A stretch of DNA of 64,000 nt from Eledone cirrhosa (lineage: Eukaryota): assembly GCA_964016885.1 (NCBI GenBank), contig OZ024743.1, positions 347,758,001 to 347,822,000 of the forward strand. Reading direction: 5' to 3'. Of this stretch, positions 1 to 64,000 are shown piece by piece. The stretch's first letter is position 1; the number at the start of each line of letters is the position of its first letter. The notes beneath the pieces were generated by a model. It had not been told where the DNA came from and did no database searches. It saw only the letters and a list, made by a program, of their open reading frames with translations. Position numbers and translations under genes: made by a program.

Positions 1-27
1 ACCGTACTGATTCTACTACAGATGATA

Positions 28-176
28 ATAATTGTTTCTGATTTAGGCACAAGTTGAGCAATTTGAGGAGAATGAAAATCTATTAAATCGATCCTTGTGC
101 GTTATTAGTATTTATTTCATCGACATCGTAACGATGAAAAGCAAAGCTAACCTCAGCGAGATTTGAAGCCAGAACT
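28..176 (-). mobile_element. Degenerate tRNA-derived SINE (Meta-domain type)
   Basis: Diverged match to the better copies at 6282-6470 and 46597-46787 (attgtttct..ggcacaag..atcgac..gatgaaa.gcaaag..aacctc.gcgagatttgaa). Confidence 0.6.
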
Positions 177-942
177 TAAAATGAATTGTATTTGATGTCA
201 AACAAGTAATAGTGGCAAATCCTTAGCGTTGATTAAGATGTAGTGTGGAACATGTTGCGGTATTTCATCCAGCTCTCTGTGAAATAAATGAACACCGATA
301 TGCAGTTTAAATATTTGTAACAACAGATTCACATTACACAAGTCCAAGCACGATTTCTTATTAACCGGATGTTTAATACTGAAAAATAAGGCATTGCGAT
401 TTCAATGTAAGGTTGAGTATTGTCTGCCGAAGAGCAAGGCACGTTGAAGATTGCTAGTTTGCGTCACTTGATGGAATCAGTAATTTCATGATAAACGAAT
501 GGTGCAGGTTATGAGCTATGTCTGTTCCGATAGATATAATTAGTTAATTTTATTTTGGTAGAATTTACAGTGAAATTAAAAGTGTGAAATCTGTAGTATA
601 TATATAAATCTATAGATAATATCATAAAATTAGCTGGCTGCTAATGGTTAAAATTAACTTAGAGAGAGCTAATTTGTTGACAGTAGTATGACAGTAAACG
701 AGCATATTTTTTCTTGCCAAGAGATACATTGGCTTTCCTCAATGTGTACAAAGACTTGACGAGACGTACAACAATGCCATGCTCCAGTTAAGCATGAGGC
801 TTATTTGAATATAACAGGCTATATACGACAACCATCTCTCAGAACTCACAAGTTAGTAAATAATTCAGAAACCAGTGAAAAGAATACGAAAATTCATGTG
901 AGTTCATATATGGCTAAAATATTTGCATTCAAATAGTTTCAC

Positions 943-1733
<791 letters not shown>

Positions 1734-2069
1734 TAGTAGCAGAAGCTAAAAGTATTTAGAGTCAGAACAATACAAGTCACGGAATGATGTAACTTTTGCA
1801 AGAATCATGTCGAGACAGGCTCTACTGTAAGAGAAAATTGTAGGGTTGCTGAAGAAAAATATACACAATCGTGTCTTGGATAACTTTTCACTGAACACAG
1901 CATATCACTATACAAAATTCATGAGTTTATATCTACAAATACATGCATATTTTTCATTTCAGACATCAAACATATAGAGATAATTGTAATACACACACAG
2001 ACTTACATATACTTAGCAATAAATCTGGTTGCACTCACATACACTAACAAATATAGACACACACACACA

Positions 2070-2105
<36 letters not shown>

Positions 2106-2240
2106 TATACATTTATGTATAATATATATACATATATATATTTATACATATATATATATATGTGTATGTGTGTGTGTATAGATATATATATACTCACACA
2201 CACACACACACACGCATAAACACTACACACATATATACAT

Positions 2241-2303
<63 letters not shown>

Positions 2304-3983
2304 TCAAAGTTGTATGGATTCGAATGTATATGTGTGTGGGTACGTGTATGCCTGAATGTGTTTGTATACAATGAGTGAGAGAAACACACGGTAAGCTGGC
2401 TGGAGTGAGTACAGGAAAGAAATCAATATAACATTAATTTATATATATTGAAGAAAAATAGACTCTAGAATTAACATTGTATTAATCACTCCAAATTAAA
2501 CGCAACAATGAAACAAATTAAAAAAGGATGTCGTGAATATAAGTACATATTTGTGTGTGCATTTCCTTGCACATACATGTGTATGAATATATGTATACTT
2601 GTGTGTATGTTAAATGTATGCATGTATGTGTATAAGTATGTAGGAATGTGATTCTAAGGTTTTCTGTATTCATACGTTTAAATATTTTAAAGTATCTATG
2701 GATGTATAATTATATATATTTATATGGTTTCCTGTTCGCTCCCATTGATTGGCATATTATTCGTTTGCTGTCATATAATATCTAGGATCTCCAAACTGTA
2801 TTTCGAAAATATATATATAGAATTTTTGAGGACGTCTTTGATTGTGCATTACGCTTGATTGTTCCACGTTGGTCATATATAGTGGCACAATCATTGTGTC
2901 AGATGATTGTTTTATAACTACAAATGCCTACGGAATATTCAGCCACACATTCTATAAAGATAGTACGGAAATCCATTGAGAAAACAAGCAGAGACATATA
3001 ACGGAAACATACAAACACATACACATACCCTCATTTTCTATACCCACATAAGCATATGCATATGCTTATGTAGGCTCTCTTTTTCTTGCTTGAAATGTTA
3101 TATATGCTAGCAGAAAAAGTGTTGACACTTCGGAAGTGTTGACATTTGAACATTTTAAAGAAGTGAATCTTGTATATGCAATAACATATATTTAGTCAAG
3201 TGTTACGAAATTCAGTAGATAAATTATGTAATATTCATTCATTATTTATTCAAAGTAATCCAACTTATTTTACAAATGGGTAAAACATATATTCTGGAAG
3301 CAGTCCCGCACTCCTTTATTTATTATATTTAAGATACGTGTAACTGTTATATTACAAATATATGTTTGCGTGAAATACACGTTCATACTATATCTCCTTG
3401 AGTAATTGTGAACAATCGAGATTATAGCGAAAATATCTCCTATGATCTCGTCAATATATAGTACTATTTCTCCCAGTTCACAGAACAACACAAATTGTGA
3501 ATATATGGTAGTTTTATTATCCCCTTTACCTCTTCTCTTTGTTTCTTTGCTATTCAGCTTTCTTTTTTCATTCTAATTACCTAGCTATTATTATTTGGCT
3601 ATAAATATCAGATATATTTTATTTTGAATTTCTACCGTTTTTAGCATAGTCCAATAGCCACTCGTCCATAAATTGATGCCGACTACAATATTGTACCAGT
3701 AGTTCTTTCATGATCAAACAAGATAAATGGCTTCACTCTCTAGCTGTAGATATCGAGTCCTCTGATGAAGTTTTTGTAGCATTGGCTTGCACTCTATTTG
3801 GCAGGTTGCAACTTATCGAAACTTACTTCTTTAACAGAAACCTCGAGGTCTGCACAAACTCGTCCAACTGAATATATATTTGGTTAGTATGTTTGCTCCA
3901 GTATACGTTCAAACCATGTCTCATTGAGCGAGTAATTGTGAGGGATCGAGATAATAGTGAATACACTTCCTATAACCTCGTCA

Positions 3984-4023
<40 letters not shown>

Positions 4024-4096
4024 GTTATTCCGGGTTGAATCGGAGGTAACCACAGTAAGTAAGGTACTCAATACATAGCAGAGTATAACAGTTTTA

Positions 4097-4143
4097 ATTC
4101 CTGATGATTTCTAATGAATGAAACAGTTCTAGTCCTGTAGAAT
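4097..4143 (+). ncRNA. Type I hammerhead ribozyme motif, family C (element about 4020-4152 in (TA)n)
   Basis: attc-CTGATGA(4101-4107)-tttctaatgaat-GAAA(4120-4123)-cag-ttctagtc-ctg-TA-gaat; homologous to 34614-34668. Confidence 0.7.
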
Positions 4144-4147
4144 CTCA

Positions 4148-4185
<38 letters not shown>

Positions 4186-4695
4186 TGTGGGGGAGTATAT
4201 ACAAACTAAAACACAATGCGTACCTAATCTGCAGAGTTGAAATCGGGAATTAATTAACTGATGGTTGTAGAGATGTAAATTAAACATGCGGGCAAGTATT
4301 TTAACCCATGCTTATTAACCATCACCATGAAAAGTAGACAGTTTTTTTTAAACCTCATATTTTCTCTTTATGATAAAAAATCGATACTTGAGAACCACAT
4401 CCGCGTTTATACTGATTTATAGATAGAAAAGCAAGCACCTTAACAGTCTTTCCATCGTGGGGCTTAGCGTACGTTTAATAAAAACAAATGCTTGTCTATT
4501 TACCTTACATAGCTATGTATGGTTTCGTTGTATAATGCATATATTAATTATGTTGATGGTGATGATCATTGAAATATTCATCATCATCCTCATCATTATC
4601 ATCACCACTACCACCATCCTCGTCACTGTCAACATTACCCCTGTCATCTTATAATTAATTATTATTTAATTTGAATGTGGGCGGTGGATTGAAAG

Positions 4696-4885
4696 GGCGG
4701 TGGATTGGTAGTATCAGTAGAGGGTCGGACGCCATGCTTTCCAGCATAGTTGCGTCCCTTTACGATCTGACTTCAAATCCCGCCGAGGTTGACTTTGCCT
4801 TTCATCCTTACGGGGTCGATAAAATAAAGTACCAGTAATGCACTGGGTAATTGCTGGCCTTGTGCCTAAACTAGAGACAATTATT
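4696..4885 (+). mobile_element. tRNA-derived SINE with Meta-like central domain, full length
   Basis: A-box-like tggtagtatcagt, B-box-like cttcaaatcc, then gttgactttgcctttcatccttacggggtcgataaaataaagtaccag, which resembles the MetaSINE domain; many copies in the window. Confidence 0.85.
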
Positions 4886-5973
4886 TAATTTGAATGTTAA
4901 TAGGCCTATCTCTTTTAAGTTTAACTAAACTGTTTGATTATTTTTAATTTTCGTAGGACTATTATATTTAGTTGTTGCTAAAAAACAAACCGGAATGATT
5001 TTATATAGGTAGGTGTTAATATCTTCAAATATATAATGGTTGTATTTGTGTAAATATTAAATTTACCTATTGGAAATGTATATGTTATACATGCCGAATC
5101 ATAAAATAAATAATGAGATTTCTCTACTTAGAAAAGAGGAGGTATTAGTGTCTGGGGACTGACTCAGAGGGGAGTGCGTGTGTATGTTGGTTTGTGTGTG
5201 AGATATTTGCGTCAAGGTTCCAAATATTTTTGGTTCTCCCCACTTGAGGGCAAATTTCAAGGTCTCGTGTCCCTTTCACAACAACAAAGAAATGATTTAT
5301 AGCAGGTAAAAAGAAAAAAAATTACAAGAGCGAGTAAAAATATCTCTCACCACATTAATAGCAAAAAAAATGTATATATATATTTGTATCATAAATCATG
5401 TCTTTAGAATCATCAGATAAAATATATACTATTTCTTCTTCTAATTAGCATAATTAACCATATAAAAAATCAATTAGATCAAGCTATAAGAAGAAAGGCT
5501 CTTATGGAGAAATCTCCGACAAATAACCGAACGTAGCCTCTTCGCGGTGGCCCCAATCGAGAATTTATCCAACATTTCGACAGCATGTAGAAATTGACTA
5601 AATATATCATCAACCATACACAATTAGGTGTAAAATTAAACTTAGAAGAAATGCGTACATACCGTAATTATATCTCTACCATGGTTTCATCCTTATTTTT
5701 AGACATCCAAATAATAGGAATGTCCTGAGTTAGGATTCATCAGGAGACAAACTCAAAATCAGACATCTAGTTTTTCAATCCGATCCCGCCAAAAATAGAT
5801 TAAAAAATGGCTAAGAATCGATATGTGGCTGTGGTCAAGCCAGAAAGAATGTGATTGGTTGCTTACGGCGGGTAGGCTTGCTGCTAGAAAGCGCAGCCAA
5901 ATATCGCCAAATTTAATCTCAACCTACCGGGAGATTATTGAATATAAAGGTTAACATATATATAAAGTTATAG

Positions 5974-6224
5974 ATATATACATGTTGCAACTGTTCACTT
6001 TTAAGCTCTATGAAGAATTAATAAATTAAAAAATCAGAGCAATATATCATAAATCTTGTCTTTAGAATCATCAGATATATGGTTAATTATGCTAATTAGA
6101 AGAAGAAATAGTATATATTTTATCTGATGATTCTAAAGACATGATTTATGATATATTGCTCTGATTTTTTAATTTATTAATTCTTCATAGAGCTTAAAAG
6201 TGACCAGTTGCAACATGTATATAT
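5974..6224. repeat. Inverted repeat with ~104 bp arms and a 43 bp spacer; third partial copy at 5387-5464
   Basis: 5974-6077 is the near-perfect reverse complement of 6121-6224; 5387-5464 is the reverse complement of 6076-6153. Confidence 0.9.
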
Positions 6225-6227
6225 ATT

Positions 6228-6281
<54 letters not shown>

Positions 6282-6284
<3 letters not shown>

Positions 6285-6470
6285 ATTGTTTCTACTTTAG
6301 GCACAAGGCCAGCAATTATCCAGTACATTACTGGTACTTTATTTTATCGACCCCGTAAGGATGAAAGGCAAAGTTAACCTCGGCGAGATTTGAACTCAGA
6401 CTGTAAAGGGACGTCACTATGCTAGAAAGCATGGCGTCCGACCCTCTACCCATACCGCCAATTCACCGTC
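6282..6470 (-). mobile_element. tRNA-derived Meta-type SINE, full length
   Basis: Reverse complement of the 4696-4885 family. Confidence 0.85.
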
Positions 6471-6483
6471 AATAATAATAATA

Positions 6484-7366
6484 CACAAATACGTGACTGA
6501 TAGTAAGGAGCCAATGCTCAGAATTGTACTGAAGGAGAGGACAATAGACCAGGGAATGTCCAAGGAGCAAATAACAACAAGGAGATAGAACATCCTTCAG
6601 GAAAAATCCCTTCATAGTACCTTCTTTGAGAAAAATGAATTCAGGGATCCACAGACATGGAACTGGTTAAAAAGAGGAGACGTGAAACAGCATATTTACA
6701 AGGAGAAGGCTAGCCCACTGTGTAGGATCTGTGGAGAGAGAGAGATGACTGTGGCTCACATTGTATCCGAGTGTAAACACCTAGCCCAGACTCACTATAA
6801 GGGCTGGAGACATGATGTGATGGGCAGGGTGATCCACTGGCACCTATGCAAAGTAAACAATTTACCACATTCTGAGAAGTGGTATGAGCATAAGCCAGAG
6901 TCGGTGATAGAAAACGATCAGGTGAAGGTGCTGTGGGATTTTAGGATACAGACGGACAAGAAACTGGAACATAATAGACCTGACCTGGTAGTTTTGGACA
7001 AGGAAAAAAGATCGTGCCTGATTGTGGTGTGGCCTGCCCATTCGACACGAGAGTGCAAGACAAGGAGAGGGAGAAAATTAACCGATACCAGGACTTCAAG
7101 TGGAGGTAAAAAGGATTTGGAACTGCCATGAAGTCAAAGTGGTCCCGATTGTCATAGGCGCACTAGGTACTATCTCAAAAAGTTTCCAGGGATGGTTAAA
7201 GAAAATTGGCCCCGCTTTTTGGAACGCTTCGAAAGGCATGCCTGCTGGGAACAGCAAGGACCCTCCGATACGTCCTGATTATCCAAGGCTGCAGGCAATG
7301 GCTTGATATTCATTTCAACAAACTTTCCAGTTAACTAACATCAATGACTGAGATTCAAAGAACAAC
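6484..7366 (+). mobile_element. 5'-truncated Dong/R4-clade non-LTR retrotransposon (zinc knuckle plus restriction-like endonuclease), frameshifted
   Basis: ORFs 6682-7131 and 7100-7306: CRICGEREMTVAHIVSEC (CCHC), RHD, LWDFRIQTDKKLEHNRPDLVV, VVPIVIGALG; (AAT)n on both sides. Confidence 0.88.
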
Positions 7367-7382
7367 AATAATAATAATAATA

Positions 7383-7495
7383 ATAATTGTTTCTACTTTA
7401 GGCACAAGGCCAGCAATTACCCAGTGCATTACTGGTACTTTATTTTATCGAGCCCGTAAGGATGAAAGGCAAAGTCAACCTCGGCGGGATTTGAA
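7383..7495 (-). mobile_element. 5'-truncated Meta-type SINE in (AAT)n
   Basis: 3' ~110 bp of the SINE family. Confidence 0.85.
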
Positions 7496-7794
7496 TAATA
7501 ATAATAATAATAATAATGATTTCATTTATTAGCCACAAGGGCCGACATGTAGGGGACAATACAAAGACAGGGACAGTGGGGGTTTAGAATAAGGTCGAGT
7601 AAAAGTGCACAATGGCAAGACTAATTTAACAATGAAAATATAAAAATATAAAATAAACTATGCAAAATATAACAAAATAAATTCCCCGATAGGGGGTGGA
7701 CGATCCTGGGGTGATTCGGGTACCCCACCAATCCTGAACCACCCTGCGCTTCTAGGGCACCCAGGAGAGCACCCCTCTCCTCAAGTTAGCCAGC

Positions 7795-10700
7795 CTATAG
7801 GCGCATGGTCAGAGTAGGCCCATTCACACGAGCCATTCTCGCCACATTCACCCACCTTTTAGCAAATCTACTGGGGGGCAGCACATCTCTCTCCACCCTC
7901 ACCCTCCTTTCCAGGTGAAACTTGAAGAAGTTGATGAGGGATTGTCCGAAGAGAAAAGTGTCTGTCTTTAGTCCTTTCAACCTGGTCCACCTTATAATCT
8001 CTTTTGCAACTGCCACCAGACAGAGGAAAATGTCCTGCTCTTCCTGACCTAAGGAAGGTGGCGGCTCGATCTTCACTATGGACTCGGCCGATAACCGGAT
8101 TCGTTCCACACGCGACAGTAGCTGTTCGACATAACTCCACAAGTCAGTAATGCACGGACATTGCACAAGTGCGTGCAGAACGGTTTCGTCGTTCTGTGCG
8201 CATCTTGGGCAGGTCCGTCTGACAGCACTTCCGTGCCTGTAGAGTTTATCCCGAACCGGCAGTGCCCCCCGGTAGCACTGCCAAGCGAGGGATTTCTGGA
8301 AATTGTCCATCGTCCCCGGCTCAAAAGTCCTCCGGTACATACTGGTCAGTTCGACTTCGTCGAGGCCCAAAGCTTCTCCGAGTGCGTCATCGCACTTGCC
8401 CACCACTAATCCTCTATAGAACTCGAGAGTGGAAGTTCCACTGATCGCATTGCCCGCTTGGTAGAGGGCAGTGAGTGCCTGGCAACATTCCAGGTGCCAG
8501 TCACCCAGTCTCTGTCTCTTCTTGACCCAGGACTGCAGCTCTGTCAAAGAAATGAGCTGCGGAAAGGCCCGTCTGATAAACGGCGACCACACCTGTTCAC
8601 CATTGAGGCAGAATATCTGGAGATTCGCAGCCTCAACGCATGTCTGCGCATCATTAGCCACGGCATGCCCAGCCCTCCGCGTAGAGGGTGCTGGCAGCAG
8701 ATGGACCGCCTCACCAACGGAACTTGTCCCCTCCACAAGAATTTGAAGAGGAGCCGTTCCAACTTGATGAGGCGCGGACGGGGGCAAGGCACGACGGTTA
8801 GGCGGTAATAGATGACGGTTAGGCGGTAATAGATGACGGACGCGATGTACGCATTCGCCACCTCCGCGCGACCTTTCAGTGATAGCTTCCTCCCAGCCCA
8901 TTTTTGGGTGAGACTGGCTACTCTGCTCGTTACCTCGTCCCAATTCTTTTCCACCTCGAGGTCTGGTCCGAACCAAACCCCGAGCAACTTTACTGGTCCG
9001 TCCGTCCAGCGCCCCACGACGCTGTTGGACGGCATGGGCTTGCCTCTCCAGGTTCCGAGCTGCAAGCCCACCGACTTTTCCGGGTTAAGTTTGGCTCCTG
9101 TCAACCTTTCATATTCCTTCAATAAGGTGCCGACCACCTCGATTTCTGAGGTGTTCGACACCATCACGGTAATGTCGTCCGCATAAGCCGACACCGCCTT
9201 TCCACGTCCCGGTTCGAGCGGGATGCCCTGCAACAGCTCCAGCTTCCGTAGTAAAGGCTCGAGAGTCAATACGTACAGAAAGGAAGAGAGAGGGCACCCT
9301 TGACGGACCGATCGGGAGAACCGAAATGGTTCCGAGAGATGGCCATTAACCTTGACCACCGAGCGTGTGCCGCTGTGCATTGCAACGATCCAGCTTCTAA
9401 AGACAGGGCCGAAGCCAGCTGCTTTGAGGACAAACTCCAGATACCGATGGTCGACCCTATCGAATGCTTTCGATTGATCTAAATTGATCAGTGCCCCACC
9501 GAAGCCCGGTTTACACCCTACCCTCTCTATGATGTATCGCATGAGGTGGAGATTGTCGTGTATGGACCTGGCTGGGATTGCGCAAGTTTGCGCCTCCCCA
9601 ACCAAATCCTCGACGACAAGCGCCAATCTCTTTGCTAACACCTTGGCCAAAATCTTAAACTCTATGTTGAGCAGAGTTATGGGCCTGAAGTTGTCTAATG
9701 TATCCCTCTTGTTCTCGTCTTTCCTTATCAGCGTCACCACTCCCCTGCTCACAGAACTGGGAATACTCCCATTCTGCTGCCAGTTACAGTAGAGTGCTTC
9801 GAAGAGTTCGGAGAACAAGTCTGGCATATTTACGTAAAGCTCGTAGGGCAGGCCATCCAAACCGGGTGACTTGCGCCTCATGCAGCCGACAAGGGCGTCC
9901 TGAATTTCGGCTGAAGTAATCGGCCTTTCGCAGCGCTCAGCGTCGACCGTCGAGATGCGCGGCAAGCCGTCAAGGTAGGGACTGAAATCCGCTACTCTCT
10001 CTGACTCGCCACTCTCCCCGAACAACCGAGCAAAGTGCTGGCGAAAGGCCTCACACATCCGCTTGGAATCGCTTATCGCGTGTCCGTCTCGGTCCGCCAA
10101 AGACCGAATTGTGGTTTTATTACCACGCTGCGCCTCCGCCACGCGGGCCCATCGAACAGCTTTAGTTCCCTCGTTTCTCAGCGCACGCGCCTTAGCTCTG
10201 ACAATGCAACCTTCGTGTTTGGCATTGAAGAAATGATCTAATGTCATTCTCGCCGCTAGCACGTCAGTTGCGATGCCACTACAAATAGCCTCGTCTAACT
10301 TATCTACCAGCTTCCCCTCATTTCTATTTTTCTCTAACGCTAGTTCTTTGCTGAACTCTATCGAAGTTACTCTAATCTCTCTTTTGAGAGCCCCCCACCA
10401 TCTGTTGTTGATGATCCCCCCTGTCAACTTTTGCTTAACTAACTTATTGACTCGGTCCCTGTAAGCCTTACGTGCCGGAAATCACATGTTCAGCTTCCAG
10501 TAACCCGGTTCTAACCTACGCGTTTTATTTAGGTCGACCGTACAGATCACAAATTTGTGATCTGAATAGGCGACCGTTTTAAAAAGCGGACAGCCCACAC
10601 TATTTATATCTATTTTCCTAATGAAGATTCTGTCTATATACGATCTAGATGACCCCATTCGGTTGGTCCATGTCCATACTGGCACATTGGGGAAGTCTAG

Positions 10701-11236
10701 TCGATACCTGTCAGACAGCTGGAACTGGCTGAGTAGGTGCTTGAGGCTTTTGCACCCCCCGCTCCTATCGGCTACTCCCACACAATCCCAGCGTGCGTCT
10801 AAGATGCCATTCCAGTCCCCCGCTAACAGTAAAGGGCGAGACGTACCCAGAAAGGTCTCCAGGCGCCTAAAGAAGTCAGGTCGTCCGGCCCCTGTAGGGG
10901 CGTAGACGGCCAGCAGTCTAAAGGCACCACCTTCGCTACTGCTCACATCCAAGACCACCAAGTTACCGTCCGGGTCCCGGAAGATCGACCTTACCTCGAG
11001 ATCCAGTCCTTTCCTAAACAGCACTGCCCCCCCCCCCCCATTCCCGGCCTGCTAACAGATGCGAAGATCTGATAGTCGTCGAAAATGGGGGCTAGTGCAC
11101 GCGTGTCGGAAATTCTGGTCTCGCTTACGGCAATCACATCCATTTCCAGCGACCGGAGGTCGTTGAGCAGGCGACCCTGCTTCTAGGGTGACCCCAGGCC
11201 GCGAACATTTAAACTTCCTACTCTTAATATGGCCAT
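7795..11236 (-). pseudogene. Tx1 ORF2: AP endonuclease, reverse transcriptase and C-terminal Cys/His domain; disrupted
   Basis: Starts MAILRVGSLNVRGLGSP*KQ..SETR at 11236; AGDWN, SYIDRIF, SDH (APE); KSPGLDGL, FRPITLLN, DQSKAFDRV, VRQGCPLS, AYADD (RT); CPRC..ETVLHALVQC. One early stop and frameshifts near 11030, 10480 and 8610; in-frame 21 bp duplication near 8793-8835. Confidence 0.92.
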
Positions 11237-11245
11237 ATTGGTAAG

Positions 11246-13184
11246 CTAAGAGAGAGAGAAGGAAGGTTTACTTACCTCCCGGGTCTTGTGAAGGTCGGGT
11301 GGTTCGACCTCCATGGTTGGTGGGGTTTCTTTTGGGAACCCCTTTAAAAGTCTTGATGTGGGTTTCACATTCGGGTTTCCCACGTCTTGAGGAAAGCTCT
11401 CTCGAATTTCTTTGAAGGAATTGAGTGACATTCGGACCAGAAGCAAATCTTCTGGCACGCAAAATGTGCTCATTTCAAAAATCCCCCCTCTGTTTGAATG
11501 TCCTCGCTTCGCGCTAAGAGGGCCATCAGTTTATCGTTGGCCCTTCTGACAAGCACGAAGTTTTTAACATTTTGTTGGTGTGGTTTTATTTGTTTTCGTT
11601 TTGGTGAAGGTGGTGGTGATGGTTTTGGTGGCGTTGTTTCGGGTATGTCTATGTTTGTTGTAGGTGTGGTGTCTGCAATTTCAGGTATTTGTGTGTTTAT
11701 TTGTACTTGTGTTTGTTTAGGTTGTTTGCGTTTCGGGGATTGTGGAGGTGGTGTCGATGTTGCTGATGGTGCTGATGTTATTGGGGAAGTGTCTGCGTTA
11801 GTGGTGTCTGTATTTTTTTGTTTGTGAGTTTTCTCTGTTTTTTTGCACTTTTGGGTTTTCCTTCATCTTCGCTGCTGGAAGACAAAGGGTCTGTGTCTGT
11901 GAGTGTCTCTGTGTCTGTGTGTGCGTTTATTTTTTTTTTGTCTATGTATATAGCTGGGGGGGGGGGGGGTAGGGGAGTGGGAGAGCTTTCCTCGTTTTCT
12001 CCTTGGATTGGTTTTGGTGTTGGTGGTGATCCGGCTGCTTTTGATGTTGGTGTCCGTGTTTTTGTTGATGTTGTTTTTGGTGGTGGTGGTGCAGCTTTCC
12101 GTGCTGACACTGGCGTTGGCAACAAAGGAGGTTTGCGACCCCCTGCATTTTTGCGCTGAGGGCTGAAGGCTTGAAGATGCGTGGCTTCCCCGCAAACGAA
12201 GCAACGTGGCCTTCTTCCGTCAATCATTAGTTGGATTGTTGTCCCGTCCTGCAGGCGGGCAAAATCTGGGATGTTATTTATATCCTCCGGTTTCATTTGG
12301 AGAAGAATCTCCAAATCCATTCCGGACCAGTCTTCTCTCTCTGTCCTTTTGATGTCCAGGAGGGTGGTGTCTGTCCCCTCCTCGATTACGCATCCCAGCA
12401 GCCACCATATGTTCATTCCTGGTGGGATGCTGGGAATGCGTACCTTCACTGTCCTTTTACCCATATAGGACGGATGCATGATAATGCGTTCCGTTCTGCA
12501 GGGGATCACCGAGTGCTTAATAGCGAGGGCCTCGGATTTGAACAGTACCGAGATGGTACCGAACTGTTTGCCTCTTGCTTTGTACTCTATGTTACTTCCG
12601 ATGTACTCCAAAGCAGCCTCTACCTCTGCTTGGCTCGCAAGTTCCACTTTTCGTGTCTGCACCGAAATACATCGAAAGAGCACCGTCCTCCTTTGCATGG
12701 CCGCTATTGCTTCGTCCGGGATGGTCAGGTTTGCCCAGGACTTCTCCCGTTTAATTAGCCTCCACGCTTTGGCCAACTGTTCGTCTTTATCGCTAATATC
12801 AATATCGATATTCAATAAGCGCTTTGTTTTTGCTGCTGCTGCTGCAGCAAATGTGGTGTTTCTGATGCTCTTATTGTTGTTGTTGTCATTCTTGCTGTTG
12901 CCACCGCCATCCTTGTTTACATTGAAGCTGTCGGTGTTTTTGTCGTTATTGCTCTGAGTTGTTGTTGTTGTGGTGGTGGTGGTGGTGGTGGTGATGTCGT
13001 TTTCAGATGATACTGCTGCTATGGCAGAAGGTTGTGATGGTAGCTTTTTAGTTTTGCCTTCACATTCAGTAGAGTGGATGACAGGCATGACTGTAGCCGT
13101 CGTAGTCGTGGTGAAATCTGCAGTGGCTGCCTTTAAACTTTTGACCTGAACGTTGTTTACCGTTTCAAGGTCGAAAATTTCCAT
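11246..13184 (-). pseudogene. Tx1 ORF1 (nucleic-acid-binding, gag-like), frameshifted in its 3' part
   Basis: ORF 11778-13184 has CFVCGEATHLQAFS (CCHC knuckle with last Cys lost) and a Pro/Thr/Lys-rich region. The distal ORF 11246-11473 motif GNPN..LKGFPK is conserved in the decayed copy at 31370-31564. Confidence 0.8.
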
Positions 13185-13425
13185 AATTTTCTTTTGGTGG
13201 GGAAGCGATTTTTTTCGAAGATTTTAAAAAATAAATCTGAATATTCGGGTTTAAAGCCCGAATATTGAGAGGTATCCCTCTCTTTAAATCAAGATGTGTA
13301 CCTTAAGTTTCGTTAATGACAAGAAAATACAAAAAAAAGACACTTTAAAACAGCTTAAAGCTACGAACCTTTTCGCCGCAGACTTGTCTGTCTTCACACA
13401 TGTGCGGCCATAATAATAATAATAA

Positions 13426-13527
13426 TAATTGTTTCTACTTTTGGCACAAGGCCATCAAATACCCAGTGCATTACTGGTACTTTATTTTATCAACCCCGTA
13501 AGGATGAAAGGCAAAGTTAACCTCGGT
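13426..13527 (-). mobile_element. 5'-truncated Meta-type SINE in (AAT)n
   Basis: 3' ~100 bp of the SINE family. Confidence 0.85.
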
Positions 13528-13553
13528 AATAATAATAATAATAATAATAATAA

Positions 13554-14018
<465 letters not shown>

Positions 14019-14040
14019 TAATAATAATAATAATAATAAT

Positions 14041-14080
14041 GATTTCATTTATTGGCCACAAGGGCCGACATGTAGGGGGC
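14041..14080 (-). mobile_element. 40 bp 3' stub of the same Tx1 family as 7518-13410, in (AAT)n
   Basis: gatttcatttattggccacaagggccgacatgtaggggg matches 7518-7556. Confidence 0.85.
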
Positions 14081-14403
14081 AATAATAATAATAATAAATG
14101 ATTCCTACATCCCTAAACTGGTGTGGATAGTCGGATTAAAATCAAGAGTAATGTTCTGAGGAATTAAACCGAACAACACACTCTTGACCTGTAGAAAGCA
14201 GATTTATCGGAAATGAATTATGAACATTCTCTATTTACTGTACTGTGCTTTCTCTCTCAGAACTTCTTCGAAAAACTGTTCTTTTTCATCTAGATCCTCA
14301 TATAAATGAAGTGTGTTTGTACGTTCACCGCATATAACACTAAATAAAGTTGATAATAATTAAGGTGTTTCTATGTTTTCAACAAATGTAACCTGCATGT
14401 GTT

Positions 14404-14461
<58 letters not shown>

Positions 14462-14560
14462 TGTGTGTGTGTGTGTGTGCGTGTGTGTGCGTGTGTGTGT
14501 GCTTGTGTGTGTGTGTGCTTGTGTGGGTGTGCGTGTATTATTTTGTTTATATATATACAT

Positions 14561-14652
14561 ATAATTGTTTCTACTTTTGGCACAACACCAGCAATTATCC
14601 CAGTGCATTGCTGGTACTTTATTTTATCAACCCCATAGGGATGAAAGGCAAA
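14561..14652 (-). mobile_element. Truncated Meta-type SINE
   Basis: 3' part of the SINE family. Confidence 0.75.
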
Positions 14653-14789
14653 TACATACTTGATTGGTTTGATTTAATTAAGAACACCACTAACTTAGCA
14701 TCATAGAGAATAGCGTTACAATCGGGATATATGTTTTTCAAGTCAGTTAAATGCACCGTCAGTTATAGCATATAGAGAAATTCTCCCCA

Positions 14790-15120
14790 GTGAACATAAT
14801 TTCAACGTTAATACTGAGGCTGAAATAAAGGCTCCGTGTTGATGATATTTAGCACGGGGTTATGACTGAAATACAGCCTCATATTATCGAAGCCAAACTC
14901 CTCACTGGATGGAGTAATAGGGGACATCTCATTTATACGTGGAATCCCGCTAATATCAGCAGACGTCTACTTTCGTTTAAAATGGGTGAAGTTCGCAGTG
15001 AGAGTCAGTTACACAATGAACATTAACAAGTCGCAAGGACAAACTCTGCAGGTTATTGGCCTACATCTAGAATAGTGTTGTTTCTCCTATGGTCAATTGC
15101 ATGTTGGTTATTCCAGACTG
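14790..15120 (+). mobile_element. Helitron PIF1-helicase remnant
   Basis: Translates FAVRVSYTMNINKSQGQTLQVIGLHLE*CCFSYGQLHVGYSR, matching the Helitron/PIF1 motif FAMTINKSQGQ..FSHGQLYVA.SR; contains stops. Confidence 0.75.
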
Positions 15121-15886
15121 TGTGAATAACTGTAAATTGGGGGTTACTGGGAACTAAACATTTTTCCATTTATTTCTTTATGACTTTCTGTATTTAGATA
15201 TTCTAAATATTTTCTTTTTAAATTATGTTATGCAATATTTATTTATGCCTTGCACATCTTTTGTGATAAGGAAAAAGGACTTTATGACAGATGGCAACAT
15301 ATGCATTATGAAACGATTTGAGCACAGTACACACCGGGGTGAAGGCCTGGAGGCCACGTGTTTATATATGAATCAGAGTAAAGAAGCAACCCACATAATA
15401 GAAAGTAACCTACTCGCAATAGGCATCAAACATACAATAATAACAACACCAAAACCTAGAGACTGATAACAAAAATAAAATGACGCATATAAATACACAT
15501 AAATGAGTACATACATTGAATGGAATTTAATAGTAACTGTCTAGTAACGGAGTAGAATGGACACGTAGACAAGTAAACAACACACAAGTGCACACTCATG
15601 CAATACTACATTCACAAAGTAAAAAGACAATACTGAGCAAATAAATTAGATCAAAATAAAGAAGAGACACCGACGTGCTAAAATAGACATTAAGAACGTG
15701 AATAAATATGAGAATTAAAATTCTAACAGAGGAATGGATTCATTTCATAGCAATAAATAAAACCTCTGTAAAAATCAGATAATGCTTGTGTTTTTGTTAG
15801 ACCATGATCCCCCAGCGTATAACAATATGTGTTACAACACACCATTCAACACCAAGATTCAACACCAACAGAACGATATAATAAAG

Positions 15887-16318
15887 CAGGATTCGGCAAA
15901 GTACGGCCGGCGGCCCAAGTGTGGCCCGCCAAGGAGTTGTGTGCGGCCCGTGGAGGCATTCGGCGAATAAAAAAAAAATTAAAATCAACAAATTTTCGTA
16001 TATAATACTTAAGCCGAGACTAGATCTAGTTACGGTTTTGCACGAGAGAGAGCAGAGAGACAGAGGTCAAGAGTGACCATTGAATTTTGTGATGTACAGA
16101 CACAAATTAATAGAAAACTTTGTTTTAAGATTTTTGTATTTAATCATTTTATTAATTTATGTATCATAATGATAAGGCTTCTATTATATATTTTCTAAAT
16201 TCTAACTGAAATAAAGTAAGGTTACTAGCAAATTATATCCAATAATAAATAGTGCGGCCCTCTGGTGTTCATGACCCAGTCAATGTGGCCCCATGATCCC
16301 AAACGTTTGCCACCCCTG
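15887..16318. mobile_element. hAT-type MITE (432 bp)
   Basis: Ends CAGGattcGGCAAA / TTTGCcaccCCTG, subterminal ggccc motifs, and an 8 bp TSD taataaag / caataaag (7 of 8 match). Confidence 0.78.
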
Positions 16319-16372
16319 CAATAAAGTATATATGTGGATTTATACATATATAATTATATATATATATATATA

Positions 16373-16567
16373 TAACGAAGGAAATGTGGTAAGGAACCAG
16401 GTGGACCATAACGCAACAAAGTACTCAATACTTAGGGTAGTAGAGTGGGTAATAGGAACAAATAAGACCCCGACGGCTGAGCTCAAGCCGTTTCCACGGC
16501 TAATTCTGTACAGAATTAGCCGTCGAAACGGCTTGAGCTCAGCCGTCGGGGTTTTATTTGTTCCTAT
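16373..16567 (-). mobile_element. Short palindromic PLE-terminus element, family A, in (TA)n
   Basis: Inverted repeat 16452-16567 centred on 16509/16510; contains the hammerhead 3' half GAAAcggcttgagctcagccGTC; tail 16373-16451. Confidence 0.72.
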
Positions 16568-17303
16568 ATATATATATATATATGTATATATGTGTGTGTG
16601 TATGCCTGTGTGGTGTGCGCGTGTGTGTGCGTGTGTGTGTGTTTGTATGTGTGTCCGTATTTACATATATATTTACACATATAAACGCGCAATACATAAG
16701 CACAGGCATATGTATATGTCTCATACATACAATTCTCACACTCACACACACATACACAAACTCGCTCTTTCTCTCTCTCAGTCTCTCTCTCTCCCTCTCT
16801 CTACCCCCCCCCCCCCTGTATATATATATATATACATATATATATATAATTATATATGCATGTATTCATATATATATATATATATGAATATATATGTGTG
16901 TGTGTGTCTGTTTGGATGTGTTTGCATAAATACTTACACACATACTCGCGCGCGCGCGTGTATATATATATATATATATACATTCAAATAGACGCGAAAG
17001 TACATATAAATTAATACCTATATTCTTATTTGCCGCTCAGATGTTATCTTATGTTTTTATTATTGCTTTTAAGTTGTTGTTTTTTTCAATTTCTATTTCA
17101 TTTGTTTATGTTTTTCTTGTTTAATACCTGTACACACGCATATTTAATCAGTCTTTCCTGTGTGAGCTCACAGGCGCCAAAAGCACAATAAGTTATGCGG
17201 CCTTTATTAAATGATGTCTATTGACATGACCTCATACCATCCCTCCTAAACCTTACAACCTTAAACATTAGCCCTCACTCCTCAGCATATATATATATAT
17301 ATA

Positions 17304-17354
<51 letters not shown>

Positions 17355-17359
17355 TACGT

Positions 17360-17400
<41 letters not shown>

Positions 17401-17528
17401 TATATATATAGTAAAAATGCACTCATACATAAAGATGCTCACAAGCATGCATACACTCACGCATATTATACACACATAGATATATGCAAATCAAATGTAC
17501 ATACGTGTTCCAGCGCACACAGATACGA

Positions 17529-17561
<33 letters not shown>

Positions 17562-18405
17562 AATACCTATATATATATACACACACATATATATATATAT
17601 ATTTATATACATATATATGAGTGTGTGTGTGTGTGTGCGTGTGTATGTGTGTGAGTGTGTGTGCGTAAAGAGAGAAGAAGTGAAAGAGAGAGATTTATAT
17701 ATATATATATGTACACATATATATAGAGATACACATATACGCCTCTTAGCTTTTCTCGTTTGCTTCCTTCTGATTCAACAAACTATTTCCTTAATTACTT
17801 ACCTTTTGTTGTTGTCATTTATGTTGCTTTGTAGATGATCCTGATTTATATGTTGCTGAAGTTGTTGCTACTGTTTAAATCTAGCCTCAAACCCTATATT
17901 TTATAATTAATTTTTCGATGTCTTTATCAACAAGAGGTGACACAATCTCATCAAAATATCTCTTCACATTCCATATATATATACATACATATGAACATGA
18001 AGGTATATGATTAAATATATTAACATACTTGCATGAAGTTAAACATATTTACACACATTCACATAATTACACTCACACTTACTATATAATATATATGTAC
18101 ACAACATCAAAATTATCTGAAATTTAATGAATCTAATGTTCACAATTTCTATGTTCAAATTTGCTTAATAAACCGAGTAAAGACATTTGCATAGCTACAT
18201 GGTTACAACGTCATACATACGTACATACATGCATACTAACAAACGTACATAAATGCATGCATACAAACATGAATACAAGCATATATAGAGACGCACATAT
18301 TTACATTTAAACATACATATATAAATACGTAAGTACATATATACAAAAGTACATAAATTACATTCATTCAATTATACATACATGTACATACAAGTGCACA
18401 CTCAC

Positions 18406-18440
<35 letters not shown>

Positions 18441-18754
18441 CGTGTGTGTATCTGTGTGTGTGTGCGTGTGTGCATATGTGTGTATCTGTGTGTGTCTGTG
18501 TGTGTGCATGTATTTGTGTGTATGTGTATGTGATATGCATGTGTGTGTTTATACTGATATATATCCGGTGTAACTAGCATTTAATTCTCCCTTTTCTCTC
18601 TCTCACCTTCTCTCTCTATCTCCCTCTTACATAATTCTATATTTACACACGCACAGGTACACACACATACACACACATATATACATACACACACACACAT
18701 GTATATATTTATATATGTATATATATATATATTTATATGCATATATATATATGC

Positions 18755-18787
<33 letters not shown>

Positions 18788-18791
18788 TATA

Positions 18792-18822
<31 letters not shown>

Positions 18823-21359
18823 TTACAGGTAGAGTGAAGATATAGTAACAATAAGAGAAATAAAGGGACATATATTTAATTATCCAAATCTATCTGTTTC
18901 AGATTATTTGATTACTGACCAGGCTGGGATATCACAAAGTTCATCTTAGAATCTTGTTTGTATTTGGCATATGGTTTTTGTTTTTATTATCATTTTGCTT
19001 TGATTTGATACCTTCAATGTTTTACCTCGTTTTTCTTTTTTCGTTTTTTTCTTCTCCTAGTGATGTTTTTAATATATTCCCCGCTTGTAATTCGATAATG
19101 TCCTTCATTTATTTAAAGATCTATGTATGAATTAATTAATTGCCGCAATCTTCTGAGTTTGTATGTTACTCTGCTGACAAATGGTTAATCAAATATATTA
19201 CAGAAATATAATAACATATACTATAATCAATATCACCATGGTGTTGCATTAACGCTAATGAACCGGTATAAAAATTGTGTAGTATTTGCCTACGTTACTT
19301 CCAATGTGTGAGTTCAACTCCCGTCGGGTTTTACTTTATCTTATATTTTCGCTGCGTTAATAAAATAAACCTGTGAACGCTTAGCTGTAAAATCTAATAG
19401 TCACTTACAACGTTTGAACTCCGGTTTCAAATCTGCTTGATGGCTTCTACCAGTTTTTATACTCTTTTAAATCTAAAAAAACATAGTAAAAATATTCATG
19501 TATATACTTACTTAGATATGCGATCCTGTGATAACATTGCAAGTTATATATAGATATTTTCTGTAGCTGGAGGTCCTGGAGATGCTGGATTGGTAGAATT
19601 GGTAAACCCTTGGAGAAATACCATGGCGGTATTTTTACGGAATGTATCCTTTACAAACGAAAATCTGGCTGATTTCGATTTTACCTTTCATCGTTCTGGA
19701 GTCGAAACAATATAGTCTCATTTAAGTACGTGTGTTGATTTATTCAAATCTTCCATTTTCTCAAAACCTGTCTTCATTGTAGCTAAATTGTACCATATTT
19801 GTTCCATCTGTGAGTTTGTGAACAAAATGTTGCTAGCTGTTAAATAATAAATATCTATTCTAGAATATAGAGTATATTACAAGATTTCCAGTAAATATAG
19901 GAAGGTATAATTACATCTTTGACAATAAAAGTCTCCGCTTTGAAAAGGAAAGTTTTCAATTATACCTCCATAGAAAGATACATTGATGCATAGGAAAATA
20001 CATTGATGCATTTCAGAGATTACGTTTCCTTTACAATTCATCACAAAATAAACGCCACTATGATTCTGCTCCCTGTCAAGCAGGATTTAGATTATATCTT
20101 TAATAGCCAGTCCAGGTTGCATATATTACCTAAGCGACGTAATTAATTAAATTATATATATATATATTCATGCTAGTACAAATCCTATTAGAAGATGCAA
20201 GTTAAATTTAATATAGGTATAACAACATTTTATGAATTAGAATCTTTCGACAGGAAAAGAAAGAACTGTAAACATTTTCAACTATTTCTGCGTCTCTTAT
20301 AGGGGGTAAGGCTTAAGTCGATCACTTCCAATTTTACAGATGTCCTCAAAATGTCATATACAACAGTGGAAACTATTTATCTCAAACTGATAATAGTAAT
20401 TCCTAATTGAAACATGAGACCAGGAATTCAAGGGAGCGAAAAATGTATTAAATGAAACCATGTATTTTACTGATACTTTATGATATTGACCACGGAAAGA
20501 TGAAAGGCAAGTTGACCTCGATGGGATTTGAACTTAGAATTTGAAGAGACAAATACCACAATGGTATTTTATCCCTTGTTGTACCAAATCTGCCAATCCA
20601 CAATCCTATAGAAACTGATAATATTAGGTCGTAGCCACAAATGTTTAAAAACGACAATTACAATTGCATGAAAATTGCTATGAACTACTGAAAATCATTA
20701 CTAATCATATCGGTTCTATAAGGGACAGCAATATGTTTTCAGTGAAATATTCAATTCAGACAAAAAATTGGTGAGTTTGTGGATTCATTAGAACTTCAAA
20801 TGAAATGCTTCGTGTTATATGTTCCAGAATTCACAGCCGTTGGCGTCTCAAAATATAATATCGGTCCAGTTCGGATATCGATTTTCCTCATCCCTTCTCT
20901 CTCTTTCTCTACCCCTCTCTCTCGCTGTCTCTCTCTCTCATTCTCGCTCAGTCTCTCCCTTTCTTTCTCTCTCCTTCTCTCTCTAACGAAACATATCTAT
21001 TATCTACCTTTGAAATCCGCTGTGTACAAACATAAAGAGAGATGGGCTCCGCTATTTTAAATAACTAATATATCACAATGACGCTCCTAATTATGTGAAT
21101 GAAGAAGCCATACCCTGGCCAGGTCGAAAGTTAATAGTCGAATTATTGACAAGTATTTTATCGGTGGTAGAAAGGTAAAATTGACCTCGGTAGTACGTAA
21201 TATTCTGACACAAATACCAACGTGCTAACGCTTTTGCTATTCCACCAAATTTGTTTTCATGAAAATAATGAGTCCATATAGCACTTCATAATGACCTTCT
21301 AAATTGGGTGATATAAAGTCCATATATGGCAGGATTAATCTGTGGAAAAGATGAAAGAA

Positions 21360-22090
21360 AGTATTCTTCTTTCTTCATCGGCCGAGTTTACACTCGCAAA
21401 GATGCAGCACGCTTTCTCCAATCGTCCCGGTCGAACATGACGTTTCTCAGTTCGTTGATGTTATCAAAGTGGGCATCTCTCAGCAGGGTATCAATGAATG
21501 AGACGGCTTGTCTTCCCACGCTTCTTCGTCCGACCGCCGGTTTTCAGAGCACAAATTGAGATGCTGTCTCTTCTGGATTACGGATGCAGTGCCTAGCCAG
21601 TTTCATTCGTCGGTAGGCAACTCTTTTTGAAACTGGTGGTAGTGACCTGTATAGTTCTTTATTTGTCAGCTTCTGGTTTCAAGAAATGTTGAGAGCCATT
21701 CTCAGCATCCTCGGGTAACATCCGTCAAGTCTCTTACATAGGACTTTGTCAATAGTCCACGTTTCACTGCCGTAAAGCAGGACGGATTCAACAGTTGCTA
21801 GGAAGGGCGCTCCTTCATTGTGCGATTTAGGTCGGACTTCCACACATTCAGTAGCTTGTGGCATGCCGACCGTGCTAGTGCTTTTCTAACTTCAAAGTCC
21901 TTGCGTGAGTTGTGCATCCATGCACCCCTCCTATTTGCAATTGTCCTCGATTATGCAATGAGACAGGCCACTCATGGGAAAGGAGAAGAGTTGGGTTTCA
22001 AATTGGGTCGAAGGAGAAGCTGTCGTCACCATCCAAAAGTTGTCACTGACACGGACTTCACCGATGACATTGCCTTGATCACAGAGGAAT
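21360..22090 (-). mobile_element. RTE-clade LINE fragment with 5' inversion
   Basis: Minus strand: ATVESVLLYGSETWT..RLDGCYPRMLRMALNIS. Plus strand 21920-22090: APLLFAIVLDYAMR..VTDTDFTDDIAL (RT motifs). Confidence 0.82.
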
Positions 22091-23257
22091 TCAGCCAAAA
22101 AAGTATTGATTGCATTTATTTGATACATAATATATACATTCTTGACATTGTTTATGATTACATATAGTGATGAGATTCTGAAGTTTTAGAAATAAGTTTC
22201 TCAAATGATTTTCGAAAATATTTCGGCACTGAATAAAAATGTTTAACTTTTTCAATGTTCACTCAGTTATAATATATGTGTGCACAATACACCCTAACAA
22301 CAGTACTAGAAATAAATCCATAATGATTCAGATTCAGTTCACTCTAACTCTTGGTGTAGGAAAGACCGTATAGCTAAGAAATTATTTTTGTAGTAACATA
22401 GTCAAAAGAGATATTCTTCCAAGCTGTACTTTTACCAAGTCCATTTCAGCATAGACTCGAGTCGAAATACCCTTTGTAATTAATGGTTAGACGGAAATTC
22501 TATGACGAATGACTTTTTTTTTTGTTTTTGGTTAGTAAATTAAAATTTCGTGACGAATTAGAAGTTTTAGAGCCTTGGAATTTAGTCTTGTGCAATTTAT
22601 TTCAGTTTATTGCAATTTGAGTTCAAATCCGGCCTGGATCAATTTTGCATTCCACCTATCCTGCATCAATAAATAAACTAACAGGTATGGTTGGAAGTTG
22701 GCGGAATTTGCGCGGTCGCCAATTGAGTTGCTCTCAGTGTTTATTCCAGCTCTTTGCGTTCAGGCGTCAAATCCTATTGCGGTCTACACGGGTAGATGAA
22801 TTAATCCGTCGCCTTATTTTAAACCACGGCCTGGTATGTGTGTCCCTTTAGTCGATGGCACACGATTAGAATAAGGAATTCGATTCAATTTGAAATTTTA
22901 AATTGAAACGAGTGCGACTATTTCCATTTTAACTAGAGAATAAAACAATATTGTCATGGTTAACATGACCTTTGGGTGCTTTTTTAGGAATCCACTCGGT
23001 TTCAGTCATTCAGATCACATCACTTGTCCGATCATAACACAATAATTTGGTGTACTGATTCCTATTGCGATGAAAAATTCCATCCTTTTTTACCCCCCAA
23101 TTTTGTCCTACTAGAGTATTTGAGCTCAGTCACTTATCCCAAAATCCAAATGTAGTACCAAACAAAGCATTATACGGCATTTTGGGAACATTTTAAACCT
23201 GGCAGTATCCATGTGTCATCAGAATTGCGGAATTGTACACAAGCAATTACTTCTAGG

Positions 23258-23357
<100 letters not shown>

Positions 23358-24174
23358 TTATCACATCAAAACAGAAACATACCCCATCTAGTTCAAGAAG
23401 TCTTTGGACAAATTCCCAAGAAATCCCGAATAAGCCTCGTACACCCGGATATGCCTCCGTAAACAATAACTCTCTGTATCATGTATGTGTGAGTGTAGCC
23501 ACGATGATACACTAGTGATGATTCAAGGCACATTTCATATTGAAGGGCACATATTCAAATTATTTTTAAAACGCTGTTAGTTCGAATTGGTGAATATCAT
23601 CATGCAAACTTCAGATGTTTTTACAAGTCTAATCATTCGGATTACGTTATGATAGATTTTGATGCTGCTACAAAAATGTGAATTATGATTTCTTCCTCCT
23701 TTTGTCCTACAACAGCTTCAGATATCTTCACGCAGGGCCCACTACCTTCAACCGAACTCATAGCATCTAATTGAGTCATAAGGGCACGGTAACTTCTGAG
23801 AATCTGTGGGGATTTCCGAGGTTATTGGCGCCTGGATCACATCACTACTCTCTGCTATCGGGCAGAGTTGGCTACCCGCAAGAGTGAGCCTCGCAAGTTG
23901 TTTGTTCCAGTGTGTCTAACTCGCCATCCTATACGGCTAGGTTTTTTTTCCATTATATCCGCTGGGATCATGAAGCTGACAAGACCTTAAACCGTGAGTA
24001 GCATTATGCATTAGATGTTTGTTTTTGTCGTCAACCTATATTTATTCTTTAGCAGACATCATTTAAAACAAATATTATATTAACTCTTTATATTAATCTT
24101 TAATACAGTGCATGTTTAGTCTGTTAGTCATACAAACCTATAACATAAGTATTTATTCGGAGAGTCACAACCAT

Positions 24175-24815
<641 letters not shown>

Positions 24816-25097
24816 ATGAACATACATGGACGTTGTGGTAGGGATGTATGCGTGTAATAAAGAAAGACTAATGTGTATAAATAACTATGGTGCCAGAAAC
24901 TTATTAATATACAGGAACTTTGAACAAACTATATAATATGAACAAACATGAAAGGTGTGGTTAACTGAAGCACAAAGCAAATAATTTAGAATCTATAATT
25001 CGCCTGTCGACATGATGAAAATTATAACATAATTTCAAGCAATGTTGTATGTAATGTAAACATATATGTCACGTATCTTAAAAAGGTTTTTTATTTG

Positions 25098-25187
<90 letters not shown>

Positions 25188-25597
25188 AGAGAGAGAGGGG
25201 GAGAGAGAGAGAGCGGCGGGGGGGGGGATAAATGAACTCATATACATAAGGAAACACCCAGTCGTATCATACGTATATATATATATGCATATATATATAT
25301 ATACACACACACACATACACACGCACACACTCACACACACACATATATATACAAGTAAAATGTTGGTTACGATAGCCAAGCTATAGAGAAACTCAAGTCC
25401 GCAGGGCGAGTTTAAATATAATTATTAATGCCAGTTACCACAATGGTGACATGCGTTTCCTTAGTCCTGAGTACCAACTTTTTCAACATGTGTCGTCAAC
25501 AACTATTCCTGTTCATTTTCCTCAGCACTGGTTCAAAGTTGGTAGTAAGGACTAACAAAAAGCGCGTACCTCCTATCGCTCTTAACAGGCCTTACTA

Positions 25598-25648
<51 letters not shown>

Positions 25649-25653
25649 CTTGT

Positions 25654-26315
25654 GAAGAATGAATACTGCGTGGTTGCACATGGGTTACATATGATAAAAA
25701 TATTCCTTCATCAGTAATTTTCCAACCTTCATTGGTATTTCATCGCTTTAAAAATCATATACCTCCAGTTGGTGCGAGCAATAGCTAAATAAAGATATTG
25801 GGACAAGTAAATCGCGTAAAGCGAGCGAGACAAGTAAACAAATATAGTAGGATAGCAACGCAAAGATAGGATAAAACAAGCACATGGGAGTCCGATCAGC
25901 TTAAGCTGTGTGGATTTCATGAGCGAGCGGTGTGAGCAGAAAGGACTCACTTCAGGCCAAACGGGAGGAAGTGAGAAGGGGAGAAGCAGAGAGTGAGTGA
26001 GTGGAAGTGCGAGGAAGAGGCCAGTCGAGAGAAAGTGTAACTAACAGAGGGGGCGAAAGAAGGTGAGAGAAACAGAGAGAGGGGGAAACAGTAAGAGAGA
26101 AAGAGATAAACGCCGCTGGGGAAAATATATATAAAAAACATGAGAAGAATGAATACTGCGTGTTTGCACATGGGTTACATATGATAAAAATAGTCCTTCA
26201 TCAGTGATTTTCCAACCTTAATTGGTATTTCATCGCTTTAAAAATCATATACCTCCAGTTGGTGCGAGCAATAGCTAAATAAAGCTATTGGAAACAAGTA
26301 AATCGCGTAAAGCGA
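25654..26315. repeat. Unclassified element with ~171 bp terminal direct repeats, in (TA)n
   Basis: 25654-25824 and 26144-26315 are close copies around a purine-rich spacer. Confidence 0.8.
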
Positions 26316-26330
26316 ATATATATATATATA

Positions 26331-26516
26331 GTAAAAGGTTTTACCCCGACGGCAGAGCTGAAGCCATTTCGACGGGTATTCCTCGACTAAATTATAATGT
26401 TTAGTGTAAGCTCTGCCGCCGGGATCAAACATTTTCCTATTACCCATTCTACTACCCTAAGTATTGAGTACTCTGGTGCGTTATGGTCCATCTGGTTCCT
26501 TACCACACTTCCTTCG

Positions 26517-26519
<3 letters not shown>
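26331..26519 (+). mobile_element. Diverged family A PLE-terminus element in (TA)n
   Basis: Same tail as 1128-1205; partial inversion cggcagagct / agctctgccg. Confidence 0.65.
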
Positions 26520-26579
<60 letters not shown>

Positions 26580-27097
26580 TTCAAAATATTAACATAATAG
26601 AACTTCTTGTGATCAAGTATATTTTACTATACATATTTCAGAGGTACTGAGTTAACTTCAACAGTACGTCCTCATGAGATAAAATAAGATGATGCATGAC
26701 ATATCCTGACATATTAGATGGTTATGATTCAGTCATGGTAGTGAGTAATAGATGACAAAACTCAATATGTATATACCTTAATATTGAGAACATGAGAAAA
26801 GTATGTAATACATACAATAGAGAGGGTGCGTGTGTGACAGCTTAAAAAATACTTGGCATCAATATAACTGTTATAAAAATTTAAATTACTGAAGAAAGAA
26901 GAAAGAAATGTAAGCATAGAGGTAGAAACAACTCATGGGATAATATAGTTAGTAGGGGCCTCGAAAAACAAAAGAGAGTTGATTACAGAGAGAGACTGTT
27001 GAGTGCTTCCAATCTATTGTTAAACTCATTCTTTGATTTATTCATTGAACCTTGTTTAACCTTTAAATATATATTAAATATATATGTGTATGTATAT

Positions 27098-27186
<89 letters not shown>

Positions 27187-27189
<3 letters not shown>

Positions 27190-27414
27190 ATAATAATAAA
27201 TTTGAAGACTAAAATCCAAAGAGGGCTCGATAAGGATAAATATATATCAAATATATATCACATATATAAGAACCGTAGAGCAAATATTTATTAAAATAAC
27301 AGATTAATGTTTAAGCAAAGAATCGCTGCTTTCACCCTTAACGGGATCTTGAAGATCCCGTTAAGGGTGAAAGCAGCGATTCTTTGCTTAAACTTTAATC
27401 TGTTATTTTAATAA

Positions 27415-27417
<3 letters not shown>
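27187..27417 (-). mobile_element. Palindromic mini-copy of the terminus of the PLE at 53829-58607
   Basis: 66 bp arms, 27285-27417, centred on 27351; left tail matches 53829-53915; (TA)n flanks. Confidence 0.88.
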
Positions 27418-27483
<66 letters not shown>

Positions 27484-27500
27484 TATATATATAAATTTAT

Positions 27501-27582
<82 letters not shown>

Positions 27583-27585
<3 letters not shown>

Positions 27586-29394
27586 AAGTTTTATTTAAAT
27601 TGTTGGGTTACAACGAGTAAATATTTATAACTGATATAAAAGCACTCAACTATTTGGAGTATATTTACGATATTAAATAAATGGAAACTATATTTATAAA
27701 ACCATATTTATTTCATTATATATATTTCAGGGATATCATATGGTATGCCTTCATCAGACAAAATACAATATAAACAGTCTTATAAATAGATAGATTTGAC
27801 ATACCTTACAACTTCAACTTCCATTTAAAAAGTTGATTTGGTAGTGAAAAATGTTAGGGACAGTTATAAAAAGAAAGAAAGAAAGAAATCGAAGAAAAAG
27901 AAGAAATGCATGCAACGAAAAACAGAGAGAGATAGATATAGAGAGATAGATAGAGAGAAGAAATTCATGTAAAGAAAAAACAGAGAGAGAGAGAAAAAAA
28001 CACAGAGGGAGATAGATAGAAAGAGAGAGAGAAGAGAGAGAGAGAAAAAATAGAGAGAGATAGATATAGATAGAGAAAGAAAATAGGTAGTTGGGCACCA
28101 GTTGAATGACGTATCAATGATATATTTATTTATTTATTTAGTTCTAGTATTAAGGTAGAGAGAGATATATGTGGTTAGGAGAGAAAACAGCCGTTACATA
28201 GAGAGAAAAGAAAAATATCCAGAGATAAACGAGGCAGATTTAAAACATTATGTTTCATCAATCTAAAAATATCAATTCGTATGAATTAGGTATTATAATG
28301 TAAATATCAGTATTCATGAATGAGACACGTATCAATAATGTGTGAAAAATAATGATCATATGTCTAGTTTAAAATTCCTAGGTTTATAATCAGAACTGAG
28401 ACAAAAAAAAAACTGAGATAAAAAAACTGAGATAAAAAACTTAAAAAAAAAAAATTTAAATACATAAGTATATATGCACTTTCATGAAAAAAGAAAAAGA
28501 AAATAGAAGGTTATCCCAGATTCGATACTATAGACATCCATGTGAATTTACGTGATCAACTCTGCAAATTCCTATTTCACATGAAAACATTCTCATTGTG
28601 CTATAAAAATTCTAGTATACATATATGTGTACATACACACATATATAGAATCTACATTAATTGTAACAATACTATTCTTGTCTTTACTCTACATGATTAT
28701 CGTCCAAGCATAAATAGACAACAGATATCCATATATCAATAAAAATATTAAAAAATTAAAAAATATTAAAAATAAAACACAGTATGCCCCGCAAATTAAC
28801 CACAGAAATCAACCCTTCAAAATTAATTGACAATATATTGCCAAGTTCATTATAAGCATCAGAATCAAAAGCAAACAAAACCAAAATTATTTACCAAATC
28901 CTGTCTAGCAGAAATCATTCCAAAAGTTTAGGATACCCATTTGATCTACAGATGGTCTTATATTTATTATAGAAGTTTATCTAGTGTAAAATGTATTCGA
29001 TATATGTGGAGCATCAGCTTTTAGGGTAGTTTAATTATTCATGAAGAATGTTTAAAAAAAAGAAATCGAAAGATTTATCGGCGAGTTTCATAAATAATTA
29101 CAAATCATAAGTAAATATACTACATTTTAAATTTATATTTATATTTAAAAGTTGAGTTCAATCTATGTCTGCAGCAACTGAATAAATTTGTCCGTAAATT
29201 AACGGAATTTTTAGATTTTAGTATAAAGAATATCTCCTCCGCGCAGAGGTCACATGTCTCAGAAGATGAATTAAAAGGAATCCCTCTTGAGACTATATTC
29301 CAAGCCGTCGAATATCCAACGTTATCATGCTTAAGTTGCCAGAGTAAGCCTGATAGTGATGTTGAAGATTTTTTGCTTGGATCTGTGAAATATC

Positions 29395-29396
<2 letters not shown>
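27583..29396 (-). mobile_element. 5'-truncated PLE (family B): GIY-YIG C-terminus, long 3' region and hammerhead
   Basis: About 29125-29395 translates STSLSGLLWQLKHD..WNIVSRGIPFNSSSETCDLCAEEIFFIL..NLRTNLFSCCRH, homologous to ORF 54983-55834; (TA)n at both ends. Confidence 0.75.
27710..27764 (-). ncRNA. Type I hammerhead motif, family B
   Basis: attttgt-CTGATGA-agg..cct-GAAA-tatata-TA-atgaaat on the minus strand. Confidence 0.65.
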
Positions 29397-29478
<82 letters not shown>

Positions 29479-29789
29479 ATATATATATATATATTTATTT
29501 ATTTATATATATAAACAAATAGTAGAAAGGAAAAGGATTCTTTCAGTAGAAAATGTTGAAGCGATTTTTTCTGTGAGATATCAAAACATAAATTTTATTA
29601 TTACACTGGTTTCAGCATAAATTGCATTGTTAATTGCGGATATGCAGAATATTGTTAACTTGTATATTTGTACAAATAGTGATAATAATAATGATGAAGA
29701 AAATGAAACTAAAAAGAGGAACAAAAATTAATTTTCACATGCAATATATGTAGCAGGGTAGGATGGACATAGGAATAAACTCTCTTCTC

Positions 29790-29911
<122 letters not shown>

Positions 29912-29929
29912 TACATATATGATTGATGG

Positions 29930-32900
29930 ATTCTCCCGTCGCATATTTACGTGTGAGAGTCGAACAGATTTCTCAGTGTTATATTTTACTTGTTATGCCT
30001 TAAATGTCACTTTACTCCAGATGCTGATTTACACATCAACCCGAATTTACTGCAAATGACAGGATCTTGAGCGGAGCAGGATGGAAGATTTGATTTGATC
30101 TTGGTTTCAGATCGTAGATCAGGAAGTTGAACCACACGATGTTTTTCAATAACAGCAGCAACAGCAACGTGAAAAAGAACATCTTCATCGACAACAACAC
30201 CAACAGCACTGTCACTGCTGCAACGGTTAAATAAAGACAATATTTCCATATGGACCTTACAGATAAAGCGGAACATTTGGCCAAAGTGTGGAAATTGATC
30301 AAAAGAGAAAAAAAACTGGACTAACCCAATCGTCCCGGCTCTGTTGATGGCGGCAACACAGAGGAGAACTTCTGACTTTTAGATGCATTTCAGTACAAAC
30401 CCACAAAAAGTAATTGGGCCCACAATCCGATGCGCAGGCCGTTTTGAAGTGTATCTGAGAAGTTATCGTTTATATAGTAAGGGGAAGATATTTCGGTATT
30501 ATACAAATCCGCAACCCTCGGTGAGCCCCTGTAAAATGGAACGCATTGTGATGTACAATTCCCATGTGGGGAAAAGCAGGGATGTTTCACATTCCCAGGA
30601 TCTGAAAAGGACTGGATCTATGATTGCTCCTGGAATGCGAGGAGGATACAGAGGTTATCTACATAGCCGTCATTAAAACAGCGTGAGAGGATTGACCGGG
30701 TGGATTTGCAGACTTTTCTGCAAATCTATTCGTAACAGTTGAAGAACATACCCGGATAATGTAAGCCTGCAGGACGGGTGACTGTGAACAGAAGTTCCCC
30801 TACCTCGTCTCGGGCGAAGTAATATATTTGCGAGCCTCCTTCCTTCAGCTAAACAAATTAGTGGACGTAAATCTCCGTTGCTCCCAACACAACAACAGGG
30901 ACAGCAAAATGCACCATCATCGACGCCAGCATCAGCAGCAATGGAAACCACATCAACAGCAGCAGTAGCAGCAGCAGCTATACCACCGCCAACATCTACA
31001 ACCAAGACAAAATCCATCCAATGTGAAGATGAAGAAAGCGCCCCCACTCCTTCTACCTTCCCAACATAAATACAGACATACACACACAGAGACACACAAA
31101 CCACGATCAGACACAAAAACCGCGTCTTCACGTAATGAAGACGAGGGACTAGCACAACGTCCTAAAAATCAGAAACGCAACACAGAATAAGACAACAACG
31201 CAAACGCAATATTCCCAGATACACCCCAACAACAACAACAACAACAACACAACAACAGCAACCACCACCACCTGCACTAGCAGTACAACTAGCTGAACAA
31301 TCAAATTTCAAAAACAAGTTTTTGCGAATAAGAAGGCATATGAAAAGCTGATGGCCCTTATAGCACAAAGTGAGGAAAGGAGAGAGAGGTAGAGATATTT
31401 TCCAACAACACCTTCACATTGAAGCTCAAACATATAAAAAGTTTAGGGACGAGGGAAACCCAAATGAAAAAGGCAAAAGCAGGTTTTTAAAGGGGTTCCC
31501 AAAAGTATGGCAATCGAACCACCCGATCCCCAACAGAGCTCGGAGAGTAAGCAGCGTCCCCTAATTCTTTCTCTTTCGGTCAAGCAGCCAATATGGTGAT
31601 TATAAGAGTATGTTATGTAAATGCTTCTCTCTTGGGGTCGTCCTGGAAACAGGGTCGCTTGCTGAATGCCCTCAATTTATTAGTTATAGATATGACGACA
31701 CACGCATACATTTTTCATCCGTACATTTTCCACGCTTAGTCGGCCGTGAATAGGATTTGTGGTCGCAGCGCTGTTTATGAAAGGCATGGATCTCGAGGTA
31801 AATTGTTGGTCTTGGGCATAAGAAATGACTAAAGTGAAGCTTTTAGACTGATGGCAGTCTACGATAGCGGGTGGACAGCCGGATTTCTTTAGGGAACGCC
31901 TCACCTTTTACTGTTAGCAGGGAACTGGAACGGCATCTCATACGCACGTTGAGATTGTGTGGGAAGGCTGATAGGAGTGAGGCAGCAAAAGATTCAAGTA
32001 CCTGATCAGCCAGTTCCAGTTGTTTGACAGGTACCGACGAGATTTCCCTAATGCCAGTGTGGACCTGAACCTACCGCATACGGTCTTCTAGATCATATAT
32101 TTATAGATTATTTATTACGTCAATAGATAAGGGTAGTATAGGTTGTCCACACTTTCAAACAGTCGGCTATTCAGATCACACATTTGTGATCAGTATGATC
32201 AACCTAAATAAGGCACGTAGGTTAAGAGCTGATTACTGGAAGCTGAACATGTCGTTTCTGACACATCAGGCTTACAGGGACCTGGACAACAATGTACTTA
32301 ATCAAAAGTTGTAGAGGAGAGACGTTAACAATAGGTAATGGTAAGGTCTCAGAGGAGAGATTAGAGTAATATATGTAGGAGTTAGCAAAGAATTGCGTCA
32401 AAAAAATATAAAGGATGGGAGCTAAATTAGAACAGACTATTTGAAGTCGCATTGAAGCTGACGTGCTAGCGTCGAGAATGGCATTAGACCACATCTTCAA
32501 TGTGAAATTGGAAGGCTGCATTGTCACAGTTATGGCGCATGCCCTAGAAACGAGAGACCGAAAGTTGTTTAATGGGCCCGCGCGGCAGAAGCACAGTGTG
32601 GTTACAAAATCTACAATTTGGTCTTTGACGGACAGAGTCGAACGTGAGCTGAACGATTCCAGGCAGATGTTTAAGGCCTTTCGCCAGCAATATGGTCGGC
32701 TTTTTAGGGGAGTTTGGGGGATCCCAGATGGTGGTGGACTTCAGTTCGTACCTCGATGTCCTACCGCACATCTCACCAGCCGATGCTGGTCTACGCTACG
32801 AGCCTGACTCAAATATGCCAGACTTGTTCTTCGATCCCCTCGAAGCACTCTAATGCAACTGGCAGTAGAACGGAAGTATTTCCAGTTCTGTGTGCCGGTA

Positions 32901-34140
32901 CGTAGTGACGCTTATAACGAAAGACGAGAAAAAGAAGGATACATTAGATAATTTCTGGCCCCTAACTCTGCTAAACACGGAGTTTAAGATATTGGCCAAG
33001 GTGTCAGCGAAGCTTTTGGCGCTTCGGGTCAAGGATTCGTTAAGGGAGGCGCAAACTTTCCCAATCCTGACTAGGTTCATACATGACTAACTCCGCCTCA
33101 TGCGATATATTATAGAGAGGGTTGTATGTAAACATGTATTCGGTGGGGCTCTCTTCAATTTAGATCAATTGAAAGCTTTCGATAACGTCGACCATCGATA
33201 CAGGAGACTGTGCTCAAGGCGACTGGCTTTGAGCTCGTCTTCAGAGGCTGGAACGCCGCAATGAACCGCGGAATCTGTTCGTTGGTCAAACTTTATGGTC
33301 ATATTTCGGAACCATTTCAGACCTCCTGATCTGTTCGTCACGGGTGTTCTCTCTCTTCACTTCAGTACGTATTGCCTGTCGCGTCTTTACTGCGGAAGCT
33401 GAAGCTGTTCCAGGGCATCCCTCTCGAACAGGAACACGTAAAACCTGTGTCGGCATATGCGGAAGACATCACTGTGGTGGTTCGAACACATCAGACATAG
33501 AGGTGGTCGGCATCTTTATGGTGAAATACAAAAGATTGATAGGTGCAAAACTAAATACAGAAATGTCGGTGGACTCTCAGCTCAGCACCTGGAGAGGGAA
33601 GTCCATACCATCCATCAGTGTTATCAGGCTCTGCACGGACGGACCGGTGAAGTTTGTTTCAGACCAGACCTCCAGGTGGAAAAGAATTAAGAGGAGAGTA
33701 CGAACAGTGTAGCAGCTCTCAACCAGTAATGGGCCGAGAAGAAACTGTCCCTGGACGGTCGGCCGGAGATGGCGAACGCTTACATCGCGTCCATCATATA
33801 TTACCCCCTGACCATCATGCCATGCTCCCAAATTGGAACGGCTCCTCTTGAGTTGAGGAAACAGGTTCAATTGGTGGGGTGGTCCATTGGCTACCAAAAC
33901 ACTCTACGCCGAGAGCTACGCATAAAGTGGCTAATGATGCGCAAACATGTGCTAAGGCTGCGGTATCTCCCGATATTCTACCTAAACGGTGAACAGATAT
34001 AGTCGCCGTTTGTGAGACAGGCCTTTCCACAGCTCATCTCTTTCACCGAGCTGCAGTCCTAGGTTAAGAAGAGACAGAAATTGGGCGCCTGGTATCTGGA
34101 ATTTTGCTAGGCGCTCACAGCCCTCTACAAGGTGGCTATC
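29930..34140 (+). mobile_element. Heavily decayed Tx1-clade LINE related to 7518-13410, 3' end missing
   Basis: Colinear peptide remnants: LAKVWKLIKREK, LKGFPK, YSDH, VVTLITKDEKKKDTLDNFWPLTLLNTEFKILAKV, AYAEDIT, MANAYIASIIYYPLT; many stops and frameshifts. Confidence 0.88.
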
Positions 34141-34613
34141 AATAATTCCTCGAAAAAGATTTTCTTTTCTTGACACATAAGGTCGGCTGAACATATGGTG
34201 TGGTTTTCAAGTTTTTGTAGGTTTTTGCCGTCTGATGATCTCAGGCGAAGATACTTGTTTGTTCTCAGTAAATTATGTATAACTGAGTTTTAAATAAACC
34301 AGAATCAACTGATTATGGTCTCCGATTTTTTTAGGCACTTTTTTATTCTGCTTCACAATCGAGAGACCATAATGTGGTTCGCATACCCTTGTCCAGGATT
34401 CTCAGCCCCATAATCTCTCTCTCTCGTTCTCTCTCTCACTCTCTCCCCCCTCTCTATCTCTATCTCTCTCTCTCTATCTATCTATCTATATATATATATA
34501 CGTAGGTCCCGTGTTGAATCGGGGATAACCACAGTAAGTAAGGTACTCAATACATGGCAGAGTAAATTTTTTTTATTTTATAGAAGGAGCTTCTACAGGA
34601 CTGTTTCATTCAG

Positions 34614-34668
34614 GGAGCTTCCTGAAGATTTCATCTGAATGAAACAGTACTAGTCCTGTAGAAGCTCC
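34614..34668 (+). ncRNA. Type I hammerhead ribozyme motif, family C (element 34501-34676 in (TA)n)
   Basis: ggagcttc-CTGAAGA-tttcatctgaat-GAAA-cag-tactagtc-ctg-TA-gaagctcc: perfect 8 bp stem I and GUA triplet; inverted partial copy at 34578-34613. Confidence 0.82.
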
Positions 34669-34670
34669 TT

Positions 34671-34732
<62 letters not shown>

Positions 34733-34874
34733 CACCCGTTTTACGTGTGTTGTTTGTTGTATTAAAGCGAATAACTATGTGTATACTCTTGGAATGTATC
34801 TTACATTGCCCATGGAGTACGCTGAGATACAACCGGTCCTAGCATTGATAAATCTGCTGGGTCCGTCAACATCT

Positions 34875-34970
<96 letters not shown>

Positions 34971-35181
34971 CACATACATGCTTACTCATGCATACATACA
35001 TGTGTGTGAATGTTTGTGTGGAGTGTTAGGGTGTGTGTGTTTTATATGTGCTTGTCTTGTGTAAATATCTGAAACTAGAAACATGGAATACCAAAGTTTG
35101 AAGTATACATCTTCCAATAAATAATTATCATATTTTTATTGAAGACCACTTGGCACTCTTTCTCACAAAGTTTACATACAT

Positions 35182-35219
<38 letters not shown>

Positions 35220-35972
35220 CGTAAAGTCTCTTTTCCTACTATAACAAGCGCGAAACTAATATATTTCTCCATTGTACTGTGTCGTTTGATTTGTTATATC
35301 TATTTGCGTTTTGCACACACACATACAAATATAAGTGGGTGTGTATGTGTGTCACTGTGTGTCTGTTTGTGTCAGTGTGTGTCTGTGTGTTTGCGCGCAT
35401 GCGTGCGTGTGTGTATAAATAGGTATAGATAGATACATACATACATACTTGTTGACGCCGGTGTTATATTATTTAACCCCAGGCATTGAAGCAATTACAT
35501 TATACATGTAGAAAATAGATTTACGTGAAACATTAATGCTTTTTTATATTTATCCAGATATTTATTTATGAATATATGAAAACATTATAGAAAAAGACGT
35601 TGTAGTAATGTTCTGCCCCAAGTCATCACTGATCAGACAAATATTTATAAAGTTCTTTTTTAAACCCTTCAGCAATGGAGGTATTTAATTGATCTTTTGC
35701 TTGGAAATATTTCAATGAACGAACAGCGAATCTGAATTTCTCTTCTAATGTTTTTAGCATTTAGAGATCCCCGATCAAGATAAGAGAGCAAACAATGATG
35801 CATGGTATCATAACGTGTTATGAAAGAAAATAAAAGGGGACAGGGCAGGGAAAGTATCATGGAAACATGAAAACAGAGAAACAAGGTTGTGTATATAATT
35901 GAAACTGGGGAGGATAGGTTCATGTAATCAAGAGAACAGAGACGGTCAGTTGAGATTGAAAAGATTTATGGG

Positions 35973-36193
35973 TGTTATGTTCTTACGGATAAACATGCCT
36001 AACGGAACAACAATTTTTAAATAACCAACAATCTAACACGCTAACTCGAACTGTGAACTTGAACTCCAACTTTGCCTATCAACACTCTGAGTGTCGAACT
36101 AGTACCAACTTCTCCCACTTACTCAGGCCGCTACTATTTATATGTAGTGGTCCAGCCCATTCTCGACAGGGGACGCCGTAGTCTCGCATAACA
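35973..36193. mobile_element. Solo LTR (221 bp)
   Basis: TGTTATG...CATAACA termini and a perfect 5 bp TSD ATGGG (35968-35972, 36194-36198). Confidence 0.8.
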
Positions 36194-36435
36194 ATGGGTA
36201 ATACATAAATGAATGCGGTTCAGAGTAGGAGCACACACCTCAAGCTTAATGGACACCTTCAGATTGAAGTACACAGCTAACGACTGAGATTAGGATGTTG
36301 ATGATGATGATAATGATGATGTCGTTGGCCAAACGGTTTAGATTAGATTCCCAAAGTCTGATTTACTCTGGAAAGCTACAACTGGAGCATGTAGTTCTCT
36401 CACAGGAATGGTAAAATTATTCAAGAAACAGGTGT

Positions 36436-36628
36436 GTGGATGTTTGGCAGTATCGGTAGAGGGGCAGACGCCATGCTTTTCAGCATAGAGTTACGGCCGT
36501 TTACAGCCAAGGTTCAAATTTCGCCGACGTTATATTTGCCTTTCATCCTTACGTGGTCGATAAAATAAAGCACCAGTAATGCACTGGGATAATTGCTGGC
36601 CTTGTGCGAAAAGTAGAAACAATCATTA
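36436..36628 (+). mobile_element. Meta-type SINE
   Basis: Matches 4696-4885; B box ggttcaaattt. Confidence 0.82.
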
Positions 36629-38531
36629 CGGCTGAACTGAATAGATGATATTATCACTTCTATGAAGTAATACAACCACCCGACCTAGTACACCTTGAAT
36701 TCAGAATGACTACTTTCATCCTTTTTACGGAAGACGCTTGTTTATTTTGTCTAAAGAGCGATCTAAATATCAATATCTAAGGTTGTTGGTTTTACATTGC
36801 AGAGGCTACTTGAGGCGAAAGCATGCACAGGTGATACCGAACAAGGATATATTTTTGATGTTGAGCAAATCTAGACATTGATATGAATTTGCACAATTAT
36901 TTGCGTTATCTCAGCTCCAAATTTCAATATAGATTAGATTCGAAGAATTATTACAATGTGGGCTTTAATGTCACGTGTTTGTTCTGGACCTCTTTAAACT
37001 GAGCTTATATCAACTATCATATTGAAGTTTAAATTTCTTAGCTAAACAAACAAATACTCACCATAAAAGGTGTAAATGAATTAAAGGTAGAGAAAGGAAG
37101 AAGAAATGTATTGATTGAGGAGTGGATGATGTCTGACTTTAAGGAACACTCAAATAATTGATTACTAGTGAAGACCACGCGACGAGGTTATGTATTACCC
37201 TTGTGCAATTTCCTACCAATGTGGGATATTTCGTTCCTGAGTTGACACCAAATATATTCCAAAGCATTTTCGGGTAGAGCTCTTTTCCTGTTACGACGAG
37301 GTTGCTGATAGGTCGCTTATGACACCGTAATTTAAAACAAACATGCAAATAAACGAAAATATCATCTTCAATTTATAAAACTACGGGAAGAAGCTATGGA
37401 TAAAGTTTATACATTTGATGTCTACTCATTAATTGACAGACTGGACGAATATCAAGAGACGTCCGAGCGAACAATTATCTTGATGAAGGAGGTGATCAAG
37501 ATGGGAAAAAACCTATTTGTAATGTAATAACTTATTGTTTACGACTAATGGGAAATTCCTAGTTGTAAGAAATCGACTGCTGTCAAACGTAGAGATGGAA
37601 CGGCTCTGCTACCTTTATATTTTAAAGACTATCTCAGAGAAGCTGATACCATAGAAGTAGAGGTAGAAAAGACAGAGTAAGAAGACAGCACATATATCGG
37701 TCAGACACTGGATTGTCATTGTGAAAATCTTCATTGTAATTTGTTCAATTGAACAATAGCAGCAAGAAGAACTACATTAAAACTAAATTCAATATTTCGT
37801 TAAATGAGATGAAATATTTTGTTAAATCAGATGAAGTTGCTGTTGTAATGTATCATTACAAAAAAGCTTTATATATCGTAAATTGTTCAAAAGCATTAAG
37901 AGATATAAGTCAATTATTTGTATTTTAGAATATTTGTGTGACTATGTGTGTGTAAATTATCTGTTTATTTGTGTCAGTACATACATGTTGATCAGTACAG
38001 ACATGTTGATGCGTTTGTTTGTGTGTATATTTGTGATTGTATGTAAGTATATGGCAATGCGTTTAGTTAATGTTTGAATACGCTAATATCAGTATCATTG
38101 TGAGTGATGGTTTGTATGTGTGTTTAAGTCTGTCCATATGTGTCTATTATATGTACGTATATGTCAGTGTCTCTTTGTGTGTGCTTACTTTTGTACGTGA
38201 CTCTATTTAATAAATACGCATGATGTAATCATATTCCGTAATCCAATCCTGTTAAACTGGTATGATACATTTGGACCACACTACTTATATTTTGATGGAA
38301 ATATATTTCTTTTATTTGACGACAATTAAATATGTATTACAGGTTAATAATATCCTTCCTGGACATATTTGCGTGTGCGCGCGTGTCTGTATGAGTCTAG
38401 ATGTGTGTGTTTGTGTGAGAGTGTGTGAGTGTGCAGCTAGTGATGAAGTATTTAAACATGGCGTCACATTTCAAATAGTTCTGATCAAGTACATTCTAAA
38501 ATAATGAATATATAATTTTATGTTGTGGTTG

Positions 38532-38860
<329 letters not shown>

Positions 38861-38872
38861 GGACTTCAATTG

Positions 38873-38922
<50 letters not shown>

Positions 38923-38994
38923 CGCACACACACACGCACACATACACATACACACACACACACGATATATAGATAGATAGATAGATAGATAGAT

Positions 38995-39881
38995 AACTTT
39001 CTTTTTATTTGCCACCAGGGGGTCAAAGAGTGGGACAAGTACAATGGGGGAGTTTACATAAAAAGGCGTCCTCAATAAGGAGGAGGCAATAACAAGATAT
39101 AAAATATAACAAAAATAAATTGAATAACAACATCCTCAATAGGGAGGAAGCGCCTTGGGGGGTCGCACACAATCCCGAAAAAGTGCGCAACCCTTCTCCT
39201 CACGAGCACAGTGAGAGGGTGCACCCTTGATCTTTCATCTTTCTCACCTACAGTCTGATGTAGAGTGAAGGCCCATTCACACGGGCCATTCTGGCTACTT
39301 TCATAAAAAAGGCTGGGGTGCAGCACTTCTCTCTCCCTCCTGATCCTTCTTCCCAAATGATATCGGAAGAAACGGACCAGTTGTTGGCCAGAGAGAAAAG
39401 GTCTCTGACCTCAGTCCTTTTAGATGCGTCCACCATACAACCTCTTTCGCCATGGCTATTATGCAGAGAAACACCGCCTCTCCTTCGTTTTTGAAGAGGG
39501 GGAGGCGGCTTGATCGTTACAATATACTCGGTGGTCAACCGGATCGGTCCCACCCGTGACAGCAGTCGTTCGACATAGCCCCTCAGATCGGCAATGCCCG
39601 AGCAGTGTACCAATGCGTGTGCAACGGTTTCCTCGTCGCACCCGCATCTGGGACAGATCTTTTTAGAGGGGTCCCTACCCGGGCGCCCGTGTCTGTAGAG
39701 CCTTTCTCGAACCGGCAGAGCCCCTCGGTAGCACTGCCAGGCCAGGGACCTCTGGAAGTTATCCATAGGTCCCGGGCTGAATGTCCTACCGAACAGGTTG
39801 GCCAGTTCGTTTACCTCCATGCCTAGGGCTTCTCCGAGGGCGGCGTCGCACCTGCTAACCACCAGCCCTCTATAGAATGAC
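38995..39881 (-). mobile_element. 5'-truncated Tx1-clade LINE (second family) in (GATA)n
   Basis: ORF 39248-39976: GPMDNFQRSLAWQCYRGALPVRERL..CPRC..ETVAHALVHC, homologous to the ORF2 C-terminus at 7795-8450; GATA repeats on both sides. Confidence 0.9.
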
Positions 39882-41165
39882 GATAGATAGATAGATAGAT
39901 AGATAGAAAGATAGATAGATAGATAGAATCCAGAGATATGTCGGGAGTAATGACATTCCTGGGGATTTAAATACAATTAAACAGTTTTAGTCGCCTAGAA
40001 GTCATTTCTATAGGTATAATATTTGTAAGTATAAATAAGGTACCAGGAAAAACAGTAGAAATTAGGCAGGAAGAAGTAGACAGAAGGAGAAATTTATTGC
40101 ATGTTTAATATTTAACATACGTTTCTTTACAATTACGTAACAATCTACGTCCGCTAACCACATTATACAATATTCATTCGTATGCATTACATGTACCCAT
40201 TACCTACCTACAGACACCATATTTGACAAAGCCAACTTTCTGAATTACAGACTAACTGACTGGTTTCTTTGAAACAAATTCCATTCACAAGGCTTTAGGC
40301 AGTCTATCGTTATAGAAAAAGACACTTGCCGAATTTGTTACGTAGTAGGATTGAACCCGGATCATCAATATTGTGAAACGAACTATAGGCTTATTCCGCT
40401 CTTCTTCATCAAGCTCAAAGTGTTTATTTCTCGTACCAGTGTAGAATATGGTTAAATTTCAAACTCTAAATATTATTGCGTGATATGCTGTTATTTAAAC
40501 TTCACAATCATTAAATTACGCGCGAAGTTATCAGTATAATCACAGTCTTAAATGTCAATAGTTAAAACCACTAACACACACACATACACACGCACGTGCT
40601 CACACACACACAATGTCACACATATACAACACACATCCCGACAAACTAGTCATCGCTTTTTATATTGAGAGAAAGAGAAATAGAAATTTCCTTTAAAGAT
40701 TTCGTCGCCTTTTCTCTTATCATAATATAATGGTTTTGTAAGTTTAGTTTATGTAACAATGCTTAACAAAAGTGAAGAGTAACATTAGTTCTGTAAGGAA
40801 ATAGAGGTAAGAACAAATTATCGTGCTTGCTGCTTTAACTAGATTGAGAAGTTCAACTGAGATTGGACAAGTACTTGACACCTAACACGAACAAGACACA
40901 CACCGGAGGGCAATAAGAAGGCTTGTTATAACGGTTGATGACGTTGACTAAATAAGACAGTTATTATGATGAGCCCCTTTTTCACCAACATCCTAGTGAA
41001 GAAAAATAGAAGGGAAGTGATTGGCTGCGGAAAAATGATACAGTACTTGGCCACCCCTGAGGGAATTTCTATTCGCATCGTAACACCAGCGAACAAGGCT
41101 CGTATTAGCCATTCCGATAACAGGAACTGACAATGAGAAACATATCAATTTATAGATGAGAAAAC

Positions 41166-41267
41166 GAAGAAGAAGAAGAAGAAGAAGAAGAAGAAGAAGA
41201 AGAAGAAGAAGAAGAAGAAGAAGAAGAAGAAGAAGAAGAAGAAGAAGAAGAAGAAGAAGAAGAAGAA
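41166..41267. repeat. (GAA)n microsatellite
   Basis: Directly visible. Confidence 0.97.
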
Positions 41268-41894
41268 AATAATGATGATGGTTACAAGATCAGGACCACC
41301 AACAACACTACCACATCCACCAACTCTAATAATATTAAGGAAGATGAGTGGGAGGGGGAGAAAGCAAATACGAGAACTAAGATGAGAATGAAAGCGAAAG
41401 TAGTATAAAAACGAACAAATAAGTTTGTGAATGCAATACGAATATGATAAATTAAGAAATAAGGGAAAGGCGTGCGAGAATGAAGGGGGAGGATATGTTT
41501 CTCAGAGTTGTGTATGAGAATGGTGGCGGCGGTGGCGGTGGCAGAAAATAGACACATAGATATAAAGAAACAAATATATTTAAATGTGTGGCAGTGTAGT
41601 TGTGGTATGGTGGTAGACAATGGAGACATAGATATAAAGTAACAAATATATTTAAATGTGTGGCAAAGTATTTGTGATGAGGTGGTAAGGAAGGAAGTGT
41701 GGCAGAATGATAAGAAGACGTATGGAAAAAATGGCGTGCAAATATACTTATGTGTACCGATGTAAACATTGCAAACACAAAGTGTGGCTAGCTTTCATTA
41801 AATTCGATTTCCAGCGACCACAGCATTCCGTGTTCACTTCTAGACGCCTTCTGGCCATAACTGGGCTTGTACTTGGCTTATGCTACATTACAGG

Positions 41895-42537
41895 TCTTTG
41901 TTCTTGTTCTTGCTTTTGTAGTTGTTGTTGTTGTTGTTGTTGTTATTGTTATTGCTCTTGTTATTGCTGCTATTCTTGTTGTAGTTGTAGTAACTGCTTC
42001 TTTTGATTTATTATTGCCCTTGTAAGTTGTGTTGCAGTTATTATAGTTGTTGTTGTTTGTGTGTGTGTTATTGTTGTTTTTTTTGCATTCGTTGATGCTT
42101 ATAATTACGTAGTTGTTGTAGAGGTTAATGTTATTAACGTTGTTGTTGTAAATTGGTAACGATGATGAGTCTGTTATTGGTAATACTGCTGTTGCTGCAT
42201 ATGCTAATGGCATAGCTGTTTTCATTGTTTTGCTATTATTATTGCTATTGCTGTTGTTGCTGAGCTTATTGTTTCAGTTGAAGTTACATTTGAATTATTG
42301 CTAATGAAACTTTTTGTTGTTAGTTTTTGGGTTTGCATTTACTGATACTTACACTGACGTTGTTGCTGTTGTTGTTGTAGTTGTTAAAGTTATTGGCTTT
42401 GTTGTTGTAAATTGGTAATGATGATGAGATAGTCATTGATGATGATGCTGATGATACTACTGTTTTTTTTGTTGTTATTGCTATCAATTTTTGATGTTCC
42501 TATTCTCTTTATTTTTATTATCTTTTCCAAATAAATA

Positions 42538-42569
<32 letters not shown>

Positions 42570-42605
42570 GTCGTTGTTGTTGGTGTCGTTGTTGTTGTTG
42601 TCGTC

Positions 42606-42637
<32 letters not shown>

Positions 42638-42687
42638 CGTTGTTGTTGTTGTCGTTGTTGTTGTTGTTGTCGTCGTTGCTGTTGTCG

Positions 42688-42728
<41 letters not shown>

Positions 42729-43087
42729 AGATGTGTTGATTTTGTAATTATTACAATTATTCTATTACCATATTTGTTTTTTTCTTATTGATATTACTGG
42801 TGATGCGGTTATTGTTGTTATTACCGTTGTTGCTGTTGTTGTCAGTGGTGGAGTTGGTGGCGGTGGTTATGGCGGCGGTGGCGACGGTGGAGGCGGTGGC
42901 ACGGCGGTGGCGGCGGTGGCACGGCGATGAATCGTTGACGTAGTTTACTGTTATAGCTATTGTTGTTATTTACATGGATGCAGTCACAAACGTTTTGGTT
43001 GTTATTGGTGTCGTTGTTGTTGTCGTCGTTGTTGTTGTTGTTGTTGCTATTGTTATTGTCGTTGTGGTTATTGTTGTTGTTGCTGTT

Positions 43088-43125
<38 letters not shown>

Positions 43126-43582
43126 GTGTGTTGTTGATGTTGTTGCTGTTATTGTTGTTGTTGTTGTTGTTGTTGTTGTGTGTGTTGTTGCTGTTGGTGG
43201 TGGTGTAGTCACAGCTGATGTTGTTGCTGTTGTTATAGTTCTGCTGCAGTAATTGATATAAAAATTGATGCAGTTTTTACAGTTGTTGTTGTTATTGTTA
43301 TTACCATTGATGCAGTTGTTGTTGTTGTTCTATAATAATAGTACTAGTAGCAGCAGCTGCGGCGGCGGCGGCGGCAGCAGCAGCAGCAAGATCATCAGCA
43401 GCAGGGGCAGCAGCAGCAGCAGCAGCAGCAGTAGCAGTAGTAGTAGTAGTAGTAGTGGCGGTGGCGGTGGTGGTGGCAGTAGTAGTGGAGGTTGTGGTGG
43501 TGGTCGTGGTGGTAGTAGTAGCAATGGTGGTGTCGTGGTAGTAGTAATAGTAGTAGTAGTGGAGGTCGCGGTGGTAGTTGTG

Positions 43583-43624
<42 letters not shown>

Positions 43625-43822
43625 ATAGTAGTAGTAGTAGTAGTAGTGGCGGTGGTGGTGGCAGTAGTAGTAGTGGAGGTTGTGGTGGTGGTCGTGGTGG
43701 TAGTAGTAGCAATGGTGGTGGTCGTGGTAGTAGTAATAGTAGTAGTAGTGGAGGCCGTGGTGGTGGTTGTGTTAGTAGTAGTAGTGGAGGTTGTGGTGGT
43801 GGTAGTAGTAGTAGTGGAGGTT

Positions 43823-43877
<55 letters not shown>

Positions 43878-43941
43878 AGGTTGTGGTGGTGGTAGTAGTA
43901 GTAGTAGGAGTAGTAGTAGTAGTAGCAGTAGTAGTAGTAGC

Positions 43942-44003
<62 letters not shown>

Positions 44004-44265
44004 CTGGTGTTGTTGGTCTTACCATTGGTGCAGTTGCTTTAAAGTTATCGTTGGATGTAGTTATAATTATTTATGATGACAATGATAATAGTGATGGTAG
44101 TACTGGTTGCATCGATGTTGTAATTGCTGTGGTTGTTGCTTATGGTAATGCTGATGCTGCTGTGGTTATTGGAGCCGATGTCCTCGTTGGAGTAGTAGTA
44201 TTTGTTATTGTTGGTAGTGATGGTGGTGACGGTGGTGGTGGCGACGGAGGTGGCGGTGGTAGTGT
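41895..44265. repeat. Long compound trinucleotide field (GTT/GTA/GTG/GCA) with internal block duplications
   Basis: Directly visible; a block at about 43450-43575 recurs at about 43640-43765. Confidence 0.92.
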
Positions 44266-44324
44266 CGTTTTTTGTAGTATTTATAGATGTTCAGATTCTT
44301 GTTCATACAGTTACAATTGTCCAT

Positions 44325-44506
44325 AATAATTGTTTCTACTTCTGGTACAAGGCCAGCAATTACTCAGTGTATTACTGGTACTTTATTTTATCGACCCCAC
44401 AAGGAGGAAAATCAAAGTTAAGCTCGGCGGAATTTGAACTCAGAAAGGCAAGGGACGTAACTCTATGCGTGAAAGCATGGCGTCCGACGCAATACCGATA
44501 CTGCCA
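44325..44506 (-). mobile_element. Meta-type SINE
   Basis: Reverse complement of the family consensus. Confidence 0.85.
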
Positions 44507-44587
44507 AAATAATGATGATAATATATATTATTTGATTTATTTCAAGCGCATTCTATATCTTCTCTTTTAATGACGCATTATTATATA

Positions 44588-44778
44588 CGGTGGATTGGTA
44601 GTATCGGTAGATAGTCGGACGCCATGCTTTGAAGCATAGAGTTACGTCCCTTTATGATCTGAGTTCAAATCCCGCCGAGGTTAACTTTGCCTTTCATCCT
44701 TACGGGGTCGATAAAATAAAGTACCAGTAATGCACTGGATATTTGCTGGCCTTGTGCCTAAAGTAGAAACAATTATTA
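44588..44778 (+). mobile_element. Meta-type SINE
   Basis: A box tggtagtatcggt, B box gttcaaatcc, Meta-like domain. Confidence 0.88.
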
Positions 44779-45036
44779 TATATAACTGTAATTGTTATTA
44801 TGTTTCCATATTCTACAATGGCTTCTTTCTCTGTTAGAATTGATGTTATTGTTTGTTTCTTTTTGACTATTTTGGTAATGGCATATTTTTGTTCTGTTCG
44901 TTTTTCTTTCGGGGTTTTGAAAATTATTATATTTGTTGCCGCGTTGTGAAGGTAGCCTCGTATGATTTGCCGCTAGGGCTGTTCTTCTCAAGTTAATCAT
45001 CATTACCATCGTTGTAGATATGAGAACACACACACA

Positions 45037-45120
<84 letters not shown>

Positions 45121-45284
45121 CACACACACACACACAAATATATATATATATAATTCTTTTATTTTTGTACCACATAAATGAGTCACAGAAAAACGGATTA
45201 TGTAAATTATACCTTCTCATGACTCTGTTTTGTCTTCTTTCATTGCACACACACACACAAATAATGTGTGTGAATGTGTGTGTA

Positions 45285-45392
<108 letters not shown>

Positions 45393-46134
45393 TGTGTCAT
45401 TGTAAGTATATGGGTGCGATTGCTATGAAATATTCCTGGGTGGTGCCATAACCATGTTCCAGACCAGGCACTAAAAAAAATCAAATTATGTAATGATTTC
45501 TATTGGGCGAGCTAGGATATTTATAAGTACCGTATTACTCCTTTAAATATCAAGCTAACATGATGAATTAACTGTCATATAATTAAGTAAATGTTCTTCG
45601 TGCAAGGAGCAAAAATGAGTGTTTAGTCAATTGAAATTACACCCTTAATGGGGAGAAAAGTCATTAGAATTAATAATTAGCAATCAAAAATTTAAATTGA
45701 CTGAATTATAATAGCTTCCTCATTCTCTGATATGGAGAGATTAAAAAGATAAAATCAAAGCACACGTAAGCTATTGCAAGGTTTCCTTCATTAATACAAG
45801 AAATGGATGAATTTGACAAGCACCAAAATGTAGGTTCTCTCCAATAACACTTAATAATGTAATTTTTCATACTTGAAATCTCTGGGTCATATAATATTTA
45901 TAAGCACTATGAGACCGGAGAAATCGATGCTCTTAATGTTGACCCCAGTAGTAATGTCATGGAGAGCATTACAGACGTTTTGTACAGGATGGAATGAACA
46001 TATAGGTTTGTTCTGGACATAGGTAGTTGGATACGTGATCGTGAAAGCCGAGTTTGCTTCAATGATGATAGTATGAGACCAGCCAACTTCGAGAAGACAA
46101 GGGTGTTTTAGAAATAGGAGAAATTGCAGAGAGA

Positions 46135-46285
<151 letters not shown>

Positions 46286-46596
46286 GGGGGGGGGGAGAGA
46301 ATGCATTTCTATAGACTAAAGTCTGGAGCCTGTATGTGAGCAAATTCAAGACGTGTTCTCGTCTTAGAAGTCTTTTACGACATATTACTTAATATATCAT
46401 TTTTTTTCTTGAAGCAGATTTAGTTACTATTTCTTCCATGGTGTTGTTGATAACAGCCATTGAACTGATCGGGGGTGTTGTTTAGACACTGGTCAACTCT
46501 GAATCCACAGGCCAGTAATTAAAAGACATTGCACACGTGGTAGCCCATTTCCGTCATGTCCGGGGATATTACTCAATATATCCTAACTATAATAAA

Positions 46597-46787
46597 ATAA
46601 TTGTTTCTACCTTTGGCACAAGGCCAGCAATTACTCAGTGCATTACTGGTACTTTATTTTATCGACCCTGTAAGGATGAAAGGCAAAGTTAACCTCGGCG
46701 GGATTTGAACTCAGAATGGAAAGGGGCGTAACTTTATGCGTCAAAGCATTGCGTCCGACCCCTTACTGATACTGCCAATCCACCGCC
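46597..46787 (-). mobile_element. Meta-type SINE, full length, with long TSD
   Basis: Family match; taactataataaaataat is repeated at both flanks (about 46584 and 46788). Confidence 0.88.
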
Positions 46788-47332
46788 CTAACTATAATAA
46801 AATAATCTTTTGTGATATGAAAATTATATGCCATTTAAAGTGTCCCTCGCATGCGGCACTTTGTTAAACACAACACCCAATCTTTGTGTGATTTTATTAG
46901 TATTCATTCTGTTATAACATTTGGCACAAACATCCAGATTGAATATAATTTCTTTCCCATCCACCATTCTCGGTGGCCTGAAAGGGGTCATGGGAAGTGG
47001 TGTTCCCTTCATTGCTAAATAGTTTCTTTTCAATATCAGTGTATCTAACAACGTCTTTAAAAACGTCAGATTAAAATCTTTTACAGGAGCGACAAATAAT
47101 TGAGGAATATACATATACACAGACTAATGTGGACTGAAATAATTTGCACTCCATCTTTTTTTTAATCAACAAATCAAAGTAACTATTTTCTTCAATGTCA
47201 GTAATAGAGATTAAAATATTTTTAAAATAATTATTGCTTTTCTTAAAAGATCATTTAGTTTCCTAATTATTTCAGTCAGATTATATAACATAGCAATCAG
47301 CAGCCATGTGTGGTATATATATATAAAAATAT

Positions 47333-47395
<63 letters not shown>

Positions 47396-47588
47396 GAATA
47401 TATATATATATATATATGACACACATATATATACATATATATATATAAATGATAGATATGCATATATATATATATAATAATAATAAGTATACTTGCATAT
47501 AGTTGTAAATATTTGTGTGTCTAGATGTATATATATCTATGTGTGAGCATGTGTGCCTTATTAGTTGTGTTTGTTTCTATTTATAAGC

Positions 47589-47619
<31 letters not shown>

Positions 47620-50158
47620 CGTGCGTGTGTGGGAGTGTGTGTTTGTGTGTGTGAGAGTGTGTGTGTGCGCGTGTGTGTGTGTATAGCATTGTGTGCCAGG
47701 GTGTGAATAAGTGAAAGTGATGGAGAGAAAACAACTGTAAATGAAAAAAACTCTGTTCACATTGCAACAATATCTCGAAGCAATAAAATTATATAGTCTA
47801 TAATTGAATACTTGAGATTTTGTTTCAAATCAACACCCCCCAACCTCGCCACTACCATCTTATCGTATAAAAATAATCATTTTTAGTTTGTGTGATTAAT
47901 TGTTCCATTTTTTTCTCGTATTTTTCTCATGGCTGTTGTTGTAGTTTCTCTGGTTATTCATTATCTTGTTGTTTTTGTTGTTGCTATAATGGTGGTGGTC
48001 GTCGTGTCACTGTTGTTACTTTCAAAGTATCACTCATTATGTTCTGAACCACTACAACCATAAGTAATAAGTAATTCTCATTTCTGAAACTCTCTTCAAA
48101 GACACCCATTTGCATATGTTATTGTATCCACGAAGATATTGTTGTCCGTAGATACCACGTGGCGGATTTTTTAAGGCACTTGCAACCCGACTGATTGTTA
48201 GTATTCTTGGATTTAATATTTAATTAAAATTCGTTTTTCTTGTACGCATGGAAATTGTTGAATGTAGAAAACTCCCACTTTTCAAAAATAACTGTTAAAT
48301 TTCTTTATGGACCAAATACTGTTTAAGGTGAAGATTTCTCTATCTTACCTAGATGCTTAATGTGTGTTAGCGTTATCAGAATTAACACATTTCCCAAAAA
48401 ACTCTATCATTGAATTAAGTGAAACCGATACTTTCAAAGCACGTATTTTATTTAACACGAGTGGGGGCGTTAAAGCTAGCATGCAACCGTGCTTGACACC
48501 CACTGTAAGAACAAAGTGTGCAAGAGTGGAGTTAATCTGCGTGACATGAGCTTACATGCAAATGCGTATAGACTTTTTAATACGAGTGAACTTTTATAGA
48601 CACCCAGGAGTAAACTAACTGATTAATAAGTGGCGAAATGAGGGAGTAGATTATAATGCTTTGTAGTTTTTCTTGTGGCTCTGAGCACTCTGAGATCAAA
48701 TTTCACCGATGTCAACTTTAGTTTTCATCTTTTACGGTTCGATAAAATAATACATCAGTCCAGAACGGTGAATTGAATTGTCACAGGAGCAGTACTAGAT
48801 ACATTGTCTTATTTTCCAGCTCGTTCTGTTCTCTGACTTACGTTGGCGGTACATTTAGGCAGTCAATGGTTTAACCTCAATACCTGGCCATTGAATGCTT
48901 TAGTGGAGATCAAGATGCAATCTTTCAGACCAGAACGCTGTATGAAGTATTCTTCCTCCCTCCTATGAACCTTAAACAGCTCAGAATATTTTAAAGTTAA
49001 TGCATTCTATCTCTCTCTAACTAAATATTAACAACTATGCATTAACACCAGCTTAATGCGTTCACATATGCTTCAATGTCAATTATGTCATATAGCATAC
49101 TTTACTATCCCTATATATCTTAATTACAGACCAACAACTTACATATATAAAACTATAATTCACAATAAAGTCTTGAACGAAAACCAAAGAGGGCCACCCA
49201 ACTGATTGGATTGAAATCAATCAACCTCTAGCATACAGATGCATTGTCTCCGCAACTTTTCTCTTTATCGCTCTCTTTCTTGTCCAATCTCTCATCTTTC
49301 TTGCTCCGCCTCTCATCAGACATATTGTATCTTCCCTCAAGACCCCACAAAGTTTTCTCTCCCCAAAATGTCATTTATCTTAAATTCTCTCACCGGCTAT
49401 ATATTTCAACAGTCGCAAACATGCAACTATAGTTAGACCAATAAGTGTCACCGGCACGGCTATTTCCTCCACCCAAACCTATAAAAAGAAATAAAGAGGA
49501 AAAGAGTTAGGAAGAAACACCGAACCAGACAGCATCATCCCATGATAACTTCTACCTTATAATTTTCTCCCCTGCAATTCTTGATTTACTACTATGTTTA
49601 AATTCATTTACTAAGTTAGTGTTTATCCTATCTGACCAACTTCGTGAAGTGCTGATTATATTGGTCGAGGTATTTGAAATAAAAACACAACTTATCCAGT
49701 CCAACAATTTGAACTTATTCATCAACTCTGAATACATGAAAGGCAAAACTGATCTTATTGAGATATATTTTAGAGCCGAGTGAATTGGAACAAATACGGC
49801 AAGAATTTAATCCGACGCTTTAAAAATCGAGGCTTAATATGCCTTGATATTTAGCTACAGAATTCAAAAGAAATATCATAAGCTTAAGAAAGAATTTCGG
49901 ATAAGTAATAGCAATTAGTCAGGTAGGTAGAGTAATATAATATTTACAACTTCTAAAATATCGACAACTTCCAGAAACCTGACGATTGTGCCTGAAATAA
50001 ATGTAAATAATATAAACGTTTCACAGATAGTTTCTAATAGATATTATATGGTTTCGCATATTAATACTCCTGATTTCTCTATAAGTTATTTACACAGAAA
50101 AGCGCCCCGCACACACTGGAATATATCTGTTAAAACATGTTTTTCTACACGACAATAT

Positions 50159-50240
<82 letters not shown>

Positions 50241-51574
50241 CTCATCGCTAGTACAACCATTGAAAAAGCTAAATACTGTCAAAGACAGCGATGGGCAAAA
50301 ACGCCTCAGAGGTCAGAGACCAGCGGCCAGTAGTCAGTAGATAGACACCACACAAGGTGGGTGATAGGCAGAGGAAATATAGAAAAAAGATTAAAAATGG
50401 AGGAAGACATGGTGTAGTGCGTTGGCGCTAGAAGAAGGAAATAAAGGAAGGCGATATACAAGACATTTACACACACACAACTTCATACTCATCAACTCTC
50501 CAACTAACAATACGATTTCGCATGATTTAATGTGAGTACCATATTACAATGCTGGATCTTGCAACATAAATACAAATCAAAGAAAACAAACAAGAGAAAA
50601 TAATGGGATAGTGGACCGCAAACTGCGGTGTCTGTCGTAAATAGAAAGCTAATCATACATAAGATAAAGGTAAGCGATGATTTTTTTCCCTTATATATGT
50701 ATTCAAATACACACTCGCTTCGTCTCGCTCAGAGACAACATTCGCTTGGATGGGATTTGAAATCAGGAAGTAAAGATCCAAAACAAATACCATTAATCTT
50801 TTTGTTGGAAGCTCTCATGATTCTAAATGTCCGACAGTGTTTCTAACATAATTTCAGGGTCACATATTATCGGTTATGGGTTGGAAGGATCAAAATCAAT
50901 AGATGACCAGGATGTGATTTGATCTCAGAACGTTAAAATGACGCAAATAATTATTTCTGATTTTCTAACAATTCTGCCAATCCAGCAGCTTCACTCATTC
51001 TATAATAATGCGAAATCCAAATATTTAACAGCCCATTCAAACAGAAAAAATGGCAAATTATAGTGACATGTGTCCATTAACGATAGAGGATTAGCATAAT
51101 CCATTAAAAGCTTTGTTCTGAAATTTAGCGAAAGTGATATGTGAAATTTGGAACCGTTTGACAGCAAATTTTGTTTTCTGAACTAAAACATGTGCTGAAA
51201 TAATTAAATGGTATCCTATAGGTATTTTGTCCAGATGTTGTACTGACAAACAACGAAATAGTTTGTGTTCTTTTTTTTTATCGTAAATTCCTCGTTATTG
51301 ATATTTATCTCAGTGAGACTACGCTAAAGAGGATGATGACATTGCTTGTGGATTTTAAATCGATTTTGATGTTATATTTTTTAAATTCTTTTTCAGTTAA
51401 TTCTTGATTTTTCAATGTATACTGTCGTTGATATTGTTATTGTTATTGTGTTATCGTTGCGATTATTGTTGTTACGGTTATTATTCTTCTTTTCTTAAGC
51501 GTCTTATTTCTCATCTCCTCATACACTTCCTTCTACTTCTTCTTTTACAAATAGTACAGCTTTTAAAATAATTT

Positions 51575-51603
51575 ACTACTGCTACTACTACTACTACTAC
51601 TAT

Positions 51604-51662
<59 letters not shown>

Positions 51663-51725
51663 TTACTACTACTACTACTGCTGCTGCTGCTAGTGCTGCT
51701 GCTCCTCCTCCTCCTTCTACTACTT
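51575..51725. repeat. (ACT)n-(GCT)n-(CCT)n microsatellite
   Basis: Directly visible. Confidence 0.95.
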
Positions 51726-53282
51726 CCTATCTATCTATCTCTCTATATCTCTATCTAACTATCTCCCCCCCTCTCTCTCTCTCTCCCTATATATATATAT
51801 ATACATATATAATCGTATTTATCTCCCTTTATAGTCTGCCTTTTATTCTTCCGTGATTGTTGTTGTAGAGCCACTTACCAACTTTCATATAGCTGGCCAC
51901 TAATCAAATGAATTCCAGACTTGGCCACACCAACCACTTGCATATATAGGACTACATTGTTCAATACGACCATTACTTTCAGAGAAATTTGTATCGTTAT
52001 ATCTAATATGATGACGGCATTCCATCTATAAACGTTTCGATGTTGTACATCGGAGACTGTATAGCACAGTGTGTCTATTCATTTAAAAGACATTGGTGTC
52101 TGGTTCGAGAGAGATTTGGATAATATTTCTAGCAGATTATTTTATCATGTAAAGTCTCTTGAAGGCTCTTCCGAGGTAGATATTGTATGTACCTGTCAAT
52201 AATTGGTATCGATTTATCGTTTAAATTACCCTCCACACATTTTTAATGGTGTAAAAAAATCTATAGTGATTATTCATAATGATTCTTCTGTAAAAGATTC
52301 AAGTTTCATTACAAGTATTTGTACTTTATTGGCAAGAAAGTTTGACAACACAGCTTTCGATCTAACAATGCTTTGTTTATTAGAATATGCTAGAATCAAG
52401 CCAGTCTTTTAAATACTATCCTGGGAATACAATACACATATTCTAAATGTCTATCGAATGCGTCTAGATTTCTCTGTGACATGTTATGAGAGTAATGTTG
52501 CCAGTAGTAGATTGGGAGAAATTGTGCATGTAAAACTAACTAACTAAATAAATAAATAAAATTAAACATAATATATATATATATGTTTAATGTTTTTTTA
52601 AAGGAAAGCGCATTAACTACTGATTAGGCTGTTGTGGATTCAATTCCCTGACAGAGTGGAGCGTTATTTCCTTGATAAAGTGACTTTATTTCACGTTGCT
52701 CCAGTTCACTGTGGTAAAGGTAAGTACCAGGATCAGCAGCAGTATTAAGGATTTAAGGAAAGGCTGTGTCTTTGCACATATAAATTCGCATATATCAGAA
52801 AATATTGAAGAAGTATCGGACCCCGTCATTAAAATTTTACCCCGAGCTGATTGCTATCGAAACAATTGTAATATGCCAATAACAGTTGTACATGTACTAC
52901 AAAACTGACTTCGATTCTACTTAATCTATAATACACACACATACACAGACACACACATATATATATTCATATAAGTATAAGAACATTTATCGTTAGACAA
53001 TATTTAAAAAAACTAAATGCTGTCATATATAGCGATGAGTAAAAAAGCCCCAGAGAACAGAGATCAGTGACCAGTGGTGAACAGAGAAACTATCCACGAA
53101 GTGGGTGACAGGCAGTATACGCAGTATACGCACGTATACGCAATGATACATGTACTCATGCATATATGTATGTACATATTGATATGCATATATATATATA
53201 TACATAAATGGAAATATATATATATATATAAAGGGTAAAAATGAAATTACATTTCTCACTCTTAGTACGGCTGATATTTAAA

Positions 53283-53754
53283 TATAAGTATGTATACGTA
53301 CATACATATATGTATAAAGACGTAAAGTAGTATGTATATATACATACATACATGCCCACACATATATATATGTACGTGTAGGTTTACCGAAAGTTAATTT
53401 TTTCCATTTATCGTTTTCGGTACACCCGGCTGACTAACTCACTCAGCCGTGAATATGCATAAAGAAAGTATATACTTTCAAACGTTCAATCGACTGACAG
53501 TAAGGTATACGGTGCTGATGACAGCTAATAAGCTAGAAACTAGTTCATCGTTCCTTTGTCAGTGTTGAACAAAAGGGCAACGATGGTTGCCGAAAACTGT
53601 ACGGCTAAAAATTCGGACTGTTTGTTTACAAACAAACTGAGCATTATAATAAATGTTCGGTAAAACAACACGTACATATATATGTGTGTGCATGTATGTA
53701 TGTATATACATACTACTGTACGTCTGTATACATATATGTATGTACGTATACATA

Positions 53755-53760
<6 letters not shown>
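53283..53760 (+). mobile_element. Unclassified ~480 bp element with ~110 bp terminal inverted repeats and a central hammerhead
   Basis: 53283-53395 is an imperfect reverse complement of 53652-53760. Confidence 0.7.
53484..53570 (+). ncRNA. Minimal type I hammerhead ribozyme with palindromic helix III and extended helix I
   Basis: cggtg-CTGATGA(53515-53521)-c-agct-aata-agct-a-GAAA(53536-53539)-CTAG-TT-catcg; helix I continues aagg/cctt, actgaca/tgtcagt, gttcaat/gttgaac. Confidence 0.8.
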
Positions 53761-53831
<71 letters not shown>

Positions 53832-54982
53832 ATAATAATAAATTAGAAGACTAAAATCCAAAGAGGGCTCAATAAGGATAAATATATATTAAATATATGA
53901 CAACTGTAGAGGTAATATTTATTAAAATAACAGATTAAAGTTTAAGCCAAGAATCGTTGCTTTCACTCTTAACGGGATCTTCTGAAACTAACAGAAGTGA
54001 ATATTTAAAAAAACGTTGCAACCGGAGGAAGACAGGAAGACGATACTTTGGTTCGTGGAAACGTTCCCTTGCAAAGAACGGGAAAAAACGAATATCATAC
54101 GTCATTAATTGGAGCGGTGAAAAACAGTTACACGCAAAAACAGAACCACCTTTATGGTATGAAAGAAGTCGTAGATTGATATTCTCTTAGGTGGTTCATA
54201 GAGACGTTCTCTGGCAATGAACGGAGAAAACGAAGATAAAACGTCATATGTGGATTATGGAGAACAATTGCACGCAAAGACCATGCAGATACCATGTAAA
54301 TGGTATAACTGAAGTCGTAGACTAAATTTCTAACTAGGAAACCGAATGATTATCCGCTTCAGAGTTAAGAATAAAGTAAATAAAATACAGAGGTAATAGA
54401 AATTAAATAAATACATAGACGCATCCAAAACCGTACATACACAAGCATACGCAAAACACTCGCCATAGCTATACAAATACACGCACATATAAATATGTGT
54501 GTGTGTGTGTGTGTGCGTGTATACAAATAATTAAATAAACGTAAATAAATAAATAAATACGTATATAACTAACGCACACACATACCTATATGTAAATACA
54601 CAAATGTTCGGAGACGTACGTCAAACAAAACACGAAGTACACATATACACACACCCTACATACGTACGAACCCGCATACTCACACATACGCAAAACTCCT
54701 GTATACACATAACCAAAAGCATATCTACCAGATTATATAAAATATACGCCATAACATATACAATCAAATATACGTACGAGAAAGTATACGCACCTTCACA
54801 AAACATACAGGTAATATATACTTACCTATGCAAATAAGTAATGGTATAAACATAACATATACTTAGCTACCACATCAAGACGTAAATTGTCCGCGTATAG
54901 ATCGTACTATCCGTTAGAGTATAATGTGGGGCTGTATTAGAGGAAAGTTTTGTGCAATTTATGTTTACAAGCCGAAATTACC

Positions 54983-55834
54983 TCAGATTTTTTGTTTAAG
55001 ATGTGGTCTGTGGCGTAGAATTATTTCCAGGGCCTCAGCGGCGCAGAGGTCACATGGTCTTTTATTTCCGTTATACGATCTAGCCCTAGCTAGGATCTCC
55101 CTGTGTAACTTATATTGGGTGTGGTTGTCTTTTAGACTCCAGATATAAGCTGAAAGTGACGTCATATTCCTTCTTAGAGGGTAACGAAATGAATGGGCAT
55201 GCATGTAAAGACGCTGCTTGAATCTATTGGCGGTTAACCCTATGAAGGCCCTACGGGACGTGGGTGTTTCAACCTTACATTTGTAGACAATGTTACTAGA
55301 GAGGCATTTCCCGGATAGGGGGCAATCAACCCTATTCCTACAATTACAGTTAGTACTAACTACAGGGTTGCACGTGTTCCTACGGCTAGGTAGTTTAGCT
55401 AAATTTGTAGCTGTGATGTTATGTGCAAGGTTAGGAGTCGTAGAGTAAGAAATTTTAATAGTATTTCTATTAAAAATGTTACTATATTTATGTGTAGGGG
55501 GAAAATGCTTCGTAATAAGGGATAGAAAGATCTTAGCTAATGGTGTGGCCACCTCCATATTATATGGTGGGTTATACCATATAATGTATCGGGATCTATT
55601 TCTTCTAGGTCTATTCTCGTAATCTGTATATGCTACCTTATCGACGAATCCACTCCGAGCAAGAGCTTCATTGTAATATGTGGAATGGTCGTTGAAAATA
55701 TGCTCGTTAGTAGATTTTCGGGAAAGCCTCAACGAAACGTTTCTTACCAGGTTCTTGGTTATGCTGGCAGGATGGTTGGAATGCTTACTTATGTATTTAA
55801 GCGTATCATTCGGCTTTCTATACGGGTAATACAA
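54983..55834 (-). pseudogene. PLE RT thumb, Cys-rich linker and GIY-YIG endonuclease (5'-truncated, frameshifted near the C-terminus)
   Basis: YRKPNDTLKYISKHSNHP, IIWYNPPY, IKISYS, CNCRNRVDCPLSGKCL, NIVYKC..FIGLT..FKQRLYMH, CDLCAAE. Confidence 0.9.
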
Positions 55835-55889
55835 GCCATTCGATAAATTGAGTGTAGCGTCGAGGTAATTAACATAATGCTGTAACTAA

Positions 55890-57610
55890 GGATTACCGTA
55901 ATACTAATCGGTGCGTCATCAATGAAATCAACGATGCTGGGTTTAAAATCACCTCTGATCTCAACATCCTGGACCGGACCGAACCTCTGGACTCTTTTTC
56001 TCCCCCACTTTATCCTGAATGATCACAAATCCAATTTTCCGAACAACCCCTCTATTCGGCTTATTAACCCTACGAAGTCTGATTTAGATAGACTTAGTAA
56101 AAGGATTCTTGATAGAATCATACCTGAAATTAGAAGTTTGGCCCCTCTTGCAATGTGGAACAATTCTTTCGCGGTGATTGATTGGTTCAACGGCATATGC
56201 AACACGGAACATTGCCATTTTATCCCATTCGACATCAATAATTAGTACTCCTCCATCACTTTACCACTTCTTCTTAGAGCTATCAATTTCGCTAAAACAC
56301 TCACAGTGGTTAAGGATGTCGAAGTTGATGTCATCCTCAATGCCCGTAAGTCGGTGATTAATTTCGACGACTCTATTTGGATTAAACAATCCAATAATAC
56401 CCCTTTCGACGTAATACCCCATTCGCCAGCGATTCTGCGGAGGTTACTGATCTTATCGGCCTTTTCCTTCTCTTCTCTATCAAGGACGAATTCCCCAAGG
56501 CGGGCGGTGGTTTGTACCGTGATGAACGTCGTTTGACCATGATTAAGTGCGGCCCTCGTGCTTGCGACAGGTTCAGAAAATAAATCACAGCCTTCTTTAA
56601 AGACTTCAACCTCTCTATACAGGTTGAGGCCAACCTCTCGGTCGTTAATTACCTCGACGTTACCCTCAATTTATTGAATGGCTTGTATTACCCGTATAGA
56701 AAGCCGAATAATACGCTTAATTACATAAGGAAGCATTCCAACCATCTTGCCAGCATAACCAAAAACCTGGTAAGAAACTATTAGTTGAGGCTTTCCCGCG
56801 TCTATCTACTAACGAGCATATTTTAAACGACCATTCCACATATTACAATGAAGCTCTTGCTCGGAGTGGATTTGTCGAAAAGGTAGCCTATACAGAGTAC
56901 GAGAATAGACCTAGAAGAAATATATCACGACGCATTATATGGTATAACACACCATATAATATGGAGGTGGCCACACCATTAGCTAAGATCTTTCTATCTC
57001 TTATTACGAAGCATTTTCCCCCTACACATAATAATAGTAAAATTTTTTATAGAAATAACATCAAACATTTCTTACTCTACGACTCCTAACCTTGCACATA
57101 ACATCACAGCTTCAAATTTAGCTAAACTACCTAGCCGTAGGAACACGTGCAACCCTGTAGTTAGTACTAACTGTAATTGTAGGAATCGGGTTGATTGCTC
57201 CCAATCCGGGAAATGCCTCTCTAGTAACATTGTCTACAAATATAAGGTTGAGACACCCACGTCCCGTAGGGCCTACATAGGGTTAACCGTCAATAGATTC
57301 AAGCAGCGTCTTTACATGCATACCATTCTTTTCGTTACCCTCTCAGAAGGAATATGACGTCAATTTCAGCTTATATCTGGAGTCTAAAAGACAACCACAC
57401 CCAATATAAGTTACACTGGGAGATCCTAGCTAGGGCTAGATCGTATAACGGAAATAAAAGACCATGTGACCTCTGCGCAGCTGAGGCCCTGGAAATACTC
57501 TACGCCACAGACCACATATTAAACAAAAATCTGAGGTAATTTCGGCTTGTAAACATAAATTGCACAAAACTTTCCTCTATTACAGCCCCACATTATACCC
57601 TAACGGATAG
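55890..57610 (+). pseudogene. PLE reverse transcriptase plus GIY-YIG ORF, 5'-truncated, with stops and frameshifts
   Basis: DHKSNFPNNPSIRLINPTKSD, FIPFDINN*YSSI, FDV..DSAEVTDLIG, GLYRDE, VNYLDVTLNL, then the same endonuclease region as 54983-55834. Confidence 0.88.
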
Positions 57611-58517
57611 TACGATCTATACGCGGATAATTTACGTCTTGATGTGGTAGCTAAGTATATGTTATGTTTATACCATTACTTATTTGCATAGGTAAGTATA
57701 TATTACCTGTATGTTTTGTGAAAATACGTATACTTGTGAAGATACGTATATTTGATTGTATATGTTATGGCGTATATTTTATATATTCTGGTAGATATGC
57801 TTTTAGTTATGTGTATACGTGAGTTTTGCGCCTGTGTGAGTATACGGGTTCGTAAGTATGTAGGGTGTGTGTATATGTGTACTTCGTGTTTTGGTTGACG
57901 TACGTGTCCGAACATTTGTGTATTTACATGTAGGTATGTGTGTGCGTTCGTTATATACGTATTTATTTATTTATATACGTTTATTTAATTATTTGTATAC
58001 ACGCACACACACACATATTTATATGTGCGTGTATTTGTATACCTATGGCGAGTGTTTTGCGTATGCTTGTGTATGTACGGTTTTGGATGCGTGTATGTAT
58101 TTATTTAATTTCTATTACCTCTGTATTTTATTTACTTTATTCTTAACTCTGAAGCGGAGAATCATTCGGTTTCCTAGTTAGAATTTTAGTCTACGACTTC
58201 AGTTATACCATTTATGTGGTTTGGGCTTTGCGTGCAATTGTTCTCTACGCTCACATATGACGTATTATCTTCGTTTTCTCCGTTCATTGCCAGAGAACGT
58301 CTCTATGAACCACCTAAGAGAATATCAGTCTACGACTTCCTTTATAGCATAAACGTGGTCCTGTCTTTGCGTGTAATTGTTTTTCACGGCTCCAACTAAT
58401 GACGTATTATATTCGTTTTTTCCCGTTCTTTACCAGGGAACGTTTCCACGAACCAAAGTTCGTATTCCTGTCTTCCTCCGGTTGCAACGTTTTTTGCAAT
58501 ATTCACTTCTGCGTTTA

Positions 58518-58591
58518 CAGATTGACTTTGTTAGTTTCAGAAGATCCCGTTAATGTTGAAAGCACCGATTCTTTGCTTAAACTTTAATCTG
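58518..58591 (+). ncRNA. Hammerhead-like motif with variant core CAGAAGA in the PLE terminus
   Basis: cagattga..agttt-CAGAAGA-tcccgttaa(gggt in the 27351 copy)-GAAA-gca..tgc-TT-aaact..taatctg; mirrored at about 53930-53990. Confidence 0.55.
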
Positions 58592-58621
58592 TTATCTTAA
58601 TAAATATATATATATATATAT

Positions 58622-59101
58622 AAATGAAAGCAAAAGGGATATTCAATAATGTGTTGGTAATTCAACAAATATAAATGTTTATAATTGATTCAGAACACTC
58701 AACAAGTTTTCTGGAGTATAATATTCAATGATATTATCCATAATTATTATAATAATTATTATAAATAAATGGAAACTATATTTATAAAACCATTTTTATT
58801 CTATTATATATATATATCAAGTGTACCAAAACTTTGGTACGCGCTCTCATCAGATAAAATTCAAAGTTTGTTTTATAAATATTGACATAACCAAGAAAAA
58901 ATACCTTAACGGTTCAAGTCTTCCCTGACTATCCAGGAAAAACTTGAACCGTTAAGGTATTTTTTCTTGGTTATGTCAATATTTATAAAACAAACTTTGT
59001 ATTTTATCTGATGAGAGCGTGTACCAAAGTTTTGGTACCCTTGAAATATATATAATATAATAAATATTGTTTTATAAATATAGTTTCCATTTATGTAATA
59101 T

Positions 59102-59105
<4 letters not shown>
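58622..59105. mobile_element. Palindromic family B PLE terminus in (TA)n
   Basis: Inverted repeat 58765-59094 (~155 bp arms); homologous to 27583-27800. Confidence 0.8.
58979..59081 (+). ncRNA. Type I hammerhead motif, family B, with (AU)n helix III
   Basis: attttat-CTGATGA(59008-59014)-gag..gtaccaaa-gt-tttggtac..ctt-GAAA(59043-59046)-tatata-TA-atataat; helix I extended by tttataaaacaa/ttgttttataaa. Confidence 0.7.
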
Positions 59106-59137
<32 letters not shown>

Positions 59138-59499
59138 TTATACTTGGGGCGGGTCATATTGTTGAAATAATATTGCCAGAATTAATAACAGAACGCACTA
59201 AATGTTTAGTCCTTAATGTTTATAATTGACTGACCAACGGTCAACAATACAGATATAATATAGATATAAACACATATATATAGTCCAACAAAGTTCTTTC
59301 GTTGCACATCTGCAACATCATCAGTGGTACTATTATGTTCCTACTGTTGTATTATATGTCTACGTCAATTTTATTTTATCTGTTTATTTATTTGTACACT
59401 TATCAAAAAAATGTATATATTCGTCGGTTAGAAGAAGTAGTAACGTACGAGTGGATTTCGGTTATAAATAAATTATAAATAAATAAATACATATATAAA

Positions 59500-60262
59500 C
59501 ATGATCTACTACACTAGTGCTGAAATTATTCTTTATTGCATATTTATTAGTTTAGCAGGCCCTAAATATATACTACACACACTTCATTTGACTATAAATA
59601 AAGGCTCCTTCGTATTACTTCCTTGCCCCTGTGTTATATTGCAGCCCTCGGGTGTAAGGAAAAACATTAACGTCGTCAATATTAGTTGTCCAGGAAGCCC
59701 TACAAAGGCAAGACATAAGCCTCTTTCCTTCAGACGATATTGAGTGTTTGCGGTACCATGGCTGGGAAGACCACAAATTAGAGTAGTACTGGATCGATGC
59801 AATATTTGCTTCAAGATGGGAACGTCGGTACATTAAGCACTACACACTGACGTCTAGCTCTCAATGCCAATGTTTGGGCCTAGTCCTTCCCATATTTTCC
59901 ATATGTATATCACTGCGTACATCTCCCGTCTTCCTTCAAATGAGTAGAGTTTACATTTTTTAGCCTTTCCTAGTAGTTCATCTCCATCATTGTGGCAATC
60001 CTCTTGGTGTAGCTTCGTTGTATTGATTCAAGTTCTGTGGATAGTTTGGCACTATACAACTGGGAATAATAGTCAATTTGGCTTAAGAAAATATCGCGAT
60101 AGTACCAACATGGGTTCTCAATCTCTTTGCTTGAAAGTCCTCAAGATCTAGCCAAGCGAGTAGTTATTATCGTCATATCCATGATGTGCGAATGAAACGA
60201 TGCATCATCGCTCAAGTCTATACCCAGGTCTTGTATCGATTTTGACACGGGGATTTGCATCG
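59500..60262 (-). mobile_element. Decayed CR1/L2-group LINE 3' fragment
   Basis: Across frameshifts translates IQDLGIDLSDDASFHSHI..ILRTFKQRD*EPML..IDYYSQLYS..LESIQRSYTKRI..MNY*ERLK..LYS.E.RRE.YAVIYIWKIWEGL. Confidence 0.75.
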
Positions 60263-60280
60263 AGTACTATATATTTATAC

Positions 60281-60323
<43 letters not shown>

Positions 60324-60788
60324 ATGCGTGTGCGTGCGCGTGTGTGTGTGGGGGTGTATGTCTGTGTGTGTGTGTATTGAACTCATGTTGGGAAGGATTT
60401 ATTTAATTAAAATTACCGTAATGTAACATTAGGCAGTAGGTATAACATGTCTTGAATATGCTTGTAACTCACTAACTTCCATTTTTAAAAATGATTAATA
60501 AACTTATCCTTGATTGGAATGAAGAGCTTTGAAAGATAGGTATATATCTATTTAATTAACACTTTACTCGTCTGCATGTTCCCCGAGAACATGGATCTTC
60601 AACTGAAAAAGTCGAAAATGTAAGCCTGGAAAATATTTACGCTGAAAGTCATGCCGTTGCTCAGGTACGTAAGGATACATAATACGGTAATGTCGTTGAT
60701 ATTTGAAGGAGGCTTTTAATCCCATCTAGTTTTCATTTCGCCGCCTTTACTTTTCACTCATTAATCTATCTATCTATCTATCTATCTA

Positions 60789-60836
<48 letters not shown>

Positions 60837-61222
60837 ATTTCGGAAGAAGGATCAGGATGGAGAGAGAGGTGCTGCACCCCAACCGTTTTTATGAAAGATG
60901 GGTGAAAGTGGCGAGAATGGCCCGTGTGAATGGGCCTTCACTCTACATCAGACTATAGGTGAGGAAGAGGAAAGATCAAGGGAGCATCCCTTCTCTGTGC
61001 TCCTGAGGAGAAGGGTTGCACACTTTTTTTTCGGGGGCGTGTGCGACCCCCCAAGGCGCCTCCTCCCTATGGAGGATTTTGTTATAAAATTTATTTTGTT
61101 ATATTGTATTTTATTTTTATACTTTGTTATTGCCTCCTCCATATTAAGGACGCCTTGTTATGTAAACTCCCTCCAATGTACTCATCCCACTTTTGATGCC
61201 CTGGTGGCAAATAAAAATAAAG

Positions 61223-61224
<2 letters not shown>
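60837..61224 (+). mobile_element. 5'-truncated Tx1 (second family) in (ATCT)n
   Basis: Reverse-complement match to 38995-39360; ATCT repeats on both sides. Confidence 0.88.
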
Positions 61225-61274
<50 letters not shown>

Positions 61275-61374
61275 ATATTTATCTATCTATATATTTATCT
61301 ATCTATCTATCCATATATCTATCTATCAATCTATCTATCTACATATCTATCAATTTATACATCTATCTATCTAA

Positions 61375-62045
61375 TTTCCAAGATGCGAGCAGGACATTGG
61401 AATCGTTCTGCACGCAATTGTTCAGTGTCCAGGGGTGAGCGACATGTGGAATTATGTCGAACAGCTACTGTCACACGTGGGTCACATCCATTTGTCAGTT
61501 CATCTTGATGATCATCCGCCGCCTTCATTTAACAATGAAGGAGAAGCCGTTTTCCTTCGTCTGGTGACTATTGCGAAAGAGGTAATATGGTTGACGAGGT
61601 TGACATGACTGAGGGTAAATACCTTCCTATCCGGACAACAACTCATCCCCTTATCTAATTAACACTTCAGAAGGAAGTTGAGAGGGTGGAGAGAGAGGGG
61701 CTACACCCCAGTAATTTCGTGGAAAGGTGGGTGAATGTGACGAAAATGACTCGAGTGAACGGTCCTTCATTGTATATAAACCCTGTAGGTTGAGGAAGAC
61801 AAAAGAGGGAAGACGGGAAAACATACAAAACGCGCTCCTGGTGTTGAGGGTTGATCTATCTAAGGAATGTAAAACAACCCAGCAGTAACCCCCCTCCCCT
61901 ATTGGAGATGTCATTGTTATTTTATTTTAATATATAGTTTATATTAATTTAGTAATTTTAAAGTTTGTTTTATGTGTAATTCCCACCGTCACGTCTTGAA
62001 ATGTCCCATTTCTTGTGCGCCCTTTTGGCAAAAAAAGGAAACATA
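61375..62045 (+). mobile_element. Older, diverged Tx1 3' fragment adjacent to (ATCT)n
   Basis: Remnant peptides PRCEQD, VLHAIVQCPGVSDMWNYVEQLLS, LVTIAKEVIW; ends tggcaaaaaaaggaaacat-atctatct. Confidence 0.78.
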
Positions 62046-62104
62046 TCTATCTATCTTTCTCTTCCTCGTCTTTGCTCTCTCTCTTTATCTCTCTCTCTCT
62101 CTCA

Positions 62105-62172
<68 letters not shown>

Positions 62173-62548
62173 GCATGTATGTAGGTATGTGTGTGTGTGT
62201 GTCTAAATATACGTCTCCACTTGCTACTAGCTTTACATCTGTAACATATAAAGAAATAAATTTCATCCAATTTACAGTAAATTTCTTTTTTGTCATTCCC
62301 CGCACAAGACCACCCAACCCTACAAGCCTGTAAGATCTCACGCATGATCCAAGGTCAACAGCGACGCTGACCTTTCGCCACGGAACCATTCAATATAGAA
62401 ACCCGTCTATTTCCGTATATGCAACGGAATCTATCACATTGGATTTATTTACATTTCTACATAAATAACTCGGTAGTGTTGTATCGTAGATTTATTTAAC
62501 ACCCCTCTTTCTGCTTCCTGCATCTCTGTCAATGTAGGTACACAAACA

Positions 62549-62701
<153 letters not shown>

Positions 62702-63396
62702 GGTGTACATTCTATAATCATTTTTGTTCACTCTTTCACACACCTTAATCTCCTAACCCTTTCTCTCACCAATCTATCTTTAATACTTTCTTCCAAACAA
62801 ACATTTAATATTCACTCTCGTCTCTTCTGTTAGCATCGATTTGCATATCTTCCTCTTCGTGATAATCACCAACATCCTCGTCGCTATTGTCGTCGTCAAC
62901 ATCATCGCCATCATGATTAGTATCATCATCAACAGCATCATCATCATCATCATCATCATCAGTATCATCATTACCATAATTATGCTCCTCACCTCCCACT
63001 TCACCACTTCCCCACTATATCTTATACTTGATACCTGTTCTCATTTAAATTTGTTAGATGTGGTACACGGATGAGTTTACATGGTACTTATATTGTTTTG
63101 TTCTTATACTGGTTTCAAACAATGGACCACAGCTAACTCATTCAGGATATTTTCACATATATCTGTCCCTTATTTCATCTGGTGGTATTTTATCAGATAT
63201 TGAAGGTGAAAAGGTGCAGTCAACATCCATATAGACGGGTATAATTACGATTTAAAGGGAAACAACCAAATATAGGCAGTTATATATGTCTATTGATGTA
63301 CCAAGACTAGTGTTTTAAACAAACTCTATAGCGAATTCGTCCTTTGGATTCATTGCTGTATAACTTCGGATATAACCTTCTTCTTTCTTACCACTA

Positions 63397-63533
<137 letters not shown>

Positions 63534-63814
63534 AGAGAGAGAGAGAGTGAGAGAGAGAGTGAGAGTGAGAGAGAGAGAGTGAGAGAGAGAGTGAGAGTGA
63601 GAGAGAGAGAGTGAGAGTGAGTGAGAGAGAGAGTCTGAGGTGCTGAGACCATGAGGCCCACTAGTCATTGGAGTACTCAATCCATGGGCAGAAATGCAGA
63701 GTGGGGATAAAAATACGTAAAATCTCAGCTGCGGGGCCTGGTGTTTTCGGGATTTTTTTCAACAGAACACCACTTTGCGCCACGGTTAGGGTTTTATATA
63801 TTAAATTCATATAG

Positions 63815-63868
63815 TCCAGAATTAGCCGTCGAAACGGCTTGAGCTCAGCCGTCGGGGTCCTACTCGTT

Positions 63869-63873
<5 letters not shown>
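63815..63873 (+). mobile_element. Family A PLE terminus (hammerhead 3' half) ending in (TA)n
   Basis: cagaattagccgtcGAAAcggcttgagctcagccGTCggggtcctactcgttcctat matches 16511-16567 and 1089-1127. Confidence 0.7.
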
Positions 63874-63911
<38 letters not shown>

Positions 63912-64000
63912 GAAAAAGTGAAGAATAACATGGTCAACAGTATAAAGAAGGAAATTTATATACAGTCTAACAATTGTTTCTATGATGCAGTTGTCTAAAA

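Follow-up and report, generated by a model that had tools for sequence, protein, structure and literature searches.

What kind of mobile element carries a single hammerhead motif between two inverted arms? The question is raised by a locus in the 64,000-nucleotide stretch of Eledone cirrhosa DNA analyzed here (the window), which a sequence-only reading had taken for a MITE-shaped element of an undescribed kind. This locus (53228-53764) is instead a pair of head-to-head copies of a 427-473-nt non-coding repeat bearing a hammerhead motif with predicted cleavage, and the pair likely stems from one retrotransposition by a Penelope-like element (PLE) at (TA)n. The earlier idea of a non-autonomous, ribozyme-motif-bearing mobile element tied to PLE biology is supported, whereas its MITE shape is not: the left “TIR” is a second, separate copy of the unit, inverted and 5'-truncated, the inner end of which varies between loci. 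Nor is the kind of element undescribed, as non-LTR retrozymes and the tandem and inverted insertion structures of PLEs are in print (PMC7229834, PMC8557442 and PMC4209133, here and below as far as the available portions of these papers go).

Two head-to-head copies of one repeat

The sequence confirms both the arms and their tips. The proposed ~110-bp terminal inverted repeats around a unique core correspond to segments 53274-53373 and 53670-53769, which are 83% complementary over 100 nt at a spacing of 296 nt, and the tips read cgtgt..tttaccgaa and ttcggtaaa..acacg. On the left, the locus is bounded by a TA-rich microsatellite flank without strand (53146..53227, direct sequence reading), the likely target, which includes an additional terminal motif, the reverse complement of TTTCCATTTAT, at 53204-53214. 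There follows the 5'-truncated inverted copy on the minus strand (53228-53388, 161 nt), which alignment to the tail plus extension of another copy (L003) resolves into two parts. The first is a terminal extension (53228..53284) that corresponds, in reverse complement, to unit positions u464-514 and terminates ...CCCTTTAT against (TA)n; the second is the left “TIR” (53285..53388), which is the low-complexity 3' tail, about u306-463. The truncated 5' end of this copy adjoins 53389, where the longer copy starts on the plus strand (53389..53764, 376 nt, u19-u463). The longer copy has a private 21-nt deletion and about 88-89% identity to other copies of the repeat; its own low-complexity TA/CA tail (53666..53764, plus strand, u326-463) is the right “TIR”, and it terminates at ...CATACTTA without an extension. 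A second, strandless (TA)n microsatellite (53765..53829), common to the 3' end of a neighboring PLE, comes next in the sequence. The window pair has (TA)n at both sides and the extension at its 53228-53284 end only. The small hairpins that had been described around the motif are all present and three of them are conserved in the family, but one, cggctga..tcagccg, is created by the private 21-nt deletion of the window copy.

A young, dispersed and non-coding repeat family

The core is a dispersed, young repeat, scattered over the genome at roughly a thousand or more places. A search of the genome with the core returned 3630 first-look candidates and 50 scored matches at 74-100% identity; the 31-nt hammerhead core has 831 exact genome matches (none for the reversed control), and a 41-nt junction has 1961 with up to 2 mismatches (control likewise 0). 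The mean pairwise identity of 47 full copies is 93.2%. Tandem junctions give a complete unit period of 427 nt (L003) or 473 nt (L014), with a GC content of 36.6% and a longest open frame of 75 aa; the unit is thus non-coding rather than a coding element's pLTR. Within the young subfamily, the conservation profile shows the hammerhead region to be conserved no better than the remainder of the unit, as is expected of decaying copies.

Many variant copies are also present in DNA-like contigs of sequencing runs of unrecorded kind (X1, X4, X5), and one 151-nt contig with a match to the repeat comes from a second organism.

Insertion architecture across loci

To define how copies are arranged, we recorded the orientation of neighboring unique segments at 59 loci, which gave 30 head-to-head (-+), 5 tail-to-tail (+-), 28 ++ and 31 -- pairs. 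Partial direct tandems, with 59 direct neighbor pairs, are the commonest arrangement; hundreds of loci have such arrays, which are short (mostly 1.1-2 units). The sequence-only reading had allowed that the inverted arrangement might be unique to this locus and the other copies ordinary pLTRs of a coding PLE; the 30 head-to-head pairs and the nature of the unit speak against both. Hammerhead sites show a similar orientation pattern: among the 100 sites in the matches listed for contig C1, pairs within 1.1 kb comprise nine (-,+), no (+,-) and one direct.

The 5' ends of the head-to-head pairs abut, with gaps of at most 46 nt, in 19 of 30 cases. Both outer ends could be classified in 18 of the 26 head-to-head composites, and the 51-nt terminal extension is found at exactly one outer end in 17 of these, at neither in one and at both in none. 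This extension measures 51-57 nt, of which 41 nt are the start of the unit and the rest is a linker. Of 30 exact occurrences of the 41-mer, 18 run on into a next unit and 12 form the end of the element; all 12 such free 3' ends run into TA-rich sequence. The point of 5' truncation is variable. Target-site duplications are unreadable because the flanks are (TA)n.

These features can be compared with the PLE insertions described by Craig et al. (2021; PMC8557442), in which partial tandems form pLTRs, (TA)n tracts are targets, an inverted 5'-truncated copy at the 5' end gives inverted repeats, and an extension of 30-40 bp is often single-ended; the (TA)n bias is described there for Naiads, which are without canonical hammerheads. 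The repeat shares the 5' truncation, partial tandems, inverted truncated copy, one-end extension and (TA)n targets, but has no ORF, and its extension is 51-57 nt rather than 30-40 bp long.

The same data bear on the reading of the locus as a true MITE, that is, a non-autonomous DNA transposon with ~110-bp TIRs bound by a transposase. The repeat resembles MITEs in being small, non-coding and high-copy, and at the window locus 100-nt inverted arms do surround a unique core. However, the left arm, read on the opposite strand, is the unit's own 3' tail with the extension, its inner boundary differs between loci from u1 to about u306, and it is absent altogether in 18 of 29 loci. With the extension at one end only, the outer ends are not equivalent; conserved TIR termini are lacking across copies, copies form partial direct tandems (59 direct neighbor pairs), and the 5' truncation of the repeat is a retroelement signature. 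A MITE is accordingly the least probable of the readings considered here, and the “TIRs” are a by-product of integration, not transposase recognition sites.

A SINE mobilized by a LINE, with the inversion produced by L1-style twin priming, is also very improbable. Twin priming is a known source of inversions, and the window does contain a LINE with APE, RT and zf-RVT domains (7795-11051). Yet the repeat has no poly(A) or LINE-like tail, its 3' ends lying in (TA)n, and the core has no tRNA, 5S or 7SL match. Moreover, both arms duplicate one 3' tail, and are not complementary parts of a single RNA. The one-sided extension and the partial tandems, for their part, are PLE features (PMC8557442).

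It appears quite unlikely that the two arms are independent insertions into one TA-microsatellite hotspot, inverted by chance nesting. It is true that (TA)n tracts gather several elements, since the repeat and two coding PLE families of the window (PLE-A and PLE-B, see below) all end there, that the arms are only 83% complementary, and that arm-to-arm identity exceeds that to the best unrelated copy in just one of 17 pairs. Such nesting is nevertheless at odds with the ratio of head-to-head to tail-to-tail pairs (30:5 in the 59 loci; 9:0 among the matches listed for contig C1), with the abutting 5' ends in 19 of 30 pairs and with the restriction of the extension to a single outer end, seen in 17 of 18 pairs. 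Three loci (L010, L032 and L038) have private variants common to both arms, and in 13 of 17 pairs the two arms are more alike than either is to other copies (Wilcoxon p = 0.02). A single PLE-type event laying down both arms remains our preferred reading.

The hammerhead motif

The motif CUGAUGA / GAAA-CUAG-UU lies on the plus strand where it had been reported. The core C3-A9 (CUGAUGA, DNA CTGATGA) occupies 53515..53521, and is followed by helix II (53522..53535), with C.A at 10.1/11.1, an AGCU/AGCU stem and an AAUA loop. The segment 53536..53545 then supplies G12-A13-A14, A15.1, the palindromic CUAG loop, U16.1 and U17 (GAAA 53536-53539, CUAG 53540-53543, UU 53544-53545), and the position of the UU places the predicted cut after 53545. 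Fold and alignment assign the two strands of helix I to 53484..53514 (5') and 53546..53570 (3'). The window contains two occurrences of the pattern CTGATGA-N4-30-GAAAC, where 0.17 would be expected. Folding of 53480-53575 to minimum energy (-29.1 kcal/mol, z = -3.6; none of 200 shuffles equally stable) gives a helix I of 23 bp, matching the ~23 bp first estimated.

The motif had been called well-formed, which holds for its invariant core: C3 U4 G5 A6 (N7) G8 A9, G12 A13 A14, the A15.1-U16.1 pair and an H17 other than G are all present, as in type I hammerheads. It does not hold for the 10.1/11.1 pair, which is C.A rather than G-C, for the match to Rfam or for the minimum-energy fold, which buries the core. 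Across 99 distinct copies drawn from three subfamilies, conservation of the core columns is at least 90%, and the three subfamilies retain all 11 invariant bases; at the level of the core the subfamilies differ only at N7 (U/C) and H17 (U/A). Over the whole ribozyme domain, the positions that distinguish the subfamilies are N7, H17, 10.1/11.1 and paired ones, and none is an invariant core base; by our own arithmetic, six diagnostic changes have a chance of about 18% of sparing all 11 invariant bases. In the 99 copies the named structure is 91.2% paired, against 28-46% with the partners slid, a comparison in which related copies inflate the shuffle test. The covariation amounts essentially to one compensated helix I pair (col30-67: G.U in 66, A-U in 18 and U.G in 8 copies), alongside two pairs with one-sided changes that preserve pairing, all of which reflect few independent events. 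The ACUAGU palindrome is retained, 96% of its cells being paired. At pair 40-53, which is 10.1/11.1, the window copy and the young subfamily have C.A and the older subfamilies U.U; a standard pair forms in 8 of 99 copies (8% of cells).

These data have to be weighed against the possibility that the repeat is a PLE-type non-autonomous retroelement whose hammerhead-like motif is catalytically dead, being a relic or a purely structural hairpin without a role in the life cycle of the element. We regard this as doubtful, though it has several points in its favor. Besides the C.A or U.U mismatch at 10.1/11.1, the Rfam hammerhead models find no match in the window copy at the gathering score or at E <= 10, and none in the more typical copy L003 at E <= 1. 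Within the 87-nt domain the hammerhead fold (-19.7 kcal/mol) competes with a fold that is 7.9 kcal/mol more stable (-27.6 kcal/mol), in which the core is sequestered in two other hairpins. The 5' ends of truncated copies also show no peak at the predicted cut. We collected these by requiring (TA)4 within 30 nt upstream of the helix I anchor, which gave 674 matches, many of them phase-shifted duplicates. Among the 100 matches listed of these, 38 distinct TA-flanked truncated loci were classified by hand, and their 5' ends are spread over u172-209 without a sharp peak at u197, five of the 38 starting at u195-198; an early impression from four copies that cleavage had set the 5' ends was not borne out by this spread. 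Further, PLE minimal hammerheads showed low or undetectable activity in vitro (PMC4209133).

On the other side, a dead motif does not readily account for 11 of 11 invariant bases being kept in subfamilies set apart by changes at N7, at H17 and in one compensated helix I pair, or for the retention of the palindrome. A mismatch at the base of helix II is, moreover, compatible with activity: the axolotl retrozyme hammerhead HHR_Amex2, which the repeat resembles in this respect, has U.U there and cleaves, better as a dimer (PMC7229834). The hammerhead of the repeat is predicted to cut RNA after U53545, probably as a dimer.

Relationship to known retrozymes and PLE hammerheads

Cervera and de la Pena (2014; PMC4209133) describe PLE hammerheads as dual motifs on opposite strands, 100-700 bp apart, with a palindromic helix III that acts as a dimer and a highly conserved G10.1-C11.1. 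The repeat is like these minimal hammerheads in its type I topology, conserved core and palindromic 15.x-16.x/loop 3, in having opposite-strand motif pairs 100-700 bp apart, and in combining high copy number with little variation, like a recently active family (PMC4209133). Whereas the published motifs have a helix II of 6-8 bp and a helix I of 2-5 bp along with the conserved G10.1-C11.1 (PMC4209133), in the repeat helix II has 4 bp, helix I has 23 bp and 10.1/11.1 is a mismatch.

The affinity to the non-LTR retrozymes of Cervera and de la Pena (2020; PMC7229834) extends to the whole unit: both are short, non-coding and AT-rich (here 427-473 nt, 37% GC), have a single type I hammerhead motif in each unit, occur as head-to-tail copies and have a proposed link to PLEs. 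Helix III is weak in both, with one base pair and a palindromic loop, a form suggestive of dimeric action (PMC7229834). The repeat differs in forming short dispersed arrays, not long tandem ones, and its unit lies at or slightly above the published retrozyme range of 150-450 bp (PMC7229834; 10.64898/2026.07.22.740005). In the available portions of these two sources we found no description of an inverted twin with a one-sided extension for retrozymes. So far the link between animal retrozymes and PLEs consists of co-occurrence and pLTR phylogeny (Li, Clavereau and Pollet 2026, 10.64898/2026.07.22.740005, as far as the available text goes). Taken together, the element is non-LTR retrozyme-like and likely mobilized by PLEs.

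Neighboring PLE families and a candidate partner

Two coding families in the window, PLE-A and PLE-B, are built with an architecture like that of the repeat pair. PLE-A (53830..58607, no single strand) is a head-to-head pair of 5'-truncated copies, one on the minus strand from 53830 to about 56650 and one on the plus strand at 56644-58607, with a 3' extension at the end of the minus copy only. Its 713-aa frame matches no Pfam family at E <= 1, and we call it a PLE on account of a YRDD motif and a GIY-YIG-like C-terminus recognized by eye, its pLTR/inverted structure, and Atlas look-alike clusters of the frame, which carry GIY-YIG and RVT_1 and serve as leads only. Mobilization by this adjacent PLE type had been proposed, but PLE-A has no similarity to the repeat beyond low-complexity matches, and its full-length locus L074 is devoid of the CTGANGA..GAAA motif; we therefore rejected it as the partner.

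PLE-B (58765..59094, likewise without a single strand) is a head-to-head pair of 3' ends, each with a minimal hammerhead motif and TTTCCATTTAT. Its plus-strand hammerhead at 59008-59046 is closer to the published PLE type than is the motif of the repeat (PMC4209133). The 11-nt TTTCCATTTAT is the sole sequence common to the 3' end of the repeat and the PLE-B 3' region; the window has six occurrences of it where 0.08 would be expected, five of them in the repeat or in PLE-B 3' ends. Judged by these shared sequences, PLE-B is a better candidate for the partner than the adjacent PLE-A.

A possible route of integration

We propose that the repeat would be transcribed into longer-than-unit RNAs running from u1 to a point 41 nt inside the next unit. 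Two hammerheads would pair via the palindrome ACUAGU and then cleave, and the 10.1/11.1 mismatch may gate cleavage to such dimeric, longer-than-unit transcripts. The resulting 429-nt monomer has a predicted fold of -134.6 kcal/mol (z = -6.3) in which its two ends pair; with these ends held by helix I, ligation could close it into a circle, or it could serve directly. A PLE enzyme, possibly from the hammerhead-bearing family that has TTTCCATTTAT in common with the repeat, would nick (TA)n and prime on AU-rich microhomology at ...CCAUUUAU. A second priming or a template switch would yield the inverted 5'-truncated twin, so that the PLE reverse transcriptase/endonuclease would lay down both arms in one retrotransposition event at (TA)n. 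More tentatively, the family may be the sequence record of a hammerhead retrozyme integrating via a PLE-specific pathway, with a TTTCCATTTAT-primed twin and a one-sided 51-nt extension, in which the 10.1/11.1 mismatch has been kept from one subfamily to another (U.U to C.A).

Implications

In PLE-rich animal genomes, inverted arms around a small non-coding core should be checked for twin copies before a MITE is called. In this family the insertion scars themselves carry the PLE signature: head-to-head outnumber tail-to-tail pairs by 30:5, 17 of 18 composites have the extension on one side, and the targets are (TA)n. The 831 identical cores of a young family are handy material for cleavage and circularization assays, and the naturally occurring variants at 10.1/11.1, which comprise U.U, C.A and a few U-A, offer the same for ribozyme work. 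The repeat family itself is an ordinary addition to the known retrozyme and PLE-type elements, not a new MITE.

The window locus is a pair of inverted repeat copies

The inverted arms at 53274-53373 and 53670-53769, which are 83% complementary across 100 nt, enclose unique sequence with a hammerhead motif. On re-reading the coordinates, we found the letters to be as the sequence-only reading described them: on the plus strand CTGATGA (53515-53521), a helix II AGCU/AGCU stem with an AAUA loop (between 53521 and 53536), GAAA (53536-53539), a CUAG tetraloop and UU (53544-53545). That reading took the arms for the terminal inverted repeats of a MITE-shaped element. We reject this interpretation: read as its reverse complement, 53228-53386 matches the tail and extension of L003, a locus elsewhere in the genome, and ends ...CCCTTTAT against (TA)n. 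The layout is therefore a TA-rich flank outside 53228; an inverted copy on the minus strand (53228-53388), represented by only its last 161 nt (about u306-514 of the unit ruler given below); a plus-strand copy (53389-53764; u19-463 by sequence comparison), whose 5' end directly adjoins the inverted one; and (TA)33 at 53765-53829. The arms are complementary because both are the same 3' tail of the repeat unit. A lone reverse-complement TTTCCATTTAT at 53204-53214, in the left TA flank 14 nt beyond the end of the inverted copy, may be what is left of a further insertion truncated to an extreme degree, or else a small duplication.

We defined the unit ruler u1-u514 on locus L014 (1483-1996). On it u1-41 reads GTACTAAGAGTG...TTTCCATTTAT, u166 is the first position of the hammerhead core, the predicted cut falls at u196|u197, and a TA/CA low-complexity tail (u326-463) and a short linker (u464-473) are followed by a repeat of u1-41 (u474-514). 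L003 has two head-to-tail copies that repeat every 427 nt; in L014 a longer internal (TA)n raises the period to 473 nt. The unit has a GC content of 36.6%, and the longest open frame in the dimer is 75 aa. Since the tail passes directly into the next u1, leaving no space for a coding part, the copies are not ordinary pLTRs of a coding Penelope-like element (PLE).

The repeat belongs to a large, young and dispersed family. Across the 3.0-Gb assembly, in which the window lies on contig C4, the core at 53385-53665 used as query gave 3630 first-look candidates, 40 of which were scored and yielded 50 matches, mostly 87-93% identical. The exact 31-nt hammerhead core has 831 matches (416 forward, 415 reverse; 0 for the reversed control), and the 41-nt junction sequence has 1961 with up to 2 mismatches. 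Mean pairwise identity among 47 full copies of the unique part is 93.2%. The proposal of a non-autonomous mobile element bearing a ribozyme motif is borne out. At 88-89% identity to other copies and with a private 21-nt deletion, the window copy is older than they are. The hairpin cggctga..tcagccg singled out earlier does exist, as a product of this private deletion. A 151-nt contig from a second organism (run X5) covers the hammerhead region at L003:1596-1744 with 7 differences, and therefore the family or a relative may occur in a related species.

Head-to-head pairs and their ends

To survey orientation we used 153 unique-segment matches at 59 loci (L001-L060 without the duplicate L030), taking neighbours up to 1.2 kb apart. 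These comprised 30 head-to-head (-+), 5 tail-to-tail (+-), 28 ++ and 31 -- arrangements, with a gap of at most 46 nt in 19 of the 30 head-to-head pairs. Among the first 100 exact hammerhead sites listed on contig C1, pairs closer than 1.1 kb were (-,+) in nine cases, direct in one and (+,-) in none. The inverted arrangement is hence not peculiar to the window. The copies do not keep both TIRs and the same ends, as the sequence-only reading had proposed to check, and their inner (5') ends range widely between loci, from u1 to about u300.

Paired arms could have arisen by chance nesting of separate insertions, a view favoured by the finding that the arms outdo the best unrelated copy in just 1 of 17 pairs; yet nesting sits poorly with the excess of head-to-head over tail-to-tail pairs and with the distribution of the u464-514 extension. 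Both outer ends could be classified in 18 of the 26 head-to-head composites (and not in the other 8), and 17 of these 18 have the extension at exactly one outer end (11 left, 6 right), with one composite having it at neither end and none at both. The subset L002-L029, not chosen via the 41-mer, has it at one end only in 9/9 classifiable composites. Private variants common to both arms of the L010, L032 and L038 pairs likewise speak against nesting, and arm-to-arm likeness slightly exceeds likeness to other copies in 13/17 pairs (Wilcoxon p = 0.02). As for the ends, 18 of 30 exact 41-mers pass into a next unit, forming partial tandems, and the other 12 are element ends, all followed by TA-rich sequence. 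Taken together, the head-to-head bias, the one-sided extension, the ends and the arm likeness argue for each head-to-head pair being one integration event.

If cleaved RNA were the common template, 5' ends should cluster at u197. We collected copies with (TA)4 within 30 nt upstream of the helix I anchor and hand-sorted the first 100 listed into 38 distinct C1 loci. Their starts spread over u172-209 with no sharp peak at u197 (u172-180, 8; u183-185, 2; u192-194, 5; u195-198, 5; u199-202, 5; u204-209, 13), which does not support cleavage. Favoured 5' ends are u1-2 (e.g., L004, L019, L032, L038 and L049) and around u257-261. The u1 and u514 ends would point to a linear RNA made from a more-than-unit copy and bearing a terminal repeat of 41 nt.

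Fold and conservation of the hammerhead

The 96 nt at 53480-53575 fold at -29.1 kcal/mol (z = -3.6; equalled by 0/200 shuffles), and helix I in this fold comprises 23 bp with interruptions. The motif and helix I agree with the earlier description of a well-formed hammerhead, which is tempered by three results. The pair closing helix II, expected as G10.1-C11.1, is C.A in the window copy. No Rfam hammerhead reaches the gathering score in the window, and relaxing the cutoff to E <= 10 for 53200-53800 gives 58 weak matches with no hammerhead among them, these being microRNA-like and on the low-complexity arms. In the 87-nt domain the hammerhead fold (-19.7 kcal/mol) competes with a minimum-energy fold (-27.6 kcal/mol) that hides the core in two other hairpins. 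The 429-nt cleavage-to-cleavage monomer folds at -134.6 kcal/mol (z = -6.3; equalled by 0/100 shuffles), and helix I pairs its two ends, an arrangement that would favour ligation. Window-wide, CTGANGA-N4-34-GAAA occurs 12 times against 2.9 expected (0/100 shuffles reach 12), with two short motifs of similar kind at 4101-4123 and 34622-34644.

For covariation we compiled 99 distinct 87-nt domains from 116 BLAST hits (duplicates and one short hit removed), plus the window copy, the older subfamilies being reached through one divergent copy. The hammerhead structure is 91.2% paired in the 99 domains versus 28-46% with 3' partners slid by 1-3 columns. Two-sided changes fill 17 cells against 7.8 +/- 2.2 in shuffles (0/500 as high), an excess that kinship alone can produce. 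In helix I the informative pair, col30-67, occurs in three states (G.U in 66 copies, A-U in 18, U.G in 8). Two further helix I pairs change one-sidedly with pairing kept (U.G to C-G in 29 copies, A-U to G.U in 33); col19-75 of the first helix model is broken in 28 copies, which an alternative register GGAA:UUCC would avoid. Subfamily-diagnostic differences in the domain fall at the non-invariant core positions N7 (U/C) and H17 (U/A), the compensated pair and 10.1/11.1 (C.A vs U.U), and none falls on an invariant core base. By our own calculation, a set of six changes has about an 18% chance of sparing 11 out of 44 positions, and the sparing of the invariant core is therefore only suggestive of selection. 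Within the young subfamily (47 full copies) the hammerhead is conserved no better than its surroundings, as expected for decaying copies.

Penelope-like elements in the window

Two PLE families lie to the right of the repeat. PLE-A, a coding family, occupies 53830-58607 with two 5'-truncated copies placed head to head, whose inverted arms are 91-97% complementary between 53915 and 58607. Past ...TTAATAAAT the minus copy runs on for about 95 nt that the plus copy lacks, so that here too one end alone is extended. With 78,848 first-look candidates the family is highly abundant; intact 713-aa frames exist at other places in the genome, and L074, a full-length locus, has a 574-bp pLTR at 98% identity. 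The 713-aa frame matches no Pfam family at E <= 1; read by eye, the protein has a YRDD motif, a Zn-finger-like CNC...C and a GIY-YIG-like C-terminus, and its look-alike clusters in the Atlas, as leads only, carry GIY-YIG, RVT_1 and HTH_animal. L074 has no CTGANGA..GAAA motif. Weak Rfam Hammerhead_HH9 matches at L074:6241-6297 and 6560-6616 (-) (19.5 bits, E 0.69, gathering score 52) both lie inside a 203-bp repeat downstream of the PLE-A copy. A LINE at 7795-11051 (-) has Exo_endo_phos, RVT_1 and zf-RVT in three adjoining frames, and a second zf-RVT fragment is at 39248-39976 (-).

PLE-B is present as a palindrome at 58765-59094, a head-to-head pair of 3' ends (2920 first-look candidates). In two loci the homology reaches 3.5 kb or more upstream (92.5% identity; L137:3102-6568), and the broken frames of PLE-B match residues 13-705 of the PLE-A protein at 35-51% identity (E 2e-107). 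PLE-B carries a minimal hammerhead motif, with a long helix II and a helix III from TATATA, about 85 nt from the 3' end; nearer to that end, at about 17-20 nt, it has TTTCCATTTAT, the 11-nt sequence with which the repeat also ends. This 11-mer occurs six times in the window versus 0.08 expected: two in the repeat, two in the palindrome, one in a PLE-B 3' end near 27677 and one unrelated. The PLE-B 3' end near 27677, which is 5'-truncated and spans 27660-27790 (-), reads CTGATGAAGGCATACC...CCCTGAAA, with TTTCCATTTAT 38 nt on. At 59297-59324 (-) there is a classic PLE-type hammerhead-like motif, CTGATGA-T-GTTGCA-GATG-TGCAAC-GAAAGAAC, in which the base after A9 is unpaired and 10.1/11.1 is a G-C pair; because related motifs occur at other loci (near L073 371 and L137 878), the genome has several hammerhead-bearing families.

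The adjacent PLE type had been suggested as the mobilising agent. The insertion scars are those of a PLE, but PLE-A has no similarity to the repeat except low complexity. Given the 11-mer common to PLE-B 3' ends and the repeat, PLE-B-like elements are the better candidate partner of the two families in the window, the 11-nt identity being no more than a lead.

Relation to retrozymes and PLEs

Published work describes PLEs with frequent 5' truncation, partial tandems forming pLTRs, inverted repeats produced by an inverted 5'-truncated copy at the 5' end, a 30-40-bp extension often at one end only and (TA)n as preferred target (Craig et al. 2021, PMC8557442). In PLE pLTRs, minimal hammerheads of type I have a palindromic 15.x-16.x/loop 3 and act as dimers; motif pairs lie on opposite strands 100-700 bp apart, and it has been suggested that more-than-unit copies are made on a circular RNA template (Cervera and de la Pena 2014, PMC4209133). 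Animal non-LTR retrozymes are defined as tandem low-GC units of 150-450 bp that contain a type I hammerhead and whose RNA occurs in linear and circular form; in the axolotl, a motif whose helix II base has a U.U mismatch shows better cleavage in dimeric form (Cervera and de la Pena 2020, PMC7229834). Retrozymes have been tied to PLEs via co-occurrence and pLTR phylogeny (Li, Clavereau and Pollet 2026, bioRxiv 10.64898/2026.07.22.740005).

By sequence, the repeat family fits these descriptions, and the kind of element is thus not undescribed, as had been supposed. It resembles retrozymes in low GC, hammerhead motif and head-to-tail copies, with a unit of 427-473 nt against the published 150-450 bp, and PLE insertions in 5' truncation, partial tandems, one-sided extension and (TA)n ends. 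Hammerhead activity and the identity of the mobilising PLE are predictions. The repeat is a retrozyme-like non-autonomous element with PLE insertion scars, likely mobilised by a PLE: the family is new, and its kind, retrozyme-like and likely PLE-mobilised, is already known from the published accounts.
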